Under the pieces are notes generated by a model that saw only the letters and a list, made by a program, of their open reading frames with translations, did not search any database and was not told the DNA's origin. 64,000 nucleotides of DNA from an uncultured Parachlamydiaceae bacterium (GTDB taxonomy: Bacteria > Chlamydiota > Chlamydiia > Chlamydiales > Parachlamydiaceae): contig CAVULX010000003.1 in NCBI GenBank assembly GCA_963742415.1, positions 800,001 through 864,000 of the forward strand, read 5' to 3'. Within the stretch, counting starts at the first letter, position 1; each line of letters starts with the position of its first letter. Shown one piece after another: positions 1-64,000 of this stretch. The position numbers and the translations under genes were made by a program.

Positions 1-378
1 ACCAAACCGTTCTCCCCAAAAGTGTTATTTTCTCGGGTCAGAGCTGTTTTAAGGCGAGGTAAAGAGCCTGAAAAGGCTGTCAAAGTCATTGAGTTCGGTC
101 AATTCACTTTAGAAGCAGACCGGTATCAGCTCCGAAAAAAAGATAAATATATCCCCCTCACACTATCTGAATTCGGCATCTTGCGCCGCTTGCTCCTTAA
201 TCGAGGTAAAGTTTTAACGCGCAATCAACTCTTGGACGATGTTCAAAACAGCGATGCGTTCATCGTGGACCGCAACATAGACGTTCATGTGGCTTCCTTA
301 AGAAAAAAGCTCGGCCCTAACTTTGATTGGATTGAAACTGTTCGCGGCGTTGGCTACCGTTTCAAAGAAGAAGAATAA
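1..378 (+). CDS. OmpR/PhoB-family response regulator, C-terminal part (5' end outside window)
   Basis: Frame open from base 1 (TKPFSPKV, end of receiver domain), then winged-helix motifs LTLSEFGILRRL, VLTRNQLL, RNIDVHVASLRKKL, IETVRGVGYRF. Confidence 0.9.
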   Translation, partial: TKPFSPKVLFSRVRAVLRRGKEPEKAVKVIEFGQFTLEADRYQLRKKDKYIPLTLSEFGILRRLLLNRGKVLTRNQLLDDVQNSDAFIVDRNIDVHVASLRKKLGPNFDWIETVRGVGYRFKEEE

Positions 379-399
379 AAAAAACTTTTTTTTAGCCTT

Positions 400-1476
400 C
401 TAGTCATATCCAACACTTTTTTCCCTGCCCAATTCCTTCAACCTCACATAATGGGATCTAATTGCGCTTAAAAAGGTGGGATTTTCATGATAAGGAAGTC
501 CGTGTTCTTCTGCAGTGGCTTTTACAATGGGCTGGATGGCCGGATAGTGGACATGGCAAATATAGGGGAACAGATGGTGTTCAATTTGATAATTTAAACC
601 CCCAATAAGATGGGTTAATAGAAGATTGTGGGTGGCAAAATTTGCAGTCGTCAAAATTTCATGGGCTGCCCAATAATTGGCAATAGCCCCCTGATCGTCA
701 GGCTCAAAATAACTGACATTATCTACAATGTGGGCAAGCTGGAAAATGATCGATACCATGATGCCCGCTGCAAAATGAGCGCTAAGGAATCCTAGCAAAA
801 TAATCCAAAAAGGGAGATTGACCACCAGCAAAGGCAAAATGATCAGTAAAAAAATATTAAGAAACTTAAATCCAAAAAAAATCCCCAAATCTTTTCGAGG
901 CATCCGCCCTTTTTGATATTCCTTCCACATAATTGTATAATCTGTATAAAAAATCCAATTGATCGACACTAAAGAATATAAGAAGATGGCATAAATATTT
1001 TGATAAAAATGGAAGGGATATTGATGGTCTTTAGGATTTAACCTAAGGAGAATCGCTTTGTTGATATCTTCATCATATCCAGGGATATTGGTATAGGTAT
1101 GATGAAGGGTGTTGTGGGTAATTTTCCAAGCTTCTGAACTTATTCCATTTAAGTCGTATAGATAACCCATCATCTTATTTACCCAAGGCTTTTCTGAAAA
1201 GGCTCCGTGGAGAGCATCATGAACGATGGTAAAATTAATCAAGCTGGTTGCTAAGCCAAAGAGCATAAAGGTAAATATAAAAGCAAGCGGGGACAATAAG
1301 TTAGAAAGGAGCGTAATGTATAAACCAAGCTGAATCAAAAGAACCACAGAGGCCTTCATCCAAAGAAGAGCATTCCCTTTTGTAGAAAGATGATTTTGAA
1401 CAAAATATCGATCTACCCTCTCTTTCAAGACTTTATAAAACTCTTTGTTTTGAGTGCCTTCGAACTTTATCTTCAT
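400..1476 (-). CDS. Membrane fatty acid (acyl-CoA/acyl-lipid) desaturase
   Basis: Three His boxes HDALH, HNTLHHTYTN, QIEHHLFP plus hydrophobic segments; ATG at 1476 after GAAGGGGA preferred over ORF-track start 1542. Confidence 0.9.
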   Translation of the reverse strand: MKIKFEGTQNKEFYKVLKERVDRYFVQNHLSTKGNALLWMKASVVLLIQLGLYITLLSNLLSPLAFIFTFMLFGLATSLINFTIVHDALHGAFSEKPWVNKMMGYLYDLNGISSEAWKITHNTLHHTYTNIPGYDEDINKAILLRLNPKDHQYPFHFYQNIYAIFLYSLVSINWIFYTDYTIMWKEYQKGRMPRKDLGIFFGFKFLNIFLLIILPLLVVNLPFWIILLGFLSAHFAAGIMVSIIFQLAHIVDNVSYFEPDDQGAIANYWAAHEILTTANFATHNLLLTHLIGGLNYQIEHHLFPYICHVHYPAIQPIVKATAEEHGLPYHENPTFLSAIRSHYVRLKELGREKSVGYD

Positions 1477-1819
1477 ATGTTCCCCTTCTTTTATTTCACT
1501 CCTCAAAAGAGAAATTTGCAATAGTTTTTTTCCTGTCCTCAAAGTATTCAGGATAAGAATTAAAGATAAATTATTAGTTAAATATATTTAATAGATATTA
1601 TTAACTTTTATTATATTTTAATATTATTTTTTTATAAAAATAGTATTTTAATTTTTAAATAAATTTTATTTTGAAAAACTTTTTGCTTTGAGACGTAAAG
1701 CTTCTTGACTCAAGATGATATATTCCACTGTCCAAAAATATGGCATGGAATGCTACCTCAAAATATTGTCTGATAAGAAATTCAGCCTAAGGTAAGGTGG
1801 AGTAAACGGGAGAGATTAA

Positions 1820-2311
1820 GTGAGAGCTTTATATCCAGGTGTGTTTGATCCGCCTACGTTGGGGCATCTCGATATCATTCAGCGGGCTTCTTTGCTCTAT
1901 AGTTCTTTAATCGTGGGGATTACCGAAAATAGAAGCCTTAAGAAGCCGATCCTTTCTGTGGAAGATAGGGCGATGCTGCTTCGGAAGTGTACAACACATT
2001 TAAAAAATGTGGAAATCGTCCATTTTAGCTCTTTGACAGTGGAGTTCTGCAAACAACGGCAAATCGATGTGATGATCCGAGCCTTGCGCACATCGGCCGA
2101 TTTTGCGCATGAATTTTCTTTAGCTTCTGCGAATCGGCAAATGGCAGGGGTTGAGACATGCTTCTTGTTGGCCAGCCCCTGTTATAGTCATATTAGTTCT
2201 TCTCTCGTAAGAGAAATTGCCTTTTCAGGAGGTCGTCTGCACCATTTTGTGCCGGATGACATCGAAGAATTTGTATTCGAAAAATTAAATCAAAGCCCTA
2301 GAAAAGGATAA
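1820..2311 (+). CDS. coaD: Phosphopantetheine adenylyltransferase
   Basis: ALYPGVFDPPTLGHLDII, IRALRTSADFAHE, ISSSLVREIA; 163 aa. Confidence 0.92.
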   Translation: MRALYPGVFDPPTLGHLDIIQRASLLYSSLIVGITENRSLKKPILSVEDRAMLLRKCTTHLKNVEIVHFSSLTVEFCKQRQIDVMIRALRTSADFAHEFSLASANRQMAGVETCFLLASPCYSHISSSLVREIAFSGGRLHHFVPDDIEEFVFEKLNQSPRKG

Positions 2312-2671
2312 ACCAGATATTAAACAACAACAGCAGCGCCATTCTGTTCTTTGGCTTAGTATTCGTTTACAAGAGATATTAGACTTTATAGGTTGAGAAT
2401 TCTAAGGTATCGGTTTCAGGACGAAAAACATCAATATGCTTAATGATCTTTGAAAGACATTGGTTTTTGTATAAACAGGTGGGTCAAAATCATTCGGCCA
2501 AAGTATAGTATTTGTTGTTGAACTAAGTTTTGGGCTAAACATAACAAGTTATTATAAATATAATATAATGAAGTTATAACATGTATTAAAAAATTAACTG
2601 TATCCTTTTTTAATTATAAAAGTCAAATTAAAACACATATCAATTATATTAATATTCAACATCCACACACT

Positions 2672-3421
2672 TCATGATTGTTCGTAGTAGGCGGCGATCC
2701 CTTGGGCTATGCCCCAAGCGAGCTTTTTGATATAGACCGGATCTTTGAGCTTCAGCATTTCGTCATCATTAGTCAGGAAGCCCCCCTCAATTAAAATCGC
2801 GGGCATATTTGTTAAACGGATCACAGCGAAATCTCCATGTTTAACACCGCGTGATTTTGCTTGCGTGTTAGCAATCGTTTTATCCAAGACATTTCTGGCT
2901 AGAAGGCGGGAAGCTTGCACTCTTTTTTTATCCTGATCAGTCTTGTAAAAAAAGACTTCAATCCCATCTGCTTCTTTGCTTGGCGCCGAGTTATAATGGA
3001 CGCTCACAAATAATTTACCCTTTTTTTCATTAGCAAAAATAGCCCGTTGATCTAAGGGGATAAAGGTGTCGTCTGAGCGGGTCATAACGGTTGAAAAACC
3101 CAATTGTTTCAAAAAGGCGCTAAGTATTTTGGCGGTGGCTAAATTAAGGTTTTTTTCATAGTAGGTCGGTTTAGAGAGCGATTGAGCCCCGTAGTCATCC
3201 CCTCCATGACCCGGATCAATAATAATCAAAGCTCTATCTGCGTCATTTGTTTTCTTTTGCCCTAAGCCATATATCATCTCTTTTGGCATGGGGGGAAGAG
3301 GTGTCCCATTACCAACGTCTTTCACTCGGCATGGGGGCAATGAAGATGGGCAGACTTGAGATTTTGTACAAGCTGTCAATGTTAAACAAAAACAAATAAA
3401 TGTAAAAAAAACTTTAAACAT
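2672..3421 (-). CDS. amiA: N-acetylmuramoyl-L-alanine amidase (Amidase_3)
   Basis: IIIDPGHGGDD, EKNLNL, FVSVHYNSA, PAILIEGGFLTN; downstream of murE as in Chlamydia. Confidence 0.92.
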   Translation of the reverse strand: MFKVFFTFICFCLTLTACTKSQVCPSSLPPCRVKDVGNGTPLPPMPKEMIYGLGQKKTNDADRALIIIDPGHGGDDYGAQSLSKPTYYEKNLNLATAKILSAFLKQLGFSTVMTRSDDTFIPLDQRAIFANEKKGKLFVSVHYNSAPSKEADGIEVFFYKTDQDKKRVQASRLLARNVLDKTIANTQAKSRGVKHGDFAVIRLTNMPAILIEGGFLTNDDEMLKLKDPVYIKKLAWGIAQGIAAYYEQS

Positions 3422-3448
3422 AGTAGAGGATGAAATTTTTTCTATAGG

Positions 3449-4954
3449 TTATTTTTTTGGGGGTTGACTTTTTTGTTCTTTCAAAGCACATAGTTGCGAG
3501 GCAATTTTGACGTCGTCAAATTCAATGGTCTTATGGGCAAAGACTTGATAAGGTTCATGCCCTTTGCCGGCTATAAGGATGATATCTTCCGGATGCGCGC
3601 TCTCGATAGCTTTTGCGATGGCTTCCCGACGATCGATTTCTACAAGATAACTATCTTTTTTATGAAAACCTGTAATAATTTCTTTCACAATATCTGCAGG
3701 ATTTTCTGATCGGGGATTATCTGAGGTGACAATGGAAAGATCTGAATATTCTTCACTGGCCTGCGCCATCTTTGGCCGTTTCGAACGGTCCCGATCCCCT
3801 CCGCAGCCAAACACGGTGATCAACTGTCTTTTTTTGATTTCTTGCAAGCATTCCAACACATTGATCAAGGCGTCATCAGAGTGGGCAAAATCCACGTAGA
3901 TTTTTAAGCCCAAGCTGTTCGGAACCATCTGCAGCCGTCCTGGAACAGAAGGGGCTGTTTGTAAAATATCTAAAATGGCATCAAGAGGGGCTCCAAGGCT
4001 TATCCCTGTAGCCACAGCAGCCAAGCAATTATAAACATTAAAACGGCCCACTAAAGGAAATTTGAAAGGGTATGACCGGCCTTGATATGAGATGTCAAAG
4101 GAGGTGTAATCCGGAGCCAGTATGATATTGGAGGCATAACAGTCTGCGGGGTTGATGATCCCGTAAGTCAATGTTTGGGCTTGGCACCCTTTTAAAACAC
4201 GAGGGTGCCAGAAGCTGTCTACATTAACAATGGCAGTTTTGGTCGTATTTTTTCCCGGTTTCTTTTGAGAGGGATCTAAGGAGCGGAAAAGCTTATTTTT
4301 AACATCGCAATACTGCTCCATCGTATGGTGGTAATCGAGATGGTCTAAAGTAAGGTTGGTAAACACCGCGGCGTCGTAATGAATCCCGTCAGTCCGCCCT
4401 TGGTCAAGGGCATGGGAAGTGACCTCCATGACTGCGGAAGAGCACCCTTGGACAAGCATTTCCCTTAGCATCTTTTGGTTCGTCGTCACATCTGGGGTGG
4501 TCCTTGTAGCTTGGTACCGGTGCCGGCCTATAATATATTCGACAGTTCCGATCAGCCCGCAAGGTCCTTGGAGCTTGTCAAGAAGGTGTTTAATAAGAAA
4601 GGTCGTTGTGGTTTTTCCGTTCGTGCCGGTCACTCCGACCGTAAAAAGCTCGTTGCTGGGGAACTGATAATAACTTGCTGCTAGAAGCCCTTCAATGCTA
4701 GCGACGTGAGGGTGAACCAGCTGGGCAATATTTTTGAAAGAAGGATCATAGATATCTGTCAGGACAGCTACAGCGCCGGCTTCTATGGCTTCAGGAATGA
4801 ACGTAGCCCCATCATCGACGCGCCCCCTTTTAGCAATAAATAGATTTCCTGGAGCCACCAGCTTCGAGTTGGCACAAATTCCCGTGATCTCGATCTCTTT
4901 AGATCCTTTGAATTGCTTAAGAGGTAAGTTCTTAATAAGTTTTTTTAATTTCAT
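3449..4954 (-). CDS. murE: UDP-N-acetylmuramoyl-L-alanyl-D-glutamate--2,6-diaminopimelate ligase
   Basis: GVTGTNGKTTT, MEVTSHAL, TNLTLDHLDYH, FGCGGDRD, DNPR (mDAP-type), IAGKGHE; start 4954 or 4972. Confidence 0.95.
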   Translation of the reverse strand: MKLKKLIKNLPLKQFKGSKEIEITGICANSKLVAPGNLFIAKRGRVDDGATFIPEAIEAGAVAVLTDIYDPSFKNIAQLVHPHVASIEGLLAASYYQFPSNELFTVGVTGTNGKTTTTFLIKHLLDKLQGPCGLIGTVEYIIGRHRYQATRTTPDVTTNQKMLREMLVQGCSSAVMEVTSHALDQGRTDGIHYDAAVFTNLTLDHLDYHHTMEQYCDVKNKLFRSLDPSQKKPGKNTTKTAIVNVDSFWHPRVLKGCQAQTLTYGIINPADCYASNIILAPDYTSFDISYQGRSYPFKFPLVGRFNVYNCLAAVATGISLGAPLDAILDILQTAPSVPGRLQMVPNSLGLKIYVDFAHSDDALINVLECLQEIKKRQLITVFGCGGDRDRSKRPKMAQASEEYSDLSIVTSDNPRSENPADIVKEIITGFHKKDSYLVEIDRREAIAKAIESAHPEDIILIAGKGHEPYQVFAHKTIEFDDVKIASQLCALKEQKSQPPKK

Positions 4955-6974
4955 TCCGTTTTTGCTTGTCACTTAAATCATGGTTATTCCACTTTTCATA
5001 CATTTCTTGCAACTGTCTCGTTTCTTTGGCCCAGTCGGCTTTATTAGGATCGTATCTTGGATCACCCACAGGATAGCCGTAAGGATCATCGGGGGGGATT
5101 CCTAAATATTCCAAGACACGTTTGGCGATTTCCCTAAATACGGGAGTAGCGCAGGTTCCCCCGTGGTGATTTTTTCCAAGTCCCGGGACAAAGCCATATT
5201 CCGGTTCATCCATGGTGACGACGATGACAAAAGCAGGGTGATTGACGGGGGTAAACCCGACGAATGTAGAGCAGTAGAGTATGTTCGAATAAACACCGTT
5301 GATGACTTTTTGAGCGGTTCCCGATTTCCCTGCTTCCGTGTAGCCTGGAACATCGGCGCGGCGGCATGTGCCTCCCGGTTTTGTTGAGTATTTTAAAGCC
5401 GTCGTCACTCGCCGGGCAATGTCTTCATTGAGGACTCGAGGAAATCGGAGAATTCTGTCAGGTTTTGTATGATCCAATAAGATCTCTTCCGAACCATCGG
5501 AGTGGGTTTTCACGATTTTTTTTATTAAAGTTGGCTGGACAAGAAACCCACCGTTGGCAAAAATAGCGAAAGCGCGGGCGATTTGGAGGGAGCTGGCTTG
5601 GATGTTATGCCCCATGGCAAGGGAGTAAGGAGTTGGAACAGACCATTCTAAAGCTCCGTTAGGATGCTTTTTGCCTGGGGTTGGGACAAGCCCGATCCCC
5701 TCAGATGGCAATTCAATCCCTGTTTTCTCCCCAAAGCCAAAAGTATCGTGTAGAGCCCGTTTGTACCAATTGTTCCCCATCTGTTGAATGACTTTATCAA
5801 TTAACCTGGCGACGTAAATATTGGAAGATTTTCGGATGGCCATATTCATGTTCAAAAAGGAATGCATGTGCAAATCTTTTAAAGGCTTGCGTCCAGGAAA
5901 ACGGCAGTCGGAGGTGGCCATTTTTTCTTCAGGGTCAAAAAGTGGCGCTTTTCCCAGGGCCTTAAGTTCCTGATTGGCTTTAAGCGCTATAGCCACAGTG
6001 ATGGGTTTCATGACCGATCCAGGCTCATTCGCGTCGACAACGGCTTTAATGCGTGCATCGTCTATCCGCTTAGGATCAGCATAATAGGTTTGGTACTCAG
6101 AAGGGTTAAAAAAGGGGTAATGGGCTAAGGCGAGAATCTCTCCGGTTCTGGGCTCTAACAGGATGGCCCACCCAGATTTAGCTTTACAATTTTGGACTCC
6201 TCGAGCTAATTCCTCCTCGGCAATGGCTTGTAAATAATGGTTGATCGTTAAGTAAATATCAGCACCATTCTCCGGCGATGCAATGACTTCTCCAAGCTCT
6301 AAAGAATGTCGAGGGGATCTCATGAGGCGCCTTTTTCCCTCTTTTCCTTTTAAATATTGATTGAAATAAAGTTCTAGGCCTCCCGTGGGAATGGCTTGCC
6401 CTGTTTTTTCGTCTTTTAGATTTTGGACCGTCTGTAAGACTTGCCCAAGAAGTTTGCCAAAAGGATAAGAGCGTTGATAGTCATGGGTAAAAAACAGCGC
6501 ATTCCGGGGGATCCGATGGTTCTTCGCATAAGAAAGCCACCAGTTTGATATTTGGTCGCGCGTATCCTTGTCCAGCCACATAGCCAGCTTTCGGTCACGG
6601 CTTTTTAAGAGAAAATGGGTGATAAACTGTTTTTTTTCTTCTTGCGGAACATTTAATAATGCCATGAGCTCTAAGAAAATGGTCTTTTTGAACTCTTGAG
6701 GAATAGATTCCGGATCAATATGCAAGTGGAATGTCAAAATATCAGTAACCAGTTTCTGGGGGATTTCCGGATGATCTTGCTTGATAGCAGTATTTGAGTA
6801 GAATGAACCCCGTAAAAAAGGCTCTTTGACAACAAAAAAATGCTGTTTGGTTGCTTCTCGAGCCCATTTATCCCCCTCCTGAACTTGAATGGTGTAAAAC
6901 TGAGCGACTAAAAGCCCGAATAGCGAAAAAAGGAAAAGGGCTAAACAAACTAAACGTTTTCTTCCAGAGATCAT
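4932..6974 (-). CDS. ftsI: Penicillin-binding protein 3 (class B transpeptidase)
   Basis: N-terminal TM anchor, EPGSVMKP (SxxK), SSN, GKSGTAQK; between ftsL and murE. Confidence 0.93.
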   Translation of the reverse strand: MISGRKRLVCLALFLFSLFGLLVAQFYTIQVQEGDKWAREATKQHFFVVKEPFLRGSFYSNTAIKQDHPEIPQKLVTDILTFHLHIDPESIPQEFKKTIFLELMALLNVPQEEKKQFITHFLLKSRDRKLAMWLDKDTRDQISNWWLSYAKNHRIPRNALFFTHDYQRSYPFGKLLGQVLQTVQNLKDEKTGQAIPTGGLELYFNQYLKGKEGKRRLMRSPRHSLELGEVIASPENGADIYLTINHYLQAIAEEELARGVQNCKAKSGWAILLEPRTGEILALAHYPFFNPSEYQTYYADPKRIDDARIKAVVDANEPGSVMKPITVAIALKANQELKALGKAPLFDPEEKMATSDCRFPGRKPLKDLHMHSFLNMNMAIRKSSNIYVARLIDKVIQQMGNNWYKRALHDTFGFGEKTGIELPSEGIGLVPTPGKKHPNGALEWSVPTPYSLAMGHNIQASSLQIARAFAIFANGGFLVQPTLIKKIVKTHSDGSEEILLDHTKPDRILRFPRVLNEDIARRVTTALKYSTKPGGTCRRADVPGYTEAGKSGTAQKVINGVYSNILYCSTFVGFTPVNHPAFVIVVTMDEPEYGFVPGLGKNHHGGTCATPVFREIAKRVLEYLGIPPDDPYGYPVGDPRYDPNKADWAKETRQLQEMYEKWNNHDLSDKQKRNEIKKTY

Positions 6975-7294
6975 TGGGGAGATTCCTCTAAAGTCAAAGG
7001 AGGGGGTTCCGGTAAGGTAATCACACTGGAAGTATAGGGGTATTTGAGATGGGTAAATTCAGGTCTTCGTGATAATTCCATCAAATGGATCGGATTTTCG
7101 AACCGGTCAATTTGGAATTGCAGTCGGGCGTTTTCTTCTTGAATGCCTTTCACTTCTTTTTGTAAGGAGGGAAGAGCGAGTCGCAATTCGACGAGTTCAT
7201 TTTGCTTATCGATGTAAGCATACAGGGTCCATCCAATCGCAAAGATGCAGATCAAAACACGCAGACTGGTCCAAAGGGTGTTTGATGCTCTCAT
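6971..7294 (-). CDS. ftsL: FtsL-like cell division protein
   Basis: Small TM plus coiled-coil protein between rsmH and ftsI with overlapping start/stop codons. Confidence 0.7.
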   Translation of the reverse strand: MRASNTLWTSLRVLICIFAIGWTLYAYIDKQNELVELRLALPSLQKEVKGIQEENARLQFQIDRFENPIHLMELSRRPEFTHLKYPYTSSVITLPEPPPLTLEESPQ

Positions 7295-8226
7295 AATTTT
7301 TCTATCACCCGAAGTTTTGCACTCCGGCTCCGGGGGTTCCGTTCTATTTCTGAGGCGTTGGCAATGACAGGTTTTTTTGTGATCACCTTGATCGAAGGGG
7401 GTTTATCCCGAAATAAGCCCCCTAAACCCGAGGTGTCCTCTTTATCGGAAGCTTCATACTGAAAAAAATGTTTCACAATCCGATCCTCTAAACTATGAAA
7501 ACTTATTACAGCTAGTCTCCCCCCTTGCCTTAAGCTTTTCAACGCTTGAGGCAGGACGGCGCGCAATGCCTCCAGCTCCCCATTGACAAAAATCCGAAGT
7601 CCTTGAAAGACAAGAGTAAGTGGATTGATATCCTTTTTTGCTCTCCGCTTTAATATCGGATATAACGTATCAGCCAAATCTTTCGTCGTCTGAAAGGGCT
7701 TCTTTTCCCTCCTTTTGACGATAGTTCTTGCCGCAAGCTTCCACTGCTTTTCTTCCCCATAATCACGTAAAATTTTCCCAATTTCAACCTCGGACCAAGT
7801 ATTGATAACGACTGCAGCGGTCAAGGGGTTGTCGGGATCCATCCTCATGTCTAAAGGTCCTTCATGCATAAAACTGAACCCTTTTTCAGGCATGTTTAAC
7901 TGCATAGATGAAACCCCCAAATCGATTAAAATTCCATCCAAGGGAGGGAGGTTTAAGGAACCCAAAATTGTATGGAAATCACGAAAGTTTCCAGGGATGA
8001 AGGTCGACTTTTCCTTCCATGGCAGGAGTTGTTGCATGGCGATTTGACGGGCGGCAGGATCTTGGTCGATCCCAACAAATCGGACGATCTCAGGATGGGA
8101 AGTCAATAGGGCTTTGGCATGGCCCGCCGCACCTAGAGTGCAATCAACAAAAGTGGGAATCTGAAGGTCTTTGAAAAAAAAGAGAATTTCATCAAGAAGA
8201 ACAGGAGTATGAGCCGATGATGACAT
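7291..8226 (-). CDS. rsmH: 16S rRNA m4C1402 methyltransferase
   Basis: HTPVLL, DCTLGAAGHA, DLGVSSMQL, GPLDMRMD, ISFHSLEDRIVK, NPRSRSAKLR. Confidence 0.96.
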   Translation of the reverse strand: MSSSAHTPVLLDEILFFFKDLQIPTFVDCTLGAAGHAKALLTSHPEIVRFVGIDQDPAARQIAMQQLLPWKEKSTFIPGNFRDFHTILGSLNLPPLDGILIDLGVSSMQLNMPEKGFSFMHEGPLDMRMDPDNPLTAAVVINTWSEVEIGKILRDYGEEKQWKLAARTIVKRREKKPFQTTKDLADTLYPILKRRAKKDINPLTLVFQGLRIFVNGELEALRAVLPQALKSLRQGGRLAVISFHSLEDRIVKHFFQYEASDKEDTSGLGGLFRDKPPSIKVITKKPVIANASEIERNPRSRSAKLRVIEKL

Positions 8227-8300
8227 AAAGAAAACCTTACCAAAATATCTAATAGTTGATAAAATTAATATGTGGAGTTGGTACTCTTAATCGAGGTGAT

Positions 8301-8750
8301 ATGGCTACTATTGACAAATTAGATTTAAGTGTCTACAACCTTTATGCCATTCGCACCAAAATGATCGAACAGATCGAGGAGCAGATCCCGATTGCCAAGG
8401 CGGGAACCATCCCTCCTCATACGACGATTTTTGGGACTTTCCAACAGTTGACTGAAATCGATATCCTCCTTGGCGTTGTTCCATTGTTTACCCCTTGGGC
8501 TTATTTTTACCCCCCAAAAAATTTTCGTAACCAAAGGCGTTCATCTTTTGCTTTTTATAGGGTCGCACCTTCTCTGGGATCCTTCAAAGAACAAGAAGAG
8601 GAAGAAGCGCGTTTAGCTGCCATCCCATGTGCAAACCCCCAAGAAGAAGCACAAAAAGCATCCCTAACCTCTTGTTTCAAAATGATCAGTAAGCTGAATG
8701 GATGGCTCAGTTTCATTGTTGGACGCGTCGGCCAGTTCCTACAAGGGTAA
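8301..8750 (+). CDS. Conserved chlamydial hypothetical protein (CT273-like by synteny)
   Basis: ATG at 8301 after GAGGTG; divergent from rsmH and upstream of a TPR gene, as in Chlamydia. Confidence 0.65.
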   Translation: MATIDKLDLSVYNLYAIRTKMIEQIEEQIPIAKAGTIPPHTTIFGTFQQLTEIDILLGVVPLFTPWAYFYPPKNFRNQRRSSFAFYRVAPSLGSFKEQEEEEARLAAIPCANPQEEAQKASLTSCFKMISKLNGWLSFIVGRVGQFLQG

Positions 8751-8757
8751 TCTGTAG

Positions 8758-9153
8758 ATGAGTACAAAAAATTGGCTTCAGGAATTGGGATGGAATGAAG
8801 AGCAGGTTGAAGATCTCCGTTTCACAGGGTTTGCTTACATTCGACAAGGTAAGTACGATATAGCTTTGCCTTTCTTCGAAGCCCTTGTCGTCTTAGAGCC
8901 TGAAAGCTCTTACGACGCCCAAACTTTGGGCGCCCTTTATCTCCAACTTAACAATCCTGTAAAGGCTTTAAAGGCCATCGATAAAGCTCTTAAATTGGAC
9001 GCCGATCATGCACCTACCCTCCTCAATTTGACGAAAGCCCTCCTTATGTTGGGGCGGACGGACGATGCTTTAAAACTCGCCAATATCCTTAAAAATGAAC
9101 AAGATCCGATGATTTCCAATATCGCTAAAGCCCTGATTTTAGCTTGGAGTTAA
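8758..9153 (+). CDS. TPR protein, putative type III secretion chaperone (CT274-like)
   Basis: TPR-like helices (GFAYIRQGKYDIALPFFEAL; LGALYLQLNNPVKALKAIDKAL); synteny. Confidence 0.75.
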   Translation: MSTKNWLQELGWNEEQVEDLRFTGFAYIRQGKYDIALPFFEALVVLEPESSYDAQTLGALYLQLNNPVKALKAIDKALKLDADHAPTLLNLTKALLMLGRTDDALKLANILKNEQDPMISNIAKALILAWS

Positions 9154-9173
9154 CAACTCAGGTTATAACAGCA

Positions 9174-9222
9174 AGAAAGCCAAAAACCACAGCGATTGCG
9201 TCTCTGTGGTTTTTGGCTTTCT
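9174..9222. terminator. Hairpin between convergent genes, likely bidirectional terminator
   Basis: 19-bp perfect inverted repeat agaaagccaaaaaccacag / ctgtggtttttggctttct with 11-nt loop. Confidence 0.7.
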
Positions 9223-9251
9223 CTGATTTTCTATTTTTCCATTATCTACGA

Positions 9252-10007
9252 TCATTCTCGATTGGCTGCAGAACGCTTGTCTTTCATCTTTTGGTAAACA
9301 AGACGAACAGCTAAGTTTTTATCTGATAAAGCGCATTTTCCTCGCCCTTTACAGGCGCTTTGGCCAGCACAGTTATTGTTACTGCTTCGGCAGGCATTTA
9401 AATGGGAACAGACATTCGTCGCAGCACAACGGGTACTCGCCACCTGTAAAGCTAAAGCTTTACCTGCGGGTGAAAGGCTTTCATAGAGTTTGATTCCATC
9501 TTTGTTGAGTTCTAGCTTGAGCTCTTCTTCCGACATCAAATGATAACCTAAATTACCATCGTTAGGATCACTGTTGGAGTCAGAATTGTTTGAATTGCCG
9601 CCAGAATTTTTATCAAGATTTTTAATTGGCAACTTGGTTTGGGTAGGGTCCCGATCGGCGATGCTGCCGCATCCATGGCTGCAACTGTGATCCCATGCTG
9701 GGGCGTTGCGATCGGCGATGCTGCCGCATCCATGGCTGCAACTGTGATCCCACGAAGGGGCGCCACGGTTGCCTAGGCTGCCGCACCCATGGCTGCAACT
9801 GTGATCCCAGGAAGGGTTGCTTGAGTCTGCTAAGCCTGGACATCCATTTTTCCCTTTGCATGCATGCTTTGTCGCTGCCGCAAGCATTTGACCTGACACC
9901 GGATTATCGCTGCTTTCATCGGCAAATGCCGCACCGGTTTGACTTGATATAAACAGTCCGCTCGCCATTCCCATTAAGGCTAAATTTTTCAAATCCCGTT
10001 TTTTCAT
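9252..10007 (-). CDS. Secreted Cys/His-rich repeat protein (putative RiPP precursor or metal-binding protein), paralog 1
   Basis: Signal peptide MKKRDLKNLALMG...AAFA, RBS AGGAG, 3x WDHSCSHGCGS, C-terminal CAATNVCSHLNACRSSNNNCAGQSACKGRGKC. Confidence 0.8.
   Translation of the reverse strand: MKKRDLKNLALMGMASGLFISSQTGAAFADESSDNPVSGQMLAAATKHACKGKNGCPGLADSSNPSWDHSCSHGCGSLGNRGAPSWDHSCSHGCGSIADRNAPAWDHSCSHGCGSIADRDPTQTKLPIKNLDKNSGGNSNNSDSNSDPNDGNLGYHLMSEEELKLELNKDGIKLYESLSPAGKALALQVASTRCAATNVCSHLNACRSSNNNCAGQSACKGRGKCALSDKNLAVRLVYQKMKDKRSAANRE
9652..9816 (-). repeat. Coding tandem repeat, about 3 x 57 bp
   Basis: Unit containing gctgccgcatccatggctgcaactgtgatccca (+ strand) at 57-bp spacing. Confidence 0.9.
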
Positions 10008-10037
10008 TGAAGTAACTCCTTGTGTTGCAGGGGACTA

Positions 10038-10074
10038 TTCCATGAGAACCGGCCCTAAAGCCGGTTCCATGGAA
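10038..10074 (-). terminator. Hairpin between the two Cys-rich paralogs (weak terminator or mRNA-stabilising stem)
   Basis: ttccatgagaaccggc...gccggttccatggaa imperfect inverted repeat; no clear U-tail on the minus strand. Confidence 0.45.
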
Positions 10075-10087
10075 ATTTTAGTTTTGA

Positions 10088-11125
10088 TTACTTTGTATTC
10101 ATCATGGCACGCTTATCAGCCATTTTTTTAGCTGCTACTTTCACAGCTAAATTTTTGTCTTTAAAAGCGCATTTGCTTTGTCCAGCGCATCCAGCCATTC
10201 CAGCGCAGGAATTTTTATCTGTCCTGCAAGAATTTAATCCTTTGCAATCATTTTTTCCTTTGCAGGAGGAGCTAGCAAGTTTAAGAGCTAAAGCTTGGCC
10301 TTCTGGACTCAATTTGTTGAAGGCGTCTTTTCCTTCGTCATTGAGTTGATCCACCAATTGATCTTTGGTCAATTGAGTAGATTGGCCGCTTTTTGCTTCC
10401 CCGTTGGTTTGCGCGGTGAAAGTACGGCTTCTATAGGACCTATAGCTGTTGGGATTGTCACTTCCTGGGGTTTGGTTTGGTTTTCCTGTCCCTGTGCCTG
10501 TGCCGCTAGAGGAGTTGTCGTCATCGTTTTGTGCTGTCAATGAATTACGGCGGTTATTGTAGCTTGTTGGGCTGTTGCTTTGAGGTTGAGATTGATTGTC
10601 TGGCATCATCTTTTGAGGCATTGGAGGATATGTCTGAGGCTTGTTCCCTTCACCTGTTTGGGGAGGTTGAGGTTGATAGCCATTGTATCCTTGCTGGCGG
10701 GGATAATTACCGGAACCCATGCTGTTGCAGCCTTGGCTGCCAGAGTAATAGCCGCCGGAACCCATGCTGCTGCAGCTGTGGCCGCCGGAGTAATAGCCGC
10801 CGGAACCCATGCTGCTGCAGCTTTGGCCGCCAGAGTAATAACCGCCAGAACCCATGCTGCTGCAGCTATGGCTGCCAGAGTAATAGCCGCCGGAACCCAT
10901 GCTGCTGCAGCCTTGAGTACTTCCGGAATAATATCCACCATCATAGTATCCGCCACCGCCAGAAGATTGCCCGTGGCACCCATGCATCCCTCCACAACTT
11001 CCCCCAGCAAGCAATTGCTCAGTAACTAGCCCTTCGGTTTGCTCAGCTTGCAATGCTCCTTGTGTCATTAGTATGCCCCCGGTAATCCCCAGAAGGGCCA
11101 ACTTTTTCATATCTTTCTTTTTCAT
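10088..11125 (-). CDS. Secreted Gly/Ser/Tyr/Cys-rich repeat protein (putative RiPP precursor or metal-binding protein), paralog 2
   Basis: Signal peptide MKKKDMKKLALLG...ALQA, RBS GAGGAG, 5x SGGYYSG..xCSSMG, C-terminal CKGKNDCKGLNSCRTDKNSCAGMAGCAGQSKC. Confidence 0.8.
   Translation of the reverse strand: MKKKDMKKLALLGITGGILMTQGALQAEQTEGLVTEQLLAGGSCGGMHGCHGQSSGGGGYYDGGYYSGSTQGCSSMGSGGYYSGSHSCSSMGSGGYYSGGQSCSSMGSGGYYSGGHSCSSMGSGGYYSGSQGCNSMGSGNYPRQQGYNGYQPQPPQTGEGNKPQTYPPMPQKMMPDNQSQPQSNSPTSYNNRRNSLTAQNDDDNSSSGTGTGTGKPNQTPGSDNPNSYRSYRSRTFTAQTNGEAKSGQSTQLTKDQLVDQLNDEGKDAFNKLSPEGQALALKLASSSCKGKNDCKGLNSCRTDKNSCAGMAGCAGQSKCAFKDKNLAVKVAAKKMADKRAMMNTK
10709..10940 (-). repeat. Coding tandem repeat, about 5 x 45 bp
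   Basis: Unit ~gagtaatagccgccggaacccatgctgctgcagc (+ strand) at 45-bp spacing. Confidence 0.9.
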
Positions 11126-11346
11126 AAACGAACTCCTCTTTAGTTATTTTGCTATTCAAAAAAAAATCACATGCAAGGATATAAAAAAATATCTATCATT
11201 ATTTGTAGTCTAAAGCAAGAAATTTTTGAAAAAATGATCTATGAGAATCTTTTTGCGTCTTCTCCTAAATTTTAAGTTTTATGAATACTTGGTAATTCGT
11301 TAAAATATGAAGAACATTGAAAATTTGTTAAATTATTAGAGGAAAA

Positions 11347-13866
11347 GTGAACCAATACTTAACTTATATAGGAATTTTCTTAGCGTTTGTAACTTTTCAG
11401 ATGAAAAGCAATGCAAACGAAGACTTTACTTCAATGCTTAAAGTAAGACAGCCCAATTGGCAGATGGAAATAGTGGATTTTTATTCTAATGGCGCACCCA
11501 AACAAGTCATTTTCTTTGAACCTCTTCCTGAAAAAGCAGCCGGGTCTCCCGTCAAAAGCTTAGCATTCACTTTACAAGGCCACCTCCTCTCTGAAACAGA
11601 TTTAACGGCCGCCTCGGATCCCTCCCATCCTATTCCCCATGGATCCAGTGTCACTTTCAACCTCAATGGAGAAATAGAAAAAGTTGAATCCTACCGCGAA
11701 GGGATTTTAGAAGGACTTGCAAAGGCCTATTATTTGACAGGAGTTTTGAAGGAATCAAGCCTTTATCATAAAGGAAAATTAGAGGGTCTGGTGGAATCCT
11801 TTTATGAAAACGGTAAACTCAAAGAAAAAAGGAATTACGTAGAAGGAAAAAAGCAAGGGCCTTCCGAATATTTTTATGAAAATGGAACAATGTCAGCATC
11901 TTATAACTTCGAAAACGGACTCTTAGAAGGGGAATCGAAAGAATGGGACGAAAATGGTGCCATCAAAGCGGTTTCCTATTATCAGCATGGGCTGCTTAAC
12001 GGTGATCACACACACCCCGCCCAGACGCTTTACTATCCCGATAAGACCATTGCTGAACAGCAAGATTTCCGACAAGGGATCCCTATTGGGAAGCATGAAC
12101 GCTTTTACCCCAATGGAAATCCCCGCTATTATGCTTTTTATCTCCTAGGGAAAAAAGAGGGACGCGAGCAAGAACTTTTTGAAGATGGGACTGTGGGTTT
12201 GGAAGGCACTTATCACCAAGGCCTGCCGATCAATCACCATACAAAAAAGGATCCCAATGGAAAGCTGTCTTTTGCCGCACACTATGACCATGAAGGCAAT
12301 CTCATAGAACCTATTAAGGAATATGATGAAGAGGGGCATCTCGTATTGCAATATGAGATGAAAGAGGGAAAATATCATGGAGCCTTTTACGAATGGTATC
12401 CCTCAGGCGAAAAAAAACGGCAATATTATTATCTTCTGGGAGAATGGGATGGGGAGCAGCGGGAGTATTATCCATCCGGTCAATTAAAGACTTCCGCTTT
12501 CTACAGCCAAGGATATAAACAGGGCGATTACGCTGAGTGGCATAAAGGGGGCGGGCAAGCCTTAAAAGCAACCTTCAAAAAAGGGAAAAAAGAAGGGCCT
12601 ATACTTTCTTGGCACCCCAACGGCACTAAAGCTTCCGAAGCTTTTTTTGTAAGAGGAAAAGAGGAAGGTGCATGGAAGGAGTGGGATGCCAACGGTCAGC
12701 TTATCCTGTCCGCAGAGTATAACAAAGGGCGGAGGCACGGACGGGTTCAAATTTGGAATTCAAAAGGGGCTTTACTCTTTGAAGCGAATTTCATTCAAGG
12801 GCAACCCGTGGGAGTGGTAAAAGAATGGGGTGAAAATGGTTCTTTAAAAAGGGAAGCAACCTACAAAGAAGGTCTATTGGAAGGGAAGGAGAAATTATTC
12901 CATGTCAATGGCAAACCAACTTTGGAAGCCGACTACCTCAAAGGATTGCGTCATGGGGATTATTTGACCTGGTACGAAGATGGAACGCCTTACCAGATAC
13001 GTCGTTATGATCACGGGACTTGCTTAGGGGAGCAAAAAGAATTTTATCCCTTGGCTCAAGAGGGGGGATCGCAGCACCTTGCAAAAAATCTTTTTTATAA
13101 AGATGGAAAGCTCCACGGGGAACAAAAAACCTATTTCCCCGATGGGACAGTCAAAGTGCTTATGAATTATGACAACGGCTTATTAGATGGCAGAAAAGCT
13201 ATTTGGGATGAGAAAAATAAATTGAAAGAGGAAGCCTTTTATAAAAAGGGAAAACTCGATGGCAAATACTTTGCTAGAAAAGAAAATGGGAGCGAAGTGA
13301 TTTACCATTACAAAGATAATCTCCTTCACGGCTTGCACCAAGTATTTTTCCCTCCCCATCCCACGTTGGGAAAAATCAAAGCCCTTGAAGCCTATTTTGA
13401 AAATGGATTGCTTGAGAAGGAGGCTATCGAATTCAACCCATCAGGAATAAAAATAGGGAGTTCTTTTTACCACAAAGGGCTTAAAGAAGGAATTACAGCG
13501 GTCTTTAATGAAGAAGGGCGGATCCTTCTTCAAATCGAATTTGCTGATGGAAAACAGTCGGGCATGAGTTATGAATATTTTCCTAATGGAAAGATCCATA
13601 AGACGGCGACGTTTGTTCATGGATTAAAAGAAGGGGAAGAGAAGGTCTATCATGAAAATGGACAGCTTGCATCCCAAAGATCCTACAGCAAGGGGCTTCA
13701 GCATGGATTGTCTCAAGAATGGAATACATTCGGCATTTTAGTATTTGAAGGCTCCTACGATGAAGGAAAGAGGCACGGTAAATTTAATAAATACGATGAT
13801 CAAGGGCGCCCCTTGGTTTTGCAGATATTTGATCATGATAAATTAATTGAAAAAAACAAAAATTAA
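11347..13866 (+). CDS. Exported MORN-variant repeat protein (YwqK-like)
   Basis: N-terminal hydrophobic signal, then many ~24-aa repeats of type YYENGKLKE..Y..GK..G over ~800 aa. Confidence 0.85.
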   Translation: MNQYLTYIGIFLAFVTFQMKSNANEDFTSMLKVRQPNWQMEIVDFYSNGAPKQVIFFEPLPEKAAGSPVKSLAFTLQGHLLSETDLTAASDPSHPIPHGSSVTFNLNGEIEKVESYREGILEGLAKAYYLTGVLKESSLYHKGKLEGLVESFYENGKLKEKRNYVEGKKQGPSEYFYENGTMSASYNFENGLLEGESKEWDENGAIKAVSYYQHGLLNGDHTHPAQTLYYPDKTIAEQQDFRQGIPIGKHERFYPNGNPRYYAFYLLGKKEGREQELFEDGTVGLEGTYHQGLPINHHTKKDPNGKLSFAAHYDHEGNLIEPIKEYDEEGHLVLQYEMKEGKYHGAFYEWYPSGEKKRQYYYLLGEWDGEQREYYPSGQLKTSAFYSQGYKQGDYAEWHKGGGQALKATFKKGKKEGPILSWHPNGTKASEAFFVRGKEEGAWKEWDANGQLILSAEYNKGRRHGRVQIWNSKGALLFEANFIQGQPVGVVKEWGENGSLKREATYKEGLLEGKEKLFHVNGKPTLEADYLKGLRHGDYLTWYEDGTPYQIRRYDHGTCLGEQKEFYPLAQEGGSQHLAKNLFYKDGKLHGEQKTYFPDGTVKVLMNYDNGLLDGRKAIWDEKNKLKEEAFYKKGKLDGKYFARKENGSEVIYHYKDNLLHGLHQVFFPPHPTLGKIKALEAYFENGLLEKEAIEFNPSGIKIGSSFYHKGLKEGITAVFNEEGRILLQIEFADGKQSGMSYEYFPNGKIHKTATFVHGLKEGEEKVYHENGQLASQRSYSKGLQHGLSQEWNTFGILVFEGSYDEGKRHGKFNKYDDQGRPLVLQIFDHDKLIEKNKN

Positions 13867-13893
13867 CCTATGAATTCGGGTTATGAGCCAATA

Positions 13894-14166
13894 ATGAAAT
13901 GCTGGAAATGTGGAGCAGAGATTTCTAATAAATCAGATCGGATCTCTTTTCGTGAACTATGCGATCAATGCCAAGCCTGGCTGCATTGTTGTAAGAATTG
14001 CCGCCGCTATAAACCCGGGGCCGCCAACGATTGTGCGATCCCCGGTACGGAATATGTGGCCGACAGGGAAGCCGGCAACTTTTGCGAAGATTTCAAAATT
14101 CTTGGCGAAGGTCCTAAAAAAACATTAGATCCCAAAGATATCGCTAAACGTCTGTTTAAAGACTAG
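13894..14166 (+). CDS. Small Cys-rich putative zinc-binding protein
   Basis: CWKC, CDQC, HCCKNC, further Cys and NFCEDF; start 13894 or 13870. Confidence 0.7.
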   Translation: MKCWKCGAEISNKSDRISFRELCDQCQAWLHCCKNCRRYKPGAANDCAIPGTEYVADREAGNFCEDFKILGEGPKKTLDPKDIAKRLFKD

Positions 14167-14179
14167 GTTAGCGCATAGA

Positions 14180-14599
14180 TTATCGCCAATACCCCTCTGT
14201 CCAAACCCAATGGTGATGATGGCTTGTCCAACAGCCAGACACCCAAATAGCGGTAGCATGAGGCCTTACACCCCAATGGCCATGGACCCGCACCCAGTGG
14301 AACCCATCCCATCTCCAATGCCCTTTAATCCACACATAATTGGCTCCGGGGCATACGCCCATCTCTTCCTCAAAATCAGCAGGAGGTTCGCTTTCCACAG
14401 TGACATAAGCTGCAGGAGCTTGGGGTTGGACAACCACCGTTGGGGCTGGCTGCACGACTACAGTCTGAGCTGGAGGCTGAACGATGACAGTGGATGCCGG
14501 CTGTTCAACAATATAAGTCTTGTGGGAATGGGCCTGGGCCTGTTGAATAGAAAACGCACATGGGGCTAGTAACAATAAGAAAAGTGGCATTTTTTTCAT
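14180..14599 (-). CDS. Secreted WxxGxW (YXWGXW) repeat protein
   Basis: Signal peptide, VVVQPAP-type repeats, WIKGHW / VHGHW / WVSGCW / WTEGYW. Confidence 0.85.
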   Translation of the reverse strand: MKKMPLFLLLLAPCAFSIQQAQAHSHKTYIVEQPASTVIVQPPAQTVVVQPAPTVVVQPQAPAAYVTVESEPPADFEEEMGVCPGANYVWIKGHWRWDGFHWVRVHGHWGVRPHATAIWVSGCWTSHHHHWVWTEGYWR

Positions 14600-14814
14600 A
14601 ATGGTAACTCCTATTAGATAAAGCAGTTTGTAATCGTCATTTTAAGCCAAAACGAAGCCGCACCGGCAGGTACATATTCACGAAACGTATAAACTTAAAA
14701 AAACTTTTTACATGAAAAATAAAGTAAGCTCTTTTTTATTGCAATAGCGATACCCGCTTGTCGAGAACAGTTATCAATTACATTCAAAATAACATATTTT
14801 TTATAATAATTTTA

Positions 14815-14843
14815 TTGAAAACAATCTTAAAAACAATTACAAT
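14815..14843 (+). promoter_or_regulatory. Putative sigma70/sigma66-type promoter of the phosphatase gene
   Basis: TTGAAA-N17-TACAAT ending 45 bp upstream of ATG 14889; AT-rich context lowers specificity. Confidence 0.4.
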
Positions 14844-14888
14844 CCATATTTGTTTTGTTTAACATAATAATAAAATAAAGGATTTTGT

Positions 14889-16259
14889 ATGCTTAAACGT
14901 TTTAATGCTGTTTTTTCGTCCATGCTCTTTTTTTCACTGTGTTTCCAAAATTATCTTTCAGCTCAGGATATGGGGACGGAGAACGCAGATTCAGGTTATT
15001 CCTACTATAAAAAGTTTAAGTATGAGGCTTCTTTAGCCTATACCAATTTCAATAGAAATGACTGGTGGACCAAGATAGAGCCATTCAATATCTACTTGGG
15101 TGCGCTTCCTCTCAAAAATAAGCAACATCTAGACAAAATCGTGGATCTTGGGGTGACCCACGTGATTTCGATGGTCGAGGATTTTGAAATTGAAGATGGA
15201 TGGTTGAACAAACCTGTTAAAAGGCTAGATTGGGAAGCTAGAGGAATTCAAGTTAAACATATCCAAGCTGTTGATTTTCTTCCGCTCACGCATGAGCAAA
15301 TAGAAGAGGGGGTCGAACACCTCAACGCCCTTTTAGAACGAAATTACTCTGTTTACATCCATTGTAAAGCCGGACGTGGCCGAAGCGCGACAATCGTCAT
15401 CGTGTATTTGATGAAATATCAGGGCTTTTCCTTTAATCAAGCGTTTTCTTTCATCCAAGAGCAGCGTCCTCAAATCAATCTAAATGAACAACAACAAAAG
15501 GCCATTTTGGAATATTTTGGGATAGACCAAGATTCAGCCAATGCTGACCCCAAAAGCCCAAGTTACCAAGCCCGATTTTCCCAAGGGATCTACTCCCTCT
15601 TTAATAATGTAAACCAAATGAGTGAAGACAAACTTGCCGAGCTTTTAAACCAAGTTCTCCATTATGTGATCGAAGGGATCTCTTATTCTCCTTCCGAAAT
15701 GGTTCCAGCATCCATTTCCACATGGGTCCCATCAATTGAAGTTCAATCCACCTTGGAAAGGAGAAACCGCTACTTGAGAGAGTATCAAGGGGATCAAGCT
15801 ATAGCAACCGACGCGTCGATCAAGCGGAATCACGGTTTAATGAGACGCTTTAAGATCATGGCAGCAGGCGCTATACCTTTTGTAGGTACTCCCACAAGCC
15901 ATTCTATAAGCCTTTGGCATCAATTAAGGGAAATTACGCTGATTGCGGCTCTTAATGGACACGATATCCAAGACCCGGATGTAAAAATGAAAATATTGAG
16001 CTGCCTTGTTGGAGGGAACATCCTAAAAATTCCGGCCTTGACAGTCGATTTTATTGCCAAAGAAATTATAAAGAAGATTGTGGCGCAAGCGGGCTTTCAC
16101 GCCCTTCCTGTGGGGATCCCAGCACAATTGATCTTTAACTTTTTCACCAGCAATTCAGCAAAAGTTGCCACTCACGCTAAACAAGCTTTTGCCGGCGAAA
16201 ACGCTCTTCCAATACCTCAGGAAGAGTACTGGGTGCACAAGCAGCCAGTCGCCAAATGA
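14889..16259 (+). CDS. Dual-specificity (PTPMT1-like) phosphatase with additional C-terminal EcsC-like domain
   Basis: IYLGALP, VYIHCKAGRGRSAT (CX5R); C-terminal GAIPFVG...LIAALNGHDIQD segment; N-terminal signal-like sequence. Confidence 0.8.
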   Translation: MLKRFNAVFSSMLFFSLCFQNYLSAQDMGTENADSGYSYYKKFKYEASLAYTNFNRNDWWTKIEPFNIYLGALPLKNKQHLDKIVDLGVTHVISMVEDFEIEDGWLNKPVKRLDWEARGIQVKHIQAVDFLPLTHEQIEEGVEHLNALLERNYSVYIHCKAGRGRSATIVIVYLMKYQGFSFNQAFSFIQEQRPQINLNEQQQKAILEYFGIDQDSANADPKSPSYQARFSQGIYSLFNNVNQMSEDKLAELLNQVLHYVIEGISYSPSEMVPASISTWVPSIEVQSTLERRNRYLREYQGDQAIATDASIKRNHGLMRRFKIMAAGAIPFVGTPTSHSISLWHQLREITLIAALNGHDIQDPDVKMKILSCLVGGNILKIPALTVDFIAKEIIKKIVAQAGFHALPVGIPAQLIFNFFTSNSAKVATHAKQAFAGENALPIPQEEYWVHKQPVAK

Positions 16260-16455
16260 TGCAATAATTAAAACCAGTGAGCCAGTGAGATCACTGAGGA
16301 TTGTTGGGAACATTGAGAGGAATGACACAGATGAATAAGGACGTCGAACTGAATGATTAAAAACATATATAATATGTTACCCCGTATAAATTTTATTCGA
16401 GATTAAACTTTTAATCGATTTAGTTTAAAAAAAGATCAAAAAAAAAGTCTATCTT

Positions 16456-17178
16456 ATGTTTTTATGCGCCACCTCTATGCAGCTCAAGCATGCCAACATC
16501 ACCTCAAATGATATTATGTCTAATGAAAATCCATATCTTCATTATCTCGTGAAATGCTGGCCTATTTCACCTTTGTTAACGAATGGAATAACCGGTATCT
16601 ATCCTATTCCTGCGTCAACACAGTTAATTTCTAAACGAGAGCTGATCATTACAACAGCTCTTACAATCGCCTCTTTCGTCACAATCCATGCTGGGCATCT
16701 TTTTTTTCTCTATTTTATCGCTTCTGAAGCGGGTGCTTTTTTCTGGTATCCACTTAGCTTCGGAGCAATTGTAGGAGCCATAGTGGGAATTTTTGCCGGC
16801 TTGAGTCTTACGCATATTAACTCTACGAACGACTCATTTGGCTATTTCATAGAGAATACAATTTTTGAAAGACTTCAAGCTGAGGGGGAAATAAGATCAT
16901 GCATGAATTTTAAAAAAAAAGTGATCCAATTCAGTACAGAAATTTTAGGATCCGCTGCATTTGAAACAATTAAATTTATTTTTATGAGAATGCATCCTTT
17001 TCTTGGTATTCCTTCGGGCCTCATTAATGGGTTTTGTTATAGCTTTGAAGCCACAAAAATTGTGGCACGATCAATACTTTTATACAAATTTCCCAATTGG
17101 CCAAATGAATGCCTCCTACCACGACAGGATCCTCGTCCGGATTGTAGTTTATTTTGGAAAATTTTTGGTGAGAATTGA
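16456..17178 (+). CDS. Hypothetical membrane protein
   Basis: 240-aa ORF with several hydrophobic segments; start uncertain. Confidence 0.6.
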   Translation: MFLCATSMQLKHANITSNDIMSNENPYLHYLVKCWPISPLLTNGITGIYPIPASTQLISKRELIITTALTIASFVTIHAGHLFFLYFIASEAGAFFWYPLSFGAIVGAIVGIFAGLSLTHINSTNDSFGYFIENTIFERLQAEGEIRSCMNFKKKVIQFSTEILGSAAFETIKFIFMRMHPFLGIPSGLINGFCYSFEATKIVARSILLYKFPNWPNECLLPRQDPRPDCSLFWKIFGEN

Positions 17179-17223
17179 ATTATATTATCGAAATTTTAAT
17201 GTGACTTAAAATTTTGGAGCTGC

Positions 17224-17961
17224 TTAACGATTAGCAATCGGATGTGAGTGGTCTGTGAATGGACTTTTTGTGTTCTCACCAACGCGAGGACCGCTTTCCA
17301 AAGTGGTTATCGGGGTCGCTAATTTGATCCCTGTAAACCCTTGAAAAGCCATCGCCATCAACCCTGTCATAATAAAGGTAATTCCCATTCCCCTCAAAGC
17401 GGGAACAACATCGGCCGTGGCGAGCCGTTCCCGGATCGCAGCAATGAGCGCAATGGCTAGCCACCAACCGGCGCCCGAGCCAAAAACATAAATTAAATTG
17501 GGCCAGAAAGGATAATCTCTCGTCACAGCAAAAAGGCAAGCTCCTAAAATAGCGCAATTGACAGCAATCAGCGGCAGATAAAGCCCTAGCGACAAATATA
17601 AGGCTGGAGATGTTTTTTCGATGACAATCTCAAGCATTTGAACGAACCCTGCAATCACGGAAATAAATAATAAAAATTCAAGAAATCCTAAATCAATTTG
17701 AGCCGCATCCAGCCCTATCGCATTGAGCCACGATAACGCCCCAGGCCCCGTGACAAATTTGTGGACGCACCAGTTGAGGATTCCCGAAATCGTCAAGACA
17801 AAGACTACAGCCACACCAAGACCATTAGCTGTTTTCAATTTTGTGGAACACGCAAGGTAGGTGCACATCCCTAAAAAGTTGGCCAATAAAAAGTTCTCAA
17901 TAAAGATGGCTTGCAGGAGCAAACCAAAGAGATTTAATGACTCGTAATTACCCATCCACAT
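17224..17961 (-). CDS. nqrE: Na+-translocating NADH:quinone reductase subunit E
   Basis: FLGMCTYLACS, LPLIAVNCAILG, GMGITFIMTGLMAMAF. Confidence 0.93.
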   Translation of the reverse strand: MWMGNYESLNLFGLLLQAIFIENFLLANFLGMCTYLACSTKLKTANGLGVAVVFVLTISGILNWCVHKFVTGPGALSWLNAIGLDAAQIDLGFLEFLLFISVIAGFVQMLEIVIEKTSPALYLSLGLYLPLIAVNCAILGACLFAVTRDYPFWPNLIYVFGSGAGWWLAIALIAAIRERLATADVVPALRGMGITFIMTGLMAMAFQGFTGIKLATPITTLESGPRVGENTKSPFTDHSHPIANR

Positions 17962-17963
17962 TG

Positions 17964-18596
17964 TTATACCTTTTTGTTAACAATGTTAAAGATCCAGATT
18001 AACCCTCCGATAAGGAAAAAAGCAGCTGGAGGGCTGACCATTAAGGCAAAATTGTCATAAGCATCGGGCTTTTCAGCCGTCGCATACCAGCTTAAAGGGA
18101 TCACTTGATAGCCGAAAAGTTGGCCAAAACCAAAGAGTTCCCGCACACCCCCGATGATGAAAAGGATCCATGCGTACCCCAAACCTGCGCCTAAACCATC
18201 TAAAAATGCAGGAATAGGTTTTACATTTTTGGCCATCCCCTCGGTCCGCCCCATGACGATGCAATTGGTGATGATCAGCCCGACAAAGACGGTCATCACC
18301 TTAGAAATGCTAAAAAAATAGGCCTGCAAAAATTGATCGATGATAATGACGAAAACAGAAATAATCGCGAGTTGAGTGATCATTCTCACGCTATCTGGAG
18401 TGATTTTTCTCAATAAAGAAACAAAAAATGAAGAGCATGCGGTGACAAAAGAGACCGAGAGCCCCATGGTGATTGAAACAGAGAGGCGGTTGGTGACCCC
18501 AAGCGCGGAACAGATCCCCAACACAGCCACTAAGATTTGATTGCTGCTCCACAGTTGATTTGTCAAGTAGGACATGGCGGGTACATTTTGGGCCAT
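17964..18596 (-). CDS. nqrD: Na+-NQR subunit D
   Basis: [28 protein letters not shown] 18596 after AGGAGG. Confidence 0.93.
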
Positions 18597-18598
18597 GG

Positions 18599-19543
18599 TC
18601 AAGCCTCCTTTCCTTCAGGCTTTTCAGACTTTTCATATTGTTCGTGGATTTTTATCAAAAAGTTCCTGTAAGGCGCCAAAACATCACGATAGGCATCTGT
18701 CACCCCATTGCCTGTCAATGTGGCGCCTGACATTCCATCGACGGCACTTTTCGCTTTGGAGGAGCTGCCTAGGACTTCGGCGACCTTCCCTTTTACTACA
18801 GTAATGCCTAGAGGCGTTGTTTTAAAGTCGGTTTTTCCACCGGCACTTTCCTGAAAGATTTTTTTGCTAGGAAAAAGGCTTTGCCAAGGGGGATCTGCAA
18901 TATTGGCACCTAAACCCGGAGTTTCTTTTTGTTCATACCAAGAAATGCCAATCACGGTGTTGCCATCGGGTTTGATAGCCAAGTAACCGTAGATGGCATC
19001 CCACAAGCCAAACCCATTGATAGGGATCACATACCCTTCAGGCTTGATCTCCGCGGAAGCCGCCTCTGTAGAGGAGGGATTAGGTAAAATTTTGTAAAGA
19101 AGCTTCCAAGGGAGCTTGTAATAGCCGCCTTTTCTATTTTCAGAGACATATTTCTCTTCATTAAGGCCCGCTTGTTGAAATGTGGTGGTTTCCCCTTGGT
19201 CATTCACTAAAAAAGGAACCAAACGCTTCTTGTATACCTCAATCAACTGAGATTGCGTTGCCCTATCGTGAATAGATCCGGGAATTAAACTTCCATTTTT
19301 TGCATATTTCGCAGGAACATAATTTCCCTCAGCATCGGGTATGATAAAATATCCTTCCGGGGAAAGGATTTTTGCCGCCATCATCATTTGTTTGCTTCGG
19401 TCTAAGTCTTTGGCGATCTCCTTAGGCTCAGCCAAAGCACTGGCCAGCAAAGATAAAATCAAAGCGCATACAAAGCTGAGGATCACCATGAAAAAGATGG
19501 TTTGCTTACTGCTTTGGGAGATGTTAGGTTGCGGCTCGGACAC
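18599..19543 (-). CDS. nqrC: Na+-NQR subunit C
   Basis: [21 protein letters not shown]-attachment motif [10 protein letters not shown]. Confidence 0.93.
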
Positions 19544-21057
19544 GGCTTAAACTCCTTTTCCTATATCTACGAGAAGCATAATAATCAAAAAGAGGAGCAA
19601 AAATATTGCCCATCAAAATGGCAAGCATCACCCCTTCAGGATAGGCAGGGTTGACCACCCGGATCACAATGGCGATGGCTCCGCAAAAGATGCCGTAAAT
19701 CCATTTGGCAGAAGCCATGCTGGGGGAAGAGACGGGATCGGTAGCCATAAAGACAATCCCAAAAGCCAGTCCCCCCAGCAACAAATGCTTGTAGGCAGGA
19801 ATTGCATATTGGGCCGGATTCCACGCTCCTCCGTCAGCTCCAAAAAATTTAGCCCCAGCCTCAAATAGAAAAGCTGTAGCAAAGGCCCCTAAGGTCATTG
19901 CGATCATTGTTCGCCAGGAGCCTACCCCTGTCCATATGAGGAACAAGGCCCCCAGAATGCAAGCCAAAACGGAGGTCTCTCCCATAGATCCTAATTTGTC
20001 CCCTAAAAACATGTTCCAGTCTCCATTATGGCCGATGCCGTAATTGACGGCGGAAAATTGGTAGGCGTCTTCATAATACCCTGGGGATAGACCCAGGCCC
20101 CCATTAGCAAATGGACTGGTGACAAAACTATACATTTGATCTTGGGTGAGCTGCCCTATTTGCGCGCCATGATTTCCTAAGGAATTCCACTGGTTGAAAT
20201 ATTTTTCTACGGCCGGCCCTGTGGAAACATGCGTGCCAAGATTATTTGTAGCGATGGCGTCGACATGGATCCGCTTAATGTCATGGGTTATGTTTAAGAG
20301 GGCCAGCTTGGTCGCTTGCGTATAACCATCAATGCCCAGTTGCGCATCGGCATTCATTTTCACAAGGCTTTCTCGGACGATGGTTGGATTTGTGCCGGCC
20401 CAGATCGTCTCCAGACATTTTTCCTGGAAAAGTAAAAAAAAGGAAAGCGCGGCAGGCTAAAGCTGGGTTCACGATGTTCATTCCCGATCCGCCAAAAACT
20501 TCTTTTCCAAGGACGACGCCGGCAGATACCCCTACAGCGGCCATCCAATAGGGGATCGTAGAGGGCAAAACTAAGACATACAGAATTCCTGTGACTAAAA
20601 ATCCCTCTGATATTTCATGCCCCCGGACACAAGCAAAAATGGCTTCCCACATTCCTCCTATGGCATAGGAGATAAAGATCAAAGGAACGACCGCGATGAC
20701 GCCCAGCTTTAAAATTGTGAGATACCGATCCTCTTTTGCGGCGAAGCTCCAATACCCGTCCCAAGAATTGGCACCAGCCAGGTATTCGTTCATCAATTTG
20801 TAGTCGCCGCTGGAATAAACAAAACCCTGTAATCCGGTATTCCAAATGGACATGAGAATGCATGGAATGAGGGCGAATACGACGATGATCATCCACCGTT
20901 TGACATCAATGGCATCCCGAATGTGGGGGCCAATCGTTGTTTTTACCGGCGCTTCGTAGAGAAAGGTATCCGTTGCAGTTATTAAAGGGCGCAAGCGATA
21001 TAAAGGCTTCCCTTTTTCAACAAGTGATAGCTGGAAATCCAAAAATCGTCTAAGCAT
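19524..21057 (-). pseudogene. nqrB: Na+-NQR subunit B, split by one extra base near 20405 (probably intact in vivo)
   Basis: N-half (PHIRDAIDVKRWM, GKEVFGGSGMNIVNPAL) in ORF 20329..21057, C-half (DGYTQAT, GSMGETS, FMATDPVS, YPEGVMLAIL) in ORF 19524..20363; removing 1 nt gives a 510-aa ORF. Confidence 0.88.
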
Positions 21058-21261
21058 GGTAAAACTTCATAAAAGTGATATTTACGATGAAGCTTCAAGC
21101 TATCAAAACAAGTCGTTGAACTGCAAGGAAAAAAGCAGGGAATTTGGAGTGCGGATAAAGGCCCCACGCTCTAAAGTTCCTATTTTTTCCTTTGTTATCC
21201 TTTTTTTCTTTTCGTAATTTCACAATTAAGTCAAAATTAGAGATTTAAGCTACAGAATATT

Positions 21262-24200
21262 ATGTTAAAAGCGCCTATAAAAAAAATATTATTATTTAGT
21301 TCTTTATTTGTATTGCTTGTTTGCGTGCTTTTTTTCCGTTTTATTTTGACATCAAGCATGGAATTAGGAATCAAATATTTTTCTGAAAAAGTTTTAGACG
21401 CCGACTTTATTTCTGAAAACGTCTCTTTTAATAAAGGCAAATGGGTTTTCGATAACGCAACGTTTGCAGGAAAAAAATCAATCAAAGAGGGGGGGGTACA
21501 GGCAAAAGTTGAAAAATTGACCATCATGATTCAACCCCATTTGTTTGATAGGGAAGTGGATATAGAAATCCATATTTCTAAACCCCATCTTGATATAAGG
21601 CGTTCCCCTGCAGAATTCTATCGTAAATTGGTTGAGTCTCTGCCTGCGCGAGGACTTGTAGCCTTCAAAAGTAAAGTTGTCGTAGAACATGGCGTCGTTT
21701 CCATTCACGACACCGAACGGCAGCCTTCGATTGCGCAAACCCTTTTCTTTCAGCTCAACGGGGAATGCAGTTCAAATATCAAAGGATCTTTAATTGTCAG
21801 TTTAGACGATCCCAACTTGGAAAAAAATTGCATTGCTTTATCCCTTGCTCAAATGGAAAAGAGGCATTTCGCGTTGGATTTAAATTTCGACGGTGTCGAT
21901 TGTGCTTCTTTAGTGGGGGCTGCGACCCCCTTTTTCCCTCCCTTGCAAACGGTGGCTATCGAGGAAGGATTTTTAAAAGGTAAAATGGAACTGACATTAC
22001 CCAAAACCGGAGCCCCTTTCGCCAGGGGAGATATGACGATTCAAAACCTTGCTTTAAACGCGCCCGCTTTTGAGATGCAAGGGCAGTTTAAAGAAGTGCG
22101 TATTCATCTGCAGGAAAACGAAGATCCCCGGTCAAAGCCCACCGATGAAAAAGTCAAACCTTCTGTATCTCGCACTGTGGGGCATTTGGAGCTGGCCGAA
22201 GATGCAAACATCTTATTTCAAAAAGATGGAATTCACTTCTGCAACATCCAGCACTTAATAGGAGCACTCTATTTTCAGACCGAGACAGGAGCTCGCCTTG
22301 CCTTCGAGGGGCAATGTGAACACCATGGAAAACTTTCTCCTCTTCATGTGGAAGGGCAAGCAGTTGTAAACAATAAAAAAGACACCTCTTTGGATTTAAA
22401 GATTACACTCGACTCGGAAGAAAAGGAAAATGCTTCTATCCATTTTGTCACTCGGCAGCTCGAAACACACTTTAAATACGCTGAGATTACATTTGCAAAT
22501 ATAGGTCCCAGCGAATTTGATATGATCACAACATTGGCGACCCCCCATTTTCCTGAAATACGGCAGATCAATATGAACGAAGGGAGGATTGATGCCTCTG
22601 CTTTGGCCTATATGAAAGGGTTGCTAATTACCGACTTTAAAATCGAAAAAATGAAGGCAAAAAACCTTCAATTCGACATTATCCCTTGGGATTGGACCGC
22701 TCGCATGGATGAGTTATCCGGCGATTTGATGGTCAACCTCGACGCAAACAAAGTTTTTGAGACTCTAAATGGCAATCTTGTCATTGCCGGAGGCCAGCTT
22801 TGTTTTGATAAAAACAATTACGACTTATGCCAGTTGAATGATGTAAACACAAGATTGAAAATAGCACGTGGCGTCGTGTTAGAATCAGCAGTTGAAGGGA
22901 CCTTCGCTGGCCTTAAAGGCACCATTCACCTCGATGGACTTTCCCCCGACGGAGAAATGGCAAAATTAAAATTTCATGGCAATCCAAGGGGATTGATCTC
23001 CTTGTCTCCTCCCCATTTACGCCCCCAGTTAGAGCAGCGGTTTAATGAAGATTTGTTGACCGTTTCAGCTAGCATAAGCAAGCTGACAGATGGTGCAAAA
23101 ATCGTGGGTCTCATGGAAATAAATGCCCCTCTCGAAAAAGAGGCCCAGAAAATCCATTTTGGTTTTGAACTGGAAAAAGCTTCTCAAAAATTATGGGGAG
23201 CGGAACTTCATCAACTCGTTTCTTCCTATTGGGAAGGGATTGTGATGGAAGGGACGTTGGCCTACTTGCCTATCGTTCTCCCTATCAGCTTATTGGAAGG
23301 AAAATGGCTGCACAAAGAGATGGGCCTCCCGGGAATCATATTCCGTAACGGATGGTTTCAGGCTCAAGACATCTCTTTAGATAAATATATTGCACCTCTC
23401 ATGTTTCCTGAAGCAGATGTAAAAATGACAGGGGTAGGGGATCTGCAAGGAAACTTTGACAGAATGACATTAAAGGTCGGCTATAACGTAAAAAACTTGA
23501 GCTTCGAAAGCAGCGATTTCTGTATCACCGCAACACATGAACTTCCTCAACAAAAAAATGAATTTCTAGGGACCCAATTTTTCGATTTAATCTCCGGAAC
23601 CTCCCATGGGACATTTCCTATGCGCTCCGGTACCTATCTCGAGAAAAAAACAGGGTCGTTTTTTGAAGATATCGCCGCTCTCATCACGTTTTCCGGCAAT
23701 AAATTCCAATTGGATGATTTGGAAACACGATGCAAAGGGATCACATTTAAAGGGAAATTGAATTTCGATTTGTCACCTCCAGGGAAGGGGAATTTCGATG
23801 TCGATATACAAGCACACACAATTCAGAGCAGTTTTTCTCAACTCCAAGACTTTTTTTCCCCCTTTCCCAAGCTGAGTTTTTTTCAAAAATTTCCCCTTGA
23901 AGGTACCTTGGCGTTGAGAGATGAAGGGATGAATGTGCGCATGTCGTTTAGATCTGAAAAATTGGACATGCAAACAAAAATCGCTGGAACCTTCAATCAG
24001 GGAACTCTTCTCTTCCGCAATGTGGATGTTGTGACGAAAGATTTAAGCTTTAATTTTGATTATAATCAATTTGCGGAGAGCTTTGAAATAAAAGATATTA
24101 ATGGACAAGTCTTTGTTGGAAAAGGGGATCAAGTTGAAAACTATGCCTTAGCAGGGGATAAGTTCTCTTTCCACCACCTCTCCCGAAAAGAAGCGGAATT

Positions 24201-26622
24201 CGATCTCTGGATTGGTGACCAAAAAAGAGATATCATCAGAATCGCCGGCCAGACATCTTCTAAAGAGGAGCCGCTCTCTCAAAACCACATGAACGTGACC
24301 TTTGACCGGGATGTTTCCCACTTTGGCGATGTCCACCCTTCAGTTTTAGAACTTTCACTTAAGGATTGGACCCAAGTTGAGCAGCTGAACCTAGCCTTCG
24401 AAGTCTCCTTAGAAACTATCCTCCGGGACCTCCAAATCGTGGCCAAATCAGGGCTTTTTTGCCTTCCATCTATTACAGACAAAGAATTTGACGACTTGAA
24501 AAATGCTTCAGGCCGCTTTGCTGTCAACATCAGCTATGATGCCAAGGTAGACGCTCTCACTTATCATGCGATTGGACAAGAAGTCAAAATAGATAATTAC
24601 AAATTTAATAAGTGTTCCTTGCATGGCGGTAAAAAAGATTGCCGCTGGTCCATTGATCAATTGATCTTAGATGATTTGGCAGTGGCGGCCGATGTGAGCA
24701 TGATGCCGGAGGGATGGAAATTTGATTTTTTAGGTTTGCGGTATGGAGAATCATTTCTAGCTGGATTAGAAGGGGAATATCGGCATGGGGGCCAAGGGAT
24801 CGATGCCAAGGTCAATTTGCTTGAATGCAATTTGTCCAAACTTCATGAGTGGCCTTTCTTGCAGACTTTTATTTCTGAGTATCATCCAAAGGGATTTTTA
24901 CGCGCTAACGGCCAGCTTCGCTTGGAATTGCCTTCAGCTTCAAAAAAATGGCGCTTGGATGCATTAGTCAGTGGAAATGTGCGCTCTTTAGAACTTAAAG
25001 GAATACCCCTTCAAGATGCTTCCAATGTTTCTTTTCATTTTAATTCCAATTCCGGCCTTACCATACGGCAGCTCCAAACTGCTTTTAAAGACCCATTCAC
25101 AGAAGAAGTGTTAGGGCTTTTAAGTTTTGAGAAGGTAGAACATAATCACTCGCAGGAAGAGCTAATTTTTGACAGGATCCACTTCAATGTTCCTGCAGAA
25201 AACTTAAAAAGGACAGCCCAGCTTCTTCAACATAGCTTTCCGCACGCGATAGAAGACTCTGTAGCTTCCATCATTTGTAATTTAAAGCAGAACGGCAATG
25301 TCGAAGGATCCTTAGCTTTGCACAAAAATCCAAGTTCGACCCTTTCTCAAATAACATTAAAAGAAGGCTCGTACCACTTCCTCAAAAAAGAGCACGAAGT
25401 CAACAATTTCACTCTTAACTACGATCTCAAAGAACTAAAAATTTTAACTCAATACCGTTTCCAAAATCACCTCTTTTGGCTTCAAATAAAATCCCGCGGC
25501 CCTTCCTATCATGCTGGCAACTTGCTGCTTTCCGATGGTCATCCAGACCTGCAACAGAACTCAGGAGCCTCACCCTTAAGAGTGGAATGGAGAAATGACC
25601 CTTGGCTCGGCCTCCAAGTTCTCAAAGCAGAAGGTTCTCTTGCGGGCATGGATATTCACTTGGTTAATGATCACAGCATCTCCTGGTCGGGAGAATCGAT
25701 TTATTTAATAGGGGATGTCGCCTTCCACCCTCAAAAAACCACAGCTTTGATATCTACAGAATTATGTGAAAGAATGAAAATGTTGCGGATCGGCGACCAA
25801 GTCACCCTCAAGGGGCAATGGCGCCTTGATAAATTTACCAAAGAGCAAGGGGAAAGCCCACTCTATTTTCAAGGGGATCTCCTGGGAAATAACATCTCCA
25901 TCAAAGGATATCAATTCCAAAGATTGTTAGCACAAGTCGATTGCATTCCCAAAAGCATTGAAGTAAGGCAGTTTCGGATCGAAGATCCTGCGGGTATCCT
26001 GTCCATCGACAGAATTTCCCTATATAAGACTCCAGATGGGATCTGGCAGCTTGACATTCCTCGGTTGAACATCGTAAATTTCAGGCCTAGCTTATTGCAA
26101 GAAGTTGGATCGACCGGGATGGTTTCTCCCAAACCTTTATTGGTCAAAAGATTAGATATAGAGGGGTTAAAAGGCAGTTGCAGAGACGTAAATACTTTGC
26201 GCGGTTCTGGTAAACTTTTTTTTGTCAACCCGCCAAAAAAACATCTCCAAAATACCATTCTGGCTATTCCTGCTGAAATTTTAACCATGATCGGCTTAGA
26301 CTTAACAGTCTTGAACCCAATTTCAGGCACCATCATGTATGATATTTACGACGGGAAAATCATGCTCACAAAGTTCAAGAATGTCTATAGTGAAGGGAAG
26401 CTATCCAAATTCAATCTCAGTCACTCTAGCCCCGCTTCATATCTAGACTTTGATGGAAACTTGCATGTCCATATCCGCATGAAACAACACAACCTATTTT
26501 TTAAATTAGCAGAACTTTTTACAGTCAGCATCGGCGGCAATTTAATCAAACCGTCCTACTCTCTGCAAAGGCTGCACCAAAATAAATCTTCTGATCAAAA
26601 GAAGGTTGCATCCTCACAATGA
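21262..26622 (+). CDS. Very large membrane-anchored beta-rich protein (AsmA/TamB-like by inference)
   Basis: 1786-aa ORF, single N-terminal TM segment, alternating hydrophobic beta-strand pattern throughout. Confidence 0.7.
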   Translation: MLKAPIKKILLFSSLFVLLVCVLFFRFILTSSMELGIKYFSEKVLDADFISENVSFNKGKWVFDNATFAGKKSIKEGGVQAKVEKLTIMIQPHLFDREVDIEIHISKPHLDIRRSPAEFYRKLVESLPARGLVAFKSKVVVEHGVVSIHDTERQPSIAQTLFFQLNGECSSNIKGSLIVSLDDPNLEKNCIALSLAQMEKRHFALDLNFDGVDCASLVGAATPFFPPLQTVAIEEGFLKGKMELTLPKTGAPFARGDMTIQNLALNAPAFEMQGQFKEVRIHLQENEDPRSKPTDEKVKPSVSRTVGHLELAEDANILFQKDGIHFCNIQHLIGALYFQTETGARLAFEGQCEHHGKLSPLHVEGQAVVNNKKDTSLDLKITLDSEEKENASIHFVTRQLETHFKYAEITFANIGPSEFDMITTLATPHFPEIRQINMNEGRIDASALAYMKGLLITDFKIEKMKAKNLQFDIIPWDWTARMDELSGDLMVNLDANKVFETLNGNLVIAGGQLCFDKNNYDLCQLNDVNTRLKIARGVVLESAVEGTFAGLKGTIHLDGLSPDGEMAKLKFHGNPRGLISLSPPHLRPQLEQRFNEDLLTVSASISKLTDGAKIVGLMEINAPLEKEAQKIHFGFELEKASQKLWGAELHQLVSSYWEGIVMEGTLAYLPIVLPISLLEGKWLHKEMGLPGIIFRNGWFQAQDISLDKYIAPLMFPEADVKMTGVGDLQGNFDRMTLKVGYNVKNLSFESSDFCITATHELPQQKNEFLGTQFFDLISGTSHGTFPMRSGTYLEKKTGSFFEDIAALITFSGNKFQLDDLETRCKGITFKGKLNFDLSPPGKGNFDVDIQAHTIQSSFSQLQDFFSPFPKLSFFQKFPLEGTLALRDEGMNVRMSFRSEKLDMQTKIAGTFNQGTLLFRNVDVVTKDLSFNFDYNQFAESFEIKDINGQVFVGKGDQVENYALAGDKFSFHHLSRKEAEFDLWIGDQKRDIIRIAGQTSSKEEPLSQNHMNVTFDRDVSHFGDVHPSVLELSLKDWTQVEQLNLAFEVSLETILRDLQIVAKSGLFCLPSITDKEFDDLKNASGRFAVNISYDAKVDALTYHAIGQEVKIDNYKFNKCSLHGGKKDCRWSIDQLILDDLAVAADVSMMPEGWKFDFLGLRYGESFLAGLEGEYRHGGQGIDAKVNLLECNLSKLHEWPFLQTFISEYHPKGFLRANGQLRLELPSASKKWRLDALVSGNVRSLELKGIPLQDASNVSFHFNSNSGLTIRQLQTAFKDPFTEEVLGLLSFEKVEHNHSQEELIFDRIHFNVPAENLKRTAQLLQHSFPHAIEDSVASIICNLKQNGNVEGSLALHKNPSSTLSQITLKEGSYHFLKKEHEVNNFTLNYDLKELKILTQYRFQNHLFWLQIKSRGPSYHAGNLLLSDGHPDLQQNSGASPLRVEWRNDPWLGLQVLKAEGSLAGMDIHLVNDHSISWSGESIYLIGDVAFHPQKTTALISTELCERMKMLRIGDQVTLKGQWRLDKFTKEQGESPLYFQGDLLGNNISIKGYQFQRLLAQVDCIPKSIEVRQFRIEDPAGILSIDRISLYKTPDGIWQLDIPRLNIVNFRPSLLQEVGSTGMVSPKPLLVKRLDIEGLKGSCRDVNTLRGSGKLFFVNPPKKHLQNTILAIPAEILTMIGLDLTVLNPISGTIMYDIYDGKIMLTKFKNVYSEGKLSKFNLSHSSPASYLDFDGNLHVHIRMKQHNLFFKLAELFTVSIGGNLIKPSYSLQRLHQNKSSDQKKVASSQ

Positions 26623-26646
26623 TTGATTTAAAATCTATAATTCCAA

Positions 26647-27624
26647 ATGAATTCAAATATGAAAACATCTAATCGTAAATATCTCCGTTTGGCTCTCTGG
26701 TCGTTGAGCGGCTGTCTGGTTCTCTTCGCTTTTATTAGGCTATACTTCAACCTTACAGATGACTTTCGAATCGGCAATATCAGTTATGAAATGCCCTTTC
26801 ATCCAGAATGGGAAATCCCCCCGCTTTCCCCTCAAGATCAACAACGGATCGAAAAAATCTTAGCACAACCCTTTACTTACATTGGCAAAGGGGCCCAATC
26901 TTATGCATTCAGCAGCGCTGACAATCAATATGTTTTGAAATTTTTTAAATTTAAACATTTGACCCCTCACTGGTTTGTCGAGCTTTTTCCCCCCTTTCCC
27001 CCTTTTTCCACTTACCGGGAAAAACAGGCTCTTCGCAAAAATAAGAAATTATATGGTGTTTTCGAAGGGTATCGCTTGGCCTACGAGGTTCACCAGGGCC
27101 CCAGCGGCCTCATCTACATCCATCTTAATAAATCCCAATCCCTTCACAAGGCTGTCAAAGTAAAAGATAAATTGGGATTGCAAAGGGAAATCGAGCTCGA
27201 TTCGGTAGCGTTTCTTTTACAAGAAAAAGCAAAAACGACCCGCCTTGTCATCCAAGAGGCCTTGGATCAAGATAATCTAACTCTTGCCAAACACCGGATG
27301 AGGCAGATTTTTGACCTGTATTTGGCGGAATACAAAAAGGGGATCTATGACAAAGACCATGGAGTCATGCACAACACCGGATTTGTCGGCGAGAAACCTA
27401 TCCATTTAGATGTCGGTAAAATGACAAGGGACAATAATTTATTCAAACCCACTGTTTGGCAACGGGATATGGAACATATTGCATGGAAATTTTCATGGTG
27501 GATAGCCGAACACTACCCAAGCTATCATCCTGTTATGGCAGCAGACATCGAAGCTAAATTGACAGAGCTCTTCAACCGCCCTTTTATGTTTAGCACAAGC
27601 ACCCGGCCGCCTAAAAAACATTAA
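26647..27624 (+). CDS. Membrane-anchored hypothetical protein with protein-kinase-like motifs
   Basis: N-terminal TM; YIGKGAQSYAF, YVLKFFK, YDKDHGVMHNTG, IHLDVG. Confidence 0.65.
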   Translation: MNSNMKTSNRKYLRLALWSLSGCLVLFAFIRLYFNLTDDFRIGNISYEMPFHPEWEIPPLSPQDQQRIEKILAQPFTYIGKGAQSYAFSSADNQYVLKFFKFKHLTPHWFVELFPPFPPFSTYREKQALRKNKKLYGVFEGYRLAYEVHQGPSGLIYIHLNKSQSLHKAVKVKDKLGLQREIELDSVAFLLQEKAKTTRLVIQEALDQDNLTLAKHRMRQIFDLYLAEYKKGIYDKDHGVMHNTGFVGEKPIHLDVGKMTRDNNLFKPTVWQRDMEHIAWKFSWWIAEHYPSYHPVMAADIEAKLTELFNRPFMFSTSTRPPKKH

Positions 27625-27630
27625 AAATAA

Positions 27631-28350
27631 ATGTTCCGAAAAATTCTTCGTTCTTTTGCTGATTTGTTGTTCCCTCCGCTATGCTTGCATTGTCAAAATA
27701 CATGTCCTGCCAGCCAACCCATTTTTTGCCAAGCATGTTTAAAATTAATGGATTTAATCGACCCCGAAGAAAGATGCCCTTTTTGTTTTTCACACCTTTA
27801 TGATCCAGAATCGAAAATTTGCGAAGAGTGTGCCCGCCATCCCCCCTTACTGGATAGAGTTGCCGCGGTTTTTGATTACACAGGGCCCCCTGCAACATTA
27901 ATCAAAAGAATGAAATATGGGAATCTACCCCACTTGGCGAAAGGAGCTGGCAGCTACATGGCGATGCAATTTTTGCAGCTTGGCTGGCCTCTGCCTGACC
28001 TGTTGACCCCTATCCCTATTTCTTATTTACGACGGCTCGAACGGGGCTTTAACCAAAGCTTGCTTTTATGTGAAGGGATAGGTTCGATCCTTCATGTGCC
28101 GATAGGAGATATTTTAAAAAGAAAAAGCGGCGATTATAGCCAAGCAGGATTAACCCGCAAGCAAAGAGCTTCGAAAGAGCAAAACATCTCATTAAAAAAG
28201 GGGTGCAGCATCTATAAAAAAAATATTTTGCTGGTCGATGATGTGATGACAACTGGGAGCACCTTGCAAAAATGTGCTGAAGTACTATTAGAGCAAGAAC
28301 CCGCAACCATTTATGCCCTCGTTTTTTGCCGCGCAACAAGATGCATCTAA
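27631..28350 (+). CDS. comF: ComF family protein (Zn ribbon plus phosphoribosyltransferase fold)
   Basis: DLLFPPLCLHC, several CxxC, RGFNQS, LLVDDVMTTGSTL. Confidence 0.9.
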   Translation: MFRKILRSFADLLFPPLCLHCQNTCPASQPIFCQACLKLMDLIDPEERCPFCFSHLYDPESKICEECARHPPLLDRVAAVFDYTGPPATLIKRMKYGNLPHLAKGAGSYMAMQFLQLGWPLPDLLTPIPISYLRRLERGFNQSLLLCEGIGSILHVPIGDILKRKSGDYSQAGLTRKQRASKEQNISLKKGCSIYKKNILLVDDVMTTGSTLQKCAEVLLEQEPATIYALVFCRATRCI

Positions 28351-28378
28351 ACACCACAGAAGCACAGAAAAGAAAAGA

Positions 28379-28524
28379 GGAACAGGATAGGCAGAATCGT
28401 AACCGGCAGGATAAACAGGATGGATAAAAAAATTAATTTTAGAGTGGCTTAAAGCTACTCTTTCGCTTAAAATTTATTTTCATCCTGCTTATCCTGCCGG
28501 TTACGATCCTGCCTATCCTGTTCC
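28379..28524. repeat. Palindromic intergenic element, ACAGGAT family, copy A
   Basis: ~44-bp arms ggaacaggataggcagaatcgtaaccggcaggataaacaggatg / catcctgcttatcctgccggttacgatcctgcctatcctgttcc. Confidence 0.85.
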
Positions 28525-28716
28525 ATTTACTGCTGTAGAGCAAAATGATAGCTTTCTGTCTTTTCTTGCAGCCACTCGATCTCTTCAGGCAAAAGGCCTG
28601 TAATAATTTTTTGTAATTGTAAGAAAATGGTCGACCTCATAGCATTGATCCATCTCTAGCTATTTTGGAATTGGTTAAAAACCCAAAGTTCAGGTTAAAA
28701 GAAGCGGGTTCAACAA

Positions 28717-29181
28717 ATGAGAATGCTGATTCAACATGTCAAAGAAGCCCATGTCAAAGTCGACGGATCCATAGTTGGTAAAATTGGAAAAGGTCTTCTC
28801 GTTTTTCTTGGTGTCCATCTCACAGATACACTTGAGGATTGTGCTTGGATGAAAGAGAAGCTTATTAATCTGCGGATATTTAAGGATGCAGATGAAAAGA
28901 TGAATCTTTCAATCCAAGACGTTCAAGGGGAATTGTTAGTCGTATCCCAGTTCACCCTCTATGCTGAATGTACTAAAGGGCGGCGCCCTTCGTTTACGCA
29001 GGCAGCTCCGCCTGATTTAGCAAAAGCTTTGTATGAAAGATTTGTTGCAGATCTCAAACCCCATTTAAAAAATGTGCAAACGGGTCTTTTCGGCGCTTAC
29101 ATGGAAATCCACCTCATCAATGACGGCCCCTTAACCTTCTTGATCGACTCAAACTGCCAAGAGAATAATAGAACAAGATAA
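28717..29181 (+). CDS. dtd: D-aminoacyl-tRNA deacylase
   Basis: SQFTLYA, KGRRPSF, INDGPLTF. Confidence 0.95.
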   Translation: MRMLIQHVKEAHVKVDGSIVGKIGKGLLVFLGVHLTDTLEDCAWMKEKLINLRIFKDADEKMNLSIQDVQGELLVVSQFTLYAECTKGRRPSFTQAAPPDLAKALYERFVADLKPHLKNVQTGLFGAYMEIHLINDGPLTFLIDSNCQENNRTR

Positions 29182-29284
29182 GCAGGATTAAGAGGTGTTT
29201 GAAGTACTTCGTCAAGTAGCAGTACCCCAAACAGCCCTTAATCCTGCTTATCCTGCCGCCGAAGGCGATCCTGCTTATCTTGTC
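29172..29284. repeat. Palindromic element, ACAGGAT family, copy B (overlaps dtd stop codon)
   Basis: aacaagataagcaggattaag ... cttaatcctgcttatcctgccgccgaaggcgatcctgcttatcttgt. Confidence 0.8.
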
Positions 29285-29295
29285 TGTTATTATTG

Positions 29296-30246
29296 CTAGG
29301 CCGATTCCCAATCAAAAGGGATGACTTCATTGATATTGATTTTGCAGTGGCGGAGCATCATCAGGCGGTCGAAGCCTACAGCAACTCCACAACAGTCTGG
29401 AAGACCTTTTTGCAATGCTGACAGAAAATTTTCGTCTAGGGGAAGCAGCTGCTTGCCCATCTGGACCCTCATTTCATTGGCTTCGATAAAACGGCGCCGC
29501 TGTTCTATGGCATTGGCAAGTTCATGATACCCATTGGCGAGTTCTGTCCCTTGATAATAGACTTCGAACCTCTCGGCAACAAGCTCTTCTTCATGCCACT
29601 TGGTTTGGGCAAGAGCAGCTTGAGAGGAGGGATAATAGGCCAAAACTGTCAGCTCATTTTTTCCTAAATAGGGCTCAATCAAGGTCCCTAAGATGACATT
29701 GAGAAGAGCATCCTTTCCCTCTTCAAGGACTGAGCGGTCTACAGCAATTTCCCTTTCAGACAGAAATTCATAAAGATCCTTGTTAGTGGCAGTCACATAA
29801 TCGATGCCTAGAAATTTTTTAAAAACGTCTCTATAGGTGATTTGGGAAGCAGGCAATGCTCCTAAAAAAAGCCTAATAAAATCGAGGGTCTCTTTTATAA
29901 GATCGTCAAAGGAAAACCCGATCCGATACCATTCAGCCATCATAAATTCAGGGTTATGTTTATGCCCATATTCCCCTTGCCTAAACACGTGGGACAACTG
30001 ATAGATATCCCCAATCCCCTCTGCCAATAATCTTTTCATCCCATATTCTGGAGAGGAATGCAAATAACGTGTCTCTCCGGAAGCATCGGTGGAGGGGATA
30101 AGGTCTATGTGGGCATCGACCGAAGCGGAAGAGGTGACAATCGGACAATCGACTTCCAAAACATTCCGTTCTTTGAAAAAACGGCGTGCAGCTTCTAGCA
30201 TGTGAGCACGGTCTTTCAAAGTGGTTATTTTATTAGATATAATCAT
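29296..30246 (-). CDS. epmA: EF-P lysine (R)-beta-lysyl transferase
   Basis: LysRS-like catalytic domain only: YLHSSPEYGMKRLL, HNPEFMMAEWYR, ERFEVY, ELANGYHEL, GVAVGFDRL; adjacent to efp. Confidence 0.93.
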   Translation of the reverse strand: MIISNKITTLKDRAHMLEAARRFFKERNVLEVDCPIVTSSASVDAHIDLIPSTDASGETRYLHSSPEYGMKRLLAEGIGDIYQLSHVFRQGEYGHKHNPEFMMAEWYRIGFSFDDLIKETLDFIRLFLGALPASQITYRDVFKKFLGIDYVTATNKDLYEFLSEREIAVDRSVLEEGKDALLNVILGTLIEPYLGKNELTVLAYYPSSQAALAQTKWHEEELVAERFEVYYQGTELANGYHELANAIEQRRRFIEANEMRVQMGKQLLPLDENFLSALQKGLPDCCGVAVGFDRLMMLRHCKININEVIPFDWESA

Positions 30247-30254
30247 AAAAAAGA

Positions 30255-30824
30255 TTAAGAAACTCTTGAAACGTAATCACCCGTACGAGTATCTACCTTG
30301 ATTTTTTCCCCCTGCTCAACAAAGATGGGGACTTGCACTTTAGCTCCACTTTCAACGATGGCAGGCTTCAACACACGGCCAGAAGCTGTGTCGCCACGAA
30401 CGCCTGGGGCAGTTTCTGTGATAAACATTTCCATAAAGGTCGGGGGTTCGACGGTAACAGGGGTCCCTTTATAGAAGATAATTTCATAGAGATGGTCATC
30501 CATCAACCATTGGGAAGTATCTCCAATATGTTCGTGAGGAATCTTAATTTGCTCGAAGGTATTGTCATCCATAAAGATAACACCATCGTTTTCTTTGTAA
30601 AGCATCCTCATTTCTGTTTCGACAACGTCGGCAAGATCCACTTTATCTCCGGACTTGAAAGTGCGGTCAATTGTGCGGCCCGAGATCAGATGCTTCAAAC
30701 GAACACGGTTAAACGATTGCCCTTTTCCAGGCTTGACGAATTCATTGGTGATAATCGTATAAGGTTGCCCCTCTACTTCAACTTTCATGCCCGCTTTGAA
30801 TTCGTTGGTGCTCACTTGTGCCAT
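30255..30824 (-). CDS. efp: Elongation factor P
   Basis: FVKPGKGQSF, PGVRGDTA, VQVPIFV, KVDTRTG; ATG 30824 after AAGGA. Confidence 0.95.
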   Translation of the reverse strand: MAQVSTNEFKAGMKVEVEGQPYTIITNEFVKPGKGQSFNRVRLKHLISGRTIDRTFKSGDKVDLADVVETEMRMLYKENDGVIFMDDNTFEQIKIPHEHIGDTSQWLMDDHLYEIIFYKGTPVTVEPPTFMEMFITETAPGVRGDTASGRVLKPAIVESGAKVQVPIFVEQGEKIKVDTRTGDYVSRVS

Positions 30825-30927
30825 ATTGATTTCCTTGATATGTAAATTTACATGCATAAACTATAACAAAGTGGTGTGCGTGTGTCTAGTATAAGTTTTT
30901 CTAGAACCGTCCGACAGGTTTTGAGAC

Positions 30928-31188
30928 TTGCAAAATATCTTTTCTCAGATATATTTTTTGAATCATGCCTGGAGAATGAAGATGTGGTTTAGAGAATATA
31001 GAGATTATAAAATCGATTCGTCAACGAAAAAAGAACAACTTTCATCGGGGCGGGGGATCATTGGTTGCGAAATGCACGACCTTAATGGTTGGGGGGAAGA
31101 ATATCACATAGCCACACCAAAAAAGAAAAAAGGGGTTTTCGCTTCTTTGCTAGAAGTTCTCTTTCCTAAATCTAAGCAAATGGAATAA
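30928..31188 (+). CDS. Small hypothetical protein (start uncertain, possibly 30964 or 30976)
   Basis: ORF ending 3 nt before the next gene in an apparent operon with amn. Confidence 0.45.
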   Translation: MQNIFSQIYFLNHAWRMKMWFREYRDYKIDSSTKKEQLSSGRGIIGCEMHDLNGWGEEYHIATPKKKKGVFASLLEVLFPKSKQME

Positions 31189-31191
31189 AAT

Positions 31192-31422
31192 ATGACGCAA
31201 AAGGGAACTCATACCTGGGATCTCATTGTCCAATACCACAGATGTCCTAAATGCAGCCGTATTTTTGAGAGTAGGGAAGATTATCAATATCGTTTAGGTA
31301 GGTATGAGAAGGATTTGGAATGTCCAAACTGTCATTATATGTACACATTAACAAAAGAAAAACGACCCTCCTTTGGACCTTTGATTGGAGAGCCGCAGCC
31401 TAAGGAAATAGAATGGGGTTAA
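31192..31422 (+). CDS. Small zinc-ribbon protein
   Basis: CPKC...CPNC; 3-nt gap to amn. Confidence 0.7.
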   Translation: MTQKGTHTWDLIVQYHRCPKCSRIFESREDYQYRLGRYEKDLECPNCHYMYTLTKEKRPSFGPLIGEPQPKEIEWG

Positions 31423-31425
31423 TAT

Positions 31426-32271
31426 ATGTTGCATGAACTTTATGAATGGAAGCCCGATCCTCAAGAAGAACAAATCGCCAGGGAAACTTTAGAAAGGTAC
31501 TCCGGGTCGGAAGTTGCTGACTTTCAACCGTATCTCCTCCTCACGAATTTTCCCAAGTATGTCCAATACTTTTCTGAAAAAAAAAAGGTGCCCATTTTGG
31601 AAGGGTCGATGTTCAAAGTGGCACACTCTCCAAAAGATCATGTGACTATTCTAGACTTCAAGATCGGTTCTCCTGCGGCAGCGCTCGTCATTGACTTGCT
31701 GGCCCATCTGCCGATCAAAGCAGCCCTTTTATTGGGGATGTGCGGAGGGCTAAGGAAACATTATAAAGTGGGGAATTACTTTGTTCCCATCGCCAGCATC
31801 CGAGGGGAGGGAACATCCGATTTTTATTTTCCGTCCGAAGTTCCTGCCCTAGCCAATTTTTTAGTCCAAAAAACCGTGACAAACGTTCTTGAAAAAGAAA
31901 AAGCCCAGTATCATATCGGGATCTGTCATACAACAAATAAGCGGTTTTGGGAGTTCAATACAGAATTTAAACACCGCCTTGAAACAACGCGCCCCCAAGC
32001 AATTGAAATGGAATCGGCAACCCTTTTCATGGCAAGCTACAGATATAAGCTGCCCCTGGGAGCGCTTCTCTTGATTTCAGATTTGCCTATGGGCCGCGAC
32101 GGAATTAAAACCAAAGCAAGCTCCAACTTTGTTTATGCAAATTACACGGCCGATCACGTGGAAAAGGGGATTAAAATCTTAAGAGCCCTCCATAAAGCCA
32201 TTAGCAAACAAGCTAAAGGAGTCTTCCGGGGAATTCGCAGAAGGTTTGAACAAAAATCGCAAAATGAGTAA
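31426..32271 (+). CDS. amn: AMP nucleosidase
   Basis: LERYSG, LLTNF, GMCGGL, IRGEGTS, TTNKRFWE, AIEMESATLF, LLISDLP. Confidence 0.9.
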   Translation: MLHELYEWKPDPQEEQIARETLERYSGSEVADFQPYLLLTNFPKYVQYFSEKKKVPILEGSMFKVAHSPKDHVTILDFKIGSPAAALVIDLLAHLPIKAALLLGMCGGLRKHYKVGNYFVPIASIRGEGTSDFYFPSEVPALANFLVQKTVTNVLEKEKAQYHIGICHTTNKRFWEFNTEFKHRLETTRPQAIEMESATLFMASYRYKLPLGALLLISDLPMGRDGIKTKASSNFVYANYTADHVEKGIKILRALHKAISKQAKGVFRGIRRRFEQKSQNE

Positions 32272-32323
32272 TTTCATTTTTTTATATTAGTATAAAAAAA
32301 ATCATTACTTACGGCAGGTTTTT

Positions 32324-33286
32324 ATGGTCAATAGTACAGAAGGTTCTTCTTCTACCTTTTGCAGCACAGGTCAACCCTCAATTAATAGTGCTGAAAGTTC
32401 TCCTACCTATTCCCGCATATCCAAAAGCCTCGTCCAACCCCCAAAACTTGAAGGATTTTCAAAAAAGGTACCTTGCCTTAAATGTGGCAATCTAACGTCT
32501 CGCGTTTGCCAGTTTTGCAGGTATTCATTTTATTGTAGTCCCAAATGCGAACAAATGAATCTTAAAAATCATCGCCCTGTTTGTCTTGAAATGCAGAGTG
32601 GTTTAAGAGCATTGGCTTATGGAAAAACTATATGTAAAGTTTGCAATGTAGCTAGTGCTAAAAAAATATGTACGCGGTGTGAAGCAATCACCTATTGTGG
32701 AGAAGAGTGTCAAGAAAAGGATTGGAATAAGCATAAACCCCTTTGCGATATGTTGTATGAGAAAAGTCGTGGGTCTATTATGAACATTGATCCAGAAGTT
32801 GAATCTCTTCTTCAAGACATTATAAATGATAATCAACCTAGATTTGAACAGGGTTCAAAATATAAAAAAAATGGGGAGACTTCATCAAAAGAGGAGCCAG
32901 TTCTTGAAAAATTGGCACATTTAACAATGACTTCGCAGGATACTAAAAAGAAAGCCTCTTCCTGGAAAATAGGGGAGAAAAAAAGGCCAGGGTTAGAAGG
33001 CCTTTTTGATAATCCCAATAAAATTGTCCGCTCTCCCCCAAGTGAAACAAATGTTGAGCCAGCGCCCACTAATACAAAAACTCCCCCCACGAAGCGCCAC
33101 AATACAACAATGCATGAAACAAAAAAAACAGGAGAGGGAATGTTGTCTCGCCAAAAGTCAGGTCCGGAGATTTTAGAGAGGAAAGGAAAAGGAAATGGAA
33201 TTTTAAATAAAGCGAAGGGATCTATGTTTCTTCGATTTATGAAAAAAAATTCAGAGCCTGCTCTCTTAAAAAAAGACAGAAAATGA
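32324..33286 (+). CDS. Protein with two tandem MYND-type zinc fingers, putative effector
   Basis: CLKC..CQFC...YCSPKC...HRPVC and CKVC..CTRC...YCGEECQEKDWNKHKPLC; Ser-rich N-terminus, basic C-terminus. Confidence 0.8.
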   Translation: MVNSTEGSSSTFCSTGQPSINSAESSPTYSRISKSLVQPPKLEGFSKKVPCLKCGNLTSRVCQFCRYSFYCSPKCEQMNLKNHRPVCLEMQSGLRALAYGKTICKVCNVASAKKICTRCEAITYCGEECQEKDWNKHKPLCDMLYEKSRGSIMNIDPEVESLLQDIINDNQPRFEQGSKYKKNGETSSKEEPVLEKLAHLTMTSQDTKKKASSWKIGEKKRPGLEGLFDNPNKIVRSPPSETNVEPAPTNTKTPPTKRHNTTMHETKKTGEGMLSRQKSGPEILERKGKGNGILNKAKGSMFLRFMKKNSEPALLKKDRK

Positions 33287-33336
33287 GCTGATGACTGACC
33301 TGGAATTTCTGACTTTTTGATAAAACATCAGTCTCT

Positions 33337-34014
33337 TTACCTTCCTTTTTCATGTACTACAGTAACTTTGGAATAACAGGGCAACGGAAGAGAAAGTACC
33401 CACTTATCAAGAGATTCTTTTATTTTATCATTAAAAAAATCTGCTTTATGGTATTGAATCCATCTCTCCTCTATAGGAGCATCTATAGTTATATCTATCC
33501 TTTCCGAGCCTGTGTTTTGAGGGGCGTGGTTTTCCATGATAATGGAGATTTTATCGCCATTTTTAATCCCGCTTTCATTCTCTATTTTTGTTAGATCATT
33601 TGTAATTTGATCTTCAAAATTTTCAAATAAAACATCTTTCAAAGTATTGGTTTCACTTTGATTTAAAGGCTCAATATCAATGTGATTTAATAATTTTAAT
33701 AATACTATATTTGCAATGGCCATAAGTGCTGGAGTAATAATTGTGCAATAGGTTATGATTTTAGCAATATTCCATGCGTATGGATGGGGAGAAGGCTCTT
33801 CATATGATACCTTGCCTATAATTTTTTGCGCGACTTCGTTACTTTCTTCACTAACTTTACTAGCTTGGCTGCTAAGTACACATACTTCACTATATTCAGA
33901 GTTATCTAAGTGAAAATAGCGGGAACTCATATCAGCTAATTTAGGAATATTAATACCCGAATTTGGATAAGTTACTATTGGTTTGTTAAAAATAATTGCC
34001 ATACTTCCTCTCAC
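33337..34014 (-). CDS. Hypothetical protein, N-terminally similar to 36567..37418
   Basis: 225-aa AT-rich ORF; shared MSSRYFHL...YEEPSPHP...AKIITY plus hydrophobic segment. Confidence 0.7.
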   Translation of the reverse strand: MRGSMAIIFNKPIVTYPNSGINIPKLADMSSRYFHLDNSEYSEVCVLSSQASKVSEESNEVAQKIIGKVSYEEPSPHPYAWNIAKIITYCTIITPALMAIANIVLLKLLNHIDIEPLNQSETNTLKDVLFENFEDQITNDLTKIENESGIKNGDKISIIMENHAPQNTGSERIDITIDAPIEERWIQYHKADFFNDKIKESLDKWVLSLPLPCYSKVTVVHEKGR

Positions 34015-34314
34015 ATTATAATTACAAATAACCTATTTTACATTATATAATTTAACCTATTTTATATTGTATAATTTTATTTAATTTTTAAGCACTGAGT
34101 TCGGCTTATTTTTTTTAAAGTATTTAGAATGAATGTGATAGCTAAAATGTCAGGATCGTGCGACATAAGGCCATTCTTTTACCTTAGCAGTTCTAATTTA
34201 ACGCGAGTTTTGGATAAAGGTCTTTTTTCAATCCTAAACTACTAATAATCAAATAGACAATCTCTCGGAATTTGCTTTGCCTAAACTTTAGTCTCGACAC
34301 ACTTCAGCCGTTAA

Positions 34315-34454
34315 AATTACCACAGAGCCCACAGAAAACACAGAGAGGGTATTATATCTTCATTCGACGAATGCCTTCTACTAATCGCTTTACATTATTA
34401 ATTAAATAATTCATAAGACCACTCTCTGTGTTCTCTGTGGGCTCTGTGGTAGTT
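34315..34454. repeat. Palindromic intergenic element, CACAGAG family
   Basis: aattaccacagagcccacagaaaacacagagag / ctctctgtgttctctgtgggctctgtggtagtt arms. Confidence 0.8.
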
Positions 34455-34564
34455 TATTTCATCTAACAACCCGCTCAAAGTCTTTTCACAAGCAAAACAG
34501 CAAAAGCAAGGATTACTATATGCAAGCTGGTATTGAGTTTTCTTTCGCAATCAAAAAACTCGCG

Positions 34565-36286
34565 TTAATTCAATTTTTTCTTTAGCCTTTGGATTTCTAG
34601 TGCAACAAGCTTTAAGATGATGACTGAATCTGCTGCCTTTTGCCCCTCAAAAGTCTCTTTTTGAGCTGTTTTGATCAATTCTTGTAAGGTAAAAATTTTT
34701 ATTCTAGTACGGGCCTTCGGATTAGCAAAAATTCCCCTTTCAGCACTACTTATATTGGACTCAACGCAAGTTCCATAAAGTTGCATGCTCTTAAAATTGG
34801 ATTCCCGCTTAATCAGGTCTTTTGTAACTAATGACTTGTTCTTAGATAATGGATTATGTGCCTGGATATAAAGATTATGTAGTGCTTTTTCATTATCAGT
34901 CTTAACAATCTTCCCACCATTATTAATAATAAAATGATTATAAATTAGATCGTATAACGGTTCAATGTCATAGCTATATTGCTTATATGCCACAATTGAT
35001 CGAATAAAATTGTCATTGCTTAAAACTTTTTTTGAAGTTTGAATCCAGACTGTAGTTTTCGTAAACTTTTTATTACCTATCTTAAAATCAATAGGGCCAT
35101 GGAATTTCGTATCTGTGACTCCATCCCCACGATTATGGATAATGAAGAAATAATTTTCCCTAATCTTTCTAAACTCAAAGGTTACGGTATGATCGCGAAT
35201 TCCCAGCGGCACATAAAAGCAGGTTGAGTCTTCGTTTAAATTGACTATTTTACTAGACTGAGGGGTATCTAACATTTCGATCGCATGTTTTATAGTTTTG
35301 ATTTGTTTATTGAGATCCCCCCAGGTCCCACGAGCTATTGACAGCCTATAATTAGCGATATCGATAAGACATTTTTTTTCATTTTCTTCAATTTGTTTAT
35401 TTGGATAGATCGCCAAGCTTAAGATGAATTGATGAGCTTGCAATGCTCTACATTTCACTTGATAGCCTAAGTAAAGGGAACAATTTCTATTTGCAAGCTC
35501 AGAAGTAAGATCAGGATGTTTAACACCTTTAAGACCAACATTGAATAAACAATTGAGCACCTTATTATCGGGAATAAAGTTTAAGGCTGCACAAGTATGA
35601 ACTGAATCAACAATAAATTTTGCTATATCTGGATCGATAGGTTGAGAAACATCTAATAATGTATCCAAAATTTCGCAATATTCTAAAATTTCATAATATT
35701 CTTTATATATAAGCCCATCTAACCCATCTGTTGGCAGCAAATCAAAGTCACGATTTTTGGCAAGATTTTCAATTTCTTGTTCGAGTTGTTCGAATTTTGT
35801 CGATAAAGCTGTGATTTTTTCTTTTATTGGTGGGTCGGCTGTTTTAGTGAGTTCATCAAGGATTTGTTGAAATTCATTTTCGAAAATTTTTTTTTCCCTA
35901 TCGAGGCTTTTTTTCCAATTAGACGTTAACTCTTGATACAGTTTTTTTTCTGAAGAAAAGTGGTTAATGTCAAAATAAGTTAAATTACCTAAACCAAATC
36001 TTTTGTATTTTCTTTTATAAATTTTTTGTGCACAATGGACAATTTTTCTGTCCACAAGGTAAGAAGGGGAAGAAGCTTCGGTAAGAGCTCTATTTGATAT
36101 GAGAAGCATTTGCTCAAAAGATATTTCAGCTTCCTTGACAGTTTGACTTTTTTTCACATATAAAAGTTTTCCGCAACCGCCTTTGTTAATGACTGCAATC
36201 CTACCATGATTTGGATTATCGCTTATGTCTTCTAAAATATCGCCCCATTTCTTGTAATCAATCTTAAGATTTACAACTGAAGACAT
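34565..36286 (-). CDS. Hypothetical protein, putative cysteine-protease-like effector
   Basis: 573 aa; coiled-coil middle; GIRDHTV...IIHNRGDG...MQLYGTCVESN. Confidence 0.7.
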   Translation of the reverse strand: MSSVVNLKIDYKKWGDILEDISDNPNHGRIAVINKGGCGKLLYVKKSQTVKEAEISFEQMLLISNRALTEASSPSYLVDRKIVHCAQKIYKRKYKRFGLGNLTYFDINHFSSEKKLYQELTSNWKKSLDREKKIFENEFQQILDELTKTADPPIKEKITALSTKFEQLEQEIENLAKNRDFDLLPTDGLDGLIYKEYYEILEYCEILDTLLDVSQPIDPDIAKFIVDSVHTCAALNFIPDNKVLNCLFNVGLKGVKHPDLTSELANRNCSLYLGYQVKCRALQAHQFILSLAIYPNKQIEENEKKCLIDIANYRLSIARGTWGDLNKQIKTIKHAIEMLDTPQSSKIVNLNEDSTCFYVPLGIRDHTVTFEFRKIRENYFFIIHNRGDGVTDTKFHGPIDFKIGNKKFTKTTVWIQTSKKVLSNDNFIRSIVAYKQYSYDIEPLYDLIYNHFIINNGGKIVKTDNEKALHNLYIQAHNPLSKNKSLVTKDLIKRESNFKSMQLYGTCVESNISSAERGIFANPKARTRIKIFTLQELIKTAQKETFEGQKAADSVIILKLVALEIQRLKKKLN

Positions 36287-36310
36287 AAAAGGCCTTCCTT
36301 TCTTAAGAAA

Positions 36311-36494
36311 TGGGGCATAGTGAGAATATCGACTCTGCCCTTGGCAACCTCTTCCAGGGTTTCACTTGTCTAGGTGTACGGAAGCGGGAAAGGATTCCGA
36401 TATTGAAACGGAAGTTGCTCAATTTCTCAATAAAACTTTCGAAATACCGCATCGGGAGAACTGTTATGGGCACTACAATCGCCACTTGTTTTTG
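36311..36494 (-). pseudogene. Decayed internal fragment of mfd
   Basis: QKQVAIVVPITVLPMRYFESFIEKLSNFRFNIGILSRFRT matches Mfd (38898..39085) at 28/40 residues by eye; short deletion shifts the frame afterwards. Confidence 0.85.
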
Positions 36495-36566
36495 TACATG
36501 AGACACTATTTTCAGTAATCCATTTATTTGGATGGTCTTACTGAATATTCGGTTCCGCGCGCATAA

Positions 36567-37418
36567 TTATTTATAAAATCCATATTTGTCCGGTTTTACT
36601 GAATATTCGATTCCGCTCGCATAACCATGTATAAATTTTACGATTTTATTTCTTGCTGCTCTAGGAGAAGCTAAATCTACTGTTGTTGACTCTCTTCTAT
36701 AATTTCTTTTGGCTTCTAAAATAGCTGTTTTTGTTTTAAATTCTCCGGCTTCTTCTAATAAACCATCGGCAATTTTTCCTGCATGATCACTCAATACTTG
36801 AACTTTCCAAAAACAAGGGAAGTCAATTTTTTTTATTATATTCCCAAGTTCTGCTTGGATGTAATGATAATCGATTTGCTCTTTTCCGTCGTCACCTATG
36901 ATTATGACGTCGTTCTTATATCCACCAATATTAATAGTATTGTCTTTATGAGGCCCATGAGTATGCAATTCAATCCCTACTAAATCACCATCAGTAAAAT
37001 CTTTTAAATCTTCTTTAATTTGAACCATTAACTTTTTAATAATATTCTGTTTTAATTTATCAAATTCGCCATCGGTTAATTCGTTTACTTTAACTTTATT
37101 AAAAAATTTAAATGCCACAACATTTACAACTACCATAGCAGCAGAGAAAGGAAACAATAGAACATAAGATAGACATTTAGCACAATTCATAAGGCGTGGA
37201 TGGGAAGAAGGCTCTGTATAAATTACATCGGCGGAAATTGTGTTCTGACCAATTTCGTTAACTGTAGAAACTTTTTCATCATAATTAGTGGGATTTAAAT
37301 GCAAATAGCGGGTACTCATATTAGCCGTTTTTTCAAATAATGTGAGCTTCTTCACACCTTCAAATGCAGAATTGTCTATCGGTGTTGTAAATAATAATTT
37401 TCCTACATAGTTTGTCAT
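36567..37418 (-). CDS. Hypothetical protein, N-terminally similar to 33337..34014
   Basis: 283 aa, RBS AGGAGG; MSTRYLHL...YTEPSSHP...AKCLSY plus hydrophobic segment. Confidence 0.75.
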   Translation of the reverse strand: MTNYVGKLLFTTPIDNSAFEGVKKLTLFEKTANMSTRYLHLNPTNYDEKVSTVNEIGQNTISADVIYTEPSSHPRLMNCAKCLSYVLLFPFSAAMVVVNVVAFKFFNKVKVNELTDGEFDKLKQNIIKKLMVQIKEDLKDFTDGDLVGIELHTHGPHKDNTINIGGYKNDVIIIGDDGKEQIDYHYIQAELGNIIKKIDFPCFWKVQVLSDHAGKIADGLLEEAGEFKTKTAILEAKRNYRRESTTVDLASPRAARNKIVKFIHGYASGIEYSVKPDKYGFYK

Positions 37419-37651
37419 AGTTTACCTCCTATATACATCAATAATTATTATATTAGTTTTTTAATATAATTTGAAAAAAATAATTTGCAATTAAAAAACG
37501 AACGCGTCCGAGGGGAGAAATAAATTTAATTCTATCTTTTCGAATAAATATTCAAATGCAGCACTCCAAATTGACCCTGCGCATTTCTTATTCGTATGTA
37601 AATAACCCTTAAATATTTATATCCTTGATATCCTGCTGCTTGCGATCCTGC

Positions 37652-40600
37652 CTATCTTGCTGTTTTTAGATCCTGACGGTCTGACTCTAAGGCTTGAATG
37701 ATTTTGGATTCCAATTCTTGGGGAGTCTTTGGCGGCGAGATGATCACTTTTCTGGTCGTTGTTTGTTTCCCTTTTTGCTGCTCAGCTGTCAGGGACAATT
37801 TTTCATATTTGAGCAGTGTATAACCGTTTAAAGCTCCGTAAACGCGGACGCGGGTGAGATAATAGAGCCACCGGGCAGGCTCAGGTGCAGGCCCAAAACG
37901 GTCTTGTAATTCGCTCCATAGGGCATCCACTTCCTCGAAAGATGCAGCTTCTCCGAGCCTCTGGTAGATCTCCATGCGAAGGCTGACTTCGTTAATGTAT
38001 TCTTCTGGAAGGCGGGCATCAATTGGGAATTCCAATTTTGTGTCGCATACGACGGTTGGAATTTTCCCCTGCATGGCTTGAATTGTCCGCTTTAATAATT
38101 TGCAATAGAGATGGAATCCGATGGCTGAGACATGACCCGATTGTTCCATCCCTAAAATGTTCCCGGCTCCACGGATTTCAAGATCGCGCATGGCTATTTT
38201 CATCCCCCCGCCATAGCCTGAAGCCTCGGAAAGCGCATTAAGCCTTTTGCGTGAGATTTCGGGGAGAGAGCGCAAGCGTGGAACTAAAAAGTAGGCATAG
38301 GCCCGCCGGTTCCACCGGCCGACCCTTCCTCTCAGTTGATAAAGGTCGGCTAAGCCGAAGCCATCTGCTTTTTCAATGAGAATGGTGTTTGCATTCGGGA
38401 TATCGATTCCATTCTCCACAATGGTTGTGGCTATTAAAATGTCTGCATGACCATTTTTGAAGGCGTGGAAGACCAGGTCGATCTCATCAGCGCTCATTTG
38501 TCCATGGCCAACAACGACCCGGGCCTGAGGAAGCAGCTTTTTTATATAGGAGGCTGTATCGAAAATGGATTCGACCCGATTGTGGATGATATAAACTTGA
38601 CCATCGCGGGCCAGTTCCCGCAAGATCGCATTTTTGATGACCTGCTCATTAGGTTCTGTGATGATCGTGGTGATGGGGAGTCGATCTTGCGGGGGAGTAT
38701 TGATGACCGACATGTCTCTTGCGCCTATAAGAGACATGTATAATGTTCGTGGAATCGGTGTAGCTGAAAGTGTGAGACAATCAACACCCGCTTTTATTTT
38801 TTTGAGGTGCTCCTTAGCTTTTACCCCAAACCGCTGTTCTTCATCGATGATCACAAGGCCTAAGTCTTTAAAGAGAACATCTTCGCTGATGATGCGGTGG
38901 GTGCCGATGAGAATATCGACAGTGCCTTTGGCAACTCCTTCAAGAGTTTCTCTGATCTGTTTAGTAGTGCGGAAGCGGGAAAGGACCCCGATATTGACAG
39001 GGAAGTTGCTCATCCTTTCTATAAAGTTTTCATAATGTTGCATGGCTAACACTGTTGTGGGCACTAAAATGGCCACTTGCTTTTGCCCATCGACGACTGC
39101 CTTGAAGGCCGCTCGCATGGCTACTTCTGTCTTTCCATAGCCTACATCGCCGCAAACTAACCGATCCATAGCCTTGGATGAAGACATATCTTCTTTTAAG
39201 TTGGCAATGGCCTGAAGCTGGTCTTCTGTTTCAATATAGGGAAAATCTTCTTCAAAGGCTTTCATATCGGGGCTGTCGGCCGGATAAGAAAATCCCCCTT
39301 TGATTTCTCTCTGTGCATATATTTGAAGCAGATCGGAGGCATATTCTAAAATCGCACGTTCCGTATGCTCCTTGGCTTTTTTCCATCGGTTGCTTCCTAA
39401 TGTGTGCATGCGGGGGACTTCATCGCTTGCGCCGATATATTTGCTGATGAGGTAAGCTTGATTTAAAGGAACGTATAATTTTGTATTTTCAGCATATTCT
39501 AAAACAAAAAACTCTGTCAGGACACCCACATTATTCGGCCTTTTTTCTAATCCTAAATATTTACCGATCCCATGGTTAAGGTGGACCACCATTTCCCCGG
39601 GCGTTAAATCGTAAACTTCGGAAGGAAGTGTGTGGTAGGTGCTTCTCTGCTTTTGCCGCCGGATCTTATAGCGATGGGTGATTTCCGTCATGGGAAAAAG
39701 GGCCAAATTGAAATCCACCGCAACGAGTCCTGAGGAAAGGTAGCCAATATGATAAACGGTGTTGTGGGGCAGCCGGATCCCCGCATCCAAAATCCGTTTT
39801 TGCAAAGTGGTTTGCTCAGCTTCTGTGGAGCAAAGAAAGTGGAGTTGAAAATCGGAGGATCCGAATTTTCCCAAAGAATTTAACAAATCCAGTCCTGAGA
39901 TGTTTTCCCCTTCGGGGAGCAAGTAATCAGCTAACATTTCAAAAGGATGCTGCCAACGTTGAGCCTTCAACGATCTATTGAACATCTGAAATTGGATAGA
40001 ATGTAAGGGAACCGTGGCCGAGTAGTAGCCCTTAGACATTTTTTCTGTCAGATGAACCTCGCTCAATTCTTCGATGGGCTGTACTGACCAAAATATTTTT
40101 TGCAACGGTTCTAGTTTCTGCATCAATTGGTCGATCGTTCCGAAGGTGCGGGAAGAAATCCCTGACATGCTTGTTAAGGAAGCATACCGGTCTTCCAATG
40201 CCAGCAAATCATCAAAGACAACCAGGGTATTAGGCCCTAAATAATCGAGCACCGTCGCCAGTTTCTCTTCCCCTTTGAGAAGCTCTAATTCTTGGGCCGG
40301 GGTAATCGAGATTTTTTGGACAGGCTGAACAGACTTTTGCCCTATAGGATCGTATAGACGGATCGATTCAATTTCGTCTCCCCAAAATTCAATCCGGCAG
40401 GGATCGGGGGAAGACACAGGAAAGATATCGATGATCCCTCCACGCACAGCAAATTCCCCCTTTTCAGAGGCAACGCTTTGCCGCTGGTATCCCATTTTTA
40501 TTAGACGGTTGATCAGCTCTTCAAAAGAGATGGTATCCCCGGTTTTTAAGGTCAAATAAAGGCTGGAAAAATGTTCACGGGGAAGAAGTTTTTGCAAACA

Positions 40601-40960
40601 TGCTTGCAAGCCTGTCAAGATGATATGGGGCTCTTTCCCTTGCAGGATTTCTTGCAAGACACGATACCTTTCACCCACAATATCAGGGCTGGGGGGAATA
40701 TTTTCCGAAGGCAATGTTTCCCAGGCAGGAAAATCGACGATGGGGCGTTCAGTAAAAAAGGCAAAGTCTTGGAATAGCCGAACCTCCTCCTGGCTAGCCC
40801 CTGTTAAAATCAAAATGTGTTTTCCGGTAGCTTGTTGGGCCAAAGAGGCGAGCAAGGCCTTAGGAGCGTTCCATAACCCTTCTATTAAAATTGATTCCCC
40901 ATCTCGCAAGGCTTGTTCGTAAATTGACAGTTTTTCACTTTCTAAAAATTTCTTCAGCAT
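37652..40960 (-). CDS. mfd: Transcription-repair coupling factor
   Basis: [75 protein letters not shown]. Confidence 0.97.
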   Translation of the reverse strand: [1102 protein letters not shown]

Positions 40961-41003
40961 AACTTAGGCTAGCTTAATTGTTTAAATCACATTGAATACA
41001 AAT

Positions 41004-41254
41004 AACAGGATGAGCAAGATCGCCTTTGGCGGCAAGATAAGCAGGATAATATGTTAATTTGGAGTGCGGCGGCTTGCCGCCGCTTTGATAAGCATCGCCT
41101 TGGGGATGCTCTAAAGCAAAGGCATCGTCAAGCCGATGCCTAATAAAGCGGCGTCAAGCCGCCGCACTCCAAATTTTAGGCTGAACCGCCGCACTCCAAA
41201 TTGTGCTCTTATCCTGCTTATCTTGCCGCCAAAGGCGATCTTGCCCATCCTGTT
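41004..41254. repeat. Composite palindromic element: ACAGGAT-family arms (copy C) enclosing GGAGTGCGGCGGC REP-like repeats
   Basis: 46-bp arms 41004..41049 / 41209..41254 (one mismatch); inner inverted pair 41056..41086 / 41145..41175 and a partial copy 41186..41202. Confidence 0.88.
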
Positions 41255-41263
41255 CTTTTTTTG

Positions 41264-43900
41264 TTAAACTATAATATCTTCTAAAAATTCTTTTGCTTTT
41301 TTTAAGGCTTCAGGAATCTTGCTCGGAGCCTTGCCGCCTGCTTGCGCTTGATTTGGCTTCCCCCCTCCGCTTCCTTCAATCAAGGGAGAAATTGCTTTGA
41401 CAATTTCGTGGGCTTTGATCCCTTTTGCGACTAAATCATCTGTGACGCGGACAAGGATACTGCATTTATTCCCTTCTGCTGAAGCCAGAACCAATACCAA
41501 GGACGAGTTCTTATTCATGATCTCATCAGCACATGCGCGCATTTCATCTGCAGATAAGGGTAATGAAGAGATCAAAGCAGGAATTTCCCGAATCCGTTCG
41601 ATTTTGCTTTGAAGGGATTCAATCAACGTGCCCAGCTGACCTTTTTTAACTTCCTTCAGTTCTTGAAGAAGCTGTTTATTCTCCTCCAGCAGCTTGTCAA
41701 CACGTTCCATTAATTTCATGGGTTGCGTTTTTAGCGTGACAGCGCATTGTTCCAAAAGTTGTTCATTTTGCCGTGCTAAACTTTCAGCCTCGGAACCTGT
41801 GACAGCTTCGATCCGGCGGATCCCTGCGGCAATGCTGCTTTCTTTTGTAATTTTAAAGAGGCCGATGTTTCCGGTGAATTCAGTGTGTGTTCCCCCGCAG
41901 AGTTCTTTCGAATAATCGATATCGATTACGCGCACTTGTGCGCCATATTTTTCTCCGAAAAACTGTTTAATTTCGCTCCGTTTTTGAGCGTCTTCATAAG
42001 AGATTTCGTACCACTTGACGGGTCTGTTTTCCCTGATTTTGTTATTAATCAAGTCCTCAATTTGGTGTAATTCAGCTGTGGTCATCGCTTTGTGGTGGCT
42101 GAAGTCAAAACGGAGGCGGTGGGGATCAACCACAGAGCCGGCCTGTTTGACATGTTCTCCTAAGACCTGATGCAAAGCCCAATGCAGGAGATGAGTAGCT
42201 GTGTGGTTGTTGGCTATTTTTTGGCGTCGTTGAAAATCGATGTCGGCCAAAACCGGCATCCCCAATTTTAAGGCTCCTCTTTCCACCTTTCCCACATGGG
42301 CGATCACCCCTTTATAGGGGGAGATGCAGTTGTGGACGGTAAATAATTCATTTTCCCCTCTTAAAGTTCCAACATCCCCAACTTGTCCCCCTTGTTCTGC
42401 ATAAAAAGGGGTTTGATCGAGGACGACTAAGGCTTCTTGCCCTTCAACGATCTCATCGACAAATTGTCCATTAAAGACTATTGCAGTGACTTTGCCGACA
42501 GCCTTGTGCAGGGTATAGCCAAGAAATTGGCAAGGGCCTTGGGTCTGAACGTAATTGGCAAAAAGATTTTCAGCTGCGATCTGTTGAGTCATCTTTTGGG
42601 AGCTGCGTGAGCGCTCTTTTGCTTCTTGTTCCAAGGTTTGATAACGGTCGATATCGACGGTGAGCTCCGCATCTTTGGCCAGCAGAGTGATCTCTTCAAG
42701 AGGCAAGCCATAGGTGTCCTTAAGCTTAAAGGCATCTTCACCGGATATTTTTTTATCCTCCCTTTTTTGAGCATGCATGATAATTTGATTGAGGATATTC
42801 CCGCCGCGGCGCAAAGTTTTGAAAAAGGCTTCTTCCTCCGCTGTCATAATTTCAGCGATCCTGTTTTGCCCCTTAACGAGCTCAGTGTAGTCGCTGCCCA
42901 TAGTTTCAACCAAGCGGGGCAAGATGCGCGCCAAAAAGGGCTCCTCGATCCCTAACATTTTGCCATAGCGGACAGCCCGCCTTAACACTTTTCGCAATAC
43001 ATACCCTCGGTCGACATTGCTGGGTTGCACGCCATCTGCAATCGCAAAGGAGAGGCACCGCACATGGTCTGCAATCACCCGGAAGGCTGGCCCTAAGAGC
43101 AGATCGTGATAATCATAGGAGATGCCTGACACATTTTCTACGGCGGCGATCAAACTGCGCAAAACATCGGTTTCAAAGACACTGTCGACACCCATTTTCA
43201 GGCTGAGAATCCTCTCTATGCCTGCTCCGGTATCAATTGAGGGTTTAGGAAGGGGGGTCATGACCCCATCGGATGAGCGGTTGAATTGCATAAAAACCAG
43301 GTTCCAAAATTCCATGTACCGCTCCCCATCTGTATCTTCGCTCGGCTTATTTGCACTGCCGTACTTGGATCCTCGATCAAAATAGAGCTCAGAACTGGGG
43401 CCGCAAGGGCCTGTGTCGCCCATGGCCCAGAAATTGTCTTTTTCATCAAAGCGGGTAATCTTGTGAGCAGGAACGTACTGTTTCCAAAGCTCAAAGGCTT
43501 CATCATCTTCCCGAAAAACGGAGGGCCAAATTTTTTCAGGTTCGAATTCAAATAATTGTGTGCTGACTTCCCAAGCAAAGCGGATCGCTTCTTTTTTAAA
43601 ATAATCGCCAAAAGAGAAGTTCCCCAGCATTTCAAAAAAGGTCAGATGGCGGCGGGTGTGTCCTACGTTTTCAAGGTCGTTGTGTTTACCCCCAACGCGA
43701 ATACATTTTTGGCTCGTGGCTGCCCGCTTGTAATCCCGAATGCTTTTTCCTAAAAAAACGTCCTTGAATTGATTCATGCCGGCATTGATAAACAGCAGGG
43801 TGGGGTCGTCGTGAGGAACTACAGGGGAAGAGGGGATGATGGCATGCTGCTTATCTTTGAAATATTGGAGAAACTGCCGCCGAATTTTTTGTGTTTCCAT
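41264..43900 (-). CDS. alaS: Alanine--tRNA ligase
   Basis: [58 protein letters not shown]. Confidence 0.97.
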
Positions 43901-43999
43901 CGATAAAATCCTTTATTTTTTTATCAAAACCGCCAGGGGAAGAAGCCATGAATGAAGTTGACTTGCAGAGAACAATGCAAGATTTTACCAGGTTTCTCT

Positions 44000-45238
44000 T
44001 TAGACGGCAACGGAATCAAATTCGAGTCGCTTGGGTGGCAGTTTACCTTGTTTTTTAGCTGATCCCAACTTAATTTTCTTATAGGGACTTGTCTTTGTAG
44101 GGGAAGCATCTGCCGGTTGCTTTAGGGCTTCTGGATCAAACATATTTCTTATGTATCCTGGAGATTTATAGACAGCGGCTTCCACTTGGTCGACTTGGTC
44201 GCCGATGCTTTTCCCTTTTGCTTTCTCTCTTTCTTCCTGTTGCTTCCGGTAGGGGCGCAATATGATCTTCTGGTAGGAGATGCTCGGTTTGTTATCCTTT
44301 CTCTCTGCATGGGGATTCCACCAAGAATTGCGATTTACGGGAATATATTTTTGCAAACTTGTGGGAGCTATGTCATGGAGAGCTTTGGCCCCCAAATCGG
44401 TAAAGGCTTCACCACTTGTGGTTGATACATTATCGTACCAACCCAGCCAACTTTCAACTGAGCTAAAGAAAGAATTAAGAGAGGTTTCAAGAGTTTTAAA
44501 GCTGTTTTCTGGGGCTCCGCATGCTTTAAGGGCCTTAGTGGCAAAAGGCTCTATTTGCCTTAGCCGGGATGTAAAAACAATCTTGTTTTTCGAGAGAGCT
44601 TTGAGCACTTTAGGGCCATGAACAGCCCCTTCCCGAAACGCTTGTTCAGCATTCTCTTTTATTTTGTTTGGATCCAGGGTCACCAAGTCCATAAGGTCCA
44701 TCACACGCATTGTCAACTTGAAAAGTTCAAATCCTAAATGGAAAGAGCTGCATGCTATGCGCTGCGTACGAATGAGCCCATGCTTACTTGCTGACATCCA
44801 CCATGTGATTGTAGAGTGTGAGGAAAAGAAAGCCGTTTTTGACTTTTGGATATAAGTGGGATAAGCATTGATAGGATGAACCCCATAGACTGCCTGCTTC
44901 CATTGGCTCCATGCATGAAAACAAGTATCTTGCTGCTTAAAGAGGTCCAAAAGCAAAGAGCCAGCATAAAAACTGATAGCGGGTATTTTAACGAAAGTAG
45001 GTACAACATAGCTTAAAGCGTTTCCACCTATTAACCCTAAAAAATTTTTTGGGTCGCCATAAATTTCCTTGTATCGATACCATTTCCACGAGCGGCGAAC
45101 TTTATAGAAAACACCCGAAAGGGTCCAAATTTCTTTTGTGTCAAATATGGAATTTGAGCTTAACAGCGAGGGGGAAGAAAATATTAAATTTGAACCAAGC
45201 ATGGTTTTAAATAATAAGAATAATTTTATTAAAATCAA
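44000..45238 (-). CDS. Hypothetical protein
   Basis: 412-aa ORF with no recognised motif; start uncertain. Confidence 0.65.
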   Translation of the reverse strand: MILIKLFLLFKTMLGSNLIFSSPSLLSSNSIFDTKEIWTLSGVFYKVRRSWKWYRYKEIYGDPKNFLGLIGGNALSYVVPTFVKIPAISFYAGSLLLDLFKQQDTCFHAWSQWKQAVYGVHPINAYPTYIQKSKTAFFSSHSTITWWMSASKHGLIRTQRIACSSFHLGFELFKLTMRVMDLMDLVTLDPNKIKENAEQAFREGAVHGPKVLKALSKNKIVFTSRLRQIEPFATKALKACGAPENSFKTLETSLNSFFSSVESWLGWYDNVSTTSGEAFTDLGAKALHDIAPTSLQKYIPVNRNSWWNPHAERKDNKPSISYQKIILRPYRKQQEEREKAKGKSIGDQVDQVEAAVYKSPGYIRNMFDPEALKQPADASPTKTSPYKKIKLGSAKKQGKLPPKRLEFDSVAV

Positions 45239-45361
45239 TGCAACATGTATACATCTTTACATCTAAATGAGGCAATCAAAAAACGCAAATTTTTTCCTTG
45301 CAGCACCCTAATGGAATCGGCTAAAGTAGCTTTTTAAAAATTGTCAAAGAGTACAAAAATT

Positions 45362-47407
45362 ATGGAAATATCTAAATCTATTGAGGCCAACCCTTCCCTC
45401 AATCAATCCCCCCCCAAAATGCTTGATCCTGACCTAAAACAAATGTTGGTAAAAATAGCCAACACAATCAGGGGATTATCGATCGACGCTGTTCAAAAAG
45501 CAGACTCCGGACACCCGGGCCTTCCCTTAGGATGTGCAGAAATAGGGGCTTACTTGTACGGCTGCGCATTAAGACACAATCCCAAAAATCCCCATTGGAT
45601 CAACCGGGACCGTTTAATTTTATCGGCAGGGCATGGCTCCATGTGGTTATATTCCTGCCTCCATTTATCTGGCTTCGACTTGTCGATGGAAGAGATAAAA
45701 CGGTTTCGCCAGCTCCATTCTAAAACTCCAGGCCATCCCGAATCCCGTGAAACTGTCGGCGTGGAATCAACGACAGGCCCCTTAGGACAAGGTGTCGGAA
45801 ATGCTGTGGGCCAAGCTCTCGCGCTAAAACTGTTAGCGGAAAAATTTAATACGCCTGCTCACAAAATCATCGATTGCAAAGTGTTTTTTCTCATGGGGGA
45901 CGGGTGCGTCATGGAGGGGGTAAGCAGCGAGGCTTCCTCTTTCGCGGGACACCTCCGGATCGATAATCTCATCGGGATCTACGACTCCAATAAAATTTCC
46001 CTCGACGGTCCTTTGAGCGAATCTTGTTCGGAAGATACAAAAAAACGATATGAAGCTTACGGATGGGAAGTTTTTGAGGTGGATGGGCATGACTTGGATG
46101 CCGTGCAAAATGTCATTCAGCAAGCGCGCACAAATCAAGACCGACCCCGATTGATCATAGCTCATACCATCATCGGCAAAGGGTCGCCCAATAAAGCAGG
46201 AACACACAAAGTTCATGGCTCCCCCTTAGGCCCTGAAGAGGTCAAAGCCACAAAAGCTGCGTTGGGAATCCCTGAAGAACAGTTTTTTGTCTTCCCCGCG
46301 GTCTACGAGTTCTTTAAAAAGAAACGGATCCAAGATGCAGCCAACGAAGAGGAATGGCGGAAAACATTCGATGCATGGGGAAAGGGCAATCCTGAAAAAT
46401 TGCGAGAATTTGAAAAAATGGCCCGGCGAGAAATTCCCAACGACCTCGAGCAAAAATTGCAAGCTTTGGAAATTAAAGGGCCTGTTGCTGGCAGGAAAGC
46501 ATCCCAGGATGTCATTAACGTTCTGGCAGATCTTTTGCCTCAGCTATATGGAGGGTCTGCCGATCTTTCCGGCTCCGACCTCACTATGATGAAGAAATAC
46601 CCCATAGTAGCTCCAGGGGTGTTTTCAGGAAGAAATATCAAGTTTGGCGTTCGAGAATTCGGCATGGCCACGATGGCTACCGGAATGGCTGAAACCGATA
46701 TGATCCTGCCCGTAATCGGGACTTTTTTGACATTCTCAGACTACATGCGCAATGCAATCCGGTTGTGTTCCTTGATGAAAGAACAGGTGATCTATCAGTT
46801 TACCCACGACTCCATTTTTCTTGGAGAAGATGGTCCTACCCACCAGGCTGTCGAACATTATGCGACCTTGAGAGCCATCCCCAACTTGCACGTGATCCGT
46901 CCGGGCGATGACTATGAAGTTAAAATGGCTTGGATTGCCGCCTTGCGTTACAGAGGGCCTACAGCATTGCTATTAACCCGCCAAAATCTTCCTTCTTTAA
47001 AGGAAACCCACGTTCCCTATGACCAAGGTGTTGGCCGGGGAGCTTACATCCTAAAAAAAGAAAAAGGGAAGCCCGATTATATGCTGGTGGCAACGGGTTC
47101 GGAATTGCACCTCGCCGTGGATGTTGCCGAAGAATTAGAAAAATTGGGGAAAAACGTTCGCGTGGTCTCCATGCCTTGCTGGGAGCTTTTTGAGTTGCAA
47201 GATGACAATTATAAAAATCAGATTTTTGGGGGAGATTTGGGCAAGCGTGTCAGCATCGAAGCGGGTGTTTACCAAGGATGGCACAAATATATCGGCAGAG
47301 AAGGGATCCCCATCTGCATGCACACTTTTGGATTATCAGCTCCCTATAAAGATCTTGCCCGGGAATTTGGTTTCACTAGAGAGGCTATTTTAGAAAGGAT
47401 TTTATGA
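45362..47407 (+). CDS. tkt: Transketolase
   Basis: SGHPG, LSAGHGSM, TTGPLGQG, GDGCVMEG, THDSIFLGEDGPTHQ; start 45362 or 45419. Confidence 0.96.
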   Translation: MEISKSIEANPSLNQSPPKMLDPDLKQMLVKIANTIRGLSIDAVQKADSGHPGLPLGCAEIGAYLYGCALRHNPKNPHWINRDRLILSAGHGSMWLYSCLHLSGFDLSMEEIKRFRQLHSKTPGHPESRETVGVESTTGPLGQGVGNAVGQALALKLLAEKFNTPAHKIIDCKVFFLMGDGCVMEGVSSEASSFAGHLRIDNLIGIYDSNKISLDGPLSESCSEDTKKRYEAYGWEVFEVDGHDLDAVQNVIQQARTNQDRPRLIIAHTIIGKGSPNKAGTHKVHGSPLGPEEVKATKAALGIPEEQFFVFPAVYEFFKKKRIQDAANEEEWRKTFDAWGKGNPEKLREFEKMARREIPNDLEQKLQALEIKGPVAGRKASQDVINVLADLLPQLYGGSADLSGSDLTMMKKYPIVAPGVFSGRNIKFGVREFGMATMATGMAETDMILPVIGTFLTFSDYMRNAIRLCSLMKEQVIYQFTHDSIFLGEDGPTHQAVEHYATLRAIPNLHVIRPGDDYEVKMAWIAALRYRGPTALLLTRQNLPSLKETHVPYDQGVGRGAYILKKEKGKPDYMLVATGSELHLAVDVAEELEKLGKNVRVVSMPCWELFELQDDNYKNQIFGGDLGKRVSIEAGVYQGWHKYIGREGIPICMHTFGLSAPYKDLAREFGFTREAILERIL

Positions 47408-48417
47408 ACAGGCTCCTCCTGGATGCTTTGCAGCACTGCAATACTTCTCGTCCTCCTGTCTGGCTCATGCGTCAAGCTGGACGCTATATGCCCGAATATC
47501 GAAAAATCAGAGCCAAATACTCTTTTTTGAAAATGTGCCATCAGCCCGACTTAGCGGCTGCAGTGACTCGTTTGCCTATTCAAGTGTTTAAGATGGATGC
47601 AGCAATTTTATTTTCCGATATTCTTCTGCTTGTGGAAGCTTTAGGCCGGGGATTGCGCTTTGAGGATGGGATTGGGCCTATCATCGAACGTCCCATCACT
47701 TCTATCGCTGATATCGACCAATTGCCCGACCGCGAAACCCTCCATTCCATGAATTTCGTCCCAGAAGCCATTAAGATGCTTATCGCAGAATTAAAGGTTC
47801 CCTTAATCGGTTTTTGCGGAGCCCCTTTTACGGTCGCAAGCTACATGATCGAAGGAAAAAGCAGCCGCGATCTAAAAAAAACGAAGCAATGGATGTTAAG
47901 AGATCCCGAAAGTTTTCACCGTTTACTTGATCTCATCGCCCGCCATTCGATCGCCTATTTAAAGATGCAAATCAAAGCAGGCGTACATGCGATTCAGATC
48001 TTTGATTCGTGGGCGAATGTTCTGGCACCTTCCCAGTTCAAAGAATTTTCCCTGGCTTACCTGGGAAAACTTGTCAAAGCTCTAAAATCTACCGGCATCC
48101 CAGTTATCCTTTTTTGCCGCGGATCTTCTGTTTTTGCGCCGCTTCTGGATGAATTGAAACCAGCAGGGATCAGCTTGGATTGGAATGCCGATATCGCAGC
48201 AGTGCGCACCAACCTGCCTTCCAAAGTCGCCCTCCAAGGAAATCTCGACCCCGATCTCCTTTATGCCCCTCGAAAAATATTGCAGCAGGAGATCAAAAAG
48301 ATGTTAAAAAGTATGAAACATGATCGGGGCTATATTTTTAACCTTGGCCACGGCATAGCCCCTGATGTTTCACCCGATGCTGTAAAAATTCTTGTAGAAA
48401 CGGTGCAGAATGTCTAA
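47404..48417 (+). CDS. hemE: Uroporphyrinogen decarboxylase
   Basis: PVWLMRQAGRYMPEY, FSDIL, QIFDSWA, QGNLDP, FNLGHGI. Confidence 0.96.
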   Translation: MNRLLLDALQHCNTSRPPVWLMRQAGRYMPEYRKIRAKYSFLKMCHQPDLAAAVTRLPIQVFKMDAAILFSDILLLVEALGRGLRFEDGIGPIIERPITSIADIDQLPDRETLHSMNFVPEAIKMLIAELKVPLIGFCGAPFTVASYMIEGKSSRDLKKTKQWMLRDPESFHRLLDLIARHSIAYLKMQIKAGVHAIQIFDSWANVLAPSQFKEFSLAYLGKLVKALKSTGIPVILFCRGSSVFAPLLDELKPAGISLDWNADIAAVRTNLPSKVALQGNLDPDLLYAPRKILQQEIKKMLKSMKHDRGYIFNLGHGIAPDVSPDAVKILVETVQNV

Positions 48418-49783
48418 ACATGTTGTTATTTTAGGAGCAGGGATCAGCGGCTTATCCGTGGCCTGGTTTTTAAAAAAACAATACAAGGATTCCCTCCAAA
48501 TTACAGTGTTGGAAAGTTCATCGCGCACAGGGGGATGGATTAAAAGCATCGAAAAAGAGGGATTCCTCCTCGAGCTGGGACCCCATAGCTGCCGCGCAAG
48601 AGGGCCTGGGATCGAAACGTTGCAACTAATTGAAAATCTCGGCCTTCAAGATCAGATAGTTACAGCCTCTCCCGCTGCGAAACAACGTTATTTGTATACG
48701 GAACAAAAATTGCAGATTGTTCCTTCAAGTCTTTTTGATTTTTTTTCATCGCCCCTCACCAAAGGGCTTTTTAAAGCCTTGTGGAAAGACTGGCGGCTCC
48801 CCAAAGGGAATGGGGAAGATGAATCGATCCATTCTTTTGTTTCCCGCCGACTAAATGTCTCATTTGCCGAAAAGATTTTTGACCCCCTTGTGGGCGGGAT
48901 ACATGCTGGGGATATCCATCAACTTTCTGTGCAATCATGCTTTCCTATGCTGTCTGAATGGGAACAGCAGTACGGAGGGATTTTAAAAGGGATGTTGAGA
49001 AAAAAATCTATAGTTCCCTCATCATTATCCCCTTTTGTAAAAAAATTTAAGAGGAAGGCGATTTTTTCTTTTAAAAATGGAATGGAAACGCTCCCTAAAG
49101 AACTAGCTTTAAGGCTGAAAGATCATCTTCATTTAAATGCTTCTGTGATTAAGCTTATTCCTCATTCTAAAGGAACAACCGTGGTCCTGGAAAATGGTTG
49201 GAAATTAGAAGCCGATCATGTGATTTCAACTTTGCCTGGCCATCAGCTTGGCCGTTTGATTTGCCAGATGGCTCCCCAAGCTTTTCAAATGTTGCAAAAA
49301 ATTCCCCATGCTTCACTTTCGATGGTCAGCTTAGGTTATCGTTCGCAAGTGCTAACGAAACAAGGTTTTGGGTATCTAATCCCCTCCCAAGAAAATGAAA
49401 AAATTTTAGGGATGGTGTGGGATTCCAGCGTGTTCCCGGAACAAAATCGGCATGAAAATGAGACCCGGATGACAGTGATGATGGGGGGAATGAGATCCAA
49501 GGAAAAGGAGCCAAAAACAGATCAGCAAACCTTGGATTTAGCTTTAGATACGATTTCTAAGCATTTAAATATCAATAAGCTACCCGATGTCAGCCATGTC
49601 CATGTTGTTCGGGGAGCCATCCCCCAGTACCTCGTTGGCCATGCTAATTTAATCCAGGGAATCAAACAAGAAATCAAGCAGCAATACCCAGCCCTATCTT
49701 TATCAGGTACAACGTTTTCGGGTATCGCAATCAGTGATTGCATCTCCAACGCCAAAAAACTCGCCGCGGAAATAGGCCAGTGA
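48410..49783 (+). CDS. hemG: Protoporphyrinogen/coproporphyrinogen oxidase (HemY-type FAD enzyme)
   Basis: GAGISGL, GGWIKS, ELGPHS, GFGYLIP, AIPQYLVGH; overlaps hemE. Confidence 0.92.
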   Translation: MSKHVVILGAGISGLSVAWFLKKQYKDSLQITVLESSSRTGGWIKSIEKEGFLLELGPHSCRARGPGIETLQLIENLGLQDQIVTASPAAKQRYLYTEQKLQIVPSSLFDFFSSPLTKGLFKALWKDWRLPKGNGEDESIHSFVSRRLNVSFAEKIFDPLVGGIHAGDIHQLSVQSCFPMLSEWEQQYGGILKGMLRKKSIVPSSLSPFVKKFKRKAIFSFKNGMETLPKELALRLKDHLHLNASVIKLIPHSKGTTVVLENGWKLEADHVISTLPGHQLGRLICQMAPQAFQMLQKIPHASLSMVSLGYRSQVLTKQGFGYLIPSQENEKILGMVWDSSVFPEQNRHENETRMTVMMGGMRSKEKEPKTDQQTLDLALDTISKHLNINKLPDVSHVHVVRGAIPQYLVGHANLIQGIKQEIKQQYPALSLSGTTFSGIAISDCISNAKKLAAEIGQ

Positions 49784-49902
49784 CAAATTAAGCTCAATAT
49801 AATTTTTTTAACCTCGTCTGATCTTATCCTTTCTCTTGTATGTTTCTGTATTCTATATTAAAATTAAATTTGGGGCAGCAGCTAAACTAGTGAGTAAGCT
49901 TT

Positions 49903-52457
49903 ATGTTTGATAAATTTACCAATCGTGCAAAACAAGTCATTAAGCTGGCCAAAAAAGAAGCTCAACGACTGAACCACAACTACTTAGGAACTGAACATGT
50001 TCTTCTTGGACTGCTCAAGCTCGGCCAAGGCGTCGCTGTCAATGTTTTGCGCAATCTCAATATCGACTTTGAAACCGTACGCAATGAAGTCGAAAAACTG
50101 GTCGGCTATGGTCCTGAAATTCAAGTCTATGGAGATCCGGCACTTACAGGAAAAGTAAAAAAAGTTTTCGAATATGCCAACGAAGAGGCTGCCAACTTCA
50201 ACCACAATTATGTAGGCACAGAACATCTTTTGCTCGGCTTGCTCCGCCAAACCGATGGCGTTGCAGCCCAAGTGCTGGAAAATCTCAATGTCAACCTCAA
50301 AGAAGTGCGCAAAGAAGTTCTAAAAGAACTGGAAACCTTCAACCTGCAACTTCCTCCTATCGGGGCTGCTCCCCCTCCCTCGCAGACTGCCGGCCAAGGA
50401 GCAGGGCCATCGTCAAAATCTTATGAAAAACCCCCTGGTGGGACAAATGATAAAATGCCTGCTCTAAAAGCCTATGGCCACGATCTGACCGAAATGTGCC
50501 GCGAAGGAAAGATGGATCCTGTCATCGGCCGCAAAGAGGAAGTGGAACGCCTAATCCTGATCCTCTGCCGCCGCCGCAAAAATAATCCCGTTCTTAGTCG
50601 GGGAGGCTGGTGTTGGAAAAACAGCCATTGTCGAAGGACTGGCCCAAGCTATCGTCAAAGGGGAAGTCCCCGACAACCTGCGCAAGAAAAAGCTGATCAC
50701 TCTCGATCTCGCTTTGATGATTGCCGGAACAAAATACCGCGGCCAATTTGAAGAGCGAATCAAAGCTGTCATGGATGAAATCAAAAAGAATGGCAACATT
50801 CTTCTTTTCATCGATGAATTGCATACGATTGTGGGAGCCGGAGCTGCAGAAGGTGCCATCGATGCTTCCAACATCTTAAAACCTGCTCTTTCTCGCGGGG
50901 AAATTCAGTGTATCGGCGCAACCACGATCGATGAATACCGCAAACATATCGAAAAAGATGCCGCTCTAGAACGTCGTTTCCAAAAGATTTTAATTGCTCC
51001 CCCCACTGTTGAAGAAACGATCGAAATTCTCAATGGCTTGAAAACCAAATATGAAGAACACCATAAGTGTCATTTACACCCCACGCTTCGTTGCACGCAG
51101 CAGCTATTCTTTCCGACCGCTATATTCATGGCCGTTTCCTGCCCGATAAAGCGATCGACCTGATCGACGAAGCCGGCGCCAAAATGCGCATTTCAATGAT
51201 GAATCAACCTCAAGATATCAGCAACTATGAAGCCGAAATCGAAGAGACACGCATAGCTAAAGAAGAGGCGATCGGCAAACAGGAATATGAAAAAGCCGCT
51301 AAACTTGCGCGACAAAGAAAAAACCCTTCGCGAAAAGTTGCAGCAGATTCGCGCTGAGTGGGAAATCAACAAAGAAGAACATGAAGTGATTGTCGAAGAT
51401 GAAGATGTCGCCAACGTCGTCGCCAAACAAACCGGCATCCCTCTCAGTCGGTTGACGGAAGGGGAAACACAAAAAGTTCTGAAAATGGAAGAGATTCTCC
51501 GCGAAAATATCATCGGTCAGGATGAAGCTGTCAAAACTGTCTGCCGAGCCATTCGCCGCAGCCGAGCCGATATCAAAGATCCTAATCGACCCATTGGCGC
51601 CTTCCTATTCCTTGGTCCTACAGGTGTTGGAAAAACACTTGCTGGCCCGCTTGTTGGCCATCAACATGTTTGGCGGCGAAGATGCCCTCATCCAAGTCGA
51701 CATGTCCGAATACATGGAGAAATTTGCTGTCAGCCGCATGACAGGATCTCCTCCAGGATATGTGGGGCACGAAGAAGGGGGACAGCTCACAGAACAGGTG
51801 CGTCAGCGCCCCTATTCTGTCGTTCTTTTCGATGAAATCGAAAAAGCCCACCCCGATGTCATGGACTTGCTTCTTCAAATTCTGGAAGAAGGGCGTCTGA
51901 CAGACTCGTTTGGACGCAAGATCGATTTCCGCAATACCATCGTCATCATGACCTCCAACCTCGGTGCCGATCTGATCAAGAAAAGCACCGAAATGGGATT
52001 TGGAGCCCAAGAAGGGTCATTGGATTATGATCATATCAAAGAAAAAATCGAAAGCGCTGTCAAAAAGCACTTTAAGCCCGAATTTTTAAACCGCTTGAAT
52101 GATATCGTGATCTTCCGTCCACTGAATCGGGAAGGGCTGCTGCAAGTGATCGCTATCGAACTGAAGAAAGTCCAATCCAGGTTGAATCGTCGCGAAGTTT
52201 ATCTAACTTTGGACGATAAAGCCAAAGACTTTTTGGTCGATAAAGGATTCCAGCCAGAAATGGGAGCACGCCCCTTGCGCCGAACTATCGAACAATATTT
52301 AGAAGATCCTCTCGCTGAAAAATTGCTGATGCATCCCGATGAAGGGCGCAAATGCTTAGTCACAGTAGAAGGGGATCATCTTGTTTTCGTTGATCAAGAG
52401 GTCTTCCCCCAACATAAAGAAATCAAACAAAAAGTCGCCTCCGCCCCAAAAAGCTGA
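49903..52457 (+). pseudogene. clpC: ATP-dependent Clp protease ATP-binding subunit ClpC, broken by five single extra bases (probably intact in vivo)
   Basis: [12 protein letters not shown]lp-N repeats, [45 protein letters not shown] spread over consecutive ORFs; removing 5 nt gives 849 aa. Confidence 0.9.
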
Positions 52458-52503
52458 TCTTAAATTTCCTCAGTGATCTCAACAGCTCCTAGGCACAGAA
52501 AAG

Positions 52504-52657
52504 AAACAGGATAAGCAAGATCGTAAACGGCAGGATAAGCAAGATATTCAATAAAGAGTAAGAATATGCGGATATGATTGAGTTAAGACTGTTCAAAAAT
52601 TTCGTTTTTTCTTTTATCTTGCTTATCCTGCCGTTTACGATCTTGCATATCCTGTTT
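52504..52657. repeat. Palindromic element, ACAGGAT family, copy D
   Basis: aaacaggataagcaagatcgtaaacggcaggataagcaagata / tatcttgcttatcctgccgtttacgatcttgcatatcctgttt. Confidence 0.85.
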
Positions 52658-52928
52658 TTCCTTCTCAGTTTCTCCTAAATAACTTCTCTTAAGTAACAGA
52701 TTTTGAAAGTCTAAAATCAAGTTACAAGGGATGTCTGAAGTGAAGAAGAAAATGAGAAAATGAACCGACTACCCTTCACTTCTTCCCCTTAGTGGTTTTT
52801 TTTGAATCACATTCATCTTATATGTATTAATTACTTTAACTTCCGTTTTTTTAATTTATTTGCTATTGTACAAGCGATTTTGTTTTGTTTGAGAACATAA
52901 TTGTTTAATTAACATTACGGAGGTTGTC

Positions 52929-53450
52929 ATGAAAAAACTAATTCTCTTTTTAACTCTCTGTTCTTTTTCTCTTTCAAGTTGCTGTACCGTAACACGTTCT
53001 TCTGAACAAGCCATCACAATTGCTTCTAATCCTCCGAATGCAAGAATCACAATTGATGGGTATGATTGCGGAACGACTCCCCAAATCATTGCGGTAGATT
53101 TAAAACATACTCACCATGTTCTTATAGAAAAAGAAGGGTTTCAGTCAAAAAGTTATACTTTTAAGTCGAGAGTGAGCCCCCTAAAACTAAGTTCTAATGT
53201 TTTATTCCCAATTGGTCTTGGTTTAGTAGGCACGGGGACCGCGCTAGTTTTAATGAGCGGCACCACCGCTGGTCTTGCGGCTCCTTTTGTAATATTTGGG
53301 GCAATTGCCGGAGCATGTGTTGGGGGTGTTGTCGGAGCTGCCGGCACCGGAGTTGATATCTATTCAGGAAAAGGTTGTGAATTTACCTCAAACGCAATTC
53401 AAGCTAATTTAGAGCCAATGCTAATACCTCCCTATAAAATTTCGCAATAA
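52929..53450 (+). CDS. PEGA-domain lipoprotein
   Basis: Lipobox LSSC; ITIASNPPNARITIDG..GTTP...IEKEGFQ; Gly-rich hydrophobic C-terminus. Confidence 0.8.
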   Translation: MKKLILFLTLCSFSLSSCCTVTRSSEQAITIASNPPNARITIDGYDCGTTPQIIAVDLKHTHHVLIEKEGFQSKSYTFKSRVSPLKLSSNVLFPIGLGLVGTGTALVLMSGTTAGLAAPFVIFGAIAGACVGGVVGAAGTGVDIYSGKGCEFTSNAIQANLEPMLIPPYKISQ

Positions 53451-53535
53451 GAACCGATCTGAAGAATATTCAAAATAAAAATCTTGAAAAAAACAGGAAT
53501 ATTGGCGCACAATGAGCCAAACAAACGAGTAACGT

Positions 53536-53898
53536 ATGCATATAAACAAGATCATTTCAAGCTATTATGAGGAGCTTCAACGTGCTTTTGAGGCAAAGCA
53601 AATAGATTTCTCCAAGCTTCATTTAGCTGATAATATTCGCGTTGTGGGCCCCAACGAAAATTTTGAGGGGCGGCATCATGTTGAAAAAATGTATAAACAA
53701 TTCATTCTGATCGTCGAATATTTTGACATCAAGCATCAATATATCGATAAGGATTCAGCCTGCACGATTTTAGATTGTGTAACCCATACCCCTGCCGGAA
53801 CCGTTTTGACAGCGGAATGGATTCTCGTTAAAGATGATCACATTTCTGAAATTTACCCCATTTATGACTCCGCAGCCTGGGCTAAAATAGGCCCATAG
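53536..53898 (+). CDS. NTF2/SnoaL-like small protein
   Basis: 120 aa; LADNIRVVGP..FEGR and terminal VKDDHISEI pattern. Confidence 0.65.
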   Translation: MHINKIISSYYEELQRAFEAKQIDFSKLHLADNIRVVGPNENFEGRHHVEKMYKQFILIVEYFDIKHQYIDKDSACTILDCVTHTPAGTVLTAEWILVKDDHISEIYPIYDSAAWAKIGP

Positions 53899-53916
53899 GC
53901 AAGTCATGTTGTCCCA

Positions 53917-54226
53917 CATCAAGCTAAGGAAAACCATTTGTTAGCAGGCTGAAGGCCTGCCATATAATAGCCTGGGGCAGCGCCCCAGGTATTGTAGCAA
54001 TTGGAAGTTTTAATTTTCTAAACATCACGGAATTGCGCATTAATATTGCAGGCTCTCGCCTGCTGGGGCGTTGCCCCAGGCCATTATATGGCAGGCCTTC
54101 AGCCTGCAATGCCTTTAATAACTAAACCTGGGGCGCTGCCCCAGGCTATTATAAACCAGGCCTTCGGCCTGATCAAAAAGGCAATCTGCTTAGCTTGATG
54201 CGCATGGGCTTGACGCCGCATTCCAA
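53917..54226. repeat. Composite REP/MITE-like element: three ~45-bp CCTGGGGC..CGCCCCAGG units inside 12-bp inverted repeats
   Basis: Units 53944..53989 (forward), 54063..54107 and 54127..54171 (reverse); outer catcaagctaag 53917..53928 / cttagcttgatg 54189..54200; followed by half of a GGAGTGCGGC REP. Confidence 0.8.
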
Positions 54227-54233
54227 AAAGCTT

Positions 54234-55787
54234 TTAAGCCAAGCTTTGGAGCAGATGATCTCCCACACGCAAGGCATTTGCAATCACTGTGAGGGAGGGG
54301 TTAACAGCTCCAATGCTGGGAAAGAAACTCGTATCGACCACATATAAGTTGTTGAGTTCATGGGCTTTACAATTTAAATCCAATACGGATGCTTTGGGAT
54401 CTGTTCCAAATCGGCAGGTTCCCGCTTGATGGGCCACCCCGGCAATCGGAATATTTGTTTTAAGGTAGAGATTTCTAGGGATTAAATATTCCGGGTTCAT
54501 CCCTAAATGATTAAGCATTGACTTAAGCTTTTCATATAATTTCTGAGAAGGTATTTGATTATTCGGCTTGTAATTCAAAGTGACTTTTCCCGCTTTGTCC
54601 ACCGTGATCCGATTTTGGGGATCGGGAAGATCTTCGGTCATCAACCAGAAATCAACTGCATGGCGGGAAATTTCCTCTAGTGCCATCTGAGGAACTAAGG
54701 CTGTTTCAAGAGGCTTTTCCCCTCTATACATAGGAGGCAAAGATTTTCCGACCATTTGGATGCTTCCCATGGGGTATTTAAACTCCTCCATTCCGAAGTA
54801 AAAATCGTTCAAGGCTAGAGTTTTTTGAAAAAAAGTTAAATTAGGTTCTTTGGACAAGGCCAATACCGCTTGGCTATTATGAAACATATAGTGGCGTCCA
54901 ACCATGTCTGAACCATTAGCAAGACCTTTCGGATGTTTATCATTGGCTGACATCAAGAGCAGCTTGGCTGAATTGGCGGCCCCGCAAGAAACAACAACAA
55001 CGCCTCCTTTAAAGATCGTCGGCTTGCCTTCGACCTCAACAACCACTTCATTGACAGAAGTTCCTGCAGTATTCGTATTGAGTTTTATCGCTTTTGCATT
55101 TGTAAGCAATTTGAGGTTTGAAAACTTCAATGCCGGACGGACGGCGATCACTTCCGCATCGGCTTTGGCATGGACTAAGCAAGGGAAGCCGTCACATGTT
55201 TGGCACCGGATGCAGGGACTAAAAGGGGGATTTTGCTCATTGAGCATAATTGCGCATGGGGCAGGAAAGGGGTGGTAGCCGGCGCTTTCGAGGTTGTTGT
55301 AGAGCTCTTGAATGCGAGGTTCATGTGAAATGGGAGGATAGGGATAAGGAGTACTTGCAGGAGGCTCTGTAGGATCAATTCCCCGTTTTCCATGGACTTG
55401 GTAAAGCTTTTCCGCTTTGGTGTAAAAGGGTTCCAGTTCTTCATAACGGATGGGCCATGCCGGAGATACTCCATCATAATGCTTAAGCTCGCTAAAATCC
55501 TCTTGACGTAGCCTAAAAAGGGCTGCTCCATACATTTTGGTCGCTCCACCGACGAAATAATGCACTTGCGGTTGAAAGGCTATTCCATTTTTGTCATACC
55601 AAGTATCAGGAGAGATATATCTGTTATCTTCGAATACGGCTTTGGCATCCCAGTTTTCCACTTCCCTCTTTAGCCAGCCCCCCTGTTCTAATAATAGAAT
55701 CCGCTTTCCGGAAGGGGCTAAATGGTATGCTAAGGTTCCTCCGCCGGCTCCGCTGCCAATAATGATCACGTCATAGTTTGTGTCCAT
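54234..55787 (-). CDS. GMC family FAD oxidoreductase
   Basis: IIGSGAGGG, VGGATKMYGA, CIRCQTCDGFPC, HQAGTCRFG, VNPSLT. Confidence 0.92.
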   Translation of the reverse strand: MDTNYDVIIIGSGAGGGTLAYHLAPSGKRILLLEQGGWLKREVENWDAKAVFEDNRYISPDTWYDKNGIAFQPQVHYFVGGATKMYGAALFRLRQEDFSELKHYDGVSPAWPIRYEELEPFYTKAEKLYQVHGKRGIDPTEPPASTPYPYPPISHEPRIQELYNNLESAGYHPFPAPCAIMLNEQNPPFSPCIRCQTCDGFPCLVHAKADAEVIAVRPALKFSNLKLLTNAKAIKLNTNTAGTSVNEVVVEVEGKPTIFKGGVVVVSCGAANSAKLLLMSANDKHPKGLANGSDMVGRHYMFHNSQAVLALSKEPNLTFFQKTLALNDFYFGMEEFKYPMGSIQMVGKSLPPMYRGEKPLETALVPQMALEEISRHAVDFWLMTEDLPDPQNRITVDKAGKVTLNYKPNNQIPSQKLYEKLKSMLNHLGMNPEYLIPRNLYLKTNIPIAGVAHQAGTCRFGTDPKASVLDLNCKAHELNNLYVVDTSFFPSIGAVNPSLTVIANALRVGDHLLQSLA

Positions 55788-55796
55788 AACTACCTC

Positions 55797-58514
55797 TTAA
55801 ATATGCCCGACCTTTTCTTTTTCGATCGACCTTGGAGATCCTTGCGAAGTGAATTTCCCATATTGTTGAATTAGCTTCGCGACCAAACTTGTCCATCCGG
55901 TTTGGTTGCTTGCCCCTAAGCCTGTCCCATTGTCCCCGTGAAAATACTCATGAAAAAGGATATAATCCCGCCAATGAGGATCGTTTTGAAATTTTTTAAT
56001 TTCTCCGTAAACGGGTCTGCGCCCCTGTTGATCTTTGAGAAAAATGGAAATCAAGCGAAGGGTGATCTCTGAGGCGACCTCCCATAGGTTGATCATGTTG
56101 TTAGAGTTTGGCGGAAACTCGATCTTTAATGTGTCTCCGTAGTAGTAATGAAATTTTTGCAAAGATTCAATAATGAGATAATTCAACGGAAACCAGACGG
56201 GACCTCTCCAGTTTGAATTTCCCCCGAATAAGCCTGTGGTTGATTCCGCGGGTTCATAATCCAGCTCGAATACTTTTTCATCGAAACAAATGATGAAAGG
56301 GTGTTTTTGATGATATTTAGAAACGGATCTGATGCCATAAGGGCTTAAAAATTGGTTCTCGTCGAGAAGTTTTTTCAAGACCTTGATCAATTTTGGACGT
56401 GATGCAAAGGCTAGCAGAATGCGCCCTTCAACGCCTAGCTCTTCGAGGTCCGCTACATTGTGGAGCATTTCCGGCCGATTTTTGATAAACCAAAGAAAAC
56501 GGCGCCGATAGTTAGGATATTGATTGGAGATTTGAGTTTCGTTTGTGGCCACGGCAAATAGGGGGATGACTCCGGCCATATTGTCTTGATGAAATATGTT
56601 TTCTTTTCCATCGGGCATGATCAAAAGGCTGTAATAGAAACCATCTTCCTTGTCCCACAGCCCATCTATGTTGCCTGTCACGTTATTGATGGCATCGGCA
56701 ATATCCACAAAATGTTCAAAAAATTTGGTGGCGAGGTCTTCGTAAACAGGGTTTTTAGAGGCAAGCTCCAGAGCAATTTGAAGGCAGTTAAGGCAATACA
56801 TCCCCATCCAGCCTGTAGCGTCAGGTTGTTCCAGTGTGCCCCCCATTGGAGGCCTGAGCGAGCGGTCAAAAGCTCCGATGTTATCCAGGCCAAGAAATCC
56901 TCCTTCGAAAATGTTCCGCCCTTCGAGGTCTTTGCGATTAACCCACCACGTAAAATTGATAACTAATTTTTGGAATACCCTTTCCAAAAAGGAGCGGTCT
57001 TCCCTTCCATACATCGTTTTTTCTATCTGATAGACCCGCAAAGCTGCCCAAGCTTGCACAGGGGGATTGACATCGGAAAAATTCCATTCGTAAGCTGGAA
57101 TCTGTCCGTCAGGGGTCAGATACCACTCCCTTGTAAGGAGGAGTAATTGTTTTTTTGCAAAGTCTGGATCAATCATTGCTAAGGAAATGGTGTGGAAAGC
57201 TAAATCCCAAGCGGCGAACCAGGGGTACTCCCATTTGTCAGGCATCGAAAATATATCAAAAGCATCTAGATGGGGCCAATGTTCGTTTCTGATTTTGTTC
57301 CGTCCTTCAGGCGGAGGGGGCTGTGTGGGGTCTCCTTGCAACCATCGCTTCACATTATAGTGGTAGCATTGCTTATTCCAGAGCAGACCTGCCAAGGCTT
57401 GCCGCTGCACGTTACGCATATCATCTGAAAGGGGATAAGGGGTAACTTGCTGATAAAATTCATCCGCCTCCTTCTTTCTTTGGGAAAAGAGGTTATCAAA
57501 ATTTTGGCTAAACGGTTGAGACCCATTTTGGGACTGGCCAAGGCGGAGTTTAATGACTTTTGTTTCTCCCGGGGCAATTTGCAGCTTGTATAAAACCGCC
57601 GCTTTGGTGCCTTGATTTTTTGGATTTACAGCCGTTTTATTTCCGTGAATCACATAGTCGTCGATCCCATCTTTGACATAAGGGGATTCATTTTGAGAAT
57701 GGAATAACCGTTGGTTATTAGTTTCATTCTCTGTGAAGAGGATGGCATCGGGGTGGTCGCTATACAGCCAATAATCTCCGAGCTGATTGTGAGAGACTTT
57801 TAATACCTGCAGCTGATTTGTTTTGTTGACGAGTTGGATGGAAGGCTTATGGGTGTTTTTGTCCCATGACCATGTGTTGCGAAACCACAAGGTGGGAAGC
57901 AGATCTAGGGTGGCTGTGTCAGGACCCCGATTGGCAATTGAAATCCGAATCAATAAATCTTGAGGGGTCTCTTTCGCATATTCTGTGAAGACGTCGAAAT
58001 ATCTCTCATCGTCAAAAATTCCGGTATCTAATAGCTCGTATTCGGGCTCGAGTCTTGTTCTCTTCTTATTGGTGTCCACAAGATCTTCGTAGGGATAGGC
58101 TTTTTGAGGATACTTATATAAGTATTTCATGTAGGCGTGGCTAGGAACGTTGTCTAAATAAAAATAATACTCTTTGACATCTTCGCCATGATTCCCCTCA
58201 TGGCCTGTTAAGCCAAATAAACGTTCTTTTAGAATAGGATCTTGCCCATTCCATAACGCTAGGGCAAAGCAGAGCAACTGCTTATCATCGGAAATACCGG
58301 CAAGTCCATCTTCTCCCCACCGGTAGGCCCTGGAACGGGCATGATCATGAGGGAAGTATTCCCAAGCGGTGCCATTGGCGCTGTAATCCTCGCGGACCGT
58401 TCCCCACTGCCGCTCGCTTAAATAAGGTCCCCAAAGGCGCCACGGGGATGTTCCCATGCGTGTTTCTACAAGGCGTTTACCCTCTTCTGTGCTTTCTATA
58501 ACATGATCACCCAT
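55797..58514 (-). CDS. MGH1-like / GH63 glycoside hydrolase (glucosidase)
   Basis: WGPYLSERQWGTVREDYS, MPDKWEYPWFAAWD, GGFLGLDNI, NSNWRGPVW, EYFHGDNG.GLGASNQTGWT. Confidence 0.9.
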   Translation of the reverse strand: MGDHVIESTEEGKRLVETRMGTSPWRLWGPYLSERQWGTVREDYSANGTAWEYFPHDHARSRAYRWGEDGLAGISDDKQLLCFALALWNGQDPILKERLFGLTGHEGNHGEDVKEYYFYLDNVPSHAYMKYLYKYPQKAYPYEDLVDTNKKRTRLEPEYELLDTGIFDDERYFDVFTEYAKETPQDLLIRISIANRGPDTATLDLLPTLWFRNTWSWDKNTHKPSIQLVNKTNQLQVLKVSHNQLGDYWLYSDHPDAILFTENETNNQRLFHSQNESPYVKDGIDDYVIHGNKTAVNPKNQGTKAAVLYKLQIAPGETKVIKLRLGQSQNGSQPFSQNFDNLFSQRKKEADEFYQQVTPYPLSDDMRNVQRQALAGLLWNKQCYHYNVKRWLQGDPTQPPPPEGRNKIRNEHWPHLDAFDIFSMPDKWEYPWFAAWDLAFHTISLAMIDPDFAKKQLLLLTREWYLTPDGQIPAYEWNFSDVNPPVQAWAALRVYQIEKTMYGREDRSFLERVFQKLVINFTWWVNRKDLEGRNIFEGGFLGLDNIGAFDRSLRPPMGGTLEQPDATGWMGMYCLNCLQIALELASKNPVYEDLATKFFEHFVDIADAINNVTGNIDGLWDKEDGFYYSLLIMPDGKENIFHQDNMAGVIPLFAVATNETQISNQYPNYRRRFLWFIKNRPEMLHNVADLEELGVEGRILLAFASRPKLIKVLKKLLDENQFLSPYGIRSVSKYHQKHPFIICFDEKVFELDYEPAESTTGLFGGNSNWRGPVWFPLNYLIIESLQKFHYYYGDTLKIEFPPNSNNMINLWEVASEITLRLISIFLKDQQGRRPVYGEIKKFQNDPHWRDYILFHEYFHGDNGTGLGASNQTGWTSLVAKLIQQYGKFTSQGSPRSIEKEKVGHI

Positions 58515-58515
58515 T

Positions 58516-59283
58516 TTATAATCCGGAACTTTGATGCATGAGGCCGCCGTCTACAAATACACTTGTGGCTGTCATATAACTTGCATCATTACTGGCGAGA
58601 AAGGCGACAACTTTGGCAATTTCGTCAGGCTGCGCCATCCTTCCAAGGGGAATGGCTGAATCTAACTTTTGCAATAGTTGAGGATCCTTCATTGTCGATA
58701 CATTGATGGGTGTCGCAACGGCTCCGGGGCCAACTCCGGTGATAAGGATGTTATATTTAGCGAGTTCGATGGCTGCCGTACGAGTGAGCATTCTCATCCC
58801 CCCTTTAGAGAGGCAATAAGGGGTATTATTGGGCATCGGCCAGTCTTCGTGGACGGAGGTGATGTTGATGATCCTCCCTCCCTTTCCTTGTTTGATCATC
58901 TGCTTGGCTGCGATTTGAGTGCCAAAGAAGGCGCTTTTTAGGTTGATGGACAGGACTTTATCATATTGACTTTCTGTTGTGTCCAAGATAGATGTGCGGG
59001 TTTCGACTCCTGCATTGTTGACCATGACATCTAAATGGCCGAATTGTTTCACGGCTGCATCGACGAGTTTTTGTAAATCGGAGACTTTACTGACGTCGGC
59101 CTGAACTCCGACCACTTGATCGCCCAAGGCGAGCACTTTTTTTTCAATCTCTAAGGTGGCGGAAGGATTCACCACGTAATCGATGGCAATGTTGGCCCCT
59201 TGTTTTGCCAATTCAAGAACAATGCTGGCTCCTATGCCTGAGTTTCCTCCGGTGACGATGGCGGTTTTTCCTTTCAAATTCAT
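58516..59283 (-). CDS. SDR oxidoreductase, glucose 1-dehydrogenase-like
   Basis: TGGNSGIG, NNAG, TSVHE, YCLSK, GPGAVATPIN, IPLGR. Confidence 0.88.
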   Translation of the reverse strand: MNLKGKTAIVTGGNSGIGASIVLELAKQGANIAIDYVVNPSATLEIEKKVLALGDQVVGVQADVSKVSDLQKLVDAAVKQFGHLDVMVNNAGVETRTSILDTTESQYDKVLSINLKSAFFGTQIAAKQMIKQGKGGRIINITSVHEDWPMPNNTPYCLSKGGMRMLTRTAAIELAKYNILITGVGPGAVATPINVSTMKDPQLLQKLDSAIPLGRMAQPDEIAKVVAFLASNDASYMTATSVFVDGGLMHQSSGL

Positions 59284-59335
59284 AAGCTTATCCTTGAAAG
59301 GGTGAAAATTGAAGAAGAAGATGTCAAATAAAGAA

Positions 59336-59371
59336 ATATTCTATCTAACCTTTTAAGGTTAAATAGAATAT
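59336..59371. promoter_or_regulatory. Near-perfect 36-bp palindrome in divergent promoter region (possible operator)
   Basis: atattctatctaaccttttaaggttaaatagaatat. Confidence 0.45.
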
Positions 59372-59504
59372 AAATTGCACACCGATTTCTTCTTAATTTT
59401 TTATTATAACTTTTTCTTTTTCAGGTAAAGAAGAATCACATAAGATTGGAGACATCCTCTCTTAAAGGGAAAAAAAGACAATTTTTTTATAATGCACCCT
59501 TAGT

Positions 59505-61286
59505 ATGATCATGGTATTTCTGTTTATCTTTGCTTTAATTGCTTTTTTTTGCGCCGCCTTTGTACTCTACACCCGTTATAGGGTCTATTATTATGCTTGG
59601 TATATCAATTTTCCCAAGCCGAAATACCGCTATGCGGTCGATAAAAATGTCATGGTTCCCATGAAAGATGGGACAAAACTCGCCACAGATATCTATCGTC
59701 CAAAGTCGCACAGAAAATTTCCCGTTATTGTACTTCGAACGCCCTATAATAAATCGGGATCACTGCATCCCTACAGGCCCCTGGCAGAACTCTTTGCTAG
59801 TCAAGGTTACGTCGTGGTTGTTCAAGATGTGAGAGGCAAATTTGCTTCTGAGGGGAGTTTTTACCCCTATGCTTATGAGGCACTTGATGGTCACACAACT
59901 GTGACCTGGGCTGGAGAAGCGCCTTGGTCAAATGGGCGAGTCGCTATTTTAGGAATTTCCTATTTGGGATCATGCGCCTGGTTAGCTGCACGGTATAAAA
60001 GCCCTTATCTTCGTACTGTCGTGCCAATGTTTACCACGCAAAATACATACTCCGTATGGATAGACAAAGGGATCCCATTTCTGAAAGGGCCAATTTTTTG
60101 GTTGGGAAAATATGGGGGGAAAAAAACTAATAACAGGTTGTCGCATGCAGATCTGGTGAACGCTCTTTGGGAATTGCCTGTAAACAATTTGGATATGGCT
60201 TTTGTCAATCACAGAATCCCTTTTTTCAGAGATTATTTAGAACATCTGCAACCCGATTCATTTTGGAAAGAGATTAGCAGCCAACATTGCAGCGATACAC
60301 TCAATATCCCAGCACTTATTATAGGGGGATGGTATGATCCTTTTTTAAATGGGACCATCGAAGATTTTCAATGTATGGTAAAAGCTCCTTTGACTTCAAG
60401 CAATCACCATAGCCGTTTGGTGCTTGGTCCTTGGGGACATAATCCCAATCAAAAATTTAAAGGGATCCATTTTGGTGAGAAGGCCGATTTTAATCCTTTC
60501 ATCACTTCGATGTTGGAATGGTTCGAGGTATGGCTTAAAGAGAATGAGCCTGAGGCCGCACCCTCTAAAAGAATCCAATATTTTGTCATGGGAAAAAACG
60601 AGTGGAAAGAAGCAGAACAGTGGCCCCCTTCTAACGTCGCATATGAGAAGTATTTCCTCTCTATGAAAAAACGGAAATCGCATACCCAACAAGGTCTCTT
60701 ATCCGCTATACAGTCTCAAGATGTTGATCAGACCCATTTTATTTACAATCCTCTCGATCCTGTCCTTTTTAGAGGAACTCGCCTTCTGGATAGTCAGGCA
60801 TGGATTGAACAGACTGAGCAAAGTGAAATTACAGATAGAGAGGATGTTTTGATTTATACATCGGAGTCTCTCGAAAAAGAATTGACTATTGCAGGGACGA
60901 TTAAGCTGATTTTGCATGTGTCTTCAGAAGCTGTTGATACAGACTTCTGTGCTAAAATTTGTGATATGCACCCGAATGGGAAAGCCTACAATTTGACACC
61001 AGGATTTATCAGAATGAGATATCGTCAATCGCTGATGGAGCCTCTATTAATGGAACCTCAGCGCATCTATCGGATTGAGATCTCCTTCAAACCAGTGGCT
61101 AATACCTTCTTAAAAGATCATTGCATTCAATTACAGATCACCTCATCAGATTTTCCTGTGCATGATAGGAATTTGAATACAGGATTAAGTTGCGAAACTT
61201 CGATTGAAATCAAAGAGACCAAGCAAACCATCTACACAGGGGGTCCTTACGATTCCTATCTTCTTATTCCTGTGTTAAATGAATGA
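59505..61286 (+). CDS. CocE/NonD family (peptidase S15) hydrolase, membrane anchored
   Basis: VPMKDGTKLATDIYRP, RTPY, QDVRG..SEG, GISYLG nucleophile elbow, GGWYD, GPWGH. Confidence 0.92.
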   Translation: MIMVFLFIFALIAFFCAAFVLYTRYRVYYYAWYINFPKPKYRYAVDKNVMVPMKDGTKLATDIYRPKSHRKFPVIVLRTPYNKSGSLHPYRPLAELFASQGYVVVVQDVRGKFASEGSFYPYAYEALDGHTTVTWAGEAPWSNGRVAILGISYLGSCAWLAARYKSPYLRTVVPMFTTQNTYSVWIDKGIPFLKGPIFWLGKYGGKKTNNRLSHADLVNALWELPVNNLDMAFVNHRIPFFRDYLEHLQPDSFWKEISSQHCSDTLNIPALIIGGWYDPFLNGTIEDFQCMVKAPLTSSNHHSRLVLGPWGHNPNQKFKGIHFGEKADFNPFITSMLEWFEVWLKENEPEAAPSKRIQYFVMGKNEWKEAEQWPPSNVAYEKYFLSMKKRKSHTQQGLLSAIQSQDVDQTHFIYNPLDPVLFRGTRLLDSQAWIEQTEQSEITDREDVLIYTSESLEKELTIAGTIKLILHVSSEAVDTDFCAKICDMHPNGKAYNLTPGFIRMRYRQSLMEPLLMEPQRIYRIEISFKPVANTFLKDHCIQLQITSSDFPVHDRNLNTGLSCETSIEIKETKQTIYTGGPYDSYLLIPVLNE

Positions 61287-61301
61287 AGTTTCAAGGACAA
61301 T

Positions 61302-61784
61302 TCATTCATATGTAACGATCGGATCTATGACCGCAAAACCACGGGCTTCGAAATTAGGATTCTCATTCTGGTCTTTTCCCTGTTTGCTTGACATAACCAT
61401 TGCATCTTCAAGATTTACGTTAAAAACGGTTGATTTATTAAGGTTTAATTCAACTCTAGTCTTTTTAATACCCTCAAAATTTTCCGCTCTTGTAATTAGG
61501 GAAAGTACTCCTATACCATGAGGGGCTTCTAATGTAATTGTCACAAGTTGTGTTTCGAAAGCAGGTATTGAAACTATTTTATTGTGGTTGGCTTCTTTAA
61601 GTGTCTGCAAATGATTGCTAGTTATGAGGGATACAATCACTTTGTCAAATGTATGATTGGTAAAATTCAGTTTAACTTCCGTAGTAGGAACGGATGCTTC
61701 GTTTTTTGCCTCCTGACTATGAACGGCAGAAATACAAAATAAACTAAAAGCAAATGCAAAAATAGACCAATATAATTTAATCAT
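61302..61784 (-). CDS. Hypothetical exported protein
   Basis: 160 aa, signal peptide ending VHS-QEA, RBS AGGAG. Confidence 0.7.
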   Translation of the reverse strand: MIKLYWSIFAFAFSLFCISAVHSQEAKNEASVPTTEVKLNFTNHTFDKVIVSLITSNHLQTLKEANHNKIVSIPAFETQLVTITLEAPHGIGVLSLITRAENFEGIKKTRVELNLNKSTVFNVNLEDAMVMSSKQGKDQNENPNFEARGFAVIDPIVTYE

Positions 61785-61976
61785 GCAAGCTCTTCTCCTT
61801 GCTAGGCTACTTCTAAAAATAATTATAAATATAAATTACTTTGTTAGCAGCAAATTTGCTTTTTTATTCTGATAAAAAATGCAACGTTTTGATTCTCAGG
61901 GCAATACAATTTTGCCGTCCTTGCGAAGGTGTGAAAAATAAGTTTTCAGGAGTTTATTTTCGCTACGGAGTACTAT

Positions 61977-62255
61977 TCAAGAGTTGCAGGGACCTTTAGA
62001 GCTGCCGCAAGGGCAGCAACCCCCACTTCCCTTTGGCTTAGGGGTGGATGATGAAGAATCGTTTGGATTAGGGTTTGAATAATTATTTTTAGCCCATCCT
62101 TCTCCCACAAAAGAAACACCTATGCCGCCGCCAGGGCCTCGCTGCAGGGTGGGCTTATGGCAATTCGGACACTCTTTTTTAGGCTCTTCTGAAATTTTCT
62201 GAAAAATTTCCTGTTTATGTCCACATTGAGTGCAGTGATAGTCATAGGTAGGCAT
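61977..62255 (-). CDS. FmdB-family zinc ribbon protein
   Basis: MPTYDYHCTQCGH...CPNC...SFVGEGW; Cys-containing tail. Confidence 0.88.
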   Translation of the reverse strand: MPTYDYHCTQCGHKQEIFQKISEEPKKECPNCHKPTLQRGPGGGIGVSFVGEGWAKNNYSNPNPNDSSSSTPKPKGSGGCCPCGSSKGPCNS

Positions 62256-62279
62256 TATATTTTAGTCTCCAATCAATAC

Positions 62280-62314
62280 AAGAGCGGAGCTTGTCTATCT
62301 CCGCTCTTTTTTTT
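62280..62314. terminator. Hairpin downstream of groEL, probable intrinsic terminator
   Basis: aagagcggag...ctccgctctt stem with adjacent T-run on the + strand. Confidence 0.6.
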
Positions 62315-62335
62315 AACTCAGATAAGAAAATGGGG

Positions 62336-64000
<1,665 letters not shown>

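Follow-up and report, generated by a model that had tools for sequence, protein, structure and literature searches.

A Parachlamydiaceae genome carries two candidate precursors of a divergent Buf2-type bufferin branch, probably matured there in trans

Bufferins and captophorins are among the most numerous classes of RiPPs. The described system closest to the locus studied here is bufferin 2 of Caulobacter vibrioides, BufA2-BufB2-BufC2 (Buf2, BUF_6/12Cys), in which the gene for a Sec-signal precursor precedes those for the MNIO (DUF692) enzyme BufB and its DUF2063 partner BufC. The precursors of Buf_EGKCG/oxazolin (HvfA) and of fontiphorin carry short Cys repeats in multiple copies behind a signal peptide and can be as long as 506 aa (PMC12452194). 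Bufferin precursor genes that stand alone, or in tandem, have also been documented, for example in Legionella pneumophila, a bufferin-rich species, and modification in trans was suggested by the authors; in their table of fully assembled genomes (over 40,000 mined), 0 of 864 Buf2 genomes was without an MNIO (PMC12452194). Among the rows listed in the genome table of that survey are two Protochlamydia (one of them P. amoebophila), Parachlamydia acanthamoebae, Waddlia chondrophila and a Neochlamydia, each with one DUF692 gene, one DUF2063 gene and zero Buf1, Buf2 or EGKCG precursors (PMC12452194). Our full-text literature searches found no description of chlamydial bufferins or captophorins.

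The window, by which we mean the whole 64,000-nucleotide stretch of Parachlamydiaceae DNA analysed, contains two minus-strand genes for secreted, Cys-rich proteins. The first of the pair, at 10088..11125, encodes P0002 (345 aa, 13 Cys), the type 2 precursor paralog; the second, at 9252..10007, starts 80 nt downstream of it and encodes P0001 (251 aa, 14 Cys), the type 1 paralog. The N-termini, MKKRDLKNLALMG and MKKKDMKKLALLG, have a K/R-rich start, and aa 9-20 form a hydrophobic segment whose 12 residues have a mean Kyte-Doolittle value of 2.04 in P0001 and 2.17 in P0002; in the AF2 model, P0001 forms a helix at aa 3-16. Read by eye and from hydrophobicity, the putative signal peptides comprise aa 1-29 of P0001 (9921..10007, cleavage AFA/DE) and aa 1-27 of P0002 (11045..11125, K-rich start, cleavage LQA/EQ), which gives both proteins the Sec signal peptide that characterizes BufA2. 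Downstream of the signal, an '..LA..' motif is followed by a first Cys pair, C50-KGKNG-C56 in P0001 (9840..9860) and C44-x5-C50 in P0002 (10976..10996), the latter preceded by 'LLAGG'.

Each protein then carries a tandem cassette of its own, identified with Tandem Repeats Finder and built on Cys in CS/CG contexts. The P0001 cassette, WDHSCSHGCGS x3 (9652..9816; 57 bp x 2.9 copies, 87% matches), has a 19-aa unit with two Cys and two His, while that of P0002, GGYYSG..SCSSMGS (10710..10915; 45 bp x 4.6 copies, 90% matches), consists of four to five 15-aa units with one Cys each (C73, 88, 103, 118, 133). The C-terminal domain is common to both proteins (aa 158-251 of P0001, 9255..9536; aa 252-345 of P0002, 10091..10372), with 42/92 identities (46%, E 1e-25) by BLASTP. 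It holds a six-Cys block of identical spacing, C-x5-C-x5-C-x6-C-x5-C-x5-C, at aa 194-225 of P0001 (nt 9333-9428), between three short helices and a long C-terminal helix, and at aa 288-319 of P0002 (nt 10169-10264), likewise between helices and a C-terminal helix. Five of the block Cys are invariant in 150 sequences, and the sixth is variable. The AF2 model of the P0001 domain, built with 150 sequences, has a mean pLDDT of 78.4, with 84-97 in the helices and 59-65 in the Cys block. Thus, the secreted tandem paralogs, their common six-Cys block and the cassette that differs between them, all of which the first-pass annotation had read from the letters, were borne out. A promoter/terminator scan of 9000-11400 returned 2 and 2 sites where 3.5 and 3.6 were expected, and hence no signal of either kind.

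The sole family matched by P0001 and P0002 was NCBIfam NF050166 (BufA2), at 34.9 and 31.4 bits. As neither reaches the curated cut-off of 60, the two proteins are not equivalogs. The match nevertheless runs ungapped over the six-Cys block (43 residues of P0001 on model positions 27-69, 40 of P0002 on 29-68), a feature shared with the C. vibrioides system, and both proteins contain the six conserved Cys of the BufA2 core. The BufA2-type resemblance proposed in the first-pass annotation therefore stands across the Cys block and falls short in score. NF050166 was also the only family matched by 30 of the 31 members of the precursor family (best E 9.2e-12), and the bufB-adjacent precursors of other chlamydial families match it in 12/12 cases, at 16.9-47.4 bits. 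In our reading, the family is most likely a divergent, unannotated chlamydial branch of the known Buf2-type bufferin/captophorin precursors, and the earlier designation as a new system was too strong. Its distance from bufferin 2 is visible in the architecture as well as in the score below cut-off. The BufA2 core has 61 aa. The chlamydial proteins have 251 and 345 aa, with the Cys block C-terminal and flanked by conserved helices, and they have gained a Cys-pair module near the N-terminus as well as the tandem cassettes.

With regard to other precursor types, neither protein gave a Pfam DUF2282 row (Buf1, four conserved Cys) at E<=1, and the Pfam scan, chlamydial envelope families included, returned nothing at E<=1 beyond chance level. 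Lipoprotein-type precursors make up ~16% of Buf2 (PMC12452194). We considered this type and dropped lipid anchoring for P0001 and P0002, because their first Cys, at aa 50 and aa 44, lies 24-30 residues past the hydrophobic stretch, too distant from it. In homologs from other chlamydial families, the hydrophobic region does end in a true lipobox Cys.

The 64-kb window contains no MNIO gene. The genome's only MNIO, and only PF05114 match (344.6 bits), is located at ~232.7 kb of contig C2, while the precursors are on contig C3. It exceeds the cut-off of NF050167 (BufB; 320.2 bits vs 310) and stays below that of HvfB (243.6 vs 360). Directly after bufB, and overlapping its end, follows a DUF2063 partner (PF09836, 47.8 bits, cut-off 27.2; PF22106, 27.1, cut-off 27), which scores 28.6 vs 142 against the HvfC equivalog. 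The genome thus encodes one BufB and one BufC, the same combination of an MNIO above the BufB cut-off and a DUF2063 partner as in C. vibrioides. This makes a maturase acting in trans possible, as the first-pass annotation had anticipated, and its suggestion to look for DUF692/DUF2063 genes elsewhere in the genome led to one of each, both on contig C2. There is no precursor gene beside bufB-bufC on that contig. An NF050166 scan of the genome found BufA2-like sites in the two window ORFs only, by a route that is insensitive for this short family, since it was silent even in the Caulobacter control; no other genome ORF combines a signal with the N-terminal module. DoxX is present in two genome copies, neither adjoining bufBC nor the precursors. 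A predicted complex of BufB, BufC and P0001 aa 145-251 scored 0.00, a value that counts neither for nor against an interaction.

Chlamydial BufB is highly conserved (78% mean column identity), and 17/19 sequences have Asp after the conserved E-W-D, where the solved DUF692 structure 3bww has Phe. One study reports that MNIOs acting on Cys-Lys precursors have Asp there and those of the Lys-Cys type Phe (PMC13097082). In this reported specificity residue, chlamydial BufB resembles the enzymes of Cys-Lys captophorins. Cys-Lys pairs are scarce in the P0001 block, with one CK and one CR among six Cys, which speaks against the assignment. The chlamydial proteins share with Buf_EGKCG/HvfA and fontiphorin the repeated Cys units in a signal-peptide precursor and the MNIO-DUF2063 pair. 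Unlike Buf_EGKCG/oxazolin (HvfA), both translations are free of E-G-K-C-G repeats, and the accompanying BufB is under the HvfB cut-off, with Asp instead of Phe at the specificity site.

The genomic context of relatives connects the two loci. In 21/24 related chlamydial loci, bufB-bufC lies downstream of the precursor homologs, in 20 of them directly, within ~135 nt; this adjacency, the precursor-bufB-bufC order of C. vibrioides, is absent in the present genome. The conserved order in relatives is MORN - type 2 - type 1 - bufB - bufC - rsmB. The divergent neighbour of the pair in the window, at 11347..13866 on the plus strand, encodes an 839-aa MORN_2-repeat protein (PF07661, 172.3 bits); a MORN_2 homolog is found upstream of the precursor genes in 12/24 related loci, and this conserved gene serves as a marker for the left flank of the cluster in its ancestral form. 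The window retains MORN and both precursors, and contig C2 retains bufB-bufC-rsmB behind pseC. By synteny, the break falls precisely between precursor and bufB, in the same place as in the nearest relative (L005/G355), and bufBC is intact in both genomes with the split. By gene order, the stand-alone state of the precursors goes back to a single rearrangement common to the two genomes. They resemble the documented stand-alone bufferins in being unlinked to the MNIO gene and in tandem, and differ from them in that the split can be traced to a breakpoint.

Since the split, the C-terminal domains have accumulated pN of 0.19 and 0.18 vs saturated pS of 0.76 and 0.71, values that show continued purifying selection on both precursors. 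All six block Cys are retained in P0001, in its L005 ortholog and in P0002; in the type 2 ortholog from the nearest relative, the sixth has been lost. In the tree, P0001 pairs with its L005 ortholog (100/93) within the type 1 clade (97/99), and P0002 with its own L005 ortholog (98/94) outside that clade. We rejected the idea that the pair arose by recent tandem duplication, because the two genes belong to different, well-supported lineages. Two old paralogous precursors per cluster, and a cluster split in the present genome, are further differences from bufferin 2.

The family is large. Among 1.84 billion proteins, its profile matched 546 cluster representatives (50% identity) at E<=1e-3, of which 154 reached E<=1e-30, so the pattern is not due to chance; members are annotated 'hypothetical protein' by current annotation models. 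In the phylum-level genome search, every listed row belonged to the window's own order. Chlamydial genomes were searched for family and maturase, as had been proposed: BufB was present in 93/94 genomes with a family match at E<=1e-10, against a background of 148/401 sampled genomes of the order, with counts that are inflated by shared ancestry. Of 48 genomes sampled from the family to which the window belongs, 47 have BufB, and the precursor family was not found in 30/30 sampled genomes of a small-genome family (f35).

Taken together, we consider it probable that P0001 and P0002 are precursors of a chlamydial bufferin-type RiPP system (Buf2-like, 'Cys-Lys captophorin'), matured in trans. Our model suggests that each precursor would be made with a Sec signal peptide and that BufB and BufC would oxidize cysteines to 5-thiooxazole rings before or during export; since bufBC is on another contig (G000:C2), we infer that this maturation occurs in trans. 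The C-terminal domain would be a small helical scaffold presenting the six-Cys loop, and the N-terminal Cys-pair module and the tandem copies would supply further Cys/His sites. In the periplasm, the mature proteins may bind copper, perhaps along with further soft metals, and could thereby buffer metal stress in the vacuole of the amoebal host. The identity of the modified cysteines, the formation of thiooxazoles and the binding of copper are predictions. If this holds, the 546 cluster representatives would supply the precursors missing from the survey of chlamydiae, and the presence of BufB in nearly all sampled genomes of the family would suggest that the buffering of copper in the periplasm is conserved among amoeba-associated chlamydiae, in parallel with the bufferin-rich L. 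pneumophila (PMC12452194). The clean precursor/enzyme split, the old paralogs, the amplified Cys cassettes and the block-less variants also offer natural experiments on substrate recognition.

The block-less variants bear on what BufB modifies. We examined eight genomes of the same family that have BufB and no strong family match. In six of them, the protein encoded next to bufB retains a signal peptide, the flanking helices and an N-terminal 'LA..GC..C' module, with 1-2 Cys in total, and is without the Cys block. Among these proteins are those of L030 and L031, with 132-137 aa, and a 210-aa protein of L029 with a single Cys. The six proteins form one clade (95/95), and BufB of these genomes is intact (75-80% identity). 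Type 2 paralogs of other lineages (L011) have lost the whole block as well. Because the block is lost while BufB persists in six genomes, it is not the only possible substrate and is perhaps not essential. The MNIO might accordingly act on the N-terminal Cys-pair module and the cassette copies only, with the C-terminal helices docking BufBC and the six-Cys loop serving, optionally, to bind metal or form disulfides. The module, present in 74/145 signal-bearing family proteins, is indeed the unit that is amplified, and it is the helices that are modelled with confidence (pLDDT 84-97). We regard this alternative as unlikely, as it leaves aside that the BufA2 match falls on the block and that its five Cys are invariant across the 150 sequences; in a crude split, moreover, 25/44 type 1 members are without any N-terminal Cys. 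Docking of the helical domain to BufBC is a supposition, and the module could stem from a lipid-anchor site rather than a core, a possibility raised by the true lipobox position of the first Cys in other chlamydial families.

Chlamydial envelopes depend on disulfide-linked Cys-rich proteins, and P0001 and P0002 are, like OmcA/OmcB, secreted, Cys-rich and chlamydial. The proteins might then be unmodified, either plain Cys/His periplasmic metal sponges or OmcA/OmcB-like disulfide-cross-linked proteins of the elementary-body envelope. Their separation from bufBC in the present genome would agree with this, cassettes with Cys and His such as WDHSCSHGCGS can bind metals without modification, and unlinked precursors may be 'not modified' (PMC12452194). 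Against it stand the adjacency to bufBC in nearly all related loci, the co-occurrence with BufB, the intact bufBC in both split genomes and, unlike what an OmcA/OmcB relationship would suggest, the lack of any envelope-family match above chance and the failure to find the family in the sampled f35 genomes. We therefore judge the unmodified state improbable; the OmcA/OmcB-like alternative in the first-pass annotation, unsupported by the family scans, could still describe an added role. Hardly credible is that the pair is a decaying relic of the rearrangement, with BufBC serving another substrate. The sixth Cys missing from the nearest relative's type 2 ortholog and the block loss in L011 would fit decay, but both ORFs are intact with 6+6 block Cys, pN is low against a saturated pS, and the genome has no other ORF with a BufA2-like block or with signal and N-terminal module.

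Tentatively, and as a possibility only, the Parachlamydiaceae precursor may be a modular 'RiPP protein' whose C-terminal helices dock BufB/BufC and whose true evolvable substrate is the N-terminal Cys-pair module, in 1-6 copies and swapped between orthologs. Amplified forms of the module are DHACKGKGGCG x3 (P0004), CGGKSGCGGAVAGN x5 (L009) and DHGCKGKGGCG x5 (L020). Such a modular precursor would place the recognition element C-terminal to multi-copy cores, would be a natural case of an MNIO kept for a one- or two-cysteine substrate, and would explain why published surveys show the enzyme pair without a precursor in cultured chlamydiae.

Structure-based searches gave no named relative. Foldseek of the C-terminal domain model against PDB had 0 matches at E<=0.001, the family profile gave a chance row only against PDB sequences (E 0.92), and the best ESM Atlas score for the domain was 0.80, to unnamed clusters within chance range; a wide VIA-align search with the full-length model reached Z 5.0 at best, all with generic helical bundles. 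The Cys block had no tblastn match in plasmids. A word-based search of the block against shorter proteins yielded 15 matches, 13 unnamed and 2 named as chlamydial 'hypothetical protein'. Among sequencing runs, none was listed for RNA, and three soil-metagenome DNA runs had small shares.

The pair consists of two open reading frames on the minus strand of the window: P0002, the type 2 precursor paralog (345 aa, 10088-11125), and, 80 nt downstream, P0001, the type 1 paralog (251 aa, 9252-10007). Both N-termini read as a K-rich stretch with a 12-residue hydrophobic segment. BLASTP revealed a common C-terminal domain of 92 aa (42/92 identical, E 1e-25), in which both proteins carry the spacing C-x5-C-x5-C-x6-C-x5-C-x5-C. 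The central tandem repeats found with Tandem Repeats Finder are 57 bp x 2.9 copies (WDHSCSHGCGS) in P0001 and 45 bp x 4.6 copies (GGYYSG..SCSSMGS) in P0002. The observation made in the first-pass annotation, tandem secreted paralogs with a shared C-terminus and differing repeat cassettes, is thus confirmed, and its interpretation as a whole is supported.

A Pfam scan of the two proteins gave no match above chance. NCBIfam returned a single family for each, BufA2 (NF050166), at 34.9 and 31.4 bits, both below the curated cut-off of 60 bits, and the match spans the entire Cys block ungapped. BufA2 was also the sole NCBIfam match of 30/31 proteins in alignment A1, and all 12 bufB-adjacent precursors examined from other chlamydial families matched it alone (16.9-47.4 bits, again below the cut-off). 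The resemblance noted in the first-pass annotation is therefore real, and the family is, judged by sequence, a divergent relative of BufA2 and not an equivalog. A full HMMER search recovered 546 cluster representatives at E<=1e-3, with lengths of 92-435 aa among the 150 matches listed. The bufB-adjacent genes of the other chlamydial families (L040-L051) encode short precursors (122-173 aa) with the same helix/Cys-block/helix domain; in several, a true lipobox (e.g. ..LLGGC, ..LAGGC) ends the hydrophobic region of the signal.

Bufferins are described as having a 61-aa BufA2 core, a Sec signal that is dispensable for modification, 5-thiooxazoles and a role in copper stress (10.1101/2024.03.18.585515). 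Buf2 precursors span 51-367 aa, both tandem and stand-alone precursor genes are documented, and the genome table of the same source includes at least five Parachlamydiales genomes with one DUF692, one DUF2063 and no precursor of the Buf1, Buf2 or EGKCG families (PMC12452194). Full-text literature searches for DUF692 or bufferins with chlamydiae returned only the 2024 bufferin paper and unrelated items.

Within the window genome (2.69 Mb, 4 contigs), PF05114 has one match only, on contig C2. This MNIO scores 320.2 bits against a BufB cut-off of 310, and a DUF2063 protein gene (bufC) directly follows it. No precursor-like ORF lies adjacent to the C2 bufB; the NF050166 genome scan found BufA2-like places at the two window ORFs only. 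The maturase that had been suggested to act in trans now has a candidate. On C2, bufB (L004 7618-8502, minus) is preceded, at a distance of 23 nt, by the gene for a PseC-like sugar aminotransferase (8526-9716, minus; TIGR03588 397.6 bits, below the cut-off of 423.5), and rsmB is downstream. After the rearrangement, the bufB-bufC pair probably depends on the promoter of the PseC-like gene.

Scanning species-representative genomes with a sequence pattern yielded 24 related loci, by record title 20 chlamydial (Parachlamydiaceae, Waddliaceae and others) and four "uncultured bacterium". Downstream of the precursor homolog, 21 of them carry bufB and bufC, 20 of these within about 135 nt; L005, L006 and L011 have neither within 6 kb. 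The recurrent order is a divergent MORN-repeat gene, type 2 precursor, type 1 precursor, bufB, bufC and rsmB. The window retains the MORN gene and both precursors, while C2 retains bufB-bufC-rsmB, placing the breakpoint exactly between precursor and enzyme gene. The MORN_2-repeat protein (839 aa, 11347-13866, plus, 172 bits) is a conserved divergent neighbor in 12/24 loci. Across the breakpoint, the genes for a DUF5399 protein (153 bits), a TPR protein of 131 aa and RsmH (8256-9153, plus; 7291-8226, minus) keep the gene order of the nearest relative, at 70%, 84% and 65% identity. Since this relative (L005, genome G355) shows the same division, with about 218 kb between the halves and pseC again before bufB, the split is one older event. 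In the C-terminal domains of the two orthologous pairs, synonymous change since the split is saturated (pS 0.76 and 0.71), and pN is 0.19 and 0.18.

Among 401 sampled genomes of the order, which are mutually related so that counts describe a pattern and not a statistical test, 148 carry BufB (47/48 within the window's own family) and 120 match the precursor profile at E<=1e-3. At E<=1e-10, BufB is present in 93/94 profile-positive genomes, the lone exception being a 370-contig assembly; 55 BufB-positive genomes have no strong profile match. The most likely reading of P0001 and P0002 is that they are the two precursors of a Buf2-like bufferin system of chlamydiae, its enzyme genes having been relocated by a rearrangement. 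Homology, synteny and constraint lead us to infer that modification occurs in trans, that it yields thiooxazoles and that the products bind copper. Genomes of other chlamydial families (G017, G024, G107) carry 3-5 BufB-like genes (five in G017, one with an internal TGA), which suggests MNIO cluster expansions outside Parachlamydiaceae.

The tree of 37 C-terminal domains placed P0001 and its L005 ortholog inside the type 1 clade (97/99*), and P0002 and its ortholog outside, with other type 2 proteins. The two are therefore an old paralog pair, and a recent duplication was rejected. Type 2 proteins are marked by extended Q/N/Y/S/G-rich regions bearing single-Cys "HGCG/SGCG" units, and their block frequently holds just five Cys. 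A "..LA..C-x2-6-C" module follows the signal peptide in 74/145 signal-bearing proteins, and several type 1 proteins have cassettes built from tandem copies of this module. Cassettes differ even between P0001 and its ortholog P0003, which fits the "swappable" cores proposed earlier.

The split locus, the cassettes and block-less relatives are of most interest for how the enzyme finds its cysteines. Eight genomes from the window's family that carry BufB, chosen for a weak or absent precursor profile match, were inspected. In six of them, the gene immediately before an intact bufB (L029 1754-2386, L030 1584-1982, L032 984-1832, L036 1708-2337; L031 2239-2652 and L033 2154-2984, both minus) codes for a protein with a signal peptide, the N-terminal module, a low-complexity stretch and C-terminal helices without the Cys block. 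These proteins form one clade (95/95*), each with just one or two Cys across its mature length; one or two further tandem genes upstream encode the same module with low-complexity bodies. In the other two genomes, only the N-terminal module is recognizable. Of all the results, these variants speak most clearly against simply equating the block with the core. Because of them, we weighed the less likely alternative that only the N-terminal Cys-pair module and its tandem copies are the MNIO target, the helical domain docking BufBC; in a related, also less likely reading, the precursor would have become a modular RiPP whose amplified module is the true substrate. MNIOs for Cys-Lys precursors are reported to carry Asp at a site that is Phe in Lys-Cys enzymes, and in models this Asp contacts the substrate Lys (PMC13097082). 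The window genome's BufB aligns "E-W-D-D" to "E-R-D-F" of the solved DUF692 structure 3bww, and 17/19 chlamydial BufB have Asp at this site. The family consensus block is C-K rich; P0002 has CK, CK and CR contexts, P0001 only one CK and one CR.

AlphaFold2 predicted the N-terminal two thirds of full-length P0001 (31 sequences) as disordered. For the C-terminal 107 aa (150 sequences; mean pLDDT 78.4, pTM 0.70), four helices (pLDDT 84-97) were modeled with the Cys block as a loop (59-65), which would fit a segment ordered by modification or metal. Fold and PDB profile searches found no solved structure resembling the P0001 model or the C-terminal domain.

Since several precursors of other chlamydial families have their first Cys within a true lipobox, the N-terminal module may have descended from a lipid-anchor site. 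A lipobox was rejected for P0001 and P0002, where the first Cys lies too far, 24-30 residues past the hydrophobic region. At L011 (5371-6192) and L019 (4733-5158), the type 2 paralogs are strongly diverged, the former without any block Cys and the latter on a very long branch, and the adjacent type 1 copy is canonical.
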